Source of the DNA: the human T2T-CHM13v2.0 reference genome, Homo sapiens
Reading direction: 5' to 3' (one strand)
Assembly: GCF_009914755.1 (NCBI RefSeq)
Contig: NC_060947.1
DNA length: 64,000 nt
The notes under the pieces are model-generated. The model was not told the origin of the DNA and did no database searches. It saw nothing but the letters and a program-made list of their open reading frames with translations. Below, one piece after another: positions 1 through 64,000 of the stretch. Position numbers and translations under genes: made by a program. Positions within the stretch are counted from its first letter, which is position 1. Every line of letters begins with the position of its first letter.

Positions 1-103
1 GCAAACCACCATGGCACATGTATGCCTATATAACAAGCCTGCACATTCTGTACATGTATCCCAGAAGTTAAAGGAAAAAAAAAATAAAATTAAAATTAAA
101 AAA
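1..103 (+). mobile_element. L1 3' end (older L1PA/L1PB type) with A-rich tail
   Basis: GCAAACCACCATGGCACATGTAT...CTGCACATTCTGTACATGTATCCCAGAA followed by an A-rich tail matches the L1PA 3' terminus. Confidence 0.85.
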
Positions 104-159
104 GTAAAACAGTTTTAAAAAATCCTTGAAAGAACAATTTAAAAAAAGAGTATGTGCAG

Positions 160-343
160 GGAACTCCCCTTTATAAAGCCATCAGATCTCTTGAGACTTA
201 TTCACTATCACGAGAACAGCATGGGAAAAGGCCCACCCCCATGATTCAATTACCTCCCATTGAGTCCCTCCCACGACACGTGGGAATTATGGGAGTTAAA
301 ATTCAAGATATGATTGGGGTGGGTACACAGCCAAACCATATCA
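160..343 (+). mobile_element. THE1/MST (ERVL-MaLR) LTR, 3' half
   Basis: CCATCAGATCTCTTGAGACTTATTCACTATCACGAGAACAGCATGGG...CCCCCATGATTCAATTACCTCCC...ACACAGCCAAACCATATCA is the THE1 LTR 3' half. Confidence 0.85.
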
Positions 344-344
344 A

Positions 345-992
345 GGATATTTAGCTTTCCTGTCATTCATGTGTTTACTGGAGTGGCACTTTTGATTTCC
401 TCTGAGAACTTTTCCACTGCATTCACAGCTCGGCTAACTGTTTGGCACAAGAGGCCTAGCTTTTGGCCTATATCACCTTTCATCATGCCTTTCTCACTAA
501 GGTTATTTCTAGCTTTTGATTTCGAGTGAGAGATGTAGGACTTCCTTTCACTTGAACGCGTAGAGGCCATCATAGGGTTATTAGTTGGCCTAATTTCAGT
601 ATTGCTGTTTCTCAGGGAATAGGGAGGCCTGAAGAGAGGGAGAGAGATGGGGGAATGGCTGGATGGTGAAGCAGTCAGAACGCATACATTTATCTATTAA
701 GTTTACCATCTTATCTGGGTGTGGCTTGTGGTGCCCCAAAACAATTGCAATCCATAACATCAAAGATCACTGATCACTGATCACCATAACAGATATAACA
801 GTAATGAAAAAGTTTGAAATATTGTGAGAATTACCAAAATGTGCCACAGAGACACAAAGTGAACACACGCTGTTGGAAAAATGGCGCTGATTGCATTGCT
901 CAATGCAGGGTTGCCACAAACCTTCAATTTATTTAAAATGCAGTATCTGTAAAGTGCAATAAAGTGAAATTCAATAAAACAATGTATGTCTA
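345..992 (-). mobile_element. Tigger1 DNA transposon, 5' part with decayed transposase N-terminus
   Basis: ORF 367..573 (MASTRSSERKS...IGQKLGLLCQTVS...EIKSATPVNT) matches the Tigger1 transposase start; TIR-like end at ~992 followed by TA. Confidence 0.9.
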
Positions 993-1611
993 TATTCTAC
1001 TGCCTTTGTCTAAGCCTTTTTGTAGATGGTGAGTCCTTTCTTTATCAAGGCTCAATTCAAATGCTACTTCCTCCACACAAAGCCTTCCCTCTACCAACCC
1101 CGTGCACCTACAAATATGCTCAAACACTAGCTAAAAGCTGTCTCATGTTTATAAATTACCACACCACTAATATTACTGTAGTTCATGTGACACTTATCAA
1201 TTTTAGCTTGTATTATAGTTATTTGATTGGGGGTTATCCCAACTACTACTTTAACTTTAAAGTAGTAGTTTAAAGTTAAGGACAGGTAACCACACTTTTA
1301 ACCTTCAGTCCTAGCAAGTCGAGGTGTCCATGGGAGGTGTTCAGTTAATGTTTAAGAAATGAATTATTAGTGGAAATTAAGATTGCAAGGTAAAATAAGG
1401 CTGAATATCATCATGAGGAGTTTCTATTTGATGAGAAATACCCCAGAGGATTTTAATCAGAGGAAAGCCACAACGAAAGCTGTAGTTTTAGAATGACTAA
1501 AAGAGATTCAAAATGCAGGTTAGAAGAGAGCTGTGCTGAATAAAAGTCTCATCGCTGCTATGCATTAACTCTGTGACGTTGGTCAATTTCTTTAAATGTT
1601 CTAATGGATAC

Positions 1612-2722
1612 ATTATAATCATACTTATTTATGGGGTACAATTTGATGTTTCAATACACATATCTGTTGTAAAATGATCAAATCAAATCGCATATTCATC
1701 ACATGATTTATTTATCATTTATTTGTGGTGAGAACATTAAGAAACCTATTTTCTAGCTATTTTGTAGCATACAATAAAGTGTATAACTATTCACCATAGT
1801 TACTCTACTGTGCAACAGAACACCAGAACATATTCCTCATGTCTAATGGTAATTTTGTACTCATTGGCTAACCTTTCTCCATTTTCCCCTTCCTTATCCC
1901 CTCCCCAGTCTCTGGTAACCACTGTTCTACTATCTATTTTATGAGACATTATTTTGTTTAGATTCCACAAATCCCTTATAAGATATGTGATTTGCAAATA
2001 TTTTCTATCATTCTGTCAGTTATCTTTTCATTTTCTTGATTGTTTCCTTTGAAGCATGAATGTTTCTAATTTTGAGAACATCCCATTATTTATTTCTTCT
2101 TTGATTTCTTGTGCTTTTGGTGTCATATCTAAGAAATTTCTAATCCAAGATCAAGAAGATGTGCATCTATGCTTTCTTCTAACAGTTGTATAGTTTTAAC
2201 CTGTACATTTAGGTCTGTCATCCATTTTGAGTTAATTTTTATGTATAGTGACAGGTTGGGGTTCAACTTTAATCATTTGCATGTGGATATTCTAGTTGTC
2301 CCAGTACCATTAGTTAAAAAGATGATTTTTTCCCCCATTGAATTGTCTTGGCACTCTTGAGAAAAATCAGTTAACCAAAAATGTAAGTTTTTACTTCTGG
2401 GTTCCCAATTCTGTTCCATTGATTGTATATGTGTCTATATCTATATCCAATGACAGAACTCACTGTCCTGATTACTATTGCTTTGTAGTAAGTTTTGAAG
2501 TCAAGAGGTATAAGTCTTCAAACTTTGTTCTTCATTTTCAAGACTATTTTGACTCTTCTGATTTCCTTGCATTTCCATATGAATTTTATAATCAGCTTCT
2601 CAACTTCTGCAAAAATAAAGCAGCTACAATTTTGATAGAGATTGTTTTAAATCTGTAGGTTGCTTTGAGGAATATTGCCATTTTAGCCATATTAAGTCTT
2701 CTAATACATGAACATGGGATGC
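1612..2722 (-). mobile_element. L1M fragments (L1MA-type 3' end 1612-1972 joined to an ORF2 segment 1973-2722)
   Basis: Antisense L1 hallmarks: TTTATGGGGTACAATTTGATGTTTC, TGATTTGCAAATATTTTC, TCCATTTTGAGTTAATTTTT, TTTTGATAGAGATTG. Confidence 0.85.
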
Positions 2723-2885
2723 TAGGGCAAGTCATTTAACCTGCCTGGTTTCACCTGCTTTATTTCTCAAATGGGAATAATAATAGTCATTCTATGTTAC
2801 AGGATTTTTTACATGAATTTTTTACATGAAAATTGCATGAAAAAACTCTCTTGAAGTGGGGAATATAACACAAGTATAAGGAATT
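2723..2885 (+). mobile_element. MIR fragment
   Basis: GGGCAAGTCATTTAACC...AAATGGGAATAATAATAG MIR core. Confidence 0.6.
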
Positions 2886-3049
2886 ATTTATGATAGCATT
2901 ATGGGAATCAGTATAGACTCTTGATGTCATAACTCTATAGAACATTAAAAATATTGGCTTATGTTTGTTTGTTCCAAAATTAGTTTCATTTATTTAAAAC
3001 CACAACTTTTATTTCTTAAGTGCCTACTGAGTGGTTGGTGCCACAGTAT

Positions 3050-3310
3050 GCTCCATGGCATAGAGATAAAGAGTATTGGCTCTATAGCTAAACTACCTGC
3101 TTTCAGTTCCCAGTTCTACCACCAGATTTAACCTTAGACAAGTTACTTGTATCTCTGTCACTCAGTCTTCTTGTTTGATAAATGAAGATCATAATACTGT
3201 AGTACCTACTACATAGGATTCTTGTGAAAACTGAATAAATTAATTCATATAAAGCACTTAGAAATATGCCCAACACATTGTCAGAACTTAATAAGTGTCA
3301 ACCATCATTA
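3050..3310 (+). mobile_element. MIR, near full length
   Basis: ACCTTAGACAAGTTACTT...CTCAGT...TAAAGCACTTAGAA...CTTAATAAGTGT. Confidence 0.8.
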
Positions 3311-5951
3311 TAACACCATATAGAAATATGTGAGGGCCCTACATCCAGTGGTATTTATAATCAAATACATATGAAATAGCCTCTAACCTCTTGGTTTGCA
3401 TGATTCGAGTCAGCCGGACATTTGTTTGAAGGTAGAGTACCTTCTTTAAAGAAACTAGACTTAAATGGAAATTCTCACACAATAAAATGGGGACTACAAT
3501 TTCCCTCATTGGATATATGAATAAATAAAATTGCTTTTAAATTACGTTTGACATTTTGCAATGTAAAGTCCTTCTTAGGTGTTTAAACAGAAAACATGCA
3601 GGTTGCTTGGGATAACTGTTTTGTGAGAAACGAGTGTAGCAACATTGCATCATTTTTTTCTGTTGGTGTCTATTCTGCTCTTAGGTTTCACTTATTAGAA
3701 ACAGCTAGGGGAGAGTCATAACTGTATATGCACATCCCTGCTGTGTCCGTCTCCAGACCCCTTAGAGGCAGTCTGATCTCTGGCGGCAACTGGTTCTAGG
3801 GCAGTTGTGTTGGGTTGATGGCTGGTAAAGCACTCTGCCTACTACTAGTCTTCTCAAAGCTTGAGCTTAGGGAAATCATCACTGAAGCCACTTCAGTTAG
3901 GAGCAAATTGGGAATCACAGCATTCAACACTATAACAACAGCCTGAAAAAGACACATAGCAATTTCTCATAGAACCAGAGGATCAAGGGGATTGCAGGGG
4001 CTCTTGGCAGGCCATGTGGATCCTAGTTCATTCCTCAGTCTCTAGGAAGCCCTACAGCAAAACCATTTAGGATAAACTAATGTGTAGCACCGACCCCTAC
4101 ATTCTCTGCTGTTTCTTTAGTCCATTTTCTAAATCAGGAGAAATGGGCTTTAGGACACTTGAGCATTTAAATGGAGTTTGGGGGATAAAGCCCTAAATAG
4201 GAAATCTCCCCTCTATAAATCTCTCATTCCCAAGCATGGAAAACCTCAGAAACAAAAGGGCATGGGAGAGAAAGCCAAATAGCAACAGATCCCTTGTGCC
4301 AGCCAAGTGTTGCTTGGCAAAGCAACCTGGGTATTTGATGTGGGTACAGTCATGTGGAAGTGGTAGAATGAGTAAGTCAAAGGCAAGGAAAGCTAAAAGC
4401 AGCCTTATAGTTCAACCTTAGAGGAAAGCTCTGATGCTCTTATGAATATTTGAGACACTCTAATGAAATGATTTCCTCAATTTGCTGCTTATAATAATTA
4501 AAAATAATTCATGAATCCAAGGATGATAGGTATTGGTCAAAGCTTGATGTGAACCTGAAAAGAATTGCATTAGTTTCTTTTAAAATTTTGAATTGTGCTC
4601 TCAACCTTCTTGTTCTCATCTCCTCAGTTCTGCTCTCTAGTTGGCCTTTGTTTTATTTCTTTCCACCAAAACGCTTTTCCATCCCCCATTTTTAAAAGTT
4701 CACCTTCTATTCTTCCTGCTCATCATAAAATATATGTTCTTTAAGTTGCAGATTCAACTAAATATGAGGAGGAAGTCAATCTGATTGAACTAATTCAAAG
4801 GTAAGGTAGGGATGATTGAAAATTCTTGAGTAATCATGGGACTCTGCATTTTAAAAGAAGATCAGTTTCCTCCAAATTAATTTCTAATCTTGAGAAAATT
4901 TTAAACTAAGTCATTTGATGAATGTTTTTGGAGGAAAGGTTTGGGAGAGGGAAGCGGTCTCCTGATGTCCTTCAGATCACATATTATTTTACCCACACTG
5001 TTTTGGCTGCATTCTAGTTGTAAAGTCACCTGTGACAGGAAGTATGGTCACAACTTCAAAAAGCCTACACACTCGGATGTATGAGGCCTTGAAGCATTAG
5101 GTTTTAAATGAAAGTGAGAATCAGAGCTTTGAAAGTTGCTTATTGGGTCTCTGTGGAAATTCCTAGTTTGCATCTCCCTGGAGGAGAATTTCTCTCTTTG
5201 TTTTATACCCACAAGGCAGTCTGACAAAGGCCCATGATACTTTCTGCCTTGGAGTTTTCTTACTGAGAAGGTAGTAGGTAGAGGTGAATGAGAAGATGAG
5301 CATTAAAATGGAGTTTAAAATTTGGGATGCTCTAAACTAATGGGGAAAGAGAGAGAACCCCTTGATATCCATCAGCTTCAGTCAACCAGGTAGATGGTAT
5401 GGTTTTTTGCCCTCTTAATTTAACAGTTGGTGAAATTCAGCCTTGGGCTGACACACCCTTGTGAGAAGGGCATGCATTGCTTCACAAGCAAATTTATTGC
5501 AAATGACAAGCAACAGATCCTGCAGTGAGGTTCCACCTGACCGGGCAGTGACTGATTTACAGACACTTGGCTCTGCTTGAGCTTTGGAAGCACATTTTTT
5601 ATTCTAAGCTTTTTCCCTTGGGGTTTCCACCTCATCACCAGCTCTTCCCTCCTCCCCTCACACAAAGACACTATGCAGTTTGCAGGGGTGTTATACCTAC
5701 TGCTCGGTATCACCATCACTCTGAATGACAAAACAGCCAAATAAGACTCAAGAGAAAGAGAAAGTTAATGAGCTGAAAGATTCCAAAACTTCTGAAGCAG
5801 GCTGCCTGAAAACTTTGAAAAGATCTTTAATTCTGATGGATCTAGCTGCTTAATATCTTTAACAGTGCTATATGCTGTTCATTAATAATTGCTATTTTTG
5901 TCTCTTCATTGACCCCTACCCTGCTGTCTAACCTGTCCAGAATATCTACCT

Positions 5952-6137
5952 AATTGGTTCTCAACAATGTCTATAAACCAGAATTACCCAAGGAATACAT
6001 TTTAAAAAAATCTAGATAAGCAAGTCCTATCCCAGATCTACTAACAGTTCCTGGAAACAGGGTATGTGTATTCACATATTAAAAAATAGTTTCTCCTATG
6101 ATTTTTGAGGCATAGCCAAGGTTGAACATCACTGCCT
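5952..6137. mobile_element. MER5-family hAT-Charlie MITE
   Basis: TGGTTCTCAAC... start and GCCAAGGTTGAACATCACTG end resemble MER5 termini. Confidence 0.6.
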
Positions 6138-6159
6138 TAGGCTCATCTAGAAGAATTTT

Positions 6160-6310
6160 ATCTTTGCAACAATTCTGTGAGATATGTACTATTCCCATTT
6201 TGAAACTTGAGGCTCATAGCATGTCAATGATTGGCCAAATGTCACACAGCTAGAAATTTGCTAAGCTAAGATTCAAAGGCAGACCAGTCACTTCAAAGGA
6301 CATACCATTT
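6160..6310 (-). mobile_element. MIR
   Basis: ACAATTCTGTGAG...CCCATTTT...GAGGCTCA...GTCACACAGCTAG...GATTCAAA antisense MIR core. Confidence 0.65.
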
Positions 6311-6597
6311 CTATTCATCACACCAATGAGCTATGCATAATTTTTCTCAGTGCCCTGATATAGACCTCTGTCAAACCAAGAGTCTTGCTCTAATAATTTC
6401 CATCCCTCTCTTGGTCTTTAGTTCCATCATACTAATGCTTTTCTACTTTTTACAACCTAGCCATCATTTTCCTGGATAGAAAAGATGGAAGCAACATAGG
6501 CAGTGAGCAATTCCATAATCTCCCTATATGTACTACCATTACGCTATCACATTATCAGTCTTAATCCACAGGTATATACTCTCCTTTTCATCTGCCT

Positions 6598-7878
6598 GTC
6601 TGCCATTTGTATGTCTTCTTTTGAGAAATGTCTATTCACATCTTTTGCCCATTTTTAAATTGGATTATTGATTTTTTCCTCTTTAATTGTTTGAGCTCCT
6701 TATATATTCTGGTTATTAATCCCTTGTCAAATGGATAGTTTGCAAATACATTTTTCCATTATGTGGGTTGTCTCTTCATTTTTTTTTATTGTTTTCCTTT
6801 GCTGTGCAGAAGCTTTTTAACCTGATATGATCCCATTTGTCCATTTTTACTTTGGTTACCTGTGCTCGTGGGATATTGCTCAAGAAATTTTTGCCCAAAC
6901 CAGCATCCTAGAGATCTTCCCCAAAGTTTTCTTGTAGTAGATTCATACTTTAAGGTCTTAGATTTAAGTCTTTAATCTATTTTGAATTGATTTTTGTTTG
7001 TGATGAGAGATAGGGATTCAATTTAATTTTTCTGCATATGGATGTCCAGTTTTCCTAGTACTATTTATTGAAGGGACTGTCTTTTCTCCAATATATGTTC
7101 TTGACACCTTTGTTGAAAATAAGTTCACTTTAGATGTATGGATTTATTTGTGGGTTCTCTTTTGTGTTCCATTGGTCTATGTGTCTGTTTTTATGCAAGT
7201 ACCATGCTGTTCTGGTTACTATAGCTCTATCGTATAATTTGACATTAGGTAATGTGATTCCTCCAGTTTTGTTATTTTTGCTGAGGGTAGCGTTGGCTTT
7301 TCTGGGGCATTTGTGGTTCCATATAACTTTTAGGATTGTTTTTCTATTTCTGTGAAGAATGTCATTGGTATTTTGATAGGGCTTGCATTCATTTTATAGA
7401 TTGCTTTGAGTAATATGAATATTTTAACAATATTGATTCTTCCAATCCACGAATATGGAAAATCTTTCCATTTTTGGTTGTCCTCTTCAATTTACTTTGT
7501 CAGTGTTTTATCGTTTTCATTATAGAAGATCTTTCACTTCTTTGGTTAATTCCTAGATCTTTAATTTTATGTGTGGCTATTGTAAATGGGATTACTATTT
7601 TGATTTCTTTTTCAGATTGTTTGCTATAGGCATATAGAAATGCTACTGTTTTTTTATGTTGATTTAGTATTCTGCAACTTTACTGAATTTGTTGTATCAG
7701 TTCTAATAGTTTTTTGGCGGAATCTTTAGGTTTATCCAAGTACAAGATCCTATCATCTCCAAACAAAGATAATTTTTCTTCCTTTTCAATTTGGACACCC
7801 TTCATTTCTTTCTCTTGTCTGATTGCTCTAGCAAGGACTTCCAGTACTATGCTGAATAACAGTGATAAAAGTGGGTAG
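6598..7878 (-). mobile_element. L1 ORF2 segment (L1PB/L1MA type)
   Basis: ORF 7680..7916(-) [36 protein letters not shown] is the L1 RT domain; continuous antisense L1 sequence. Confidence 0.92.
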
Positions 7879-7899
7879 CACAATTTTAAAACTACAGTT

Positions 7900-8050
7900 C
7901 TAATCAACTCCCCCAATTTGCTGATGAAGAAACTGAGGTCCAGAGAAATAAATTGACTTGCCCAAAGTTATACAGCATGTAGTAAATCAAGATCTAAAAT
8001 TCAAGTTTTCTCATATGAAGTCCAGTGCTCTTTCTAACACACTCAATATG
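7900..8050 (-). mobile_element. MIR
   Basis: GATGAAGAAACTGAGGTCCAGAGA...GACTTGCCCAAAGTTATACAGC. Confidence 0.75.
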
Positions 8051-8089
8051 GTTATGAAGTCCAGTGCTCTTTCTAACACACTCAATATG
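8014..8089. repeat. Perfect 37-bp tandem duplication (period 39)
   Basis: TATGAAGTCCAGTGCTCTTTCTAACACACTCAATATG at 8014-8050 and 8053-8089. Confidence 0.97.
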
Positions 8090-8385
8090 ATAAAGAAGGA
8101 AAGCAGCACCATGTCCAGAAAGTTCTGGAGAAAACTCTGGTTACAAGAGAGAATAATAATATTAAGTTAACATATCTTGAGCAATTACTGTATGCCAGGC
8201 TCGTTTTACTGCTTTACTTCTGGCTGTGCTCTGGCTGTTTTAGACTGCCTTCACCTGAATTCAAGTACTGCATCTGCATCATTCACACATCTTTGAGTGT
8301 CTCTGGAACACATCCAGCCTCCTGGCCTCTTCACCTCCACTTCTGGTGCCATAATTCAGGTCCACATTATCTTTTTCTTTAAATC

Positions 8386-8785
8386 ACAGCTTTATTAAAA
8401 TATAATTTGCGTATCATATAATTAATGCTTTTAAATAGTGCACATACAATGGCTTCTAGTATATTTACAGAGTTGTGCAACCATCCCCACAGTCTGATTT
8501 TAGAATATTTTCCCCATGCCCATTAGCAATCACTCCCCATTCTTTCCTCTCCAAAGCCTTGGTAAACACTAATCTACTTTGTGTCTACGAATTTGCCTTT
8601 CCAGATACTTCATATACATGGAATAATACAATATGTGGTCTTTTGTGGCTGGCTTTTTTCACTTAGCATGTTTTCAATGCTCATCCATGTTGGAGCATGA
8701 ATTATTACTTCATTCCTTTCTGTTACTGAATAGTATTCAATTGTGTTGATAGACCACATTTTGTTTGTCCATTCATCTATTGACA
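8386..8785 (-). mobile_element. L1MB-type 3' end inserted in an L2 remnant
   Basis: ACAGCTTTATTAAAATATAATTTG...AGTTGTGCAACCATC...CTAATCTACTTTGTGTCT...TTCACTTAGCATG; L2-like sequence resumes at ~8790. Confidence 0.8.
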
Positions 8786-8936
8786 GACTCCTTATTATCT
8801 CTTGTTTAAACTACTGCAATAGCATTCTGACTGTTGTTTCTACCTCCATAATTCCCTATGCTCTTCCCACTGTCATTAGAAATATTTTATAAAAGTATCA
8901 ATTTTCCATCACTACTTCAGTGTTTCCCTGTTCTAA

Positions 8937-9150
8937 GCAGGAAATCACAAACTTAACTGCCTCTAGAGGCAAGTTAAGTCAAGCAAATGGATGAAGTTAT
9001 GAGATGCAAGACAATTTTTGAATGGTGGGTTCAGTGGCCAATTGAAGAGTAAACCCTGCTTAAATGCATTCAAATTTGAATTTTTTAAGTGTAAACAAAC
9101 AAACAAAACAAAACACTGTGCTTACCTACAAAAACAGTCAGGTTGCTTTT
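8937..9150 (+). mobile_element. hAT-Charlie MITE (Charlie4-like)
   Basis: CAGGAAATCACAAACTTAACTGCCTCTAGAGGC...AAATGGATGAAG resembles the Charlie4 terminus. Confidence 0.45.
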
Positions 9151-9169
9151 CTCTGTGCCTTATTTATCT

Positions 9170-9630
9170 AAAAGAGAACAGCCCAACCACTTAGCAAGGC
9201 TCTTTATCACTTGACTCCAGTCTTATCTCCTGGTTCCTCTCCTGCTTCTCCTCCTCCTTCTCTTTCTTCCCATTCCCTCCTACTCTATAGTTTCAGCCAC
9301 ACCATGCTATTGGAAAAGCCTAAATTGCCCTTTATATTTTATGACTTTTGTGCCTTGTTTTTTCCTTCTGTCTAGAATGCCCTCATTCTGCTTCTCTTCC
9401 TGGAGAGCTGATTCTCCATCTTTCAAGATCTGCCTTGAATGTCATCTGCTCTACCACCCTTTGTTCGACCTCTACCTGTCTTATCATATATATCTACCAC
9501 ATTATAATCGAACATCCTATGTGCAGGTCCATCTCCCTTATCATACTATAAACTCCTCCAAGGTAGAGATGTTGTTCGAGTCAATATTGTATCTAATAGT
9601 CTACAAAGAGGAGGCTCGTATACTATCATA
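9170..9630 (+). mobile_element. L2 3' remnant
   Basis: TCTGTCTAGAATGCCCT...CTTTCAAGATCTGCCTTGAATGTCA...ACTATAAACTCCTCCAAGGTAGAG. Confidence 0.55.
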
Positions 9631-10371
9631 TCTGGCTGTGAAAAAGAGAGATTTCCATACCTTTCCTTGGAGCAACTATTAACTGGATCCCAGGAAAGTT
9701 TAAGTAGTTATTTGTCCAAAGCCACCTAAATTTGGTTGCCAGGGTCTGAAATTAGACATTGTGATATTGGACTAGCTACCTCAGTGTCTCCTACCACACA
9801 AGGAATGAAACTTATGTTCTAGGCCTCAGAAGCAGGGTAGGGTGATCCCAACTGGATGCTCTCTTGGACTTTGGCGAGTTTTTCATGTGGACCTCCCTCA
9901 TTCCTCAATTTTCTCTCCTTCCCTTCCCTTCCCACAGTCCTCAATCCTTTCCCCCTTCTTTGTCCCAGTCTCCTCTACCTGCTACTTTCCCCTCTCAGTT
10001 ATTTATCCCAATAGAAATAATCAAACCTCAAGACCCATCAACTCTCCCTTTGAGCCTATAAATTTTGCAGTCTCAAAGAATCCACTAATGTCAATGTTTT
10101 TTCTCTTTTTCTCTTTCCTGCTGGTCTGCAGTGTCCTGGGTAGACTTTCTCAAGGATAAGCATTGGTCACAAAGGGGATAGGGCATACTGATGATTTTCT
10201 ACTCAAGCCTGTAGGCTTGTTCACCCTCTAAAATGTCTGCAATTAAATAGACCCTTCACCGGTTATGAGAAATGCACTTTCTTTCTTAACATAACTAGGA
10301 CTCTATTTCTTACCAACTAGTACCCCTGTTTTAGTATGCTATGAAAACATTTGCTATCTTCCAGTCTAGGT

Positions 10372-10572
10372 CTGTCTTTTTTTCTCCTTCCTTTCTTTTT
10401 TCCTCCTTCTCGCCTTCCTTCCTTTCTTCCTTCCTTCCTTCTTCCATCCTTCTTTCCTTCTTTTCTCTTTCTTTTCTTTCTTTCCTTCCTTTCTTCTTTC
10501 CTTTTCTCTTTCCTTCTTCTCTTTCTCCTCTCCCTTCCTTCCTTCCTTTCTTCCTTCCTTCCTTTTTTTCTT
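10372..10572. repeat. ~200-bp polypyrimidine/polypurine (TTCC/TTTC) low-complexity tract
   Basis: Almost only C/T on the + strand. Confidence 0.95.
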
Positions 10573-11084
10573 TGCAGAGGTGATAAGTGGGAGATGGGAA
10601 GACACTTAAACTTAGCTTGTTATATATTTTATTTGTCTGTAGCAAAGATCCCAACAAAGATAGTTTCTGTTACTGAAATACAATTCCACAAACTTTTATT
10701 GAATGCCTTCTAGGTGGCAGGCAGTATCCTGGTTGTGATTTCTTTCAATGAGCTAATAAGGGGCTTAAGATTTGAGGCTGAAACTCAGGATTTGTTCTAA
10801 TGAATAAGTTCTTATACAAACTCAGTTATATGTAAAATAGCCAGAAGGTCTGATTACCTTGATAGCAATCTAGAAGTATTTCTTCCAGTGCTCTCTGCAC
10901 CAGTGTTTATTCGGCCAACCAGGGTAGATTGATCACCCACTATGTTTGAGGCACTATATTAATCATTGTGGTTACATTGATGAAAAAGATATTCCTATCT
11001 CATGAAAGAGGCAAGTACCTATATTACTGAATGCATTATAATGTTTTGAGTGATGTAATTAATGTATGAACAAAGTGATTAGTG

Positions 11085-11271
11085 CAGAGGTTTGCAAACT
11101 ACTGGCTACCTGTTTTGGTGAATAAAGAAATACAGCCACACCCATTCATTCACTTGCTGTCTGTAGCCACTTTTGCACTACATGGCAGAGCTGTTGCAAG
11201 AGAGACTATGGCTTGCAAAACCAAAAATAGTAATTCCCTGGCCCTTTACAGAAAAAGTTTGTGGACTCCTG
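11085..11271 (+). mobile_element. MER58A-type hAT-Charlie MITE
   Basis: CAGAGGTTTGCAAACTAC...CAGCCACACCCATTCATT...CTGGCCCTTTACAGAAAAAGTTTG...CCTG. Confidence 0.8.
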
Positions 11272-11514
11272 CCTTATAGAAGTTAAGTGTGTTTGAGGTA
11301 ACCAGGAAAGCATCAAAACAGTGATGTCTGAATTGGAAATATTAGATTTAGTCTCACTTTTTCAGGTGTATAAGAGAGGAAAGAGGGCTATAGATGGAAA
11401 GATCAGAGGCAGAGGTTGAGCAGAGATATGGAGGTAGAAAAAGCAAGACCTTTACTAAAAACCATTGAATTATACAATACGTAAATTGCATGTAAATAAA
11501 ATTAAAAAAAATAA

Positions 11515-11822
11515 ATGGCTTATGCCTGTAATCCCAGCGCTTTGGGAGACCAAGGCGGGCAGATCAAGAGGTCAGGAGTTGGAGACCAGCCTGACCAACA
11601 TGATGAAACCCTATCTCTACTAAAAATACAAAAATTAGCCGGGCATGGTCGCATGCACCTGTAATCTCATCTACTCAGGAGGCTGAGGTAGGACAATTGC
11701 TTGAACCCAGGAGGCGGAGGTTGCAGTGAGCCGAGATCACACCACTGCACTCCAGCCTGTGCAACGGCGAGACTCTGTCTCAAAAATAATTTTAAAAATT
11801 TAAAAAATAAAAATAAAAATAA
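11515..11822 (+). mobile_element. AluS element
   Basis: Dimeric Alu with CTAAAAATACAAAAATTAGCC linker and A-rich tail; a few 5' bases missing. Confidence 0.95.
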
Positions 11823-13689
11823 CACTACATACTTAAGAGCTGGACCAGTGTGTCTCAATGGAGCTCCAAACTTTATGATAACCAAAACTACCACTGTACA
11901 CTTTTAAACACCCCCAGGAGTGTGGTAAAGGTTCACTAAGAGCCACTGATAATCCAATGTGGCTTGAGTACAGGGTATATGGAAGAAGTGGCAGGCAGTG
12001 CCTAGCTAAGGAGCTTCAATGCTATCCAGCAGTTAGTCCTCTTCCAAGTGTACAGTTCATGGACTAAGATCTCTTCCCTTGAGAAAATCTGCTACCTCCC
12101 TGTAAACAGGGCCTTTCCACAAGATCCCAAGTGTCAGCCTAAGATGATGAGCCCCCCAGAAAATAGAGGCTTGCATAATTCCATCTCCCACCATTTCCCA
12201 TCCTGTGGAAGGCTGACCATCCTACCAAGCTGTGGCCAATTGAAGTGAACAAATTTGCTACAATCGTAAATACACAGCTGGAATATGCAGCTCTATAGTG
12301 AACAAAATGGGTCATTAAGCATGCATTAGCAGCTGGTAACCTACACTTTAAAACTGCTATTAACCTGCTGATAAGACATTTTAAACAATAAATAAAAGAC
12401 ACCCTTAAGAATGGTGTGAATGTATTTATATGTTCCAAAGCTTTCAAAGTGATAATGATTTATTTTCGTCAGTGCTTTTAATTCTTACAACTCCTGCCTT
12501 TTCTACATTTTTCCACCACTCATTTAAGAGAGGCACAAAACATCCTCATTCTCATTTCTGAGAGGCACTCTCAGGAGGGAGTGGTTTAGCAGTATTCAAA
12601 AAACAAGATTTCAACATGCTTAGGGGTATTGGGTGGTAGAAGTAAAGGTCTTCTCCCCAAATCTCAAGGTCAGCCAACTCCAGTACACTCTAAGCAGCAG
12701 TAATGTTTCCTGGGCCTTGAGGGAAGGGAATCTGTGAGTTTTGAATAAAGTAACCACACTGTTACCTTGGTTAGGTTGTGGTCTGAGAGTACTCAAAGAA
12801 AAAGTTCATTTTCCCAGTATATTGGTGAGAGGGTTTAGTGAGGTTTTTAGCTGCTTCTATTTTAAAGACCCTTTCCTAAATATGTTGCAATTACATTCCA
12901 ATCAGCCTACCTTCTCTTTGTGCCTCAATCTCATTCACAAATTAAAACAACATTTTCTGGGGACTAGTTTACTCAAAATTGTAATTATTGCTTCATTGAT
13001 TGCAAACCATGAACCACCCACTTCTCTTAAATACAGACAGCTGGGCCATCTGTTCCCTATGAATCATGTAAACAGAGAAGACTTGACAGAAAGATTTAAA
13101 CACTTTCCAACCTGGTTCTGCCTTATTTCAAAAATGCAATCAACTGTCCAGAGACTTAACAGATGCAATGGTTAAGATGTGACCTGCCAACCTGATCCTC
13201 TCATGTAACATAGAAAGTTCTGGTTAGAAAATTAGGTCAAAGCATCCAACCTTGTCATATTTGTTCTTCCTGCTCATTTAATTAAATTTTAAAAAAATTA
13301 TATGGAAAATACATACACAGGAAATAAAAATTTAAGCAGTACAGAATGGTACAAAATGACAAGTAAAATGCTCTCTTCCTGCCGCTTGCTCCCAGACAAA
13401 TCCCTTTAGACATTTGAATTTTCTGTTTTTTTGTACTTTTGATTAACTAGAGACTCTAGTTCTTGGTTTATCAATTTTAATCTGTACTGAGACTTCCCAC
13501 TAAAAAAAAAGATGATACATTTAGCTCCCTCATCCTCTCTCATGATGTAGCCAAGACCCTAACTCATTAATCCTACCTCTCTTTTTTCTCCCCTTGAAAT
13601 GTCTATTATAGCTTTTAGTTTTTATATTAGTTGTATAAACTTCAAATAATACACTTAAGCCTTCATTTCTTAATCCATTCACTTGGTTT

Positions 13690-14040
13690 TTATTATTTTT
13701 TTAATATTTTCCTTTTTATAGTTTACATATTTTGCCTTGTGGAAGAAATCTTTCCCTGCTGCAAGATTACAAAAATATTCTCGTATACTTTATTCTAAAA
13801 GTTTTGTCTATTACACTTAAGCCCCTAAACCATCTGGAATTGATCGCTGTATAGAGTGTGAAGTAGAGATCCAATTTCACTTTTTCCGTATGGATAATCA
13901 TTTGTTTCAGCAGTGTTTATTAAATAGTCCAAGCTTGCCCTACAGTTTTGCAATATTACTTCTGTTATATATCAAGTGCTATACAATACTTTCAATATAA
14001 AATCTGTCTCTGGAACCTGTATTCTCTCCTCTTGGTAAAT
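13690..14040 (-). mobile_element. Ancient L1 (L1ME-type) ORF2 fragment
   Basis: AAGAAATCTTTCCC...CATCTGGAATTGAT...ATCCAATTTCAC...TTTATTAAATAGTCC. Confidence 0.7.
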
Positions 14041-14069
14041 TTATTCAATTAAATTGTATGCCTTAGGGT

Positions 14070-14330
14070 CACCACACCCTGTGAGCCTTGGTTTTCTCAT
14101 CCTTAAACTGGGGATAACAATATCTTGCCCTAACTACCTCAGAGAGTTAGTGGGAAGTCAAGTGAAATAACATATGCCAAGACACTTTGACAAATGGAAA
14201 GTGTTATTCCAGTTATGGAACCATAACATGCTGGCATCAAAGTGACTTTAGATATCACTTCATTTAGTCCTTTATATTTACAGAAGAGGAAACTGGGGTT
14301 TCGAGCAGTTGAGTGATCTGCTCACGTAGA
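14070..14330. mobile_element. Two MIR fragments (+ then -)
   Basis: GAGCCTTGGTTTTCTCATCC...GGGGATAACAAT; ACAGAAGAGGAAACTGGGG. Confidence 0.6.
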
Positions 14331-15454
14331 AGGCCTCATTATTATGCTCCTAGAGTGTGCTTCCTGAGGCCTCAGCCTAAAGTAAAGTACATTTTATCTG
14401 ATCCCACAAAAAGATCGAGTCAAGGACTTAATCCTCTAGGTCTGTCTGTTGGATACTGTTTATGTTTTCCCCTAAATGTGATGTAATCGCTGAAGTTTGA
14501 TATATTACTTCCTGTGCCTAATGGCCAATTTCAAGGTTAAATGGTGCAAATGCAATTTTGCATAAGCCACCTCTGATTTAACAGCAGAGATTGATATACA
14601 TCACAGCCACTTAACAAATGGCATCTATCCAGTTGGTGCCTGTCACACAGCTATTATGTGTTAAATATAAGGCATATTAGGTGATTTATATTGCTACTTT
14701 ATGTAAAACGAGAACATCTATTTATGAAAACTGGCCCATCTATGAATTGGCAAACACACCTGAACAAGAAGACAAAAGTTTGATTTAAACATTAAATAGC
14801 AATAAAGATAATTTAAAACTTTCATTTTCATTTAGTTAGAAAAAAATGTGTCTCAGTCAAAGACTGAATTTGGGCAGATAGTCCACAAACAGGGAATAAC
14901 TATTAGCATAAGATAAAGTGTGGTTATAAAAGCATTGTTTTTTTTTTACTGTGAAATATGTCATTTACAAAGAAAGATTAAGCATGCCTGTAGTTTAAAG
15001 ATTAATAGTAAAAAATAAAGCAACCGTTTCTATATCTATCACTCAGGTTAAAAAATAGTATATTATCAATACCTTAGAGGCCCTTGGTGTGTACCCTCTA
15101 TAGCACCTCTAAACTCCCAGGGCTAACTACAACCCTGTATATTATGCTAATTATTCCCTCGCTTTTGTTTATAATTTTTGCTGCATATGTGTGATTTCCT
15201 AAAAGATGCATTGAATAATTTTGCCTTGTTTTGAAAATTACATAAAAAGGAATCATAATGTTTGTTTTTTTGGCATTTTCTCCCTTCATCTGCATTGGAA
15301 CTTAATTGGCTGAGCCTTAGATACGTTTTTAACTTACACAAATTTAACTATGTGATACAAAATAGAAAGAAGAAGAAGAAAGGAAGAAATAACAAAAATA
15401 GTGAAAGAGAGAAAAATGATCATTTAAACAGCATTGGCGATTCTTTCCCCCATC

Positions 15455-15626
15455 CAGAGTTGTTAAATAAAATATAGGACACAAAGTTGGTTTTCAGATT
15501 TTAAAAATCATAAAAATTTAAAATATAATTATTACATTTTAATACTAAAAAATTATTAGTTGTTTATCCAATATTCAAGTTTAACTGGGCTTCCTGTTTC
15601 ATTTTGTTTGCTAAATTTGGCAGCCT
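15455..15626. mobile_element. MER53 hAT MITE
   Basis: ATAAAATATAGGACAC...ATACTAAAAAATTATTAGTTGTTTATC...TTTAACTGGGC...TTTGCTAAATTTGGCAGCCT. Confidence 0.75.
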
Positions 15627-15868
15627 ATCCTATCCCATTCAATGTGCCTGCACCCAGAGTGAATGGAGGTATGAAAAAATGTGACTCTTGTTTTTTCAAG
15701 TATTTTCCAGTATCATGTGACAGTGTTATGTGTAAATCCAGTGCTCAAACATAGAAATAGTAAGGTGTTCCAATGCTGAAGGGAAAACTGACTTATTGGG
15801 AGATATGTTGCTCTCTAACATGGCACCTTCCTAAATTATTTTTGAAGGTAATTTTGATTATACACAAT

Positions 15869-16358
15869 TGTATCAGGAGATGCATTCAATCATTAGTAAC
15901 AGAGACCCAACCATAATATTTGAAAAATAAGAACTTATTCCCTCATATGAAGGAAATACAGGGATGATGTAATGGTTTCAAATGTTTGATCAGAGACTCA
16001 AGCTCCTATCTTTCTGCTTCACCATTCTTAGTGCTAACTGCCATCCTCAAAGTCACTTTATGGTCCATGATGGCTGCTAGAGCTCTAGTCATGAATTTTG
16101 CATTTCAAGCAGGAAATATGAGGGGTAGCGGGAGATAAGGGCATTCACCAGCATTCTGTTCAATTTTCAATAGCTTTCCTGCAAGTCCCTCCTAATAAGG
16201 TCCACTTAGATTCCATTAACCTTTTCTAGGTCAGAAATATAGATTTTGATAAGCACATTACTATCCAGAAAAAAAAAAAAAACCTCAGGGTCCGGTCCTG
16301 CCATTAATGAGGAAGAGAAAAGTAAATATTGGGTAGGCAATTAGTAGTCTCTGCCACA
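15869..16358 (-). mobile_element. LTR33-like ERVL LTR
   Basis: AGTAACAGAGACCC...CATGATGGCTGCTAGAGCTCTAG...ATATTGGGTAGGCAATTAGTAGTCTCTGCCACA terminus. Confidence 0.65.
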
Positions 16359-17419
16359 GTGATTTTTGCCTTATCAACTGAACTAAGAACCCAACCCCCA
16401 AGTAAGACAGGACTCCACTATTTACTATTTACAAGAAAAGTTGCCTAAATTCTCATTCATTGCTTTTTTGGATTATAAAGAATCAGTTCAATTATATTAG
16501 CATGTTAGAAAAACAGTGAATAAATCTGTCTATATATTTGACATGTATTTTAGTCCAAACTACTACACTGCTATAAATAAGTAGCCCCTTCATTTAAATA
16601 CTCCACAAGTAACATACTTTGAAATATTTAAGTACTAATTATTGGCACTAATAAATTCAGCCAATCTAAGAAACACTTTAGCTTTATTAACAAATCTTAA
16701 CATTAAGTTTTATGCCAAGAAAAAATATTTAAAGGATCTTATACATAATCCGTGTACAGGGATAATTGTCGTATCTCCTAAACTGTTTGGAAGATGATCA
16801 GAGGTATTATTTGAGCTGTGCTTCTTGTCTGTCTGACATAGAAGTGTGTTGGATACTCCACCTAGGCCCTTTAATTCATTAGTAAACTATCATATTCATT
16901 TTGTGGGTTTCCAGAATCCTTATTTACCCTCAGGGACATCATTCGGTCCTTTACCTTCACCTGAAATGTGTAGAGGGATGCACTGTAAATAAAAGACGAA
17001 TGCATTTATCATTTAAGCAGTTACAGAAAGAGTCAGGTAAGAAAAGAAATTGAAATAATGAGATAAAACTTAATTTTAGAGCTATTTGTATATTCAACTT
17101 ACTAATGATTTCCTGTATAAGCAAGAGTTTATTCTATAGCAAAACTAGATACTCCATAAGATAACTGCTGGCTCCCTAATTCCCAACTTTTCCAAGTGTA
17201 AGAGCCAATTCTGGAAACAGGAGGATCACCAACTACTCCAGCATGTTCTCACCCAGTAGCTTCCAAAGCAAAGTCCAGGGATAGAGTTGTGAGCATCACT
17301 GCAGTTCAGTACTTAACTCCTACTTCCACACTCAGATTCACCAGCTTGCACAGGTGGCTGCACATACTATATACTCTAACTGCATGGCTATATCTCCTTA
17401 TTGTCAAAGGGAAAAAAAT

Positions 17420-17765
17420 GGCATTTGCTTCCACATATTTGCACCTTTGATTATGAGATTCCCTCAGCCTGGAATATTCTTCCTGCATCTTCTTTACCAA
17501 ACTGGACTCATTTTCCAAGGCCCACATGAATAGCTAACCTCTTCTGTGAAGCCATCCCTAATTTCTTCAGGCAGAACTAACTTAATCTTCCTCTATATTT
17601 TCACACCACTTTGCTTAGCACTGATAACTCTGTCTAGCATGCATTTCATTCTGTTTTGTATGAAGAATGTTTATATAATTGTCTCTTCCACTATATTGTG
17701 AACAATTTGTGGTCTGGGGGCAGATGTTAGTTCATCTTTGTTCAAGACATAGAATCTCCCAGCCC
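17420..17765 (+). mobile_element. L2 3' remnant
   Basis: CAGCCTGGAAT...CTCATTTTCCAAGGCCCA...CCTCTTCTGTGAAGCC...TGTCTCTTCCACTA. Confidence 0.6.
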
Positions 17766-17935
17766 TTGTGGCTCTTTGTTCAAAGTGGTCCTCATCCCAT
17801 TATATTATTTGGGGAAAAGGTAAACAGTCATTCTTTTTTCTTATTCACCACAGATAAAACATGCATTGATTGAGTCAAAAAGTCCTCCAAAGACTTAATA
17901 CACTATGAGCCAGTATTATATTTAACAAAAGAGTA

Positions 17936-18245
17936 GGCCAGGCCCAGTGGTTCGTGCCTGTAATCCCAGAACTTTGGGAGGCAGAGGTGGGCGGATCACT
18001 TGAGGTCAGGAATTGGAGACCAGTCTGGCCAACATGGCGAAATCCCGTCTCTATTACAAATACAAAAATTAGTCAGGAGTGGTGGTGCATGCTTGTAGTC
18101 CCAGCTACTCGGGAGGCTGAGGCAGGAGAATCACTTGAAACTTGGAGGCGGAGATTGCAGTGAGCCAATATCATGCCACTGCACTACAGCCTGGGGTAAA
18201 AGAGCGAGACCCTGTTTCAAAAAAAAAAAAAAAAAAAAAAAAAAA
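17936..18245 (+). mobile_element. AluS (Sx/Sz-like), full length
   Basis: GGCCAGGC...GGATCACTTGAGGTCAGG...dimer with long A tail. Confidence 0.96.
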
Positions 18246-18979
18246 GGCTATCTGCTTCATCCAATGGAATGTTTGTATTGCAAGCGCAGAAAGCCCTCCT
18301 TAAGATATACCTCTAAAATCTAACCTAAAAAGAGTATTATGGAAAGTCTCCAGTGTACTCCTTAGAAAACATTAGCCAACCACCACTAAAATCTATGCTT
18401 ATGTCTATTACCTATTCCTCAAAATCTGTTCTTGCTATCTTCATGGAAAAGAAGGGATTTTAGAAAATGTGTGGAGCACAGCTTTTCCCATCTTATCAGC
18501 CAGCTTCATAATCAACTGATGTCTGGGCTCTAACCTAGAGGTGAAGTTAGATAAGTAGCCACATATTTCCAACACACAGTTGTTGGGAGGAACACCATGT
18601 TGATCTGGCTCTCATTTCAGTCTGGTAGGGCTCAAGGGAAGAGCAACCTACCCAGTCATCAACTGGATTTCCTTCTTTCATTATTTCAGACACATCCTTG
18701 CAAACAACGAACTTCTAAAATAAGCACTTTGAATCAGTTTAGTCTAATATCTGGGCCCAGTTGGGACTCTGGGAACAAAAGTTCTAAAATGAATATCAAG
18801 GTATTCACCACTACAGTCCTTTTGGCTGAATAGCAGAAGAGATTGTATGGGGAGATGCAATAATAAGAAAAATGTCTAGCAATCTCTGCTTTTTCTTCAG
18901 CCAGGCTACCAGACAAGCCTCTGAATCCCCAAAGTGATTTGTACTCAGTGACACTGTGTTCTGAAAATAACAACTCTTT

Positions 18980-19230
18980 TAATATGGTGAAGTAAAAAGA
19001 TTGGGGTGTTTGAAATTTGATAAATCTGAGCTTAAATCTTCGCCTTATCATTTATGGAAGCTCACTACGTGAAGTTGGTACAAATTACTTAAGATTCTTG
19101 AAGTACTTATCTATTTCTTAAACTGTAAAATGGAGTTGTCTACCACATTGGATTATTGTAATGCAACACTGAAATGATGAAGAGCTCAGCACACAGGAAG
19201 CATGCATTTAATAATATCTGTAATCCATGA
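18980..19230 (+). mobile_element. MIR
   Basis: CAAATTACTTAA...CTGTAAAATGGAG...GGATTATTGTAA core. Confidence 0.55.
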
Positions 19231-19689
19231 TTATCAGTTGTCAGCAAAGGCTGGTGGGTAACAAAGAGTCTTGTCCCTTGAGTATTTGGTATGTACTTGA
19301 TAGTTTTGGATTTTTGCATGAACTAATAGTTCACGTTTTTATCTAACAACTATGGAATACTAAACAGTGCCTATGAGGTTAAATTCCAAGTGGTGTAATT
19401 TCCTTCTAAAAGCTTCACAATCTTCATTCATCCTCAATCTGAAATCTGAAATCCCTTTAGTTCCAGCTTACAGATCAGCTAAATTGAAAGCCTCAGTGAC
19501 AATTAAACTTTTATGGAGCATTAAAGAAGAATCTGGAAACAGGTTTTGTTATAAACAAAAGGAGAAAATAAACAATGATGAAGATATTGGGCCATAGAAA
19601 AAGGCTAACACCAAAGAGTAGAGATGAGTGAAGTCAGAAAAAGAAAAGCCCTAAATATAAGCTTGGCCTACATCAAGACTCTTAGGTAA

Positions 19690-19910
19690 TAATAATTATT
19701 GTTATTAAATAATATGTGCCCTGCACTGTTCTAAGCCTTTACATGGATTCTTTCATGAAATAACCCTCTTAGGTTATTATAATTACTATTCCAGTTTTGT
19801 AAATGAAAATACTGAGGCACAGAGAGGTAAAATAATTTTCCAAGGTCATTTATTGGCAGAATCAGGATTTGGATACAGGCTGGCTGAATCCTGATCCTGT
19901 GATTTCAAGC
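19690..19910 (-). mobile_element. MIR
   Basis: GCACTGTTCTAAGCCTTTACATGGATT...ACTGAGGCACAGAGAGGTAA...CCAAGGTCA. Confidence 0.8.
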
Positions 19911-20068
19911 TTCACCTATGTTGATGGAAAAAGGTACAAGACATAGTTCTAAGCACTTCTCATTAATTATCTCATGATTCTTCAACAATCCTTAGGAGCC
20001 AATACCATTATTAACTCTATTTGACAGATGAAGAAACTAATTCTCAAGGGTGGGGGGGAGGGAAATAA

Positions 20069-20193
20069 CTGGATGTGGTGGCCCGTGCCTGTAATCACAG
20101 TGTTTTGGGAAGCTGAGGAGGCAGGATCACTTGAACCCGGGAGTTCAAGACCAGCCTAGGCAATGTATTGAGACCTTGTCAAAAAAAAAAAAA
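20069..20193 (+). mobile_element. FLAM (Alu monomer) inserted in a MIR
   Basis: Single Alu left-type monomer ending GAGACCTTGTC-A13; antisense MIR on both sides (19945-20045, 20360-20420). Confidence 0.85.
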
Positions 20194-20243
20194 AGAAAAG
20201 AAAAGAAAGAAAGAAGGAAGGAAGGAAGGAAGGAAAAGAAGGA

Positions 20244-20311
<68 letters not shown>

Positions 20312-20350
20312 AAAGAAAGAAAGAGAGAAAGAAAGAAAGAAAAAAGAAAG
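20194..20350. repeat. (GAAA)n/(GGAA)n microsatellite derived from the FLAM tail
   Basis: Direct reading. Confidence 0.97.
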
Positions 20351-20446
20351 CAAGCAAATCAGTGACACAGCCAAGATTCAGAACCGTGCATTTTGGTTCT
20401 GTGGCCTGCACTCCCATCTGATACTGCATCTCCAGACACAATGATA

Positions 20447-20779
20447 CAGGTTGAGTATTACTTATCTGAAATGGGTGGGAGCAGAAATGTATCTGATTTT
20501 GGATTTTATTGTATTTGGAATATTCACATATATATAATGAGATATCCTGAGGATGGGAACCAAGTATAAGCATGAAATTCATTTAGGTTTCATATATACC
20601 TTATGCACATAACCTATAGGTAATTTTATGCAGTATTTTAAATAATTTTGTGCATGAAATAAAGTTTTAAATATGCACGTGTAGAATTTTCCACTTGTGG
20701 CATCATGTTGGCAATCCAAAAGTTTTGGATTCTGGAGCATTTCAGATTTTGGATTTTCAGATTAGGGATGCTCAACCTG
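20447..20779. mobile_element. Tigger4 (Zombi/MER46) MITE with TIRs and TA duplications
   Basis: TA-CAGGTTGAGTAT...ATGCTCAACCTG-TA terminal inverted repeats. Confidence 0.9.
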
Positions 20780-21333
20780 TATTAAGCACATCTAACAGAT
20801 GAGAAACTGGTGTTCAGTGGCTGAGGTGCCACAGTCACTCAGCAGAAATAGGTCCTAAATTCAGAGTCCCTAAAGTTTTATTTTTACTAGGCTACCTGAC
20901 CCCTTACCATAGAGACTGTCCTGTGGTTTGGGACTTTAGTTTTCAAGGCCTTTTGTAGTTCTGCCTCGTTGTCAAATAGGTAACTCAAAGGCACTTTTTT
21001 AGTCTTTGGTTATTACACAACAGTTTGGTGAATTATTTGCTGTTCTTTTCTGGTATTCCAAAGCTAACAATTTCTAAAGAGTTAATCTAAGAAGATTATA
21101 AGAAATAAATAGCCCTGGACTGTTTGTCTCTAACCCTTACCCTCTCCCTCTTCAGGACTTACAGGAAATATATTGGCAATAATCAAAGGAAACTCAGTAA
21201 TTCAGCCAGCATTACCTAACAAATCTCCTTGAAACTATTTTAAAAGCGACGGATGAGTACAAGGTCCTGGAAAGCACATGTTCTTTCTTCCTTAATTGCT
21301 GCCTAACTAAAAGCAAACAATATTGAGAATCTT

Positions 21334-21648
21334 TCTTTTTCTTTTTTTTTTTTTTTTTTTGAGTTGGGGTCTTGCTCTGTCTCCCAGGCTGTAGTGCAGT
21401 GACATGATCATGACTCACTGCAGCCTTGAACTCCTAGACTCAACGGGTCTTCCCACCTCAGCCCCCATGTAGCTGGAACTACAGACATGTGCCACCAAGC
21501 CCAGCTAACTTACTTTATTTTATTTTTGTAGAGATAGGGTCTCGCTATTTTGTCCAGGCTGGTCTCAAACTCCTGGCCTCAAGCCATTCTCCTGCCTCAA
21601 CCTCCCAAAGTTTTGGGATTACAAACATGAGCCATGGCACTCAGCCAC
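21334..21648 (-). mobile_element. AluJ with 13-bp TSD
   Basis: Antisense Alu; TATTGAGAATCTT at 21321-21333 and 21649-21661. Confidence 0.95.
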
Positions 21649-22398
21649 TATTGAGAATCTTATCTCTGAAATGCACTACCTCAGATGGCAGAAGAAGCTG
21701 TACGTATACCTATTAAATAGGCCTATTGAAACCTTGTTTGTTCAATATTAATTAAGTGATGCTAATATAACCCAACCTCTGTGAACAAGCCAAGAAGATA
21801 CCTGTGGATACTGGGACAAGTATTTCCTATTTGTATAACCCTTATAATTTAAGTAGTTCATGTTACTTTTATAAACACTGGAACTTAGCCTTCTAACACA
21901 CCCAAGTTATAAGAAAGGGGCAAATCTTTAGTCCTTCCTATTTGAATTTTAAAAATTGAGGCACAATCATATTAAACAAGACAGGTTTCCAAATTTTCAA
22001 CTCACTGCTGTGTCCTTAAACTACATAGAGGGTCTACATAGCAGGACTGATTCTAGGTAAAAATACAAAGGTGAAATTTGTCTTTGGGCCCTTCTGCATT
22101 TTTCTTTACCCATTCAGCAATCTTCATGCCCTTTCTGTGATTTTCTCCCCCTCTGCTCAAATGGCGCAATGCTAAAATACTTTACTTATGGCTTCTAATA
22201 TGGACCAGATCTATACTTTGTGACTTCCTCTCCACATCTCCCACTCTAGAAATTACCTGAGTTGCATTGCAATAGGACTTCCTACAAAAAGTGTCATGTA
22301 GGAAAGCAATCAGGTGACCTGACAATCCCACTTCTGGGAATGGATGTGACAGATATAAATTACCAGGCAGTAAAAATAGATGTAGGAAGATGTAAGAG

Positions 22399-22510
22399 TA
22401 GAGTGACCAGCTGTCCCAGTTTTCCCAAGACTGAAGAGTTTCCTCGGAATGGGACTTTCAGTGCTTAAACCAGTAAAGTCTCAGATGACCTGAAACAAGT
22501 TGGCAACCCA
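22399..22510. mobile_element. MER81-like hAT-Blackjack MITE within an L1ME remnant (~22310-22760)
   Basis: TAGAGTGACCAGCTGTCCCAGTTT...GGGACTTTCAGTGCT...GTTGGCAACCC. Confidence 0.7.
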
Positions 22511-22776
22511 AGGAGTATTGTTTACAGTAAGCAAAAAACAGAAAAAAACAAACAAACTAACTAAATGTTCACCAATAGGGTAATACTTGAGTAAATTATG
22601 ACACATCATTTTATAGAATACTATCCAACTACTTAAAAAATGAAGTAAATATATATTGAATAGAAAAGATGACTACAGGAATTATCAAATGAAAAAGCCA
22701 ATTATATAATAATATGTCTAGTATGATACAATTTTGGTGAAAACATTTAAAAAAGACAATTAAGTTAGAAAAGTAA

Positions 22777-23135
<359 letters not shown>

Positions 23136-23848
23136 CTAAAAATGAAAAAATAACTTGGCATTTTAAAAATCCATTTTTGTAGTGGCTAACACAGGGATGA
23201 CTCATATATTCTGAGAGGTCATTAGGGCAATAATTAATAGCTCTATTACCTCAGGCCTAGGAATTTTGAAAAATTTATCCCAAATACATGAAAGAATAGA
23301 GAAATCTGGAATAACTAAGAATTATAGTGTCATATAATCTCACCAGAAAACATGTGAGCATTCAAAGACGAATGAAAAAAATAGAATGAAAACAAACAGG
23401 CATGATTTTCCATTTCTTGTAAAGTAGCCTAAAAAAAAGCCAAATACAATTTCCAGTGACGGAAGTTTTAAATAAATAACAACGTAGAGTTGTTTGGATT
23501 TGATGATGGCGTGGATCTTTGATATAAACAAGTTCACTGTATGTTATATATGGAAATAAGTAAAAGTGATTAGAAAATTTCAGTGAGGGGAATACAGTCT
23601 GTGCAGAAACTGTTTTGTGAAGGAAATATGTCATAGACATATTCAAGACTTTGGGGAGTTGTCAATGTCTCAGGACATATCTCCCTTGAATGTTAAAGAT
23701 CGTCAGTATACAAAAAGAAAAAAGGGTAGAAATTACACCAAAAGAGTAATGATAGTTCTTGCTGATTAATGGGAATACAAGCTATTTTGGTTATTCCTTA
23801 GTAATCTTTTTTGTTTTTTCCAAATTTATCTAGAAATGAAATATTGTC

Positions 23849-23962
23849 TTTTTTTATTATTATTATACTTTAAGTTTTAGGGTACATGTGCACAATGTGC
23901 AGGTTTGTTACATATGTATACATGTGCCATGTTGGTGTGCTGCACCCATTAACTCGTCATTT
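23849..23962 (-). mobile_element. Severely 5'-truncated young L1PA 3' end
   Basis: TTATTATACTTTAAGTTTTAGGGTACATGTGCACAATGTGCAGGTTTGTTACATATG...ACTCGTCATTT. Confidence 0.92.
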
Positions 23963-24029
23963 TAATCAGAAACAAAAAGCATTGAGTCAGCTCCTATCCA
24001 TCACTGGAGGGAGCATGAGGAAAAGGATT

Positions 24030-25050
24030 GTTCCAATACAGTGTAAATTACTGACCCCTTTTTGGAAGGCAATTGGTTGTATCAGTAAAATTTTTAAACT
24101 TGAATATCTTCAACCCAATAATTCTACTTTTCTGTGCAGACATCTATATGTACCAGGACAAACATTGCAACTTTATTATAACAGCATTTTATTTTACTAT
24201 TGATGAGCAACCTAGTGTTCATCAATAGGATATTTATTAAATAAATTAAGGTACATACTTGCTAAGGAATGAATGGAAGACATTTTTAAAAACAAGATAA
24301 ATATGTATGTTATGACATAGAAAGCTGTCCGTATAATGTGGTTGAATGAAAAAAATGTAGAACAATGTGTGTGTAATCCTATTTTTATATCTACACAAAT
24401 ACACTTGTATGTTCATAGAAAAAATCTAGAGACTAAACTGTTAACAGTGGTTACTTCTGTAGAGGTGAGGGGAAAGAGTGGACAGTTCTCTTTATATATC
24501 TACATGTTGCTTCGGGGTTTTTTTTAAAATCATAAGCGTGTATTATCTTGTTAAAAAGCCTTTTCACCCAAAGTAAGCATCTGACAGAATGGATAAATTG
24601 TACTATATCTGTACAATAGCATAGTTAGGCATTAAAACAGATGAATTATAGCCTTACATGTCAACATGGATGAACCACAAACATAATGTTGAGAAGAGTT
24701 TCAGAAAAATATACGCAGTGTGGATCCATGTATGTAAAGATCCAAAACATGCATAAACCCTAAACAACATTGTTTAGAGATACACATATGAAAAAGAGGA
24801 AGGGAATGACAAACATAAAATTTAGAGTAGTAGTTACTTCTGGAGACGAGGAAGGGGCACCCAGATGCTTCAAGGATTTGGGTTAATTCTATTTTTTTAG
24901 GCTGGGTAGTTGGGTAAACGAGTATTCATTTCATTATTATTCTTTAAACAATATTCATTATGTTGCGTATGCTCTCATATATACAATAGATTTCATACAT
25001 GAAAATTACATTATAGATTTCATAACTAAAAATTTAAACAAAAGAAAAAC
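24030..25050 (+). mobile_element. L1ME-type 3' remnants
   Basis: TTTTGGAAGGCAATTGG, TGTTCATCAATAGGA, TCAACATGGATGAA, GTAGTTACTTCTGG motifs. Confidence 0.65.
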
Positions 25051-25074
25051 ATTTATGTTATCCTGAAAACAATC

Positions 25075-25078
<4 letters not shown>

Positions 25079-25110
<32 letters not shown>
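25079..25110. repeat. (CA)16 microsatellite
   Basis: Direct reading. Confidence 0.97.
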
Positions 25111-25113
<3 letters not shown>

Positions 25114-27399
25114 AGACAGACTGATTCATATTAACATGTTAGAAGCTGATTGGAGCTATAAAATCTGACCTGGGAGCAGGTACAATTTAGCTGAGGCTCT
25201 ATAGAGATGCAAAATCCTACCACCAATGAATGAATGAATTAATTAATGAATAACATTTTAGATTTCAGGCAGTTAGAAACAAGTCAGGAATATTTCAATG
25301 TGGATTGGGGACAAGGGGTATTCTTGGTGTTTCCACATTACATTACAACATATGGGGAGCAAACCCCTTCTCTCAAATGGTTTATGGAGTCAATGACTTT
25401 CTAAATCTTCAGATTTAGTACCAGGAAACCACTCGAAAGTGATGCTTGGACTCCCTCGTATCTATAAAAGGTTTCTCTAATGACCAGTAAAGTCTAATAA
25501 CTTGGCTAAAGTTTTCACTGAATTGAGCCCAAATATTTGAATTGACAACCTCCTATGAAGACATGGTTTTTGACATGTGCATTCTTCCATGGAACATTCT
25601 ACTCTGAGTTCCTATTAATTAAATTTAACCTAAACAACACCAAATATCCCACCACCTTTTTCCCCCCACTACTAAAGAAGAGAAAATAGAAAGGAAAAAA
25701 GATTTTAATTTGCTCAGACATCTTGGTTTTGTTGAAATGATTTTTAAAAATCTTTGTCCCTTAATTGATACTTCCCCTTAGTAATTAAAGTATGGCAATA
25801 AATATGGATGAAGCCTTTTACATTACTTGACAATGAAGGGGTCAGGCTCTCAGTCTCATATTCATCAGCCTGAGATGGGAAGCAGTAGCACGATGGGGGA
25901 AACCCATCTGTCTTTATTAAGACTTGGCACCAAGGGAGCACAGAAAAGAGAAGAGCTCATTTAGTAAATGGCAGTTCCCATTCTGCAAAGCGACAGAAAA
26001 TTTACTGCACTGTCAGCAAGAAAAAAATAATCCACTCAGAGAAAGTTGTTATATTAGGAAGATTTAAAGAGAAAGACCTTTTCTGTGATATTAGAGAGGA
26101 TAAAAGTTTCTACCTAATAATACATAACTAAGTAGAAAAAATTCTTCTCCAGGCCAACATTGCTCATGTTGCCTTTCCTTCCTCTAAAGCTCCTTCCTCT
26201 AGTGACCTATTCCTATCTTTTCCATCATTTTAGGCCAAAAACAAGCCCTAGCTCTACCCGAAGCCTTCCCTAATTTCAATCCAAACTAATTTCATTTTCT
26301 CGCTGTCATATTTTCTACTGGGCATAATTTAGCATTCTAACAGTTCAGCCTTTTACCATGTATTTTAATTCTCTAATTGTTTCTTGTATTAGTTTGCTTT
26401 GCCAAACTAGATTTTTTTTTAAAGTATTTTGTGGGCAGAGACTGTGTCTTCAACAGCCTTGGAGCTCCCTTTAGCACCTGGCGGGGTTCTTGGCACATAA
26501 CAAGTGTTCAACAAGTGCTTATTCCTTGATTTCTTCTGATCTAAATTCCATTATCCACGGTAACCATCTTCATTGGACAAAAACCTGAAAAAACCAAATA
26601 GATCAATTTCTTAAACAGTTTCAAATTATTTATTGAAGTAATACACACACAGTATCAAAACATAATAAAATACAGGAGGACTTATGATGGAAAGCAACAC
26701 TTCTGCTCCATCATGCCACAGCGCATATGTTTGCTCTCCAGGGGCAACACTTTTAACTTGTTTAAAACTGTTTCTTCTTATAGTTACCGCCTCTGCATAA
26801 AATGCCTAGACCACTGGGTCTTACTGAAATCATTTCTTCTCCCTTCTTCCATTCATTTAATATAATTATATAGTTATGTTGACTCCTCTATCCGTTATTT
26901 TAAATTTTAATTTCTTGGATGTAGAATGTTTATTACATGTTCCTTCAGCTCTCTACTCTTCCTTTTACCTCCCAACTTTCTTCATTTGTACTTTTCTATT
27001 GCATTATTTCTATAACTACAGTTAGCTTAAAAGTTAAAATTAGTCACCAGTGTTTACATTTTTGTGACTATGTCAATAGTGTTCACTTCAGGGACAATAA
27101 TTAAATTATATTTTCTTCTTTGTACAGGTTTTAAATTTTTCCTGGACTTTCTAATAGCTTTTCCCCCCACCATACACTATTTTCCTGTGTCATATCCTCA
27201 GTTTGTTGGTTTCTTTTCAAAGTCTTCGTCATAACAGGTGAAGCCCCGTTTTTTCCTGGAAATTCACTCCCCAAGGCCTCCAACCTCAGGCTCCACTGTA
27301 GGCCAGTTGCTCTTTAGACTTACTCTAAAGCTACCATCCTGGGACGTCACTGCTTCCCGGGGTTTGATCTGCTCTTTTCAAGAATTCATGTCTTCCTCT

Positions 27400-28000
27400 T
27401 TCTTGGTTTATTTCCTCTTTTTCACTGGACTAAATCCTCAACTTCCTTTAAAAGTATTTGTTGCAGAGTAATTTCGGGAGTCATCTCATATCTGAAAATG
27501 CTTTGATTTTATTCTCATACTTGACTGATAGTTTAACTGATTTTAGAATGTCGTGCTGAAGAAAGTCATTTTCCTTTAGAACTGTGAAGGTATTGCTCCA
27601 ATGTTGTCTCCTGTGAGACTGATGATGAGAAATCTGATGTCAATATCATTTTCATCTCTTTGTAGTTTACTTGCTTTTCTCTCTGGAAGCCTTAGGATAT
27701 CTCTATACTTTGTATTCTGAAATTTCACATGAATGTACTTTGGAAAATGATCTTGTATTGTTTCTTTGATAATTCCCTCTCCTTTGTTCTCTCTCTCTCT
27801 TAAATTTCTATTAGTCAAATGTTAGATCTCCAGGATTACCTTCTATCTTATCTTCCTCTCTTAGTCTTTTTGTTCTAACTTTTTTTTTTGATATTTCCTC
27901 AAGTCTGTCTTCCAACTCTTCCTTTGAATTTGATCTCTGCAATCATATTTTTATTTCCAAGAGGTCCTTCTTGTCATCTTAATATTTATTTTCAAATATC
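27400..28000 (-). mobile_element. Ancient L1M ORF1 remnant
   Basis: ORF 27576..27818(-) EGIIKETIQDHFP..IHVKFQNTK..ILR..ERK resembles the L1 ORF1p RRM region. Confidence 0.7.
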
Positions 28001-28916
28001 CTATTTATGTTATATGAATGCAATGTTTTATTGAACCTAAGTATACTAATTCTAGAATTTTTTCTCTCTTTCTTTTTTTCTCTCTTATCTGTCTTTTCTT
28101 TTTTTTCTGTTTGTTTACCATTCTGTTTCATGTTGAAAGTGTTCCTCAAATATTTGCTAATCATTGATATTTTGTTTACATAGAAGAATGGTGCAATAAA
28201 AAGTGATTGGAAGCTTCATATACATAAGTAGGGAGTTGGCCATTTTGTTCAGAGGTTGCCTAAATGCAGAAATACAGATGATTTTTCTCTTGGATCTCTC
28301 AATTACTTTCAAGAATAACACTCTAATTTTTTGGCGCTCATGGAGGATATAGCCGGATACAGGGCATTCTGTACACCAGATTGAGGAGGACAATGGGAGG
28401 ATTAGCTGTGTAAAAATGGCTTCACCCTCCCCTTTCTGCCTTATATCTCACCTGGTTTCTTTGTCAACCCTAGCATTTATGCAGGGAAGGCTGACTTTCT
28501 CTCATTGTATCAACCCACTTAAAGTATTCTAAACTGTGGCATCTCCTATTCTGCTTCATCAATTACCACTCCTTCATCTACTTTTTAGCTTTCATCCAAC
28601 CTTCATCCATCAATGGTCCCTTTCCCATTTTCTTCATTGTTGTGAGTTTATATCTTTTGTGTTCCTTTGCTATCTTTGGATGTAGAGGCAATACATGCAT
28701 ATAATCTGTATTCCATCATTAACTCATTGAAATACATAAACTTATTTCAATTACAGCTTAAGCTCCCACTTTGCTATTTTTTCTATTTCTTCTGAGAGTA
28801 GAGCACTAAATAACATCATACTCACTGCTGTGATAGCATCAAACTGATTTGGCAATAAAAACCCATTTTACAGTGTAACACACTGAAACATTAGAACAAT
28901 AAACTTGTATTTATTA

Positions 28917-29216
<300 letters not shown>

Positions 29217-29302
29217 TAAGCAGAATTTCTGTGCATAGTCCAAGAATGTCTGGTATGTTATTTAGTACAGTCAGTTCATTAGATACCTATTTGTTCCCTC
29301 AA

Positions 29303-29455
29303 GGTAGTGGTTCTTGAGATTCTTAAGCTGGGGAGCTTGTTAAAAATATATATTCTCAGGCCTCAGCTCTGCAGAAGGTCTGGGATAGGGCCAATACTCT
29401 GTATTTTGTAAGAGCCCCTTGAGTGAAAAGCACAACTATGGTTAAGAACCACTGA
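29303..29455. mobile_element. MER5-family MITE
   Basis: AGTGGTTCTT...GGGAGCTTGTTAAAA...ATTCTCAGGCC...GGTTAAGAACCACTG. Confidence 0.7.
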
Positions 29456-30164
29456 CCACTGGAAGTCCAGCAACAGCGAGTTGGGCTATTCTCATTCCCT
29501 CTTTCTCCTCATTTCAATCCCTATTCTTGCTGACTCCAAAATACATGGCAATCTTTAATGGAAGAATTGTTCAGAGTAGTTGCTGCATGGCTAATCTAGC
29601 TTTTAAAACCATACTACCTCAATAAAAATCCACCAAGCAACGTAGAAAAAATTGACAGGTTCATCTGTGCTGAGTGAACTCACTTGCCCAAGGTCCCAAG
29701 GTCATCAATGTGAATGATGAAGATGGGAACAGTATTTGGATCAGTCACAGTATATAGTCGAAGCCAGATATTGCCATTCCTTATAAATGTCTAAATCTAT
29801 AATGAGAAGGTAAGAAATTACATTATAGCAGTGCCAGAGCTTAGCTACCAGGAAAAAAAAAAAAAAAAAAAAAAAAACCTCTTCTGCAAGGATGAAACAA
29901 GAAAATTACTTGAATTTGAACAATGTGTGCTAGGTTTTATTGGGGCAGGGGGTTATTTTTAAAAAGGAAAATTAGAGTTCTAATTTAGACAACCCAACGT
30001 TATTGATTCACTGTCTTATTTAAAAATAAGGTCTGCAAGACCTTTTAGAACGTTGTCATTTTTACCCCCAGGGAAATCAGAAGTGAGCCAAGCAGAGCTG
30101 CTGATTTGTAGGTACTAGAAGTAGACCTTAGACATAGCTTCAATACTAGGGCAGGAATATGATA

Positions 30165-30295
30165 ACAGTGGCTAACAGGACAGGTTTGGAGTCAGACATA
30201 CCTGGGTTAAGAGGTTAGGCTCCATCACTTACTAGTTATGTGACCTTGAGAAAACTACTTAACCTCTCTAAGGTTCAGTTTTCCCCTTTTGTAGT
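30165..30295 (+). mobile_element. MIR
   Basis: TTTGGAGTCAGACATACCTGGGTT...TGTGACCTTGAG...CTTAACCTCTCT. Confidence 0.8.
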
Positions 30296-30554
30296 TTCTT
30301 AAGTAAACCAAGCTCTCTCAAGCTTTGGTGCCTCTGTACAGGCAGCTTACCACTCACCTCCTTTAACTCTGATTAATTCTTACTCATCCTTCAGGTTACA
30401 AATCAACACTGCCTCTTCCTGCAAACCCTGATTTCCCCATCAGAATTAGCAAATGCTCTTCTGTGTCTCCTCCCCCAAGTGCCCTAAACATATCTTCAAT
30501 CATAATAAATGTATGGTAATTGGTGGTTTATAAAAATTTGTTACTTCCATCATT

Positions 30555-30755
30555 TAGGAGCCAGAAAATTAGAGTGCACAGGCCAAATCTGACCCATGGC
30601 CTCTTTTAGTACAGCCTTCAAAATAAGAATGGTTTTTGCATTTTTAAAAGGTTAGTTACCAAAAGAAGTAGAATATGCAATTGAGATTGTACGTGTCCCT
30701 TAAAGCCTAAAATATTTATTATCTGGCTCTTTAGAGAAGAATTTGCTGACCCCTG
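30555..30755 (+). mobile_element. MER58-family MITE nested in an L2 3' end (~30310-30875)
   Basis: AGGCCAAATCTG...AAGAATGGTTTTTGCATTTTTAAA...AAGCCTAAAATATTTA...TTTGCTGACCCCTG. Confidence 0.8.
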
Positions 30756-30907
30756 CCATATATCATAAGTAATTTGAGGGCAAGAACTATGTTTTATTTC
30801 ACTGTATGTCCTATTCCTAGCACAATGTCTGACGCATGAAAGGAATCACATGCTTGTTGAAGGGATGAATTAGTCAGTACAACCAGTATTTTCTACAGTA
30901 TTATTTA

Positions 30908-31900
30908 TTGTAGAATCAAAACACAACTTTATTTTGTCTCCCCATGTTCCAATAAAATGTACCCCATTGAGGTAACCTTTTCCTGACCATAGATGGAAGT
31001 TTGGATAGAGCACATGATTTTCTGCTCACTTCTTCAAAAATAAACAGTCCTTAGGTCACTCTAAGTCACAAAACACAACCTTGATTTAGTAATTAGAATG
31101 TATTCAGTCCAAGATATTACTCAACTTTCTCCATCTTCACTTAATGGTGAGGCTTTGTTTCCCACTAAGCCCATGCTAAGGCCTGTAGTGGTGGCTAAAT
31201 GCCTTTGGAAAAGGAGGAGTGATAGGTTTTCTTCTTTCTCTCTCCACTTGCCAGTTCCTATTTGGATCCTCACCAGGGTGGAAATAGGAGTAGGGAAGAG
31301 AGGTAAGGGATTGGTCATTTCTTCCTTGGTGGAATGGCTTCCCACTCTCTGGGTCTTTGGCTCTTCTGTGGGTTCTTCAAAGGCCTCTGTCACTGAAGAC
31401 CCCTCTACTGTAACTTGGGAGACCTGGGTTGATGCATTTTTATTTAGGTTGGTACTTAACAGCTCCTTCCTCAGCCTTTGGGAATCCAGCAGTTATCTTC
31501 AGCTTCCTGTTGATGGGGTCCTTTCTCCCCTCCAGATGGCCGCATTGAACAGGGTTCAGGATGACCTTACCCTGGCTCTCTTTCTTGCATGATCCCCATT
31601 TGGTTTCTAGGAAAAAATCAAACATCCCCTGCCCTAACAAACTCTGGGAATGAAGGCCAATCCCAACACAGTCAATCCTGTTCTCCTGCCAAGGGCCACA
31701 TTAGCTTTCTCAGAATGGAGTACAGTTCCAAATCGCTCCCCTTCTACTGCAGGGAATAAATGTCAAGTTCTATGAGTGATCCAGTGAAGTACCCACTAGG
31801 CTTCTACTCCTGTGGAAGGTGGAGTGGAGTCTTGGCCTGGCAACAGCTCTGGGCAAAGAAACATTTTCACAAATTTCCCTTCCCACTCCCTTTCACAATC
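30908..31900 (-). mobile_element. Possible ancient Gypsy-type solo LTR (MamGypLTR/LTR85-88-like)
   Basis: Minus strand ends GGACTG...AAGTGA...AAAATAAAGTTGTGTTTTGATTCTACA (polyA signal ~20 nt before a CA terminus) after a purine-rich body; family from memory only, far boundary uncertain. Confidence 0.35.
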
Positions 31901-32199
31901 TGACTCCCTTTTATTTCTTGGAGCCTCTTCTGGAGTATTTCCATTGTAAATTTTGTATATGATGACCTGGCTTTGGAATTCCCAACTATTGTGGGTCATT
32001 AATTATGTCTTCCTGGAAACTCGAATTTAATATTGTGTTAAATAAGGCTTATTTTTTCTAATTATGTAAGAAAAGGTCAATTATCCATGGTGAAACCTCT
32101 GGTTAGATTCACGTAGCCTCATTGTCTATTGATATCTACCAATTTGAAGCAACAGCATTAAGATTTGTTGAGCATCTGTAGCGTATGCTTTAGAGATAT

Positions 32200-32370
32200 T
32201 TTCTCATCTAACCCCCCTTTTATAATTTTCCCTCTTTTATAGGTGAAAACTGAGTCTCAGAGAAATTAATTGACCTTCTTAAGGTAATCCAGAAAATATA
32301 GATCAAAGCTAAGGTGAAAACCCAGGTCAATATGATTTCAAAGACCCTGATCTTTCTGCTATACCATGAT
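32200..32370 (-). mobile_element. MIR
   Basis: TTTATAGGTGAAAACTGAGTCTCAGAGA...AAACCCAGGTC. Confidence 0.65.
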
Positions 32371-32992
32371 CTTTGAACTTTTTCATCCAAAAATCCCGAA
32401 TGGCAGAGAAGAGTGAACACGTATCCCTGGGGAAGTATGGGTGGCCCAAAGAGGCCCTACCACAAGTGTAAAATTTCTCTAAAATCTCATGCTTGATCAT
32501 AAAAATGCATAAATTTGCATTCTATTCTGTGTGTTTATTATCATATAAACTATGTTTAAAATTATCACTTAAACTATCTACGTTCTCCTTGTCCAAATAT
32601 TCAAGTAAATTCAATCATCTAGGAAAATACACTATGTTTATCCTGTACTTTCTTGAGCATACTACTGTAGTTTGAGAAACACCAGCATATTCCACAGTTT
32701 GAGAAAGAAGGTACTAGAATATGCTGGTAAGGCAAGGATTTCAAGGACAGCCTCAATTGATTTTAACCACTGGAATGAGGGAAATGGAAAGACATAGTAT
32801 GCAAGAATTGTTAAGGAGAATTTGGGAATAAAGTGAAAATCACTGCAGTAATTTCTTAAAGATTGGCATGACACTATAATTAATACTATTGTGATTATTG
32901 ATACCATAATAAAAATTGTTTATGATCATGTGTTGTTGGATGAGCAATGCACTAATGATGGTATAATATTGGAGAAGTAACATTGGGACATT

Positions 32993-33345
32993 CAGCTGTT
33001 CTTAACCTGGAGGCCATGGAGCACAGAAATTTTATCCCTATTTCTGAGGAAGGGGAAGGTCTGTAGCTTTCCTTAGACTCTCAAAGGAATCCAAGATCCA
33101 CAAAGATTAAGAAACACTGCTACAGAGAAAACAGCAGAGATTTTGGGATCACATGGCCTTGTTCTCCAGTGCTGGCTCTAGGCTTACTAAACTACATGAT
33201 ATACTTTCTCTCTAAGTCTCAGGTTCCCCATTTGTAAAATGAGGATCATAATACCCAAATCACAGGGCTGTTGTGAGGATTAAATTAAGTTCTTTATGTT
33301 AAATGTTTGATATAGAGTAGGCACTCAAGAAACGTTAATCTCCTT
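32993..33345 (+). mobile_element. hAT-Charlie MITE (32993-33119, MER117-like) followed by MIR (33120-33345)
   Basis: CAGCTGTTCTTAACC...GATTAAGAAACACTG TIRs; then TTTGTAAAATGAGGAT...GTTGTGAGGATTAAAT...GTAGGCACTCAA. Confidence 0.65.
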
Positions 33346-33699
33346 CCTCCTGCCACAATATGTAAAAGATGATAAGGGCCTTTGACTACAAATGGATGAA
33401 TAACTTATAGTGGAATATATACCCTGGCTAGATATGACTACTTAGAAAATGTTCTACTTTAATCTTAGAACCCCAACCAGAAACTCAGGCTGATGTTACA
33501 TTTCCACAAAATATTTAAATCAAATGTATTAAGTTGGTGCCTAAAAAATCTTTTTCAAACCTAGAAATATACACATGCAAACATTCTGTTTGTAAAGATG
33601 GAATTATTTAAGCACTATCACATCCTGGAATGTTTGGTTTCAATTCTAAGCATATATTACTGTAAGACCCAGGATGAAAAACCTCTTGAATTTAGCTAG

Positions 33700-33900
33700 A
33701 GATTTGATCCTCTTAAATGACATATGAAGCAGCTTTTATAAAGATAGGGAGCCTCAGCTAGTCTTACAGATTCATGAGGAAGCCTCTAAGGGGTTAAAGT
33801 AGAAAGCTTATACAAACTTTGCTTCTCAGCCTCTCTTATCTCCTCCCTCTCCACACCGCTGAGACAGAGCAGAGCTGAATCACTACCTTTCCCGCATACT
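33700..33900 (+). promoter_or_regulatory. SERTM2: Inferred non-CpG-island promoter of SERTM2
   Basis: Unique sequence just upstream of the first splice donor, with TTTATAAA (~33736), a GATA site CTTATC (33835-33840) and a slight local rise in GC/CpG; the TSS is not determinable from sequence. Confidence 0.45.
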
Positions 33901-34055
33901 CTAAACTGTTGCCTGCGAAAGAGGAACTGGGGACTTAGACTAATTCAGGCTGCTTTCATTCAAATGTTCCAGAGGGCACACACACATCCAAACAGACTTC
34001 TCTTTGCTTTTCAGAGCTTATAAGGAGCAGGCATCTGAAGCTGCACTCTGAAGCT
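33860..34055 (+). other. SERTM2: Predicted non-coding exon 1 (start approximate)
   Basis: Donor GCT|GTAAGT at 34055/34056; contains a 19-codon uORF at 33964-34023. Confidence 0.55.
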
Positions 34056-34218
34056 GTAAGTGGTAACTGACATTTTAAGTAACATTTTAAGTAATAGAAG
34101 GTGTTTTTCTGTTTTTCTGCAAAGGGATTACTCTTTAGGAAGATGAAAGAGAAACCATACTTTGCATGAACATAGTCCTGCTTCTTTGGCAAAACAAGGC
34201 TTTCATTCTATGTTCCAG

Positions 34219-34315
34219 CTATTCCAGAGATGTTCCTGAACAAGTTACCTGTTGGTGAAAGCTTCAAAAGGGATACTTAAGTGACCAATCCTATTCATAC
34301 TGTGGGCCAGGAGAG
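34219..34315 (+). other. SERTM2: Predicted non-coding exon 2
   Basis: Acceptor TTTCATTCTATGTTCCAG| at 34218 (alternative AG at 34227); strong donor GAG|GTAAGA at 34315/34316; 16-codon uORF at 34230-34280. Confidence 0.6.
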
Positions 34316-35289
34316 GTAAGAAATATTTGGAAATATTACGATGTTAATCCCGGTGAAGTGAGAGGCATTATTTTATTTATCGGCAGGTGTGACAAATAGG
34401 CACCATCTGCTGCAGAAGATACAGCAACTCCTACTTGAGCGAGCTTATTACTTAATGGCTCCAGCCACTGAAGAAGCATTTGCTGCTGGAATCGTTTTTT
34501 CACAGGGTGATGTGGAACTAGACACACTTCTCTCTCTCAGTTTTTTCTCCTCAGCTAGGAAGATAAATATAAATAGAATGTATTAACTCTTAAAAGCTGA
34601 TATCAGTTGATAGTTTTGAATTTCTTTTCTGAATTGTTCCACTGAAGGTTTTCCTTAACTACTTGATGAGATTTCAGCTCTGGAATTATATAGGCAGGTG
34701 TCATGCAGAAAAATGTAAAATTACCAGTGGGTTGTTCCCAGAACCTTATCATGTTAAAGAAAATAAAAGTAACTACTAGGAGCACCCTGAGAACCAAACA
34801 GAGATCAGGGTACACTTATTTTATATCTCCAGCACCTAAAAAAGTGTCTGGAACTTGATTGGCACTCAATAAATGTTTGCCAAAGAAATGTTAATCTGAT
34901 TTTGGAGGCCTGTGGAGAACTTGGTTGCTCTTGCTACAAATAAGTTTCACTCAAAGAATCCCTCTCGGGCTTGATTGATGCAGAAAGTTATTCCCTTATC
35001 ATTCTGGGGAGCAAAATTCATGATCTAGGAGTGTATGTTATTTTGCTCCTATGAGGTTATATACACTATGCTGATGTCAAAAATTAGTGAGAACTTGACA
35101 TTTCAATGTTTATACTAAAAACACAAGACTTTTTGTTACTAAGATTTTATTTACCAAATTAATGACAAAATATGCAATTAGAAAACCAAAGGTGCATATT
35201 CATGTCACTTGTGAGTATTTTGGTTTACATTAGAAGTGAAGTAAACCAGATGTACAAGTTAATATTGGACATTGACCAGTTATTAAACA

Positions 35290-35560
35290 CTTTCTCTTTT
35301 CCCTTTCCCCCAAACTTCTCTTCCTCTTTTTTTGCTCCATTCTTTCTCAATATTACCTCCTTCCCTTCCTTCTCCCCCTCATAATCACTCATTTCCTGCC
35401 CCATCTTATCTCCATCCCACATCCCTCATAGTCTTTACTCATTTCTCACATTTCTTTCTTTTCCTCCTCTCTCCCTTCCCTCTTCCTCTATCTTCCTTTC
35501 TTTCTTTCCCTAATTCCTTACCCCCTTTTCCATTCCTCACTCTCCTCCTTTTCCCTCAAC
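35290..35560. repeat. CT-rich low-complexity tract
   Basis: Direct reading. Confidence 0.85.
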
Positions 35561-36489
35561 AGCTTTCAATCACTTTTACAAAGACTAGAAACTGATTTTT
35601 ATTGCATGAGCTTTCCAGAAAGAACTGCAGGATACTAAAATAATTCTTTCCACAAAAAATCATATCCTTCAGAATTAATAGAATTTGAATTCCTTTTGAA
35701 ATTGCATGGTTGTTTTTCTTTCCAAATGGTGCAGAGCTTTTAACAGAGCAATCATATTATCTGTGCAACTCATTAATTAGTTAGCAAAGAGAGCCATGAC
35801 AATCCTGTTTGAAAAGCTTTTATGAGAAGTAGTCACAGATATAGGACCAGAGTAACAAAAAAGAGGATTTCCTAATATCTAACGTTGCATTTATTCATTT
35901 CAAAGTCCTTAATGGATTTAAGGAATTAAATTGATAAACCTCCCTAAATTGACCAGACTGTTTGGTCTCCCGAAGACTGTAGAGGCTTTAAGAAATATGT
36001 GATTAGCTAGTTTTCCAAACTTTCAAAGGAAATGTTTAAAGAAATTGACAAGGTTAGCTGAGATCATTGTTCTCTAAGCTTCTCCAAGCTTCATAGAATT
36101 CTAATAAATATTGAATAAGTATTCAGACCTAAGGAAGATTCAGAGTCAATTGTGTAGGAGGCAGAAAATGTAGTATCAATTGTTATTGAAAATTATCTGC
36201 AGACACAAGTGAACTTTCTAAAATTTAATTTAAAATCTAACCAATCCCATGTAGTTTTCCTTTAAAATCTTGTAACTGAAATAGCACTTCATGAAGAGAG
36301 TTTCTAACAAGGTGATAATTTCTTAATTCTAGATTATAATCTGGAATTTAGTCTCCAATAAGAAATTGAACAGTGGGGGAAGGGAATAAAAAGAAAAGAG
36401 AAAGTTATATTCTTCTCCAAGCTATATTAGCAATCGGATCAGAGATAAGACTGTGCCTCTCTTTGAACTGTAAATGTTAGGTACATTTC

Positions 36490-36930
36490 TTCATCATACC
36501 CATGCATTTATTCAATAATTCTTGAGCAGCTACTGCAAGCAAAGCTGTATCAGGGATAGACTGCTGAAAATGATCCTCAAGAATTTTGTAAGTTACAATT
36601 TAGAAGAAAACATATCAACTAGATACCTGCAATATTTGTCAAATTTAATTCCTCTAAGAGAAATACAAAGCATTGTGGAAATTAGGGTTAGGGTGGAAAG
36701 TCAAGATCAGCTTCATGAACTAAATCTTGAAGAATTGTAGTATTTCCTCACCCAGAGATGTGTGAAGATAGAAGGAACTGGTCAAACAAAAATGTGGAAG
36801 CAGGGAAGTAGGTAAGAGTGAGCATTACAGTTTTATTGGAAAGAGGGTAATGGAAGGAATTAAGGTAAGCCAGGGCCAAGGCATTGACAGCCTTAAATGT
36901 CAAGCTAAGGAGAATGGAGTAAAATCCAAA
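36490..36930 (-). mobile_element. L2 remnant
   Basis: ATGCATTTATTCAATAATTCTTGAGCAGCTACTG is the antisense L2 tail; GCCTTAAATGTCAAGCTAAGGAG. Confidence 0.6.
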
Positions 36931-37107
36931 GGCAACATGTAGACTTCCAACATTTTATTTCTTTTTCCTTTTTCATTCCACTAGACTAGTTATAAATAAA
37001 TTGTATAGTAATAAAATATAGAATAAAATAGCAAGTTGAAGATTACACAGTTTGGTATATTTTTTATAAAGTTCAAAACAAATAATACTAACATCGTTTA
37101 GGCATAG

Positions 37108-37131
37108 GGGTGTGTGTGTGTGTGTGTGTGT
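37108..37131. repeat. (GT)n microsatellite in an L1ME remnant
   Basis: Direct reading. Confidence 0.9.
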
Positions 37132-37749
37132 AAATAAAAGGAAGGTAATGAGTCACAAAATTCAGAATATTGGTTATTGGTTATTTCTGGAGAAGGATAG
37201 GTAAGAGGATGAGATGGGAGGAGCATAGGTAGATGTCGTGTAAATTATTAGTTATTCTCAATCTTAAAGTTGGTAGATGTTTGCCCACAGATGTTTGTCC
37301 ATGGGTGTTCAATATATTATTAAATAAGTGAATAAAAAGAGCTCAAATTTACCAGTGATGACAATGTGCCATAAACCAAGGAGTATGACTTACCTGATTC
37401 TGTATACTTGGGGTCCAAAAGGGAGTATAAAGATACTAGAATAGTGTAGAGGTTTCTCCCACTTGACTTGCACTAGCAGTGAGTGTTTATTTTTCCTTAC
37501 CCTTCTTTTCTGGAAGGCAGGTGAAAAAGTAACTTAGGAGATACATGGGTGAAAAATCCATTAAGCTCTTATCTCTAGGTTACTACCATTCTTAAGGAAA
37601 GGAGCTGCTGGGAGAAGTGGTGAGGAGGAAGGCCAGTGAGACTGACAACCTATATATGAAGCACTCTGAATACATAGTGAAGCAATTGAGCTGTGTGGGC
37701 TGTCTGGGACTGTTAGAGTCCTGATTTGAAGTGCTCTGTTCTATTTGTA

Positions 37750-38120
37750 GACTGGTGTTTCTCAGCCCTGGCTGCATATCAAAATCACCTGTGGAGCTTT
37801 TAAGCAATACAGATGTTCATGCCCCATACAGAGCTACTGAATCAGAAACCCTGAAGAAAAGACCCAGTTATATATATTTTCAAAAACATACTAAGTAATA
37901 TTAAAGTAGAGCAAGGACTGAAAAACATTCCCTGAAGAGTGTGCTTAGAAACAAGTGGGTAACTTGTTTCAAACATTGATTCCAGGATACTGTCCCCAGA
38001 GATTCTAATCTAAGAAAAAAGGGAAAGGGTCTGGGAAAGGGTCCGTGTTTTTATTCATAATAAACACCCTGTAGGTGATTCTGATGAAGGCACTTCCCTT
38101 GACCACTCTGAGAAACACTG
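37750..38120. mobile_element. Two adjacent MER5-family MITEs
   Basis: TGTTTCTCAGCCCTGGCTGCATATCAAAATCACCTG...; CCCCAGAGATTCTAATC...GGTGATTCTGATG...CTCTGAGAAACACTG. Confidence 0.75.
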
Positions 38121-38162
38121 CCCCAAAGGTTCCAAAACACTAGGGTTTCAGGGTGATTAGTC

Positions 38163-38588
38163 CATATATTTGCTTCCTAAAACTGCCATAAAAAATTGTA
38201 TAAGCTAGGTGACTTAAAACAACAGAAATTTATTCTTTCAGGCCTGGAGTATAGAAGTCTGGAATCATGGCATCAGTAGGGCCGTGCACTCTCTGAAATC
38301 TGTAGGGTAGACTCCTTCCTTGCCACTTCGAGCCTCTGGTATTTGCTGGCAATCCTCAGCATTCCTTGGCTGGTAGATGCACCACTCTAATCTCTGCCTC
38401 TGTCTTCTGCTTGTATGCCTCTGTCTTCTCCTCTTCTTGTGAGAACACCAGTCATTATATTAGGGCCAACCTAATATATTGACTTGATTCCATCTACAAG
38501 GTCTTATTTCCAAATAAGGTTACATTCACAGTTACTGGAGTTTAGGACTTCACCATTTTTGGGGGGTGACACTATTCACCCATAACAC
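38163..38588 (-). mobile_element. MLT1 (MLT1C-like) MaLR LTR
   Basis: GGTGACTTAAAACAACAGAAATTTATTCT...CATTCCTTGGCT...TTTCCAAATAAGGT...CACTATTCACCCATAACA. Confidence 0.85.
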
Positions 38589-39174
38589 TGTTTTAAATGC
38601 TTTTAAAAGTACAGCCTCCAAACAACCAATAAGATAGATTAGCTGTATTCTTTAGCTGGGCTATCTAGAGAGAAAAAACAATAATTAACTCTCAAAGCTC
38701 AGTATACAAAGAAATACTTGAAAGGCTTGTGTTTAGTATGCGTATTCCTGGGCCTTGATCCCAGCTAATCAAATATCAAAATAGCTGCACTTGTAAGGAT
38801 AGAAAAATGTTTCCTAGACCATTGCTCCAAATATAGTGGAAAGATATTATATATCTCTCTCTCTCTCTCTGCTCTTGTTTCTTATGAACCAAGTTATTCT
38901 GTATGGGCAATAGGAACAGTAAGCAGGTAGACTAAGAAAAATATGGATTATGGAAAGTATAGTAACGTGGGCTAGGGAATACAAACTTTAAGCTGAAGTG
39001 TTCCCAAGCTGGGGGCAAAATTCAATATGATAGGAAAAATAATGTGACCGTTGGAGCTATTTCTATGAACTCTCCTTGGGTATGTTAACAACAGACAGAA
39101 CTAGGCTACATTGTTAGCAATCTACTATTGCACATAGAAGTGTGACAGGTGATGGTTGTTTATATTGTTTATTT

Positions 39175-39894
39175 TAGCCACCCATATTCAAAATTCATGT
39201 TTAGAATGGCAAGTTAAATCATTTTGGAAGACTTCAGCAGTGAATAGTTGACCCTATTTACACAGTGGAATGTTTTTGCCAATAAAAAGAAGGTTCTAGC
39301 TTTACCAACGATAAAGCATGCAGTGCATTTATTTGCTCAGAATAGGCATACCCTCTCAATTCCTTCTGGTCTATAACTATTGGGGGGAAATGTCTATTTC
39401 CACTCTACAGATCTAAATGAGAGAGATAGAACAAAAAAAGAAAATTGGAGGAAGCCTGCATTCCTGAATGTTCCCCTGATTCATTAAAGTAACAATTGTC
39501 ACTGGGATCTGGAGATTGAAAAACAATTCCTTAAACTTAGGATTCCTTTGTTTCAGTGCTAGGCTTTCTGGTTCAACTAGATCAGTGGTTCTTAGTCCTG
39601 GCTGCGCTTTGAAGTTACTTGGAAAAGACTTTATTGCTTTTCTTCTATCTCTCTTATTTAGATATGTGGGGTAAAAATAGACATTTTTCCCCAGTGTTTT
39701 TAGACCAGAAGGAATTGAGAGGGTGTGCCTATTCTGAGCAAATAAATGCATCCTTCATCATTGGTATAGATAGAACCTTCTTTTTGTGGGCAAAAGCATT
39801 CCACCATGTAAATAGGGTCAACTATTTACTGCTGAAGTCTTCCAAAATGATTTAACTTGGCATTCTAAACATGAACTTTGAATATGGGTGGCTA
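39175..39894. repeat. Long non-Alu inverted repeat: arms 39175-39431 and 39643-39894, 211-nt spacer
   Basis: Manual alignment: 252 aligned positions, 26 substitutions, one 5-nt indel (~90% identity). Confidence 0.97.
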
Positions 39895-40080
39895 TTTTTT
39901 TTTTTAATAGCAGTGCTTGGGTCCCATCCCAGACCAATAAAGTCTGAATCTCTAGAGTGGTGCCCAGGCCCCTACTGTGGAGATTATGATTCAGGAAGTC
40001 TAGGTTTGGGCCCAGGATCTGTATATTAATAAGTACCCCCAAGTAAATCTTATGATCAGTTGGTTTAGAAAACGTTGTTC
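39582..40080. mobile_element. MER5-family element split by the right arm of the inverted repeat
   Basis: 5' part CAGTGGTTCTTAGTCCTGGCTGC...ACTTT (39582-39632); continuation GCTTGGGTCCCATCCCAGACCAATAAAGTCTGAATCTCT...CCCAGG from ~39895. Confidence 0.7.
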
Positions 40081-41075
40081 TAATATAGGTTAGTCATTAG
40101 CTGCTGTTTACTGATGTGATTTTTTTCTTTAACCTTTTAAAAGCTATTTTCTACAGAGAAGAAAAAGCATTCTAAAATTAGTTTGCATATAGCAAACCAT
40201 TTTGCAATTTATCAATTTATTTTTATTTCAAAATACATTGCCATTTGTTTTTCTTAGAGATAACTGAATCTTTTATTTTTGTTTTTGATTTTCAGGAAAA
40301 TCAATATCTGTTGGAGAATCTGAAGAGCCAAATCTCCTGAGCCTAGGCCTACTGCTGTCAGCATCTCTGAGACCTCTCTCACCTGAGAATTACCAGGTCT
40401 GACAACACTTTCCCTCCAGCCTACAGTGAGGGATGTCAACAAAGCTACAGAAAACTCACATTCTGTAGACTTACAAGCTGTGCAGCTGGGCAGGAACCTT
40501 ACAATCTCCATCCTTAGGGAAGGTTCAGAAATACAGATAAACGGGGTGAAAACTCAGATAAGCTGAGCCTGATATATACAAAAGCCTTCAGATAGTCTCC
40601 TCGCAGAAGAGCCCAATTAAGTCCACATAATTAGTCCACACATCTAGATTAGGTATAGGCAAAACGAGCCTTTTCTCCATCTACGAAAACAGAGCAAAAC
40701 ACTGATATAATACTCTAAAAGATTCTTGTTCTAATAACAGTATTATAAAGCAGTTTCACCCATATTTATTTTAATCAGTATAAAAGTAGGAGTGTGGAAA
40801 ATAAAACATTACTTGTATTTTTAAAAATTGATTAAGAAGCTCTGATAAAACCTATTGGAGGGGCGATTGCTGTGCTGAAGGATAGAGAGGGTGTTGCAAT
40901 TGTCAAATAGCATCACCATTTTCTGCTTGTGTGCTATTGCCTTAGCTCTGAGAGTGATTGGTTTTTACCAGATTGTTAGAACACGTCCAATAGATTTAGA
41001 GACAGTCTAAGTGACTGTGAAATGCCTCAAGGGCAGTAGAAATCAAATAGAAACACATACTAACTCAAGTCTTGA

Positions 41076-41351
<276 letters not shown>

Positions 41352-43995
41352 AGCCAGGATGAAGGTGAGCTTTAGTGGATCTGGGTAAACCCTTATATAT
41401 GGATGTCCAGGAGAGCTTGCTTTCTTGCATGAAGCTTCCCATGTAGGGAATCCACAAGTTGTTCATTTAACAGCAAGCTGTTCATGTTTTCTTTGTGTTA
41501 TTCTTCATCTTTACTCTGCTTGTGGGCTATCTAAAACGTTTAAGACTCACTCTGAAAGGAATATAGGAAAAGACAGCTGGTTGGGAGGGCTGGTTTCCAT
41601 AGTAACCAAACAGTGCCTGGGCCTTGCACAAACCTCAGACCACAGAAATTCATGCGCAGTGGTTGTAAGAAGCACAGGGTCCCTGGAAGCTCCAAAAACA
41701 AACAAAGAAGATTTGCTTTTGAAAGGGCTGATCCTTCAAAGAGGATATCCCAAGAAAAGGACAAGTTCTAATTTAGTGTTTTGATCCTAGAGAATCACCT
41801 CTATACAAAGTTAAATTATGTCAGAAGTTAATGGAAGAGAAGCCCTTTCCCTAAACAGCAGTGATTTGATCATCTTAGGCAATCCGGTTTGTTTCAAATG
41901 AAAGAAGAGATTTAAAGAAACTGTTTCAGTTTAGAGAGCAAGTTTTCAGAAAGAAGTTTCTAGTAAACAAACTCATCTAGAGAGAGAAAAATGTGCATAT
42001 TATATCCATATTAATTCTATTCATGCAGCTTCTTTGTCTTTTTCTCTCTCCCTCTCACACTCTAGGATAGAGTTGCACACAAATATGAGCTTTGTTTAAA
42101 AGGTGCCTTTGCAAACAAGACTCAACTGTACTTTAGAGCAGAAATAAAATGATGTTGGTATTCTGTTGTTGAATATGGCTTTGGACAAAACATTCAAGCC
42201 TTCTGAGTCCCAGGGTTTTTGTGCTGAAAAATGACTAGAGAGCTATTTAGTCATCACTATACTCTTTAGATCTGAGCATAAAAAAAAGAGAGAGAGACAA
42301 AGGAGGAAAGGACTAAACAACATCCTCCAACAAATCCTTATTGAGATCAATGTCCTCAAATGTCACATTTGTATTTCCCAGAAAATGTTCCTCCCTTCCT
42401 GATCCCTGCCAAAAGATGAAGTGTTTCACTTATTACCTATAAGAGAATTATATTTTGAAAAATTCCATTCTCATAAGTAGCCCTAGTATGCCAGTAGTGT
42501 GGAGAGAATTTAATTTTTAAAACTAACTTTTCAAAGGGAAACCAAAGGAGATGAGTACCATTTACAAATCAGAATTTAAAAAACTGGTCATATTCTTGCC
42601 ACCAAAGGACGAGTACACCTGTGTTAAATTTTACTTGCTAAAACAAAAAATAAGTTATCTTTTGTACCTAAAGGGGGGTCATCAAATTTCACAGAGTACT
42701 CTCTCAGGAACTGTAATGATGGTAAGAGAGAAATCAAATAGATGTTAGATTAATGCCACCTCCACCAGAAATGTAGCTCTTTGTAGTCTGTAACCAATTT
42801 AGATTGGCCCTTTTTCTCTGATCTAAATCTAGATTGGTAGTGAAATTCCCAAGTGCTTTCCACTTTTATACACAGTCATTTGTCAATGCTCCTCTCTCCA
42901 AGGGGCTGCAAGTGTGAAATCCCTACATGCAGAGCTAAACTTAGCAGTAAGACTGACTCTGCCACACCTGTTACAACTGTGCACTGTCAGAGATGGGAGC
43001 TGCACTCTGCATCATTCAAAACAAATTAGCAGATAGGCTAAGACTTGGATAGGGCATATATTTTTCAAAACTCAAAGTGACTCACATTATTACACCTTGA
43101 TGGTCTAAGTTGTGTGTTTATTCAACACCCAGATTCAGTGGACCCTTTAAAATTTGAGCTTTGGCAGCCAAACATGGACTTCCTCAAGACTGGCAACACC
43201 CCCCCTCCAGAACTTCTTAAGAACACACATCTTCCCTCATTCCAGGCTCTCACTTTTGTGCCCACAGTATTTGAATGCACTTTACATTTGAGAAGTCAGT
43301 GGCTGGCTAAATGAAGGAACTGATTATACTTTCAACAGCAGTGAATAGCAAGATACAAAATACCTTGTTGCTGAATCTAATAGAGATACAGACTGAAAAT
43401 CTATTCTCTGCCCATCTGACCTTCCCAACCCAAATTTCAGGAGAATAAAACTGCTTTTTAAGCACTGACTTGGATGAAGATTTCTAATTTATGATTAGGT
43501 TACTCACATGGAAAACTATCAACCTCTTTCATCACAACTACCCCATGGGGATCCAGCTCGTCACTGAGCATTAACCAAAGCACACAGCACAGATTACACC
43601 AAAATAGCAGCATAACACCCCCCACCCAATTTCCAGTGACAATATAAATGGAAATGCTTTTAAGCAGATGTGTCATTATAATGACTCACATGGTATTTAA
43701 TCTTTAGGAAAATAAACTGAATGTTTTTATTGTAGCAAACTTACTGTAAAGAAAAGAATTTTTACATTATATTTATTCCCCAATGTATTAACATATATTA
43801 CTGCTCAAAAAGGCAGCCAGAGTAACCAGACGGCACAATTTGAATTTATCCTTCTATTCGAAATGCTGACTTGGATTGCCTTCCCCCACCCCCACTCCCT
43901 CCAAAATTGCACATTAGCCAGTATATAAACAGGTAGGTTATTTATATATATGTGTACTCTGTTTTAAGATGAAAAGAACAATTCTTCACTTTTTA

Positions 43996-44074
43996 TTAGC
44001 TGAACCATATGAAATTGCCATTTGATAGGCCAAAAAATGCTCAAATATCACCAACTTCATAAAATTCAACCTAA
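43996..44074. mobile_element. MADE2 mariner MITE in the 3'UTR
   Basis: TA-TTAGCTGAACCATATGAAATTGCC...TTCATAAAATTCAACCTAA-TA, ~80 bp. Confidence 0.8.
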
Positions 44075-44593
44075 TACAAAGACTCACCACATTAATTCTG
44101 TAAATAGTAAATTCTCCTAATATGTTTAAAAAGAATCCAATTTTTTAAAATATATTTTGCATATATTTCAGAATCATGGGTTGTACAAAATGAAGTATAT
44201 TGTAAAAGGCTTATGTATTATGTATTATGTATTAAGTAGGAAATATTAAGGTTAATCAAGTAAAGATGAATTCATCCAGCCTAACCTTTCCATCCATGCC
44301 AAATCTGAAGCTTTGGACTCATAACTGAGTTTGACTGCTGCAGATCCCACCATACTTACTAAGTAGGTATAAGGGATCCATTTTAATACATTTCAATGGT
44401 TATATTTAGTAATACATTTTATTCACTTGCATTTGTACAAAAGAACTTTTTTTTAACAAAATGAAGAATTGTGTGGAATAAAAAATTGAGTTTCTTTTGT
44501 TTGAAATTATTAATGTTTGAAATAGATTCATATTGTATAAAAATGGAAATATATTTGCATTAATATTTAGCATGTCATTTTTGATCCCTGGAC

Positions 44594-44599
44594 AATAAA
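44594..44599 (+). terminator. SERTM2: Probable distal polyadenylation signal of SERTM2
   Basis: AATAAA after a U/A-rich stretch with several TGTA motifs, and a CA ~20 nt downstream; other AATAAA at 42143, 43444, 43711, 44477. Confidence 0.55.
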
Positions 44600-44905
44600 T
44601 AATGACTGGTTTGATGATAACACGTATCTATTGTCTGAAGAATGTAAAGAGAATGACATTAGTCTCTTCATCCCGGTATAAATTGTAACGACTGCACATT
44701 TGTGGGACTTTTATAATTTTGAGGTCTCATTTTTTCTTATTCTCTGATTCTCTCTCCACTTGTCAAGTGATTGGTGCATTTGTTTGTTTAGTAGTAAATT
44801 GTCAAAAAAAAAGAATGACTTCCAGCTGTCAATAAGAGTGACCTGAGGGAAGATTGAGATAAGGTGTCTAAAGTGCCAATAGCCTTCCACATTCCTCTGC
44901 TGATA

Positions 44906-44908
<3 letters not shown>

Positions 44909-44936
<28 letters not shown>

Positions 44937-45222
44937 GAGACAGGGTCTCACTCCAATCACCCAGGCTGCAGTACAATGGCCCGATCATGGATCACTGCAG
45001 CCTCATCTTCCCAGGATCAGGCGATCCTCTCACCTTGGCCTCCCAAGTAGCTGGGACTACAGGCGCATGCTAATTTTTTTTTTTCTTTTTTTGGTATTTT
45101 TAGTAGAAATGAGGTTTTGCCATGTTGGCTAGGGTGGTCTCCAACTCCTGGGCTCAAGTGATCCACCTGCCTCGACTTCCCAAAGTGCTGGGATTACAGG
45201 TGTGAGCCACCAAGCCTGGCCA
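44909..45222 (-). mobile_element. AluJ
   Basis: Antisense Alu with T tract; CTCCTGGGCTCAAGTGATCC J-type motif. Confidence 0.95.
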
Positions 45223-45249
45223 GATTTTTTTTTTAATGTAGCTTCCATT

Positions 45250-45435
45250 TTGTACTTTCTTCATTTGATCCTCACAGTAACCCTGTGAGTAGTGAGTGGA
45301 GATAATATGAAGTCTGCTTGACAAAAGAAAAAACAGGTACAGAGAGATTTGTGAGGCATTCGTGGTTACACAGAGGCAGAGTCAAGATTACACTGTAAGG
45401 CTTTGGACTCCTGTTTTAATACTCATTCCACCATG
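45250..45435 (-). mobile_element. MIR
   Basis: TCATTTGATCCTCACAGTAACCCTGTGAG...GGTTACACAG. Confidence 0.65.
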
Positions 45436-46254
45436 CTTTTCTTTCTGAGCACTGAAGAGATATTTCAGAGCTATTCATTCTATAACACTCCAAGTTCTGC
45501 AAACAACAATTGAGCTCTGTGGGTGATTAACTCCTTGATTCCAATAATTCAAAACAAATTAATACAATTCTGCCATCTCTTCAAATCGTTGTGTAGTGTG
45601 GCAAGACACATTCCCAGACTGAGGGAAAGTTTGCACAAAGGCAACCCCTGCAGCTTTGATTTACATAAATGAAGAGAATAGACAGTAATATGGATGAATT
45701 ATTACCCACAATGCAAATCCCAATCATCTGATCATTGGATTTAATGTTCACAGTCAATGCAAGTTCTTCATATGTATGATTGCTATCTCTCCCCTTGCCT
45801 CCCAGAAATGAGAACACCTCCCAGAAATGAAAACACCTCATCTTAGGTAAAGATAATGTTGTTCTTTAAAATTATATGATGCCTTGAGTATACACAGCAA
45901 TTCCATTTGCCCTCTAGAATAAATGCTATGACATTAAAAAAGGAAAGAATTACCAACTAAAAAAAAAAGCTTCCTGTAGCCACAAAGAATGAATTGTTGA
46001 AGGAGACAAAATATGGAACATATGTGAAGTAGAAAAAGAAAATACACATAATAAATATAAGTGAGGAGATTTTGAAGAATAACTTGAGCAATTCCCGGTA
46101 TTCCAATTCATTCAAGTGTCTATTGATTAAATCAAACATATATGTGGAGGAGAATAAAAGAGACAGATTACACAACGTACTGGGCTAGGCTCTGCAGGAA
46201 TCTAAAGTTTGCAATCAAAAAGTTTGCAATCTGGCAAAAATGACAAACAGAAAT

Positions 46255-46517
46255 TCATCCATCCATCCATTCATTCATTCAGTAAACATTTATTTAGCAC
46301 ATAGTCTGTGTCCTGGTGAAGGTTATAGCCTACTAGGATGGATAACACCAACCACATAATTGCAAGAATACTGTGTTATAAAGAAGTATAAGGTGCTTGG
46401 GCACTTATAAAGTGGAAGGGATGCTTCCTAACCTGGCTTAGAGTGGCAGAGAAGACGTTACTATATATATATGTGTGTGTGTGTGTGTATATATATATGT
46501 GTGTGTGTGTGTATATA

Positions 46518-46592
<75 letters not shown>

Positions 46593-47270
46593 TAAAGTTT
46601 AGTGAATGAGTAAAAGGAGAGAGTAAGGCAAACATGCCATAGAGAGAATGACAGGAGTAAAGATTCTGAGATCAAATACACTTGACACACTTGAAGAAGC
46701 ACAGTGAGTGAGGGAGAGAAGTCTTCAGAAGCCTGGAAAGGTTTACAGGAACCAGAACATGCAGGCCTTCGTGGGCAGTGCTATAGACTTTTTACTTTAT
46801 TATAAGTGTAGAGAAGAGAACACTGGCAGCAATATAGAGGATGGATTGAAAAAAGGCAAAGGAGGTTGCAGGGAGGCCAGAAGAAACGCTATGGCAGTGA
46901 TTCAGGCGAAAGAAGAAATGGATATCTTTGCGATAGATTTAGGAGATAAAATCAGCATTACTTGACCATGAATTGGCTAAGTGGGGTAATTAAGAAGAAA
47001 AAGTCTAGAATGATTTACAGATTTCTGGTTTGAACAAGGATCTGGTGACTCTATTCACTGAGATATAGAACAATGGAGGAAAATCAGATAAAGAGATGTA
47101 TTCAATTTAGGACATTTTAGTTTGAAGTGCCTCTGAGACATCCAAGTGTAGATGTTAAGTAGGCAGTTGAAAATATGGATCTGGACCTCTGAAGAGAGGT
47201 TTGGGCTGGAGTCATAAATTTAGGAGCTGATAAAGGATGAGATTACCCAGGGGAGGGGTTATAAATAAAA
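46255..47270 (-). mobile_element. L2 (about 1 kb)
   Basis: CATTCATTCATTCAGTAAACATTTATTTAGCAC tail; TTTGAAGTGCCTCTGAGACATCCAAGTG...AGGCAGTTG...GAGAGGTTTGGGCTGGAG. Confidence 0.85.
46462..46590. repeat. Compound (TA)n/(TG)n microsatellite
   Basis: ~129 bp of alternating purine-pyrimidine. Confidence 0.97.
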
Positions 47271-47637
47271 CTGAGGAAATGACAATAATGTATGTAAAAT
47301 ATACCCAAACATGCTCCTCCCCATTTTTGGAGCGTAGGCCACTTTTCAAGCAGATTGAAAAGAAGATTAGGTTTAAGGGTTCTCAAACTAAGGTACATTG
47401 CCCAGAGAAACTTGCAAGCAGGAGAAGTAAAAGAGTGTGTCAGAGTCAAAGTCCTTGGGAGAGAGGTAAGACTCCAAGCTGGGGAGACCAAATATAAACA
47501 TTAAGTACAAAGATTAAGAGCAAGACCATAAATAAGAGGTAAATAAAGCCAATAATTAGAAGTCAGAAACCAATGGAGCAGTGTAGGTACACGTCAGAAG
47601 ACAGCCCTGAGAGGTTGCAGTGAATAAGGGTGACGAT

Positions 47638-50232
47638 GAATATTGATGCAAAAGTCCTCAACAAAATACTAGCGAACTAATTTCAACAATACATTAAAAA
47701 GATCACTCATCACGACCAAGTGAGATTTATTCCAGGGATGCACGGATGGTTCAATATACACAAACCAATGAATGTGATACATCATAATAATAGAATGAAA
47801 GCCAAAACCATATAATCATTTGAATTGATGCTTAAAAAGCATTTTATAAAATTCAACATCCCTTCATGATGAAACCCTCAAAAACTGGCTATAGAAGGAA
47901 CATACCTCAACATGAAAAAAGCCATATATGACAGACCCACAGCTAGTATTATATTGAATGGGGAAAAACTGAAAGCCTTTCTTCTAAGCTTTGGAACACG
48001 ACAAAAATGCCCACTTGCACCACTGTTACTGAACATAGTACTGAAAGTCCTAGCTAGAGCAATCAGACAAGAGAAAGAAATAAAGGGCATCCAAAATGGA
48101 AAGAAGGAAGTCGAATTATATCTGTTTGCAGACGATATGATCTTCTATTTGGAAAAACCTAAAGAGACCACCAAAATCTATTAGGATTTTTAAACAAATT
48201 CAGTAAAGTTGCAGGATACAAAATCAACATGCAAATATCAGTAGCATTTTTACATGCTAACAGTGAACAATCTGAAAAAGAAATCAAGAAAGTAATCTCA
48301 CTTACAATAGCTACAAATAAAATTAATCACCTAAGAATTAACTAAAGAAGTGAAAGATCTTCTGCAATGAAAATTACAAAACACTGATGAAAGCAATTGA
48401 AGAGGACACACAAAAAAATGGAAAGATATTCCATGTTCATGGATTGGAACAATCAATACTGTTAAAATGTCCATACTAACCTCAGCAATCTATAGATTCA
48501 ATACAATCCCTATCAAAATACCAATGACATGCTTCACAAAAATAGGAAAAAAAATCCTAAATTTTATATGGAACCACAAAAGACCCAGAGTAGCTAAAGC
48601 TATCCTGAGCAAAAAGAACAAAACTGGAGGAATCACATTACCTAACATCAAATTATACTATAGAGCTAGAGTAACTAAGACAGCATGGTACTGGCATAAA
48701 AACAGACACATAGACCAATGGAACAGAATAGAGAACCCAGAAACATATCCACACACCTACAGTGAACTCATTTTTAACAGAGGTGTCAAGAACATGTGTT
48801 AGAGAAAGAACAGTCTCTTCAATAGTGGTGCTGGGAAAACTGGATATCCATATGCAGAAGAATGAAACTAGATCCCATATCTTGCCATATACAAAAATAA
48901 AATAAAAATGAATTAAAGAATTAAATCTAAGACCTTGAATTATAAAAATGCTACAGGAAAACATTGGGGAAACTCTCCAGGACATCTGCCTGGGCAAAGA
49001 TTTCCTGAGTAATACCCCACAAGTAGAGGCAACAAAGCAAAAGTGGAGGAAACGAGTCACATCAAGCTGAAACTTCTGCACAGCAAAGGAAATGATCAAC
49101 AAAGCGAAGAGTGACAGAAAATATTTGCAAACTACCCATCTGATGAGGGATTAATAACCAGAATATATAAGAAGCTCCAGCAACTCTATAGGGAAAAGCC
49201 TAATAATCCAATTTAAAAATGGGCCAAAGATTTAAATACACAGTTCTCAAAAGAAAACACACAAATGACAAATAAGCATATGAAAAGGTGCTCAACATCA
49301 TTGATAATCAGAGAAACGCATATCAAAAGTACAATGAGATATCATTTCATCCCAGTTAAAATGGCTTTCATCCAAAAGACCAGCAATAACAAATGCTGGT
49401 GAGGATGTGGAGAAAAGGGAACATTTTTACACTGTTAGTGGGAATGTAAATTAGTACAACCACTATGGAAAACAGTTTGGAGGTTCCTCAAAAAAATGAA
49501 AAACTGACCTGCCATATCATCCAGCAATCCCACTGCTGGGTATATACTCAAAAGAAGGGAAATCGGTATGTCGAAGAGATATCTGCACTCACATGTTTGT
49601 TGCAGCACTGTTCACAATAGCCAAGATTTGGAAGTGACCTAAGTGTTCATCATCAGATGAATGGATGAAGAAAATGTGGTGCTTATACGCAATGGAGTAC
49701 TATTCAGCCATAAAAAGAATGAGATCCTGTCATTTGCAACAACATGGATGGAACTGGATGTCGTTACGTTAAGTGAAATAAGCCACGTACAGAAAGACAG
49801 ACACCACATGTTTTCACTTATTTGTGGTATCTTCAAACCAAAACGATTGAATTCATCGACATAGAGAGTAGAAGAATGGTTACCAGAGGCTGGAAATAGT
49901 AGTTGGGGGATGAGGGGGAGGTGGAGATGGTTAATGGGTTGAAGAAAAATAGAAAGAATGAACGAGACCTAGTATTTGATATCACAAGACCTAGTATTTG
50001 ATAGCACAACAAGGTGACTATATCAATAAAAACTTAATTGTACATTTTAAAATAACTAAAAAAGTATAATTGGATTGTTTGTAACACAAAGGATGAATGC
50101 TTCAGGGGATGAATACTCCATTTTTCATAATTTTGTTATTACATATTACATCCCTGTATCAAAATTTCTCATTTACCCCATATGTACATACACCTACTAT
50201 GTACTCACAAAAATTAAAAATGTTAAAAAATC
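47638..50232 (+). mobile_element. 5'-truncated L1 (L1MA1/2-like), ORF2 RT to 3' end
   Basis: ORFs 47912..48184 and 48467..48802 are L1 ORF2 ([21 protein letters not shown]; [17 protein letters not shown]); 3' end CACCTACTATGTACTCACAAAAATTAAAAA. Confidence 0.95.
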
Positions 50233-51139
50233 GGAAAAAGAAATAGAAATGAACAGTTATTTGAAGAATTTTTGAGCATGAACCAGAGATTAAGTGTAAA
50301 GAATACAAAGTAGAAAGAGGTCTATCAACATGGCGAGAGGCTGGAGACCAAGCAGAAGAGTAACCAGTGAAGGTTCTTTCCTCAGAAGAATAGCAATGGT
50401 GAATGCTCAATTCTAAGTCTTTTGCTGTGATGCCCTAAAGTATAACCCTCCACCATAACTGAACCTTCACTAAAGTCTGAAACTCACATAGCCTAGAGAT
50501 AGCAGTACTTTGGTTGAGTGAAGGGATTATTATGATGTCTTGAGTGGTAACATGGTGGATAAAAGAGACCACACACAGAGAGAAGACAAAACATAGAACA
50601 AAAATGGTAAATTTACTAAAAGTAGGAATTTCAACCCAGAGATAAGTGAAAGAAATACAAGACTTTACCTGAACCTTAGATTCTAAAACTCATTAGATGC
50701 CTGGAGACAGGCTAATTAAATGTCTAAAACAATCTCTTCAACATTTAACATTTCAAACTACCAGAATATCCAATATTTGTTCACCAATTTAATATATTTG
50801 TAGGTGATGCTGAAATCTGTTAGCTAATTCTAACATTATTTATACTCTAGAGTTTAGACTCATAAGTAGAGAATGCCCTGCAGAATAAGATATTTCCTTC
50901 CAACCTTTGAAGAATTTCTACAATGATGCAGTAGAGACCTAACCCATGTAGTTTCAAAGGACAGAACTAGGACCAACAAGTAGAATTTAAGGGGAGTAGA
51001 GTTTATAGGAAAAGAATTTTGATGCATTGTATTTCTAGTGACAGATTCCCCAAAATAGGGCAGACTTTCTTGCAAAGTAGAATATTATTGAAACAGTTAA
51101 AGTAAAGGTTAATGGACATACCTATAAAAGATAATTATA

Positions 51140-51400
51140 CTAACAATAATTGATATATTTTGAAGATTTATTATATGTCAAGCTCTATGCTTAATATTCT
51201 ACATGCATTCTTATTTAAACTTAACAAAAGCCTGCAAAATAAGTATTATTATTCCCATTTTATCTATGAGACATTGAGGTTTAAAAAGATTAAATAAGTT
51301 GCCCCAGGTCACACAGCTGACAAATGACACATAACTGAGATTCTCACCCATAGCCAACTGACTCCAGAACCCATATACTACCATTATGCTATACTGCCTA
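51140..51400 (-). mobile_element. MIR
   Basis: TATTATTCCCATTTT...ATGAGACATTGAGG...GCCCCAGGTCACACAGCT...CTGACTCCAGA. Confidence 0.8.
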
Positions 51401-51435
51401 CCAAATTCTATAGAAGTGATTTTTATATTTGCTAA

Positions 51436-51767
<332 letters not shown>

Positions 51768-52549
51768 CTAATTCTGAGATTCTGTTTGTGTGTGTAAATA
51801 TGTCTGTTTATAATATAATATGCATATACACACATAAACAGACATATTTACACACAAAAAATGTATGTGTGTATATGTCTATATCTCCATACATGAAAGA
51901 AACACATATTTATATAGCTCCATAAATAGTACATACATACACATATATATGTCTATATCTCCATACATAAAACACTAGAGATAGAAACTCCTTAATCCAA
52001 GGAAAAGGTGAGAAAAAGATGGCCCTCTCAATAGCAAAATTCAGCGCAATTTAAAATCAATACAAACTGAGAAGTGATTTGTAAAATTTTGGTTAACAAG
52101 ACATGGAAAGTGACCACCAAGTCCTATGAAGTTGACCTAGGTAGAGCTAGATAGCCTGGAAGCTATGACTGAGATGTGAAGAAACGTCAACTATCTCAAC
52201 TGTACTGTAGGTAGACTGTCTATGATGCTGAATCAGAAAAAGGGAAATCTATACAACATCTTCATTAAAAAAAAGGAGACAAATAATTGGTCTTTGTTTA
52301 TGAAGCAAAAGCACTATTTTTTAAATTATGGACTATTTTAAGCCTATAGAAAAATGCAAAAAATATTAGGAAAGAAAAACCATTTTACCTGTGAACCACT
52401 TTTGACAATTCTTAACATTTTACCATATTAGCTTCAGATCTTTTAAGAGATATAAAACATTATAGGCAGAGTTGAAGCCCCTGTGTCCCTGTGTACATCT
52501 CTATGATCCTATTCCTCTTCCCTAGAGTTAAATACTTAGAGCTAAAATG

Positions 52550-53011
52550 ATCTACCCCTACTCCCAGCTTGAACACTGGGGACTAAATTTATGTACACTT
52601 CTACCCCCAATATACCTAACTGTCTACATTAAAATGAGTCTTCCAGGAGTCTCTTGTGCAGGAAGGTGGTTTGGCCGTTCATTATAGGAACTTCCCAAGA
52701 GAATCATCAGTGTCAATAAAGTGTCAGAAGACAATTTGTGCCTTGCACTCTTCGAATACCTCTCCTTAAAATCCTCCTCTGTTTCCACTAATCCAAGACT
52801 GTTGTATTATGATACTTACCCAGTCCTAACGAAGTCCCAATATTGAAAGAGCCACTTTTAAACAAACTTTCAATTCTGAATAAATTCTGACCTTGTCTTT
52901 TCTCCTCTGAGATACTACCAAAGTTTTGGGAAGTTGGTGTTATCTCTTACCATGGTAAGCAAACAAACTCAACAGGTTATGTTGATAATACTGAGAGAAC
53001 CAGCATTCAAC
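52550..53011 (+). mobile_element. ERVL LTR, MER54/MER73/MER74-like
   Basis: ATTGAAAGA...CTCTGAGATACTACC...CTTACCATGGTAAGCAAACAAACTC...CCAGCATTCAACA terminus. Confidence 0.5.
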
Positions 53012-53253
53012 ACTACTATTTAGAATTTGTTTTATCATTATAATATATGATTTAATTTGTTTCACTACATATGTACGTATCTTAAGGTGTCATTAATTTT
53101 CACTATTGTATTACATTGCATAAGCATGTTTGATCCATTTTCCTCATGAATATTTTGCCTGATATTAATAGAGATATATCAGCTTTCTTTTGGTATCTGC
53201 CAGACACACATTTTCCATTCTTTTACTTAAAGTGTGTGTGTGCTTGTGTGTGT

Positions 53254-53535
53254 TTTGATACAGGGTCTCACTTTGTCACCCAGGCTGGAGTGCAGTGATG
53301 CAATCATAGCCCTCTGCAGCCTCGACCTCCTGGGCTCAAGTGATCCTCCCACTCAGCCTCTCAAATAAGTACGACTACAAGCACACACCACTACTCCCAA
53401 CTAATTTGTTTTTATTTTTAATATAGATGAAGTCTCATTATGTTACCCAGGCTGGTCTTCAACTCCTGGCCTCAATCGATCCTCCCACTTGGCCTCCCAA
53501 AGTGCTAGAATTACAGACATGAGCTACAGCACCCT
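53254..53535 (-). mobile_element. AluJ within an ancient antisense L1 remnant (~53130-54000)
   Basis: CAGGGTCTCACTTTGTCACCCAGGCTGG...CTCCTGGGCTCAAGTGATCCTCCC. Confidence 0.92.
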
Positions 53536-54102
53536 ACCTATGTGTGTTGTTATATTTAGGTGTATATCTTACAATTAGAATATCCGTTGGGTTTAATATT
53601 CTTATTTTATTTAAAAATGTCTCTTTTAATTGGTGCATTAAGCCCATTTATATTTATTGGGATTACCAATTTATTTAGATTTCTTACTATCACTTTGTTA
53701 TTTTTTTCTTTGCTTTTTTTTCCCCACATTTCATTCAGTTGCTTGAGTTTTTAATTTCCTTTTATTTCCTCTACTGATTTTGGAATTAAATATTCTATTT
53801 TTATTATTTTAGTGACCAGACTAAAATATTAACATATTTTATCATACTTATTGTAAAGGATAAAGTTCATCAGTATGTCTAATCTGCTGTTTTGTAACAT
53901 AGGATTACACAGTAGAATTTTTTGAGTCCAATTTCTTTCCTTTCATCTTCTATATTACTCTTGAACATTTATTTCTACTTTGTTTTAATTTTTATTTTGA
54001 TTAAAAAAATAAATCAATGAATCTCAAAAACATCACGCTAAGTAAATAAGTCTTGGACAAAGAGTACACATTTTATACTCACATTTATATAAAGTTCTAG
54101 AA

Positions 54103-56785
54103 CTCTACTGTCCAATATGGTATTTAGTAGGTACATGTGGCTATTGAGCACTTGATATATGACTAGTCCAAATTAAGATGCACTATAAGTATAAATTGCA
54201 CTTTGGATTTCAAAGACATAATATTAAAAAATGTAAAATATATCATTCAAAATTTTTGCACTGATTGTATGTTGAAAATGATAACCTTTGGGGATACATT
54301 AGATTATATAAAATACAATATTTTTATTTTTTATTGATACATAATGGATGTACATATTTTGAGGTACACCTGATAATTTAATATATTCATATAATTTGTA
54401 AAGATCAAATCAGTATAAATGTTATCCATCACCTTAAATATCTTTCAAATATCTTAATGCTAGAAACATTCCAATTATTCTCTTCTAGCGATTTTGAAAT
54501 ATACAATAGATTCTTGTAAATTATAGTCACCCTAGTGATTTATCAAACACTAGGCCTATTTCTTCCATCAGATTGTATGGCTGTACCCATTAATCAACCT
54601 CTCTTTATTCCCTCTTTCTCCCATACTCTTGGCCTTTGATAACCACCAATCTACTCTCTATCTTCATGAGATGCACTTTTTTAGCTCCTACCTATGAGTG
54701 AGAACATGCAATATTTGTCTTTCTGTGCTTGGCTTATTTCACTTAACATAATGACCTCCAGCTCCATCCAAGTTTCTGCAAATGACATGCTTTCATTCTT
54801 TTTATGCCTGAATAATATTCCATTGTGTATATATATCACATTTTCTTTATCCATTCCAATCATTGATGGGCCCTTAGGTTAAACCCATATTTTGGCTATT
54901 GTGAATAGTGCTGCAATAAACATGGGAGTGCAGATATCTCTTCAATATATTGATTTTCTTTCTTTTGAATATATGCACAGTAGTGGAATTTCTGAATCAT
55001 ACAGTAATTCTGTTTTTAGATTTTTGAGGAACCTCTCTATAGTTTCCCGTAATAGCCGTTTACTTCCTAATAGCTGTTTACTTCCAATTTAGATTCCTAT
55101 CAATAGTGTGTGTTGGGGGGAGTCCATTTCCCCCACATCCTTTTCTTCATGGTTCAATTTTGGTAGGTTATATGTGTGCAGGAATTTACCCATGTTTTCT
55201 AGGTTTTCCAGTTTGTTGGCATATAGTTGTGCCTAATAGTCTCTAATTGTTCTTTGTATTTCTGTTGTCTCAGTTTTCATTTATGATTTTATTGATTTAT
55301 ATAGTATCTCCTTTTCCTTAGTCTACCTAAAGGTTTGCTGATTTTATTTATCTTTTTTAAAAAAACAACTTGTGGTTTAATTGAGCTTTTGTATTGTTTT
55401 TTAATCTAAATTTTAGTTTTTCTCTGATGTTTATTATTTCTTTCCTTCTACTAATTTTGGGTTAGATTTTTTTTATTTTCTAGTTCTTTGAGGTGCATTG
55501 ATAGGTTTTTGAAGTCTTTCTATTTATTTGATGTAGGCATTTATTGCTATTAAGATCCCTCTTAGTGCTGCTTTTGCTATATCCCATATATTTTGGTATA
55601 TTGTATTTCCATTTTCATTTGTTTAAAGAAATTTTTTAATTTCCTTATTAATTTCTTAATTAATACAGTGGTTGTTCAAGAGAATGTTGTTTAATCTCTA
55701 CATGTTCATGAAGTTTCTAAGGTTCCTCTTGTAATTGATTGCAACTTTTGTTCCATTGTGGTCAGAAAAGATAATTGATATGATTTCTATCTTTTAAATT
55801 TTGTTGAGAATTATTATGTGACCTAAGATATGATCTATTCTGGAGAATGTTCCATGTGCTGATGAAAAGAATGTGCATTCTACAGCAGTTGTTTGAAATG
55901 TTCTGTAAACGTCAGTTAGGCCTAGCTGGTCTAGTGTGTACTTCAATTCAAATGTTTCTTTGTTTATTTCCTCCCTGGATGATCTGTCCACTACTGAAAG
56001 GAGGGTGTTAAAGCCTCCTTCTATTATTGTATTGTATTCTATCTTTCCCTCTAAATCTATGCATGTTTGCTTTGTATACTTGGAAGCTCTGGTGTTGGGT
56101 GCATAAATATTTATAATTGTCATATCTTCTTGCTAAATTGACCCCTTTATCATTATATAGTGACCTTCTTTGTCTCTTTTTACAGTCTTTAATTTGTAGT
56201 CTATTTTTATCTGATATAAGCAAAGCTACTCCTGTTCTTTTTTTGGTTTCCATTTGTCCTCAGGGATATTTATTTCTTTAGGCATTCCTGATGCTTTCAA
56301 TGGGATGAAGCAGGGACAGGTCTCCTGCCAAGGAACCCAAGATGCTGGGGAAGCTGATTGTCTACCTCTATCTCACTTTTTCCAGTGCAGAAACCATGAA
56401 TCAGGGCAAACTTTTCCATGCCTGTGGTGCAGGGCAGATTGAGTGGAAGGGCATTGTGAATATCGAAATCCTATTCTCTTACCATCTGCTCAGAGTTTTT
56501 TCACTTCTGTATGGCCATGGGAACTGTCTCATCCTCATATTTGAGCTCTGGGATAGTGCTGCTGAGAAACTTGGTACTGTATATTGGTTCTTGGGTTTTT
56601 TTTTATTGGGGAGTAAAGCCAACTTGTTTCTATCCTGCCATTTTGGAATCAAAATCCAACATGCAATATTTAAATTAATATCACCTGTTTCTTTTCACCT
56701 TTAGAATTGTGGCTAGTAGAAAATGTAAAATTACGCATGTGGCCCTGTTTTTTGCTAACATTATATTTCTATATAACAGTGCTAT
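54103..56785. mobile_element. MER33-like MITE split in two (54103-54320, 56670-56785)
   Basis: CTGTCCAATATGGTA...CATGTGGCTATTGAGCACTTGA; resumes AAATTAATATCACCTGTTTCTTTT...TGTGGCTAGTAGAAAAT. Confidence 0.75.
54321..56660 (-). mobile_element. Internally deleted L1MA-type element (5'UTR piece + endonuclease segment + 3' end)
   Basis: ORF 55794..56123(-) TIINIYAPN...FFSSAHGTFSRIDHILGH is the L1 endonuclease; L1MA 3' end at 54321-55140; CAATATTT on both flanks. Confidence 0.85.
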
Positions 56786-59700
56786 TCCTAAAAACGTTAA
56801 ACTTTTTATTGTGAAAATATCTAAAGAGTGGTTTCTTTTGGGAAGGTGGGGGAATTGACTGGTAACGTCAGGAAGAAAATTTCTGGGGTGATAAGTATGT
56901 TTTGTGGCTTGATGGAAGATAGTATTACATAGGTTTTTAATTTGTCAAAACTTGTTAATTGGTACACTTAAGATTTGTGCATTTGAATATATGTATCTTT
57001 TTCCTTGACAAAGAGCCAAAAACAAATATTAGACTGTAATGAATGATGTGCATGCTCAAGGCTTAAGGTGAATTGTATTGATATTTTCAATTTGAAGTGC
57101 ATCAACAAACAAGATGTTTTGGTGAATGGATGAAGAAACAGTTATATAATAAAGCAAATATAGCAAATTGCTAATTGTAGAATCTAGAGTGTGGGCATAC
57201 AGATGTGTATTGTATAATGCTTTAAATTTTTCGATATGTTTGGAAATGTTCATTATTAAATGATAAATCAAATAATAAATGTAGATAATTTTAAAAATTA
57301 AACAGGATTTCTGCTTCCAGATAATGGAGTAACAGGAATCAGATTTACTCTCCTGGCTGCAACGAGCAAAAAATAAAATAAAAACAGATAAAATATATGA
57401 AATAATGCTTTTCAAGGCACTAGACGTCAGAAAATGAAGAACATTAGTCTGGAGCTATGAGAAACAAATTAGGTAATCTCTATGATTGCCCTAGCTTACT
57501 CCCTTAAGATATTTTCCAGGCCATGGCACAGGAAGGATGTATTAAGGTGAAGGATACTGGACTCTTGTTGAGGATATGGAGCTGAGAGTGCAGGGAGACT
57601 AATAGAGCTAGAGCTAAGAGAACAGAGACAGAACCCCAGATACATGCAGAGAGCTCCCCTCAGGTATTCAACAGAATACTTATCAGTGCATGTATGAGAA
57701 AAATCTACCTAAGGCCAAGGAAAGAACAATGTGAAAGAATTATATTACAGGGTACAGTGCCATACACCCACAGAGGGCCAGAAATAGTGCCTATTCCCAC
57801 CAGTGAGATTAGAATAACTAATAACTTACAGAGCATTGGGTAGGGTACCAGGAAGGGCTTGCCTCAGTAGTGAAAAAATAGCCCTAGTCTGAGCTCTGCT
57901 TTGGACTCACTTAATACACCATAAAAATAAGACCTAAATGAATCTAATTGTTTCTAAGCAACTTAACTGCATCCAAGAACAAAACTCATAAAGATTTATA
58001 GGGACACACATATATCTAGCACCCAAAAAGTTAAAATTCACAATGTCTAACACTGAATCAAAGATTACTAGGTATTCAAAGAAAAAGAGACATATGACCC
58101 ATAATGAAGTGAAGAAAGGTCAATCAAAATTGACCCATAACAGACAGAGATATTAAAATTAGACAAGGACATTAAAATGGTTATTATAATGTTACTTAAT
58201 ATGTTTAACAAGTTAAATAGATATACAAAATATATAAAAAGATGACCGAAATTGAACTTCCAGAGATAAAAACGATAATGTCTGAGAAGGAAAAAAAAAT
58301 CACAGGATGGGATTCATGGAAGACTAGCCACTACAGAAGAAAAGATAAGTGCATTTGAATGTATAGCAATAGAAATTACACAAAAGACACATAGAAAAAA
58401 ATAATATTGATAAAAGAAAAGTGCATTAGTGAACTATGGGACAACAGTAAATGACCTCATATATGCACAGTGGGAATCTCTGAGGGTGTGAAGGGGAAAA
58501 AAACATATGAAGAAATAATGGCTGAAAATTTCCAACATTAATAAAAAATATAAACTCGCAAATACAAAAAACTGAAGGAGCCCAAAGCACAATAAGTACG
58601 AAGAAAACTACACTAAGATTCATCATAATCATATTGTTCAAAATAAGTGACAAAAAGAAAATCTTAAAAGCAGGCAAACCTGTCTGTTAAGGGGAACAGA
58701 TAACAATGATATCAGATTTCTTGTCAGAGAAAAATGCTATGGAAAAGATAGTGGACATCTTTAAAGTATTTTTTAAAATCTGTCAGCCTGGAATTCTATA
58801 CCTGGCAATATATTTTTCAAATACAAAATAAAGTCATTTTTAGGCATACATAACCTGAAAGAAATCATCACCAGCAGATGTCCATTGCAAGAAATATTAA
58901 AGGACATCCATCAGGCAGAAGGACAACAAAACAGATGAAAATATTGATTTAGACAAAGAGCAAACAGAAGAGAACAGGAATTGGTAACTATATGGGTAAG
59001 TATATAAGACTTTTTTCTTATTTCAACCTCTTTAAAAGACTGTTTAAACAAAAATAATAACAATGCATTGTGGGATTTGGAACATATATAAAAGTAAAAC
59101 ATGACAACAATAGCATAAAGGCTGGGAGAAAGAAATAAAAAATATAATTGTAAGGTTTTTATACTATATGTGAAATGGTATAATAGCACTTGAAGATATA
59201 CTGTAGCAAATTAAATGTATACATTATAAACCTTAAAGCAACCACTAAAATAACAAAACAAAATGTTATAGCTACTAAGCCAACAAGGAAAATAAAATAG
59301 GATCACAAAGAAAATTTGATTAATCCAAAAGAAGGTGGAAATAAAGGAAAAAGAGGGAAAAAATAGATGGGACAAATATAAACAAACAATCAGATTATAG
59401 GCTTAATCCTTACCATATTGATAGTCATATAAATTTAAATGGTCCAAACACCCAAATTAAAAGGCAGAGATTGTCATATTAGATACAATATTAAGACACA
59501 ACTATATTCTGCCTGCAGAAAATGTACTTTAAATATAAAGACACAAATATGCTAAACATAAAAGGATAGAAAAAGATATAGCATGCTAACACTATTCACA
59601 AGAAAGCTGGTGTGGTTGTATTATCTGACAAAGTAGGTTTCAGAACAGATAATACTGCCAGGTATAAAGTAAGTCATTTTATAATGATAATGGTGTGAAT

Positions 59701-60892
59701 TTATCAAGAAGATGTAACAATCCTAAATGTTTATACACTGAATAACAGAACTTCAAAACATATGAAACAAAAACTAATAGAACCACAAGGAAAAACAAAC
59801 AAACCCATGATGATAATCTAAGAATCTATATACCTCTCTCTCAATAACTGACAAAACAAGTGGGTAGAAAAATCAGCAAATGTATATAGTAGATTTGAAC
59901 AAAACTATCAACTAACTTGACCTGATTGACTTTTATAGAACACTCCACCCAACAACATTAGAATGCACTTTATTCTCAAGAACCCAGGACATATTTACTA
60001 AGATAGACCATATTCAGAACTATAAAACAGGCCTCCATAAATTAAAAAGTATCCAACTCTTGCATAGTATGTCCTCTGACCATAATGGAATTAAATCAGA
60101 AATTAATAACAAAATGATCTTTGAGGATTCCCATAATATTTGCAAATGAAATAACACACTTCTAAATAATACATGGATCAAAGAAGGAACCAAAAAGAAA
60201 ATTGGAAAGTGATTTTAACTGAATAAAAACGAAAAGACAACATATCAAAAATTACAGAATGCTACCAAAGCTGTGCTTATAAAAAATGCCTATATTAGGA
60301 AAGAAGAACAGCTTCAAATTATAATATCATTTTCTATCTTGAAAACTAGAAAAAGAAGAACAAATGAAACCTAAAGGAAATAGAAGAAAGGAAATAATGA
60401 AGATCAAAGCAGAAAACTGTGAAATAAAAAACAGAAAAGCAGCTGAAAAAGTCAATAAAACCAAAGGTAAATTCTTTGAGATCAATAAAATTGATAAACT
60501 GCTAGCCAGATTTTTCTCAGGAAAAAAGAGAGAAGACAAAAATTACAAATATCTAGAATGAGAGAAGTGTCATAATGACAGGATCTATAGATATTAAAAA
60601 GATAAGGGAACACCTTAAACAACTCTATTCCCATAAATTTAATGAATTAGGTGAAATGGGAAAATTCTTTAAAAGATGCAAATTATCAAAGCTTACTGAA
60701 GAAGAAATAGATAACCTGAAATAGCAACCTGTATACATGTTATGGTGTGTGTGTGCACATGTGTGTGTGTCTGTGTGTGTGTGTGAGAGAGAGAAGTTAA
60801 AATTATAGTTTAAAGCCTTCTCACAAAAAATCTCCAGGTCTATATGGCTTCACTGGTAAATTCTTCTATACCTTTAAAAAGTAAGTAATACC

Positions 60893-61090
60893 CACCTGGG
60901 CAACATGGCAAGACCTCGACTCTACAAAAAAAGTAAAAAATTTAGCCAGGCGTGGTGGCACAAGGCTAAAATGAGAGGGTTGCTTGAGCCCAGGATGTTG
61001 AGACTGCAGTGAACTGTGTTTGCACCATTGCATTCCAGCCTGGGCAACAGAGTAAGGCCTCATTTCAGAAACAATAAAAATAAATAAATA
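60893..61090 (+). mobile_element. 5'-truncated AluJ with internal deletion
   Basis: CCTGGGCAACATGGCAAGACC...TTGCTTGAGCCCAGGA; degenerate TSD AAGTAATACC / AAATAATACC. Confidence 0.85.
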
Positions 61091-61203
61091 AATAATACCA
61101 ATTCTACACAAACTCTTCCAAAAAAGTGAAAGGAAGAAAACACTTCCCAACTCATGCTATGACGCCATCATTACCTTGATACTGAAACCACACAAAGACA
61201 TTA

Positions 61204-61964
61204 CAGGAAAATGCTGGGTAGAGAAAGGCTGGTCCCTAGCTAGGGCTTCACCCCCACAGACCTAGGTGACGACAGGAATTTCCTGCCCAAATGTTGCATT
61301 TCCCAAGACCACCCTGGCCTGTCACACCCCTATCCTGGGCCCATAAAAACCGGAGAACCTAGTGGGCAGACACAGAAGTGGCTGGACATCGTGAGGAACA
61401 CACTGGTGGAAGAAGACACAAGCAGCTGGTCATGGAGAGCCCACCAGCCGAAGAGCACGCTGACGGGGACCGGCAGGCCATCAACCAATGGCACAATGTC
61501 AAGTTTGGCCAGAACAGTCAGAGAAGAGCCAGGCAACCAGCCCAACTACAGAGGAAAACCATCTCCCTTCTGGTTCCCCCATCTGGTGAGAGCTGCTTCT
61601 ACTCAATAAAACCTTGCACTCATTCATTCTCCAAGCCCACGTGTGATCTGATTCTTCCAGTACACCAAGGCAAGAAACCCCAGGATACAGAAAGCCCTCT
61701 GTCCTTGAGACAAGGTAGAGGGTCTAATTGAGCTGACTAACACAAGCTGCCTATAGACAGCAACCTAAAAGAGCACCCTGTAACGCACGCCCACTGGGGC
61801 TCCAGTTGTAAACATTCACCCCTAGACACTGCCGTGGGGTCGGAGCCCCACAGCCTGGCCGTCTGTATGCTTCCCTGGAGGTTTGAGCAGTGGGGCACTT
61901 TAGAAGCGAGCCACAACCCCATCACATGCCCTGCGAGGGGGACAAGGGAACCTTTCCCGTTTCA
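61204..61964 (+). mobile_element. Solo ERV1 LTR (LTR1 family)
   Basis: GC-richer block: CCCAAATGTTGCATTTCCCAAGACCACCCTGGCC...CTCAATAAAACCTTGCACTCATT...GGGAACCTTTCCCGTTTCA terminus. Confidence 0.8.
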
Positions 61965-64000
61965 CATTATGAAGAAATTCATAACAAAAATTTAGCAAAT
62001 TGAGTTCAGCAATATGTGAAAAATAGAATACATCATGACCAAATGGGTTTTATCCCAGAAATGCAAGTTTGGATGAACAGTTTTTTAAAAATCAACATAA
62101 TCAACAATATTTAAAAAACTAAAAAGGAAAAAATATATGATTATTTCAATAGACACAGAAGAAGCATTTTACAAAACCTAATAGCAGGTCATGATAAAAG
62201 CACTCAACAAACTGGGAAGAGAAGGGAACTTCCTCAACCTGATACAGTTCTCCTTCCAAAAAATCAATGGTAACATCCTATTTAGTGGTAAAAGATGAAG
62301 TGCTTTACCCCTAAGATCAGGAATAAGACAGGCAAATGTCTGCTTTTCCATTTTTATGCAACATTCTAGTCAATGTAATCAAGCAAGAAAAAATAAATAC
62401 ACAAAGACATCCAGATTGGAAAGGAAGAAGTAAAACTATATTTTCTGATGACATGATTGCCTATGCAAAATATCTGATAGAATCTACCAAAAGCATCTAC
62501 TAAGGCTAATAAATGAATTTAGCAAGGTTGCAGAACACAAGATGAATATAGATCAATTATATTGTATACAATAACAACAAACTATTGGAAATTGAAATTT
62601 AAAAAACAATAACATTTTCAATAGCATCAAAAATATGAAATCTTTAGGACTGTCTAATAAATGATGTGAAAGACCTGTACACTGATAACTGCTAAACATT
62701 GCTTGAAAGAAATTGTAGAAAACATAAATAAATAGGTAGTCCTTGTTCATGGATTGGACAACTCAATATTGTTAAGGTGTCAACTCTTTACAAAACTGAT
62801 CTATAAATTCAACACAATCCCAATCAAAATCCCAGCAGACTTTTTTTTTTCTTAGGAATTGATGAGCAGGTTTTAAACATCATAAGGAAATGCAGAAGAC
62901 CTAGAATAGCCAAAAGAATTCTGAAAATAAAATTGGGGGTAACATCTGATTTTGCAGCACTATTTGTCAATTAAAATAAAATCTATTTTTTAAAAGCTAC
63001 AGAATAAAGACAGTGTGTTATTGGCATAAAAGTAGACAAATAGGTTAATGAAACATAACAGAGTCCATACATAAACCCACCTCTATATGGACAACAGATT
63101 GTGGTTATGGACAGCAGATTTTTGACAAATATGCAAAATCAAAGGAGTGGCGAGAGAAAAGCCTTTTTAACAAATGCTGCTGAAACAATCGGATGTCCAT
63201 ATTTTGCATGATATACAAGAATTAACTCAAAATGGATCTTACATCTAAATGTAAAACCTAAAACTTCTAGAACAAAGCAGAATAAAATCTTTGTGACCTT
63301 GGGATAAGAAAAGATTTACTGAACTTGAAAACAAAAGCACAATCCATAAGAGAAAAAAAATGATAAATTGGATTTCGTCTAAATTAAAAACTTTGGATCT
63401 TCAAAAGAAACTGATAAGAGAATGAAAAACAAGCCACAGACTGTGAGAAAATCTTTGCAAAGCATGTAACTGACAAATCCAGTATTCATAAAGAACTCTC
63501 AAAACTGAAGAAAAAGATAATAACTTACCCAATTTGAAAAACTGGAAAAATATTTGAATAGACATTTCTTTGAAGATGTATGAGTGAAAAATAAGCACAT
63601 AAAAAGTTGTTTATCATCATTAGGAAAATGTAAGTTAAAACCACAATGAGATACCATTGCACAGTTATTAAAATGTCTAGAATAAAAAAGACTAACCACT
63701 TCTGGTGGCCTAACAAAACTTTTTGGGTGGTAGATAAGTTTACTATCTTGATTGTGAGGATGGTTTTATGAAATACTTATATGTACATATTTACACAAGT
63801 TTATATAAATATATATGTATATATATTCCAATTATGCACCTTTAACTATGTGCAGCTCTGACGTTGAAAGATTTCCTCATGTCTGGTGATCCTTGACTGG
63901 ATATTCATACTTAAGAATGAGACACTAAAAAGCTAAGTTTACTCACAAGCGTCACTGTATGATGATCAGACATCAGTTCAAAATCCTTAGCATGAGTAAA

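What the first reader, a model, noticed from the sequence alone, without database searches (positions are those of the whole stretch)
39175..39894. 252-bp non-Alu inverted repeat in the last SERTM2 intron: predicted long dsRNA hairpin next to the coding exon
Seen: 39175-39431 is the reverse complement of 39643-39894, with 252 aligned positions, 26 substitutions, one 5-nt indel and a 211-nt loop. One 50-nt run (39324-39373 vs 39701-39750) has a single difference. On the sense (+) RNA, 11 differences become G-U wobbles, 7 become A-C mismatches and 8 are transversions, so ~237/252 positions pair. In the loop-proximal 108 bp the G-U:A-C ratio is 8:2; the overall 11:7 is not significant. The arms match no repeat I recognise. 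The stem ends ~400 nt before the 3' splice site at 40295 and covers two AATAAA hexamers (39281, 39741). Established: long intramolecular duplexes with A-C mismatches are ADAR substrates and can be bound or cut by dsRNA proteins. Inference: an editing, splicing or small-RNA module that could tune output of the SERTM2 microprotein.
Basis: partly seen in the sequence, partly recalled or inferred. Interest (0 to 1): 0.8.

Follow-up and report, generated by a model that had tools for sequence, protein, structure and literature searches.

The report
Local inverted duplication forming intronic hairpin
A 257-base stretch of the last SERTM2 intron was copied backwards into an old transposon fossil 200 bases downstream, giving a real but apparently neutrally drifting hairpin-forming repeat with no sign of being a regulatory device.

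Summary
The inverted repeat is real. Arms 39175-39436 and 39638-39894 align over 257 positions with 27 substitutions and one 5-nt indel, around a 201-nt loop. The + RNA folds at -420.5 kcal/mol, z -33.7.

The arm occurs only twice in the assembly, as the two arms, so it is not a dispersed repeat or a transposon's terminal repeats. A profile of a dispersed MITE family maps collinearly to 39583-39627 and 39906-40073, on either side of the right arm. Removing the arm in silico fuses these into one hit; shifted control excisions do not. The right arm is therefore a derived, reverse-complement copy of the left arm. It was most likely inserted in one step by template switching or templated break repair.

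Divergence looks neutral: 18 transitions to 9 transversions, G-U:A-C 11:7 (p = 0.48), and both strands fold about equally. No Rfam family matches.

If transcribed, the stem is a good ADAR substrate on structural grounds. It brackets no exon, hides no splice signal and leaves with the intron. Nothing supports a module tuning SERTM2. This is a new member of a known kind, of low to moderate interest.

The parts
39175..39436 (.). Left arm: the source (ancestral) copy, 262 nt
   Evidence: Aligns in reverse complement to 39638-39894. Interrupts no recognisable element. Only two places in the whole assembly match it, itself and the right arm. No other hit with E below 1.5 in 154,690 bases of held DNA.
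39430..39444 (+). A-rich tract straddling the inner boundary of the source arm; candidate microhomology or priming site
   Evidence: Read. Homology between the arms ends inside this tract, at 39436/39638 give or take about 4 nt.
39437..39637 (.). Loop or spacer, 201 nt: original intron sequence plus the left piece of the interrupted MITE
39583..39627 (+). Left piece of an old dispersed MITE copy (profile positions 1-45), lying inside the loop
   Evidence: nhmmer E 1.4e-7 with a profile of 30 genomic copies. The terminal motif occurs 160 times in the assembly against 0 for the reversed control.
39628..39637 (.). 10 nt of uncertain origin at the inner junction: filler, decayed MITE T/A run, or decayed continuation of the copy
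   Evidence: Excising 39628-39894 gives the best restored MITE hit (54.7 bits), but other cut points score 46.0-53.0, so the assignment is open.
39638..39894 (.). Right arm: derived reverse-complement copy of the left arm, 257 nt, inserted into the MITE
   Evidence: Flanked on both sides by collinear pieces of one MITE copy. Excision fuses them into one hit over model 1-117; 4 shifted control excisions do not.
39895..39905 (+). Run of 11 T at the outer junction; corresponds to the MITE's own T/A run (profile positions 46-52), possibly lengthened or duplicated
39906..40073 (+). Right piece of the interrupted MITE copy (profile 53-117 and 59-174, with an internal overlap)
   Evidence: nhmmer E 4.9e-5 and 5.8e-8. 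70-77% identical to the profile consensus.
40294..40295 (+). AG of the 3' splice site of the last SERTM2 intron (context only; 400 nt beyond the stem)
   Evidence: exon start 40296 from the hub's annotation.

Best explanation
This is a fossil of one local mutational event. A 257-262-nt piece of the SERTM2 intron (39175-39436) was copied in reverse-complement orientation and inserted about 200 nt downstream, into the T/A run of a much older MITE copy. The most likely process is a DNA-level template switch: during replication or break repair, a nascent strand ending in the MITE's T run annealed to the A-rich tract at 39430-39444 on the opposite strand, copied back to 39175, and returned. This has the geometry of a '3-2-1-4' template-switch event but is about ten times longer than the usual ones. 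The two arms have since drifted apart neutrally to 10.5% difference, which implies tens of millions of years. In the SERTM2 pre-mRNA the arms would fold into a duplex of about 257 bp, 94% paired. I expect that duplex to be promiscuously edited by ADARs in the nucleus and discarded with the intron, as a by-product without regulatory purpose. Shown: the repeat, its uniqueness in the genome, the interrupted MITE and hence which arm is the copy, the neutral-looking substitution pattern, and the predicted fold. Inferred: the template-switch mechanism, the age, the editing, and the lack of function.
For: (1) The arms are reverse complements over 257 aligned positions, 89.5% identical. (2) A whole-assembly search with the left arm returns 2 of 2 candidates, the arm itself and the right arm. 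nhmmer of the arm against 154,690 bases finds nothing else below E 1.5. (3) The motif at 39583 is the terminus of a dispersed family: 160 genomic matches, 0 for the reversed control. A profile of 30 copies matches 39583-39627 (model 1-45), 39906-39969 (model 53-117) and 39959-40073 (model 59-174), all on the + strand and collinear. (4) All five in-silico excisions tried at or near the arm's borders fuse the 26.0-bit and 16.6-bit hits into one hit from model position 1 to 111-117, at 46.0-54.7 bits. None of 4 shifted control excisions does. (5) The MITE pieces are 70-77% identical to the family consensus, while each arm is about 5.7% from the arms' common ancestor (K2P 0.114 between arms). The MITE is therefore much older than the duplication. 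(6) The inner junction falls where the source's A-rich tract meets the target's T run, which suits microhomology-primed switching. (7) Template switching that copies a nearby fragment in reverse complement and creates inverted repeats is documented in human and primate genomes. Type 3-2-1-4/1-4-3-2 makes up 31% of high-confidence human-chimp events (PMC5453318, passages). Such events gave over 6,000 hairpins in primates, and the miRNAs they generated are enriched in introns (PMC10710096, passages). (8) Neutral pattern: Ts:Tv 18:9; G-U:A-C 11:7, p = 0.48; longest stretch with at most one mismatch P = 0.25; + and - strand folds -420.5 and -394.6 kcal/mol.
Against: No outgroup genome could be consulted, so the empty site (an intact MITE) is inferred, not seen. 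The junctions are low-complexity T/A runs eroded by drift. Microhomology, target duplication and the 10 nt at 39628-39637 therefore cannot be resolved, and the excision variants score within 9 bits of each other. [quoted passage not shown] If the T run is duplicated on both sides, switch point 4 would precede point 1, an order that paper did not observe. The genome search misses copies at 70-77% identity, so the source arm could still belong to a very old family. That would not change the conclusion of a local duplication. Neutrality rests on 27 differences in one species, which gives low power. The mild G-U excess on the sense strand (11:7 overall, 8:2 in the inner part) points in the direction selection for pairing would give.
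Confidence: 0.8

Rival explanations
1. Functional dsRNA module. Whatever its origin, the hairpin has been kept because ADAR editing, dsRNA-binding proteins or Dicer-type cleavage acting on it tune splicing into the last exon or the output of SERTM2.
For: The stem is long and well paired: 241 of 257 positions, with uninterrupted runs of 53 and 50 bp. That is above the medians reported for edited dsRNAs: 144 bp for non-repetitive ones, 31 contiguous bp overall, and 84.7% paired for repetitive ones. The sense strand has more G-U than A-C (11:7; 8:2 in the inner part) and folds 26 kcal/mol better than the antisense strand. SERTM2 is expressed in motor neurons (abstracts).
Against: Neither G-U:A-C ratio is significant (p = 0.48 and 0.11), Ts:Tv is 2.0, and the best-conserved stretch is within chance (P = 0.25). 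Recalled, not tested: transcription-associated mutation asymmetry is expected to produce a mild G-U excess on the sense strand by itself. Both arms lie in one intron, no splice signal lies in the stem, and the 3' splice site is 400 nt away. No Rfam family matches. A search for LINC00890 with 'RNA editing' found 0 papers. The SERTM2 papers do not mention it.
Confidence: 0.07
2. RNA-templated copy made in cis. A LINE-1 endonuclease/reverse transcriptase nicked the MITE's T/A run, and the T run primed on the A-rich tract of a sense SERTM2 pre-mRNA fragment. Reverse transcription then laid down the reverse complement of 39175-39436.
For: The orientation fits. The end of the right arm that corresponds to the source's A-rich tract abuts the T-rich left side of the insertion site, and a T run also follows the insert, as a short target duplication would. 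A T-run/A-run target is the kind of site I recall LINE-1 endonuclease preferring (recalled, not tested).
Against: Retrocopies land almost anywhere in the genome, so 201 nt from the source would be an extreme coincidence, whereas template switching is inherently local. There is no true poly-A tail, only the source's own genomic A-rich tract. Any target duplication is no more than a T run. I know of no precedent for cis retro-copying of an intron fragment (recalled, not searched).
Confidence: 0.06
3. The two arms are the terminal inverted repeats of a single DNA transposon or MITE, or two independent insertions of one dispersed repeat in opposite orientations (as in inverted Alu pairs).
For: Many human MITEs are palindromic. 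The repeat starts and ends with a short palindromic dinucleotide that could be read as a target duplication.
Against: No third copy exists in the assembly at comparable identity. One half of the interrupted MITE lies inside the loop and the other outside the right arm, which cannot happen if arm-loop-arm inserted as one unit. Neither the profile of the MITE family nor that of the SINE-like family matches the arms.
Confidence: 0.02
4. Assembly artefact: a false palindrome produced by a chimeric read.
For: None specific.
Against: The arms differ at 27 positions and one 5-nt indel and are separated by 201 nt of unrelated sequence. By inference, artefactual fold-backs would be near-identical and abutting.
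Confidence: 0.01

Closest known systems
Template-switch mutations of the four-point model, type 3-2-1-4 / 1-4-3-2 (Loytynoja & Goldman 2017, PMC5453318; Monttinen et al. 2023, PMC10710096; passages read)
   Same: [quoted passage not shown] This creates an inverted repeat and an RNA hairpin in a transcribed intron with no need for selection. The order of the points along the sequence fits: source end, source start, departure, return.
   Different: The copy is about 257 nt. [quoted passage not shown] The spacer is 201 nt. Possible duplication of the target's T run would be an order of switch points not seen in that data set. The ancestral state was not observed here.
Fold-back or templated inverted insertions at DNA breaks, and large inverted duplications with spacers (PMC11724301 and PMC3907307; abstracts in search listings only)
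   Same: Inverted copy of adjacent sequence separated by a spacer, attributed to fold-back priming or microhomology.
   Different: [quoted passage not shown] This one is of intermediate size, old and fixed in the germline.
Inverted Alu pairs, the main human intramolecular dsRNAs and ADAR substrates (dsRNAscan preprint, PMC11838218, sections 6, 7, 9, 10)
   Same: Intronic stem of about 250-300 bp that would be edited and removed with the intron. The other close inverted pairs in this window are of this repeat-derived kind.
   Different: The arms are not a dispersed repeat but a unique local duplication. The spacer is 201 nt, against 2.7-4.8 kb for the other pairs in the window, and pairing is 88-91% against 73-83%. 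It belongs to the preprint's minority class of non-repetitive dsRNAs: under 10% of predictions, of which 4,597 are edited.
Long, highly paired dsRNAs suspected as MDA5 ligands (same preprint, section 10)
   Same: Long, rod-like intramolecular duplex on chrX.
   Different: It falls below both thresholds (257 bp against over 300; 93.8% against over 96%). It is wholly intronic, so it should not reach the cytoplasm.

Membership tests
Template-switch mutation, event type 3-2-1-4 | [quoted passage not shown] | tested here: met
   257 aligned positions, 89.5% identical, source 201 nt upstream; no other copy in the assembly.
Template-switch mutation, event type 3-2-1-4 | The copy replaces or is inserted at a single point of otherwise continuous ancestral sequence (points 1 and 4 adjacent, both downstream of 3 and 2) | tested here: met
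   Collinear MITE pieces flank the right arm. All 5 excisions tried restore one hit starting at model position 1 and ending at 111-117; none of 4 control excisions does.
Template-switch mutation, event type 3-2-1-4 | The ancestral (outgroup) sequence lacks the copy | not testable with these tools
   No primate or other mammalian genome is held. Only the window's own assembly can be searched (header).
Template-switch mutation, event type 3-2-1-4 | [quoted passage not shown] | tested here: not met
   The copy is 257 nt. The paper's stated scope is in the passages. So this works like a template switch but lies outside the size class in which the family was described.
Terminal inverted repeats of one DNA transposon or MITE | Family present in multiple copies in the genome | tested here: not met
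   2 of 2 candidates are the arms themselves. Sensitivity is limited to fairly close copies.
Terminal inverted repeats of one DNA transposon or MITE | The whole arm-loop-arm unit interrupts its target, so target sequence lies outside both arms | tested here: not met
   One piece of the interrupted MITE is inside the loop (39583-39627) and the other is beyond the right arm (39906-40073).
Inverted pair of a dispersed repeat (Alu/SINE/LINE type dsRNA) | Each arm matches a dispersed repeat family | tested here: not met
   No hit in the arms from either profile: the MITE family or the SINE-like family. The SINE-like profile found 11 copies elsewhere in the window at E < 0.01. No other hit in 154,690 bases. 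Dfam and RepeatMasker were not available.
LINE-1-mediated retrocopy | Untemplated poly-A tail and a 7-20-nt target-site duplication | tested here: inconclusive
   The insert ends in the source's own A-rich tract. Only T runs are shared by the two junctions, and both are eroded and low-complexity.
Known structured RNA family, including miRNA precursors | Match to a curated covariance model | tested here: not met
   0 matches at gathering score in the whole window. In 38500-40700 at E <= 1 there are only 2 matches, to bacterial sRNA models and far below their gathering scores.
ADAR hyper-editing substrate (editing-enriched intramolecular dsRNA) | Long, mostly uninterrupted intramolecular duplex within one transcript | tested here: met
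   241 of 257 positions paired, runs of 53 and 50 bp, MFE z -33.7. Both arms lie in the SERTM2 intron according to the hub's annotation.
ADAR hyper-editing substrate (editing-enriched intramolecular dsRNA) | Clusters of A-to-G changes observed on both arms in RNA-seq | not testable with these tools
   No access to REDIportal or RNA-seq. 0 papers for LINC00890 with 'RNA editing'. The supplements of the dsRNAscan preprint, which may list this structure and its editing status, are closed.
MDA5-class long, highly paired dsRNA | More than 300 bp and more than 96% paired (preprint's definition), and present in a cytoplasmic RNA | tested here: not met
   257 bp and 93.8% paired. It is intronic.

The most novel reading that the evidence does not exclude
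A primate-lineage accident created, in one step, a 257-bp dsRNA in the intron just upstream of the exon that encodes a conserved motor-neuron micropeptide. This young hairpin has since been co-opted: it is hyper-edited or bound by dsRNA-binding proteins in neurons, and so modulates removal of the last intron or nuclear retention of the SERTM2 transcript in primates only. A second unexcluded oddity is that the copy was made from nascent SERTM2 pre-mRNA by reverse transcription in cis.
Probability: 0.07. Interest if true: 0.55.

Novelty: new member of a known kind. Interest (0 to 1): 0.25.

Why it matters
As it stands, the main value is as a clean natural example. Because the copy landed inside a recognisable old transposon fossil, source and copy can be told apart from a single genome. 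The event is also about ten times longer than the template-switch mutations usually catalogued, which suggests that class grades into larger inverted duplications. It also belongs to a minority class: non-repetitive structures make up under 10% of the human dsRNAs predicted by the dsRNAscan preprint. For SERTM2 biology it matters only if the hairpin proves to be edited or to affect splicing in motor neurons, and nothing here indicates that. Showing that a striking 257-bp stem follows from one mutational event plus neutral drift guards against reading function into it.

Tried and rejected
1. Ancient SINE fragment in the arm. By eye, the inner part of the arm resembled a SINE core. A profile built from 30 genomic copies, collected with a primer-length recalled motif (826 genomic matches, 0 control), found 14 hits in the window at E <= 1, 11 of them below 0.01. 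None lay in 39175-39894. Rejected.

2. Whole-assembly DNA searches with the two flanks of the right arm returned only themselves, and blastn with word size 7 inside the window did the same. These tools are too insensitive for old repeats, so the MITE had to be shown with a profile.

3. Single-sequence nhmmer of the arm against the window plus 30 loci found nothing beyond the two arms.

4. Exact junctions. I compared the sequence beyond both ends of the homology and five excision variants. No clear microhomology or target duplication beyond T/A runs could be established.

5. Selection for pairing was tested with Ts:Tv, G-U against A-C, run-length permutation and strand comparison. All were negative, with low power.

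6. Literature. Searches for SERTM2 (28 papers, 20 listed; the two main ones searched for 6 terms) and for LINC00890 with 'RNA editing' (0 papers) gave nothing on this hairpin. In PMC12019361 the word 'inverted' occurs once, in a passage not shown to me.

8. A hAT transposase hairpin footprint was considered and dropped without a test. As I recall, such footprints are a few nucleotides long and sit at element ends, not inside.

Full report
**Observation.**
- The repeat finder reports two abutting inverted pairs: 39175-39322 with 39747-39894 (148 nt, 91%) and 39324-39436 with 39638-39750 (113 nt, 88%). It finds no direct repeats in 38800-40400.
- A gapped alignment joins the pairs. The left arm is 39175-39436 and the right arm 39638-39894, with 230 matches, 27 mismatches and one 5-nt indel (39319-39323), around a 201-nt loop.
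- On the + strand RNA, 11 differences become G-U, 7 become A-C and 9 are other mismatches. That leaves 241 of 257 positions paired (93.8%), with uninterrupted runs of 53 and 50 bp.
- The + strand of 39150-39920 folds at -420.5 kcal/mol, against -188.7 +/- 6.9 for 20 shuffles (z -33.7; none of the 20 folds as well).
- The AATAAA hexamers at 39281 and 39741 and the AG at 40294-40295 are as stated.

**Not a repeat family.**
- A search of the whole 3.1-Gb assembly with the left arm found two candidates and two matches: the arm itself and the right arm at 88%.
- This tool misses old repeats. The flanks, which I later showed to be a dispersed element, found only themselves. So the result excludes copies of roughly the arms' own similarity, not ancient relatives.
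- nhmmer with the arm against 154,690 bases (the window plus 30 unrelated loci) gave nothing else below E 1.5.
- My own guess that the inner arm contains an ancient SINE core failed. A profile of 30 genomic copies found 11 copies in the window at E < 0.01 and none in the arms.
- Rfam has no match at gathering score anywhere in the window. Around the hairpin it has only two far-sub-threshold matches to bacterial sRNA models.

**Which arm is the copy.**
- Reading the sequence, the two sides of the right arm looked like halves of one palindromic MITE.
- The 23-nt degenerate motif at 39583 occurs 160 times in the assembly (89 forward, 71 reverse), against 0 for the reversed control.
- A profile of 30 of these copies (233 positions) matches the window as below. 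All three matches are on the + strand and collinear.

| Profile positions | Window | E-value |
|---|---|---|
| 1-45 | 39583-39627 | 1.4e-7 |
| 53-117 | 39906-39969 | 4.9e-5 |
| 59-174 | 39959-40073 | 5.8e-8 |

- The missing profile positions 46-52 are the family's T/A run. In the window the gap holds 10 nt of unclear origin (39628-39637), the right arm, and a run of 11 T (39895-39905).
- Removing the arm in silico, with five choices of cut points, turns the separate 26.0-bit and 16.6-bit hits into one hit from model position 1 to 111-117, at 46.0-54.7 bits. Four excisions of the same length, shifted by 80 or 150 nt, do not.
- Because the element is palindromic, the left piece also matches the minus orientation. 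The rest of the element would still lie to its right, and those hits fuse too.
- So the right arm interrupts a pre-existing element, one half of which now sits in the loop. This rules out arm-loop-arm being a single transposon with long terminal repeats. It identifies the left arm as the source and the right arm as the derived copy.
- The MITE pieces are 70-77% identical to the family consensus. Each arm lies about 5.7% from the arms' common ancestor (K2P 0.114). So the MITE is several times older than the duplication.
- I recall this family as MER5-like (hAT-Charlie). That name comes from no tool.

**Mechanism of origin (inferred).**
- A reverse-complement copy of sequence 201 nt away, placed at a single point, has the geometry of a template-switch event of type 3-2-1-4 in the four-point model.
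- That type creates inverted repeats and made up 31% of high-confidence human-chimp events (PMC5453318, passages).
- The same process is credited with over 6,000 hairpins in primates. [quoted passage not shown]
- The inner junction lies where the source's A-rich tract (39430-39444) meets the target's T run. That would let a nascent strand ending in T's re-anneal to the opposite strand.
- Templated break repair by fold-back priming would leave the same scar, and I cannot separate the two.
- The event is much longer than those catalogued. The paper's scope is a few tens of bp, and the filters require only at least 10 or 15 nt. It is much smaller than the large inverted duplications, which include many genes, that form by fold-back (abstract).

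**The LINE-1 rival.**
- A LINE-1-type reverse transcription of sense pre-mRNA, primed on the A-rich tract, also fits the orientation and the T runs on both sides.
- It needs an insertion 201 nt from the source by chance. It also has neither a true poly-A tail nor a clear target duplication.
- I give it about 6%.

**Age (inference; rates recalled).** A K2P distance of 0.114 between the arms is of the order of the human to New World monkey distance. At about 1e-9 substitutions per site per year, this points to roughly 30-60 million years. Gene conversion between the arms would make that an underestimate.

**Test for maintenance (unless stated).**
- The 27 differences are 18 transitions and 9 transversions.
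- Only 1 lies in a CpG context.
- G-U against A-C is 11:7 (p = 0.48) overall and 8:2 (p = 0.11) in the inner part.
- A stretch with at most one mismatch as long as the observed longest (53 nt) occurs in 25% of permutations.
- The antisense strand folds nearly as well: -394.6 kcal/mol, z -32.9.
- There is thus no sign of selection for pairing on the sense strand, though 27 sites in one species give little power.
- Recalled, not tested: the small G-U excess is in the direction that transcription-associated mutation asymmetry would produce anyway.

**What it does.**
- By the hub's annotation, both arms lie in the last SERTM2 intron (34316-40295).
- The stem brackets no exon, so it cannot promote back-splicing.
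- It ends 400 nt before the 3' splice site and covers no splice signal.
- Structurally it exceeds the medians reported for edited human dsRNAs: 144 bp for edited non-repetitive ones, 31 contiguous bp, and about 85% paired (dsRNAscan preprint, section 7).
- It falls short of the class suspected as MDA5 ligands, which needs more than 300 bp and more than 96% paired (section 10). It also leaves with the intron.
- My reading: where SERTM2 is transcribed the duplex forms, ADARs edit it promiscuously in the nucleus, and it is degraded with the intron as a by-product.
- The preprint counts about half a million non-repetitive predicted dsRNAs, of which 4,597 are edited on both arms (section 6). Elsewhere it gives about 2 non-repetitive dsRNAs per Mb (section 9).
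- Within this window the hairpin is the closest and best-paired inverted pair. The five other pairs have spacers of 2.7-4.8 kb and 73-83% complementarity. Nine of their ten arms fall in the repeat-masked blocks that the hub lists.

**Literature on the gene.**
- The search for SERTM2 found 28 papers, of which 20 were listed.
- The two EMBO Reports papers of 2025 describe a conserved motor-neuron micropeptide. Neither contains 'intron', 'hairpin' or 'dsRNA', and the shown passages with 'editing' concern genome editing or author roles.
- LINC00890 together with 'RNA editing' gave 0 papers.
- I found no description of this hairpin in those searches.

**Verdict.**
It is a real, non-Alu, long predicted dsRNA and a plausible ADAR substrate, but nothing shows it to be a regulatory module.
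- It is a new member of a known kind: a hairpin born by a local inverted templated insertion. It is unusual for its size, and for the fact that the polarity of the event can be read from one genome.
- Interest is 0.25.

Noticed in passing
window 37759-37928 and 37945-38134: Two further copies of the same MITE family lie almost back to back, about 1.5 kb upstream of the hairpin in the same intron (E 1.2e-16 and 7.4e-10). More copies are at 29328-29464 and 6006-6151. Being palindromic, each is itself a short potential hairpin.
   Followed up: partly
window 39906-40073: The right part of the interrupted MITE matches the profile twice with overlap (positions 53-117, then 59-174). The copy therefore carries an internal duplication of about 60 positions, or is two truncated copies side by side.
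   Followed up: no
window 33133-33310, 30148-30279, 7899-8032, 6156-6299, 19811-19910 and six weaker sites: Eleven copies of an ancient SINE-like family (collected with a recalled core motif; 826 exact genomic matches) at E < 0.01. One lies just upstream of SERTM2 exon 1.
   Followed up: no
window 17948-18195, 20063-20143, 21383-21634, 22846-22977; 49659-49837 with 54678-54856: Five other inverted pairs with 2.7-4.8-kb spacers and 73-83% complementarity. All arms but one lie in the blocks the hub lists as repeat-masked. They are ordinary repeat-derived potential dsRNAs.
   Followed up: no
PMC11838218, sections 6 and 9: The dsRNAscan preprint gives two figures for non-repetitive dsRNAs that do not obviously agree: about half a million in section 6 and about 2 per Mb in section 9. 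The second may refer to the edited subset.
   Followed up: no
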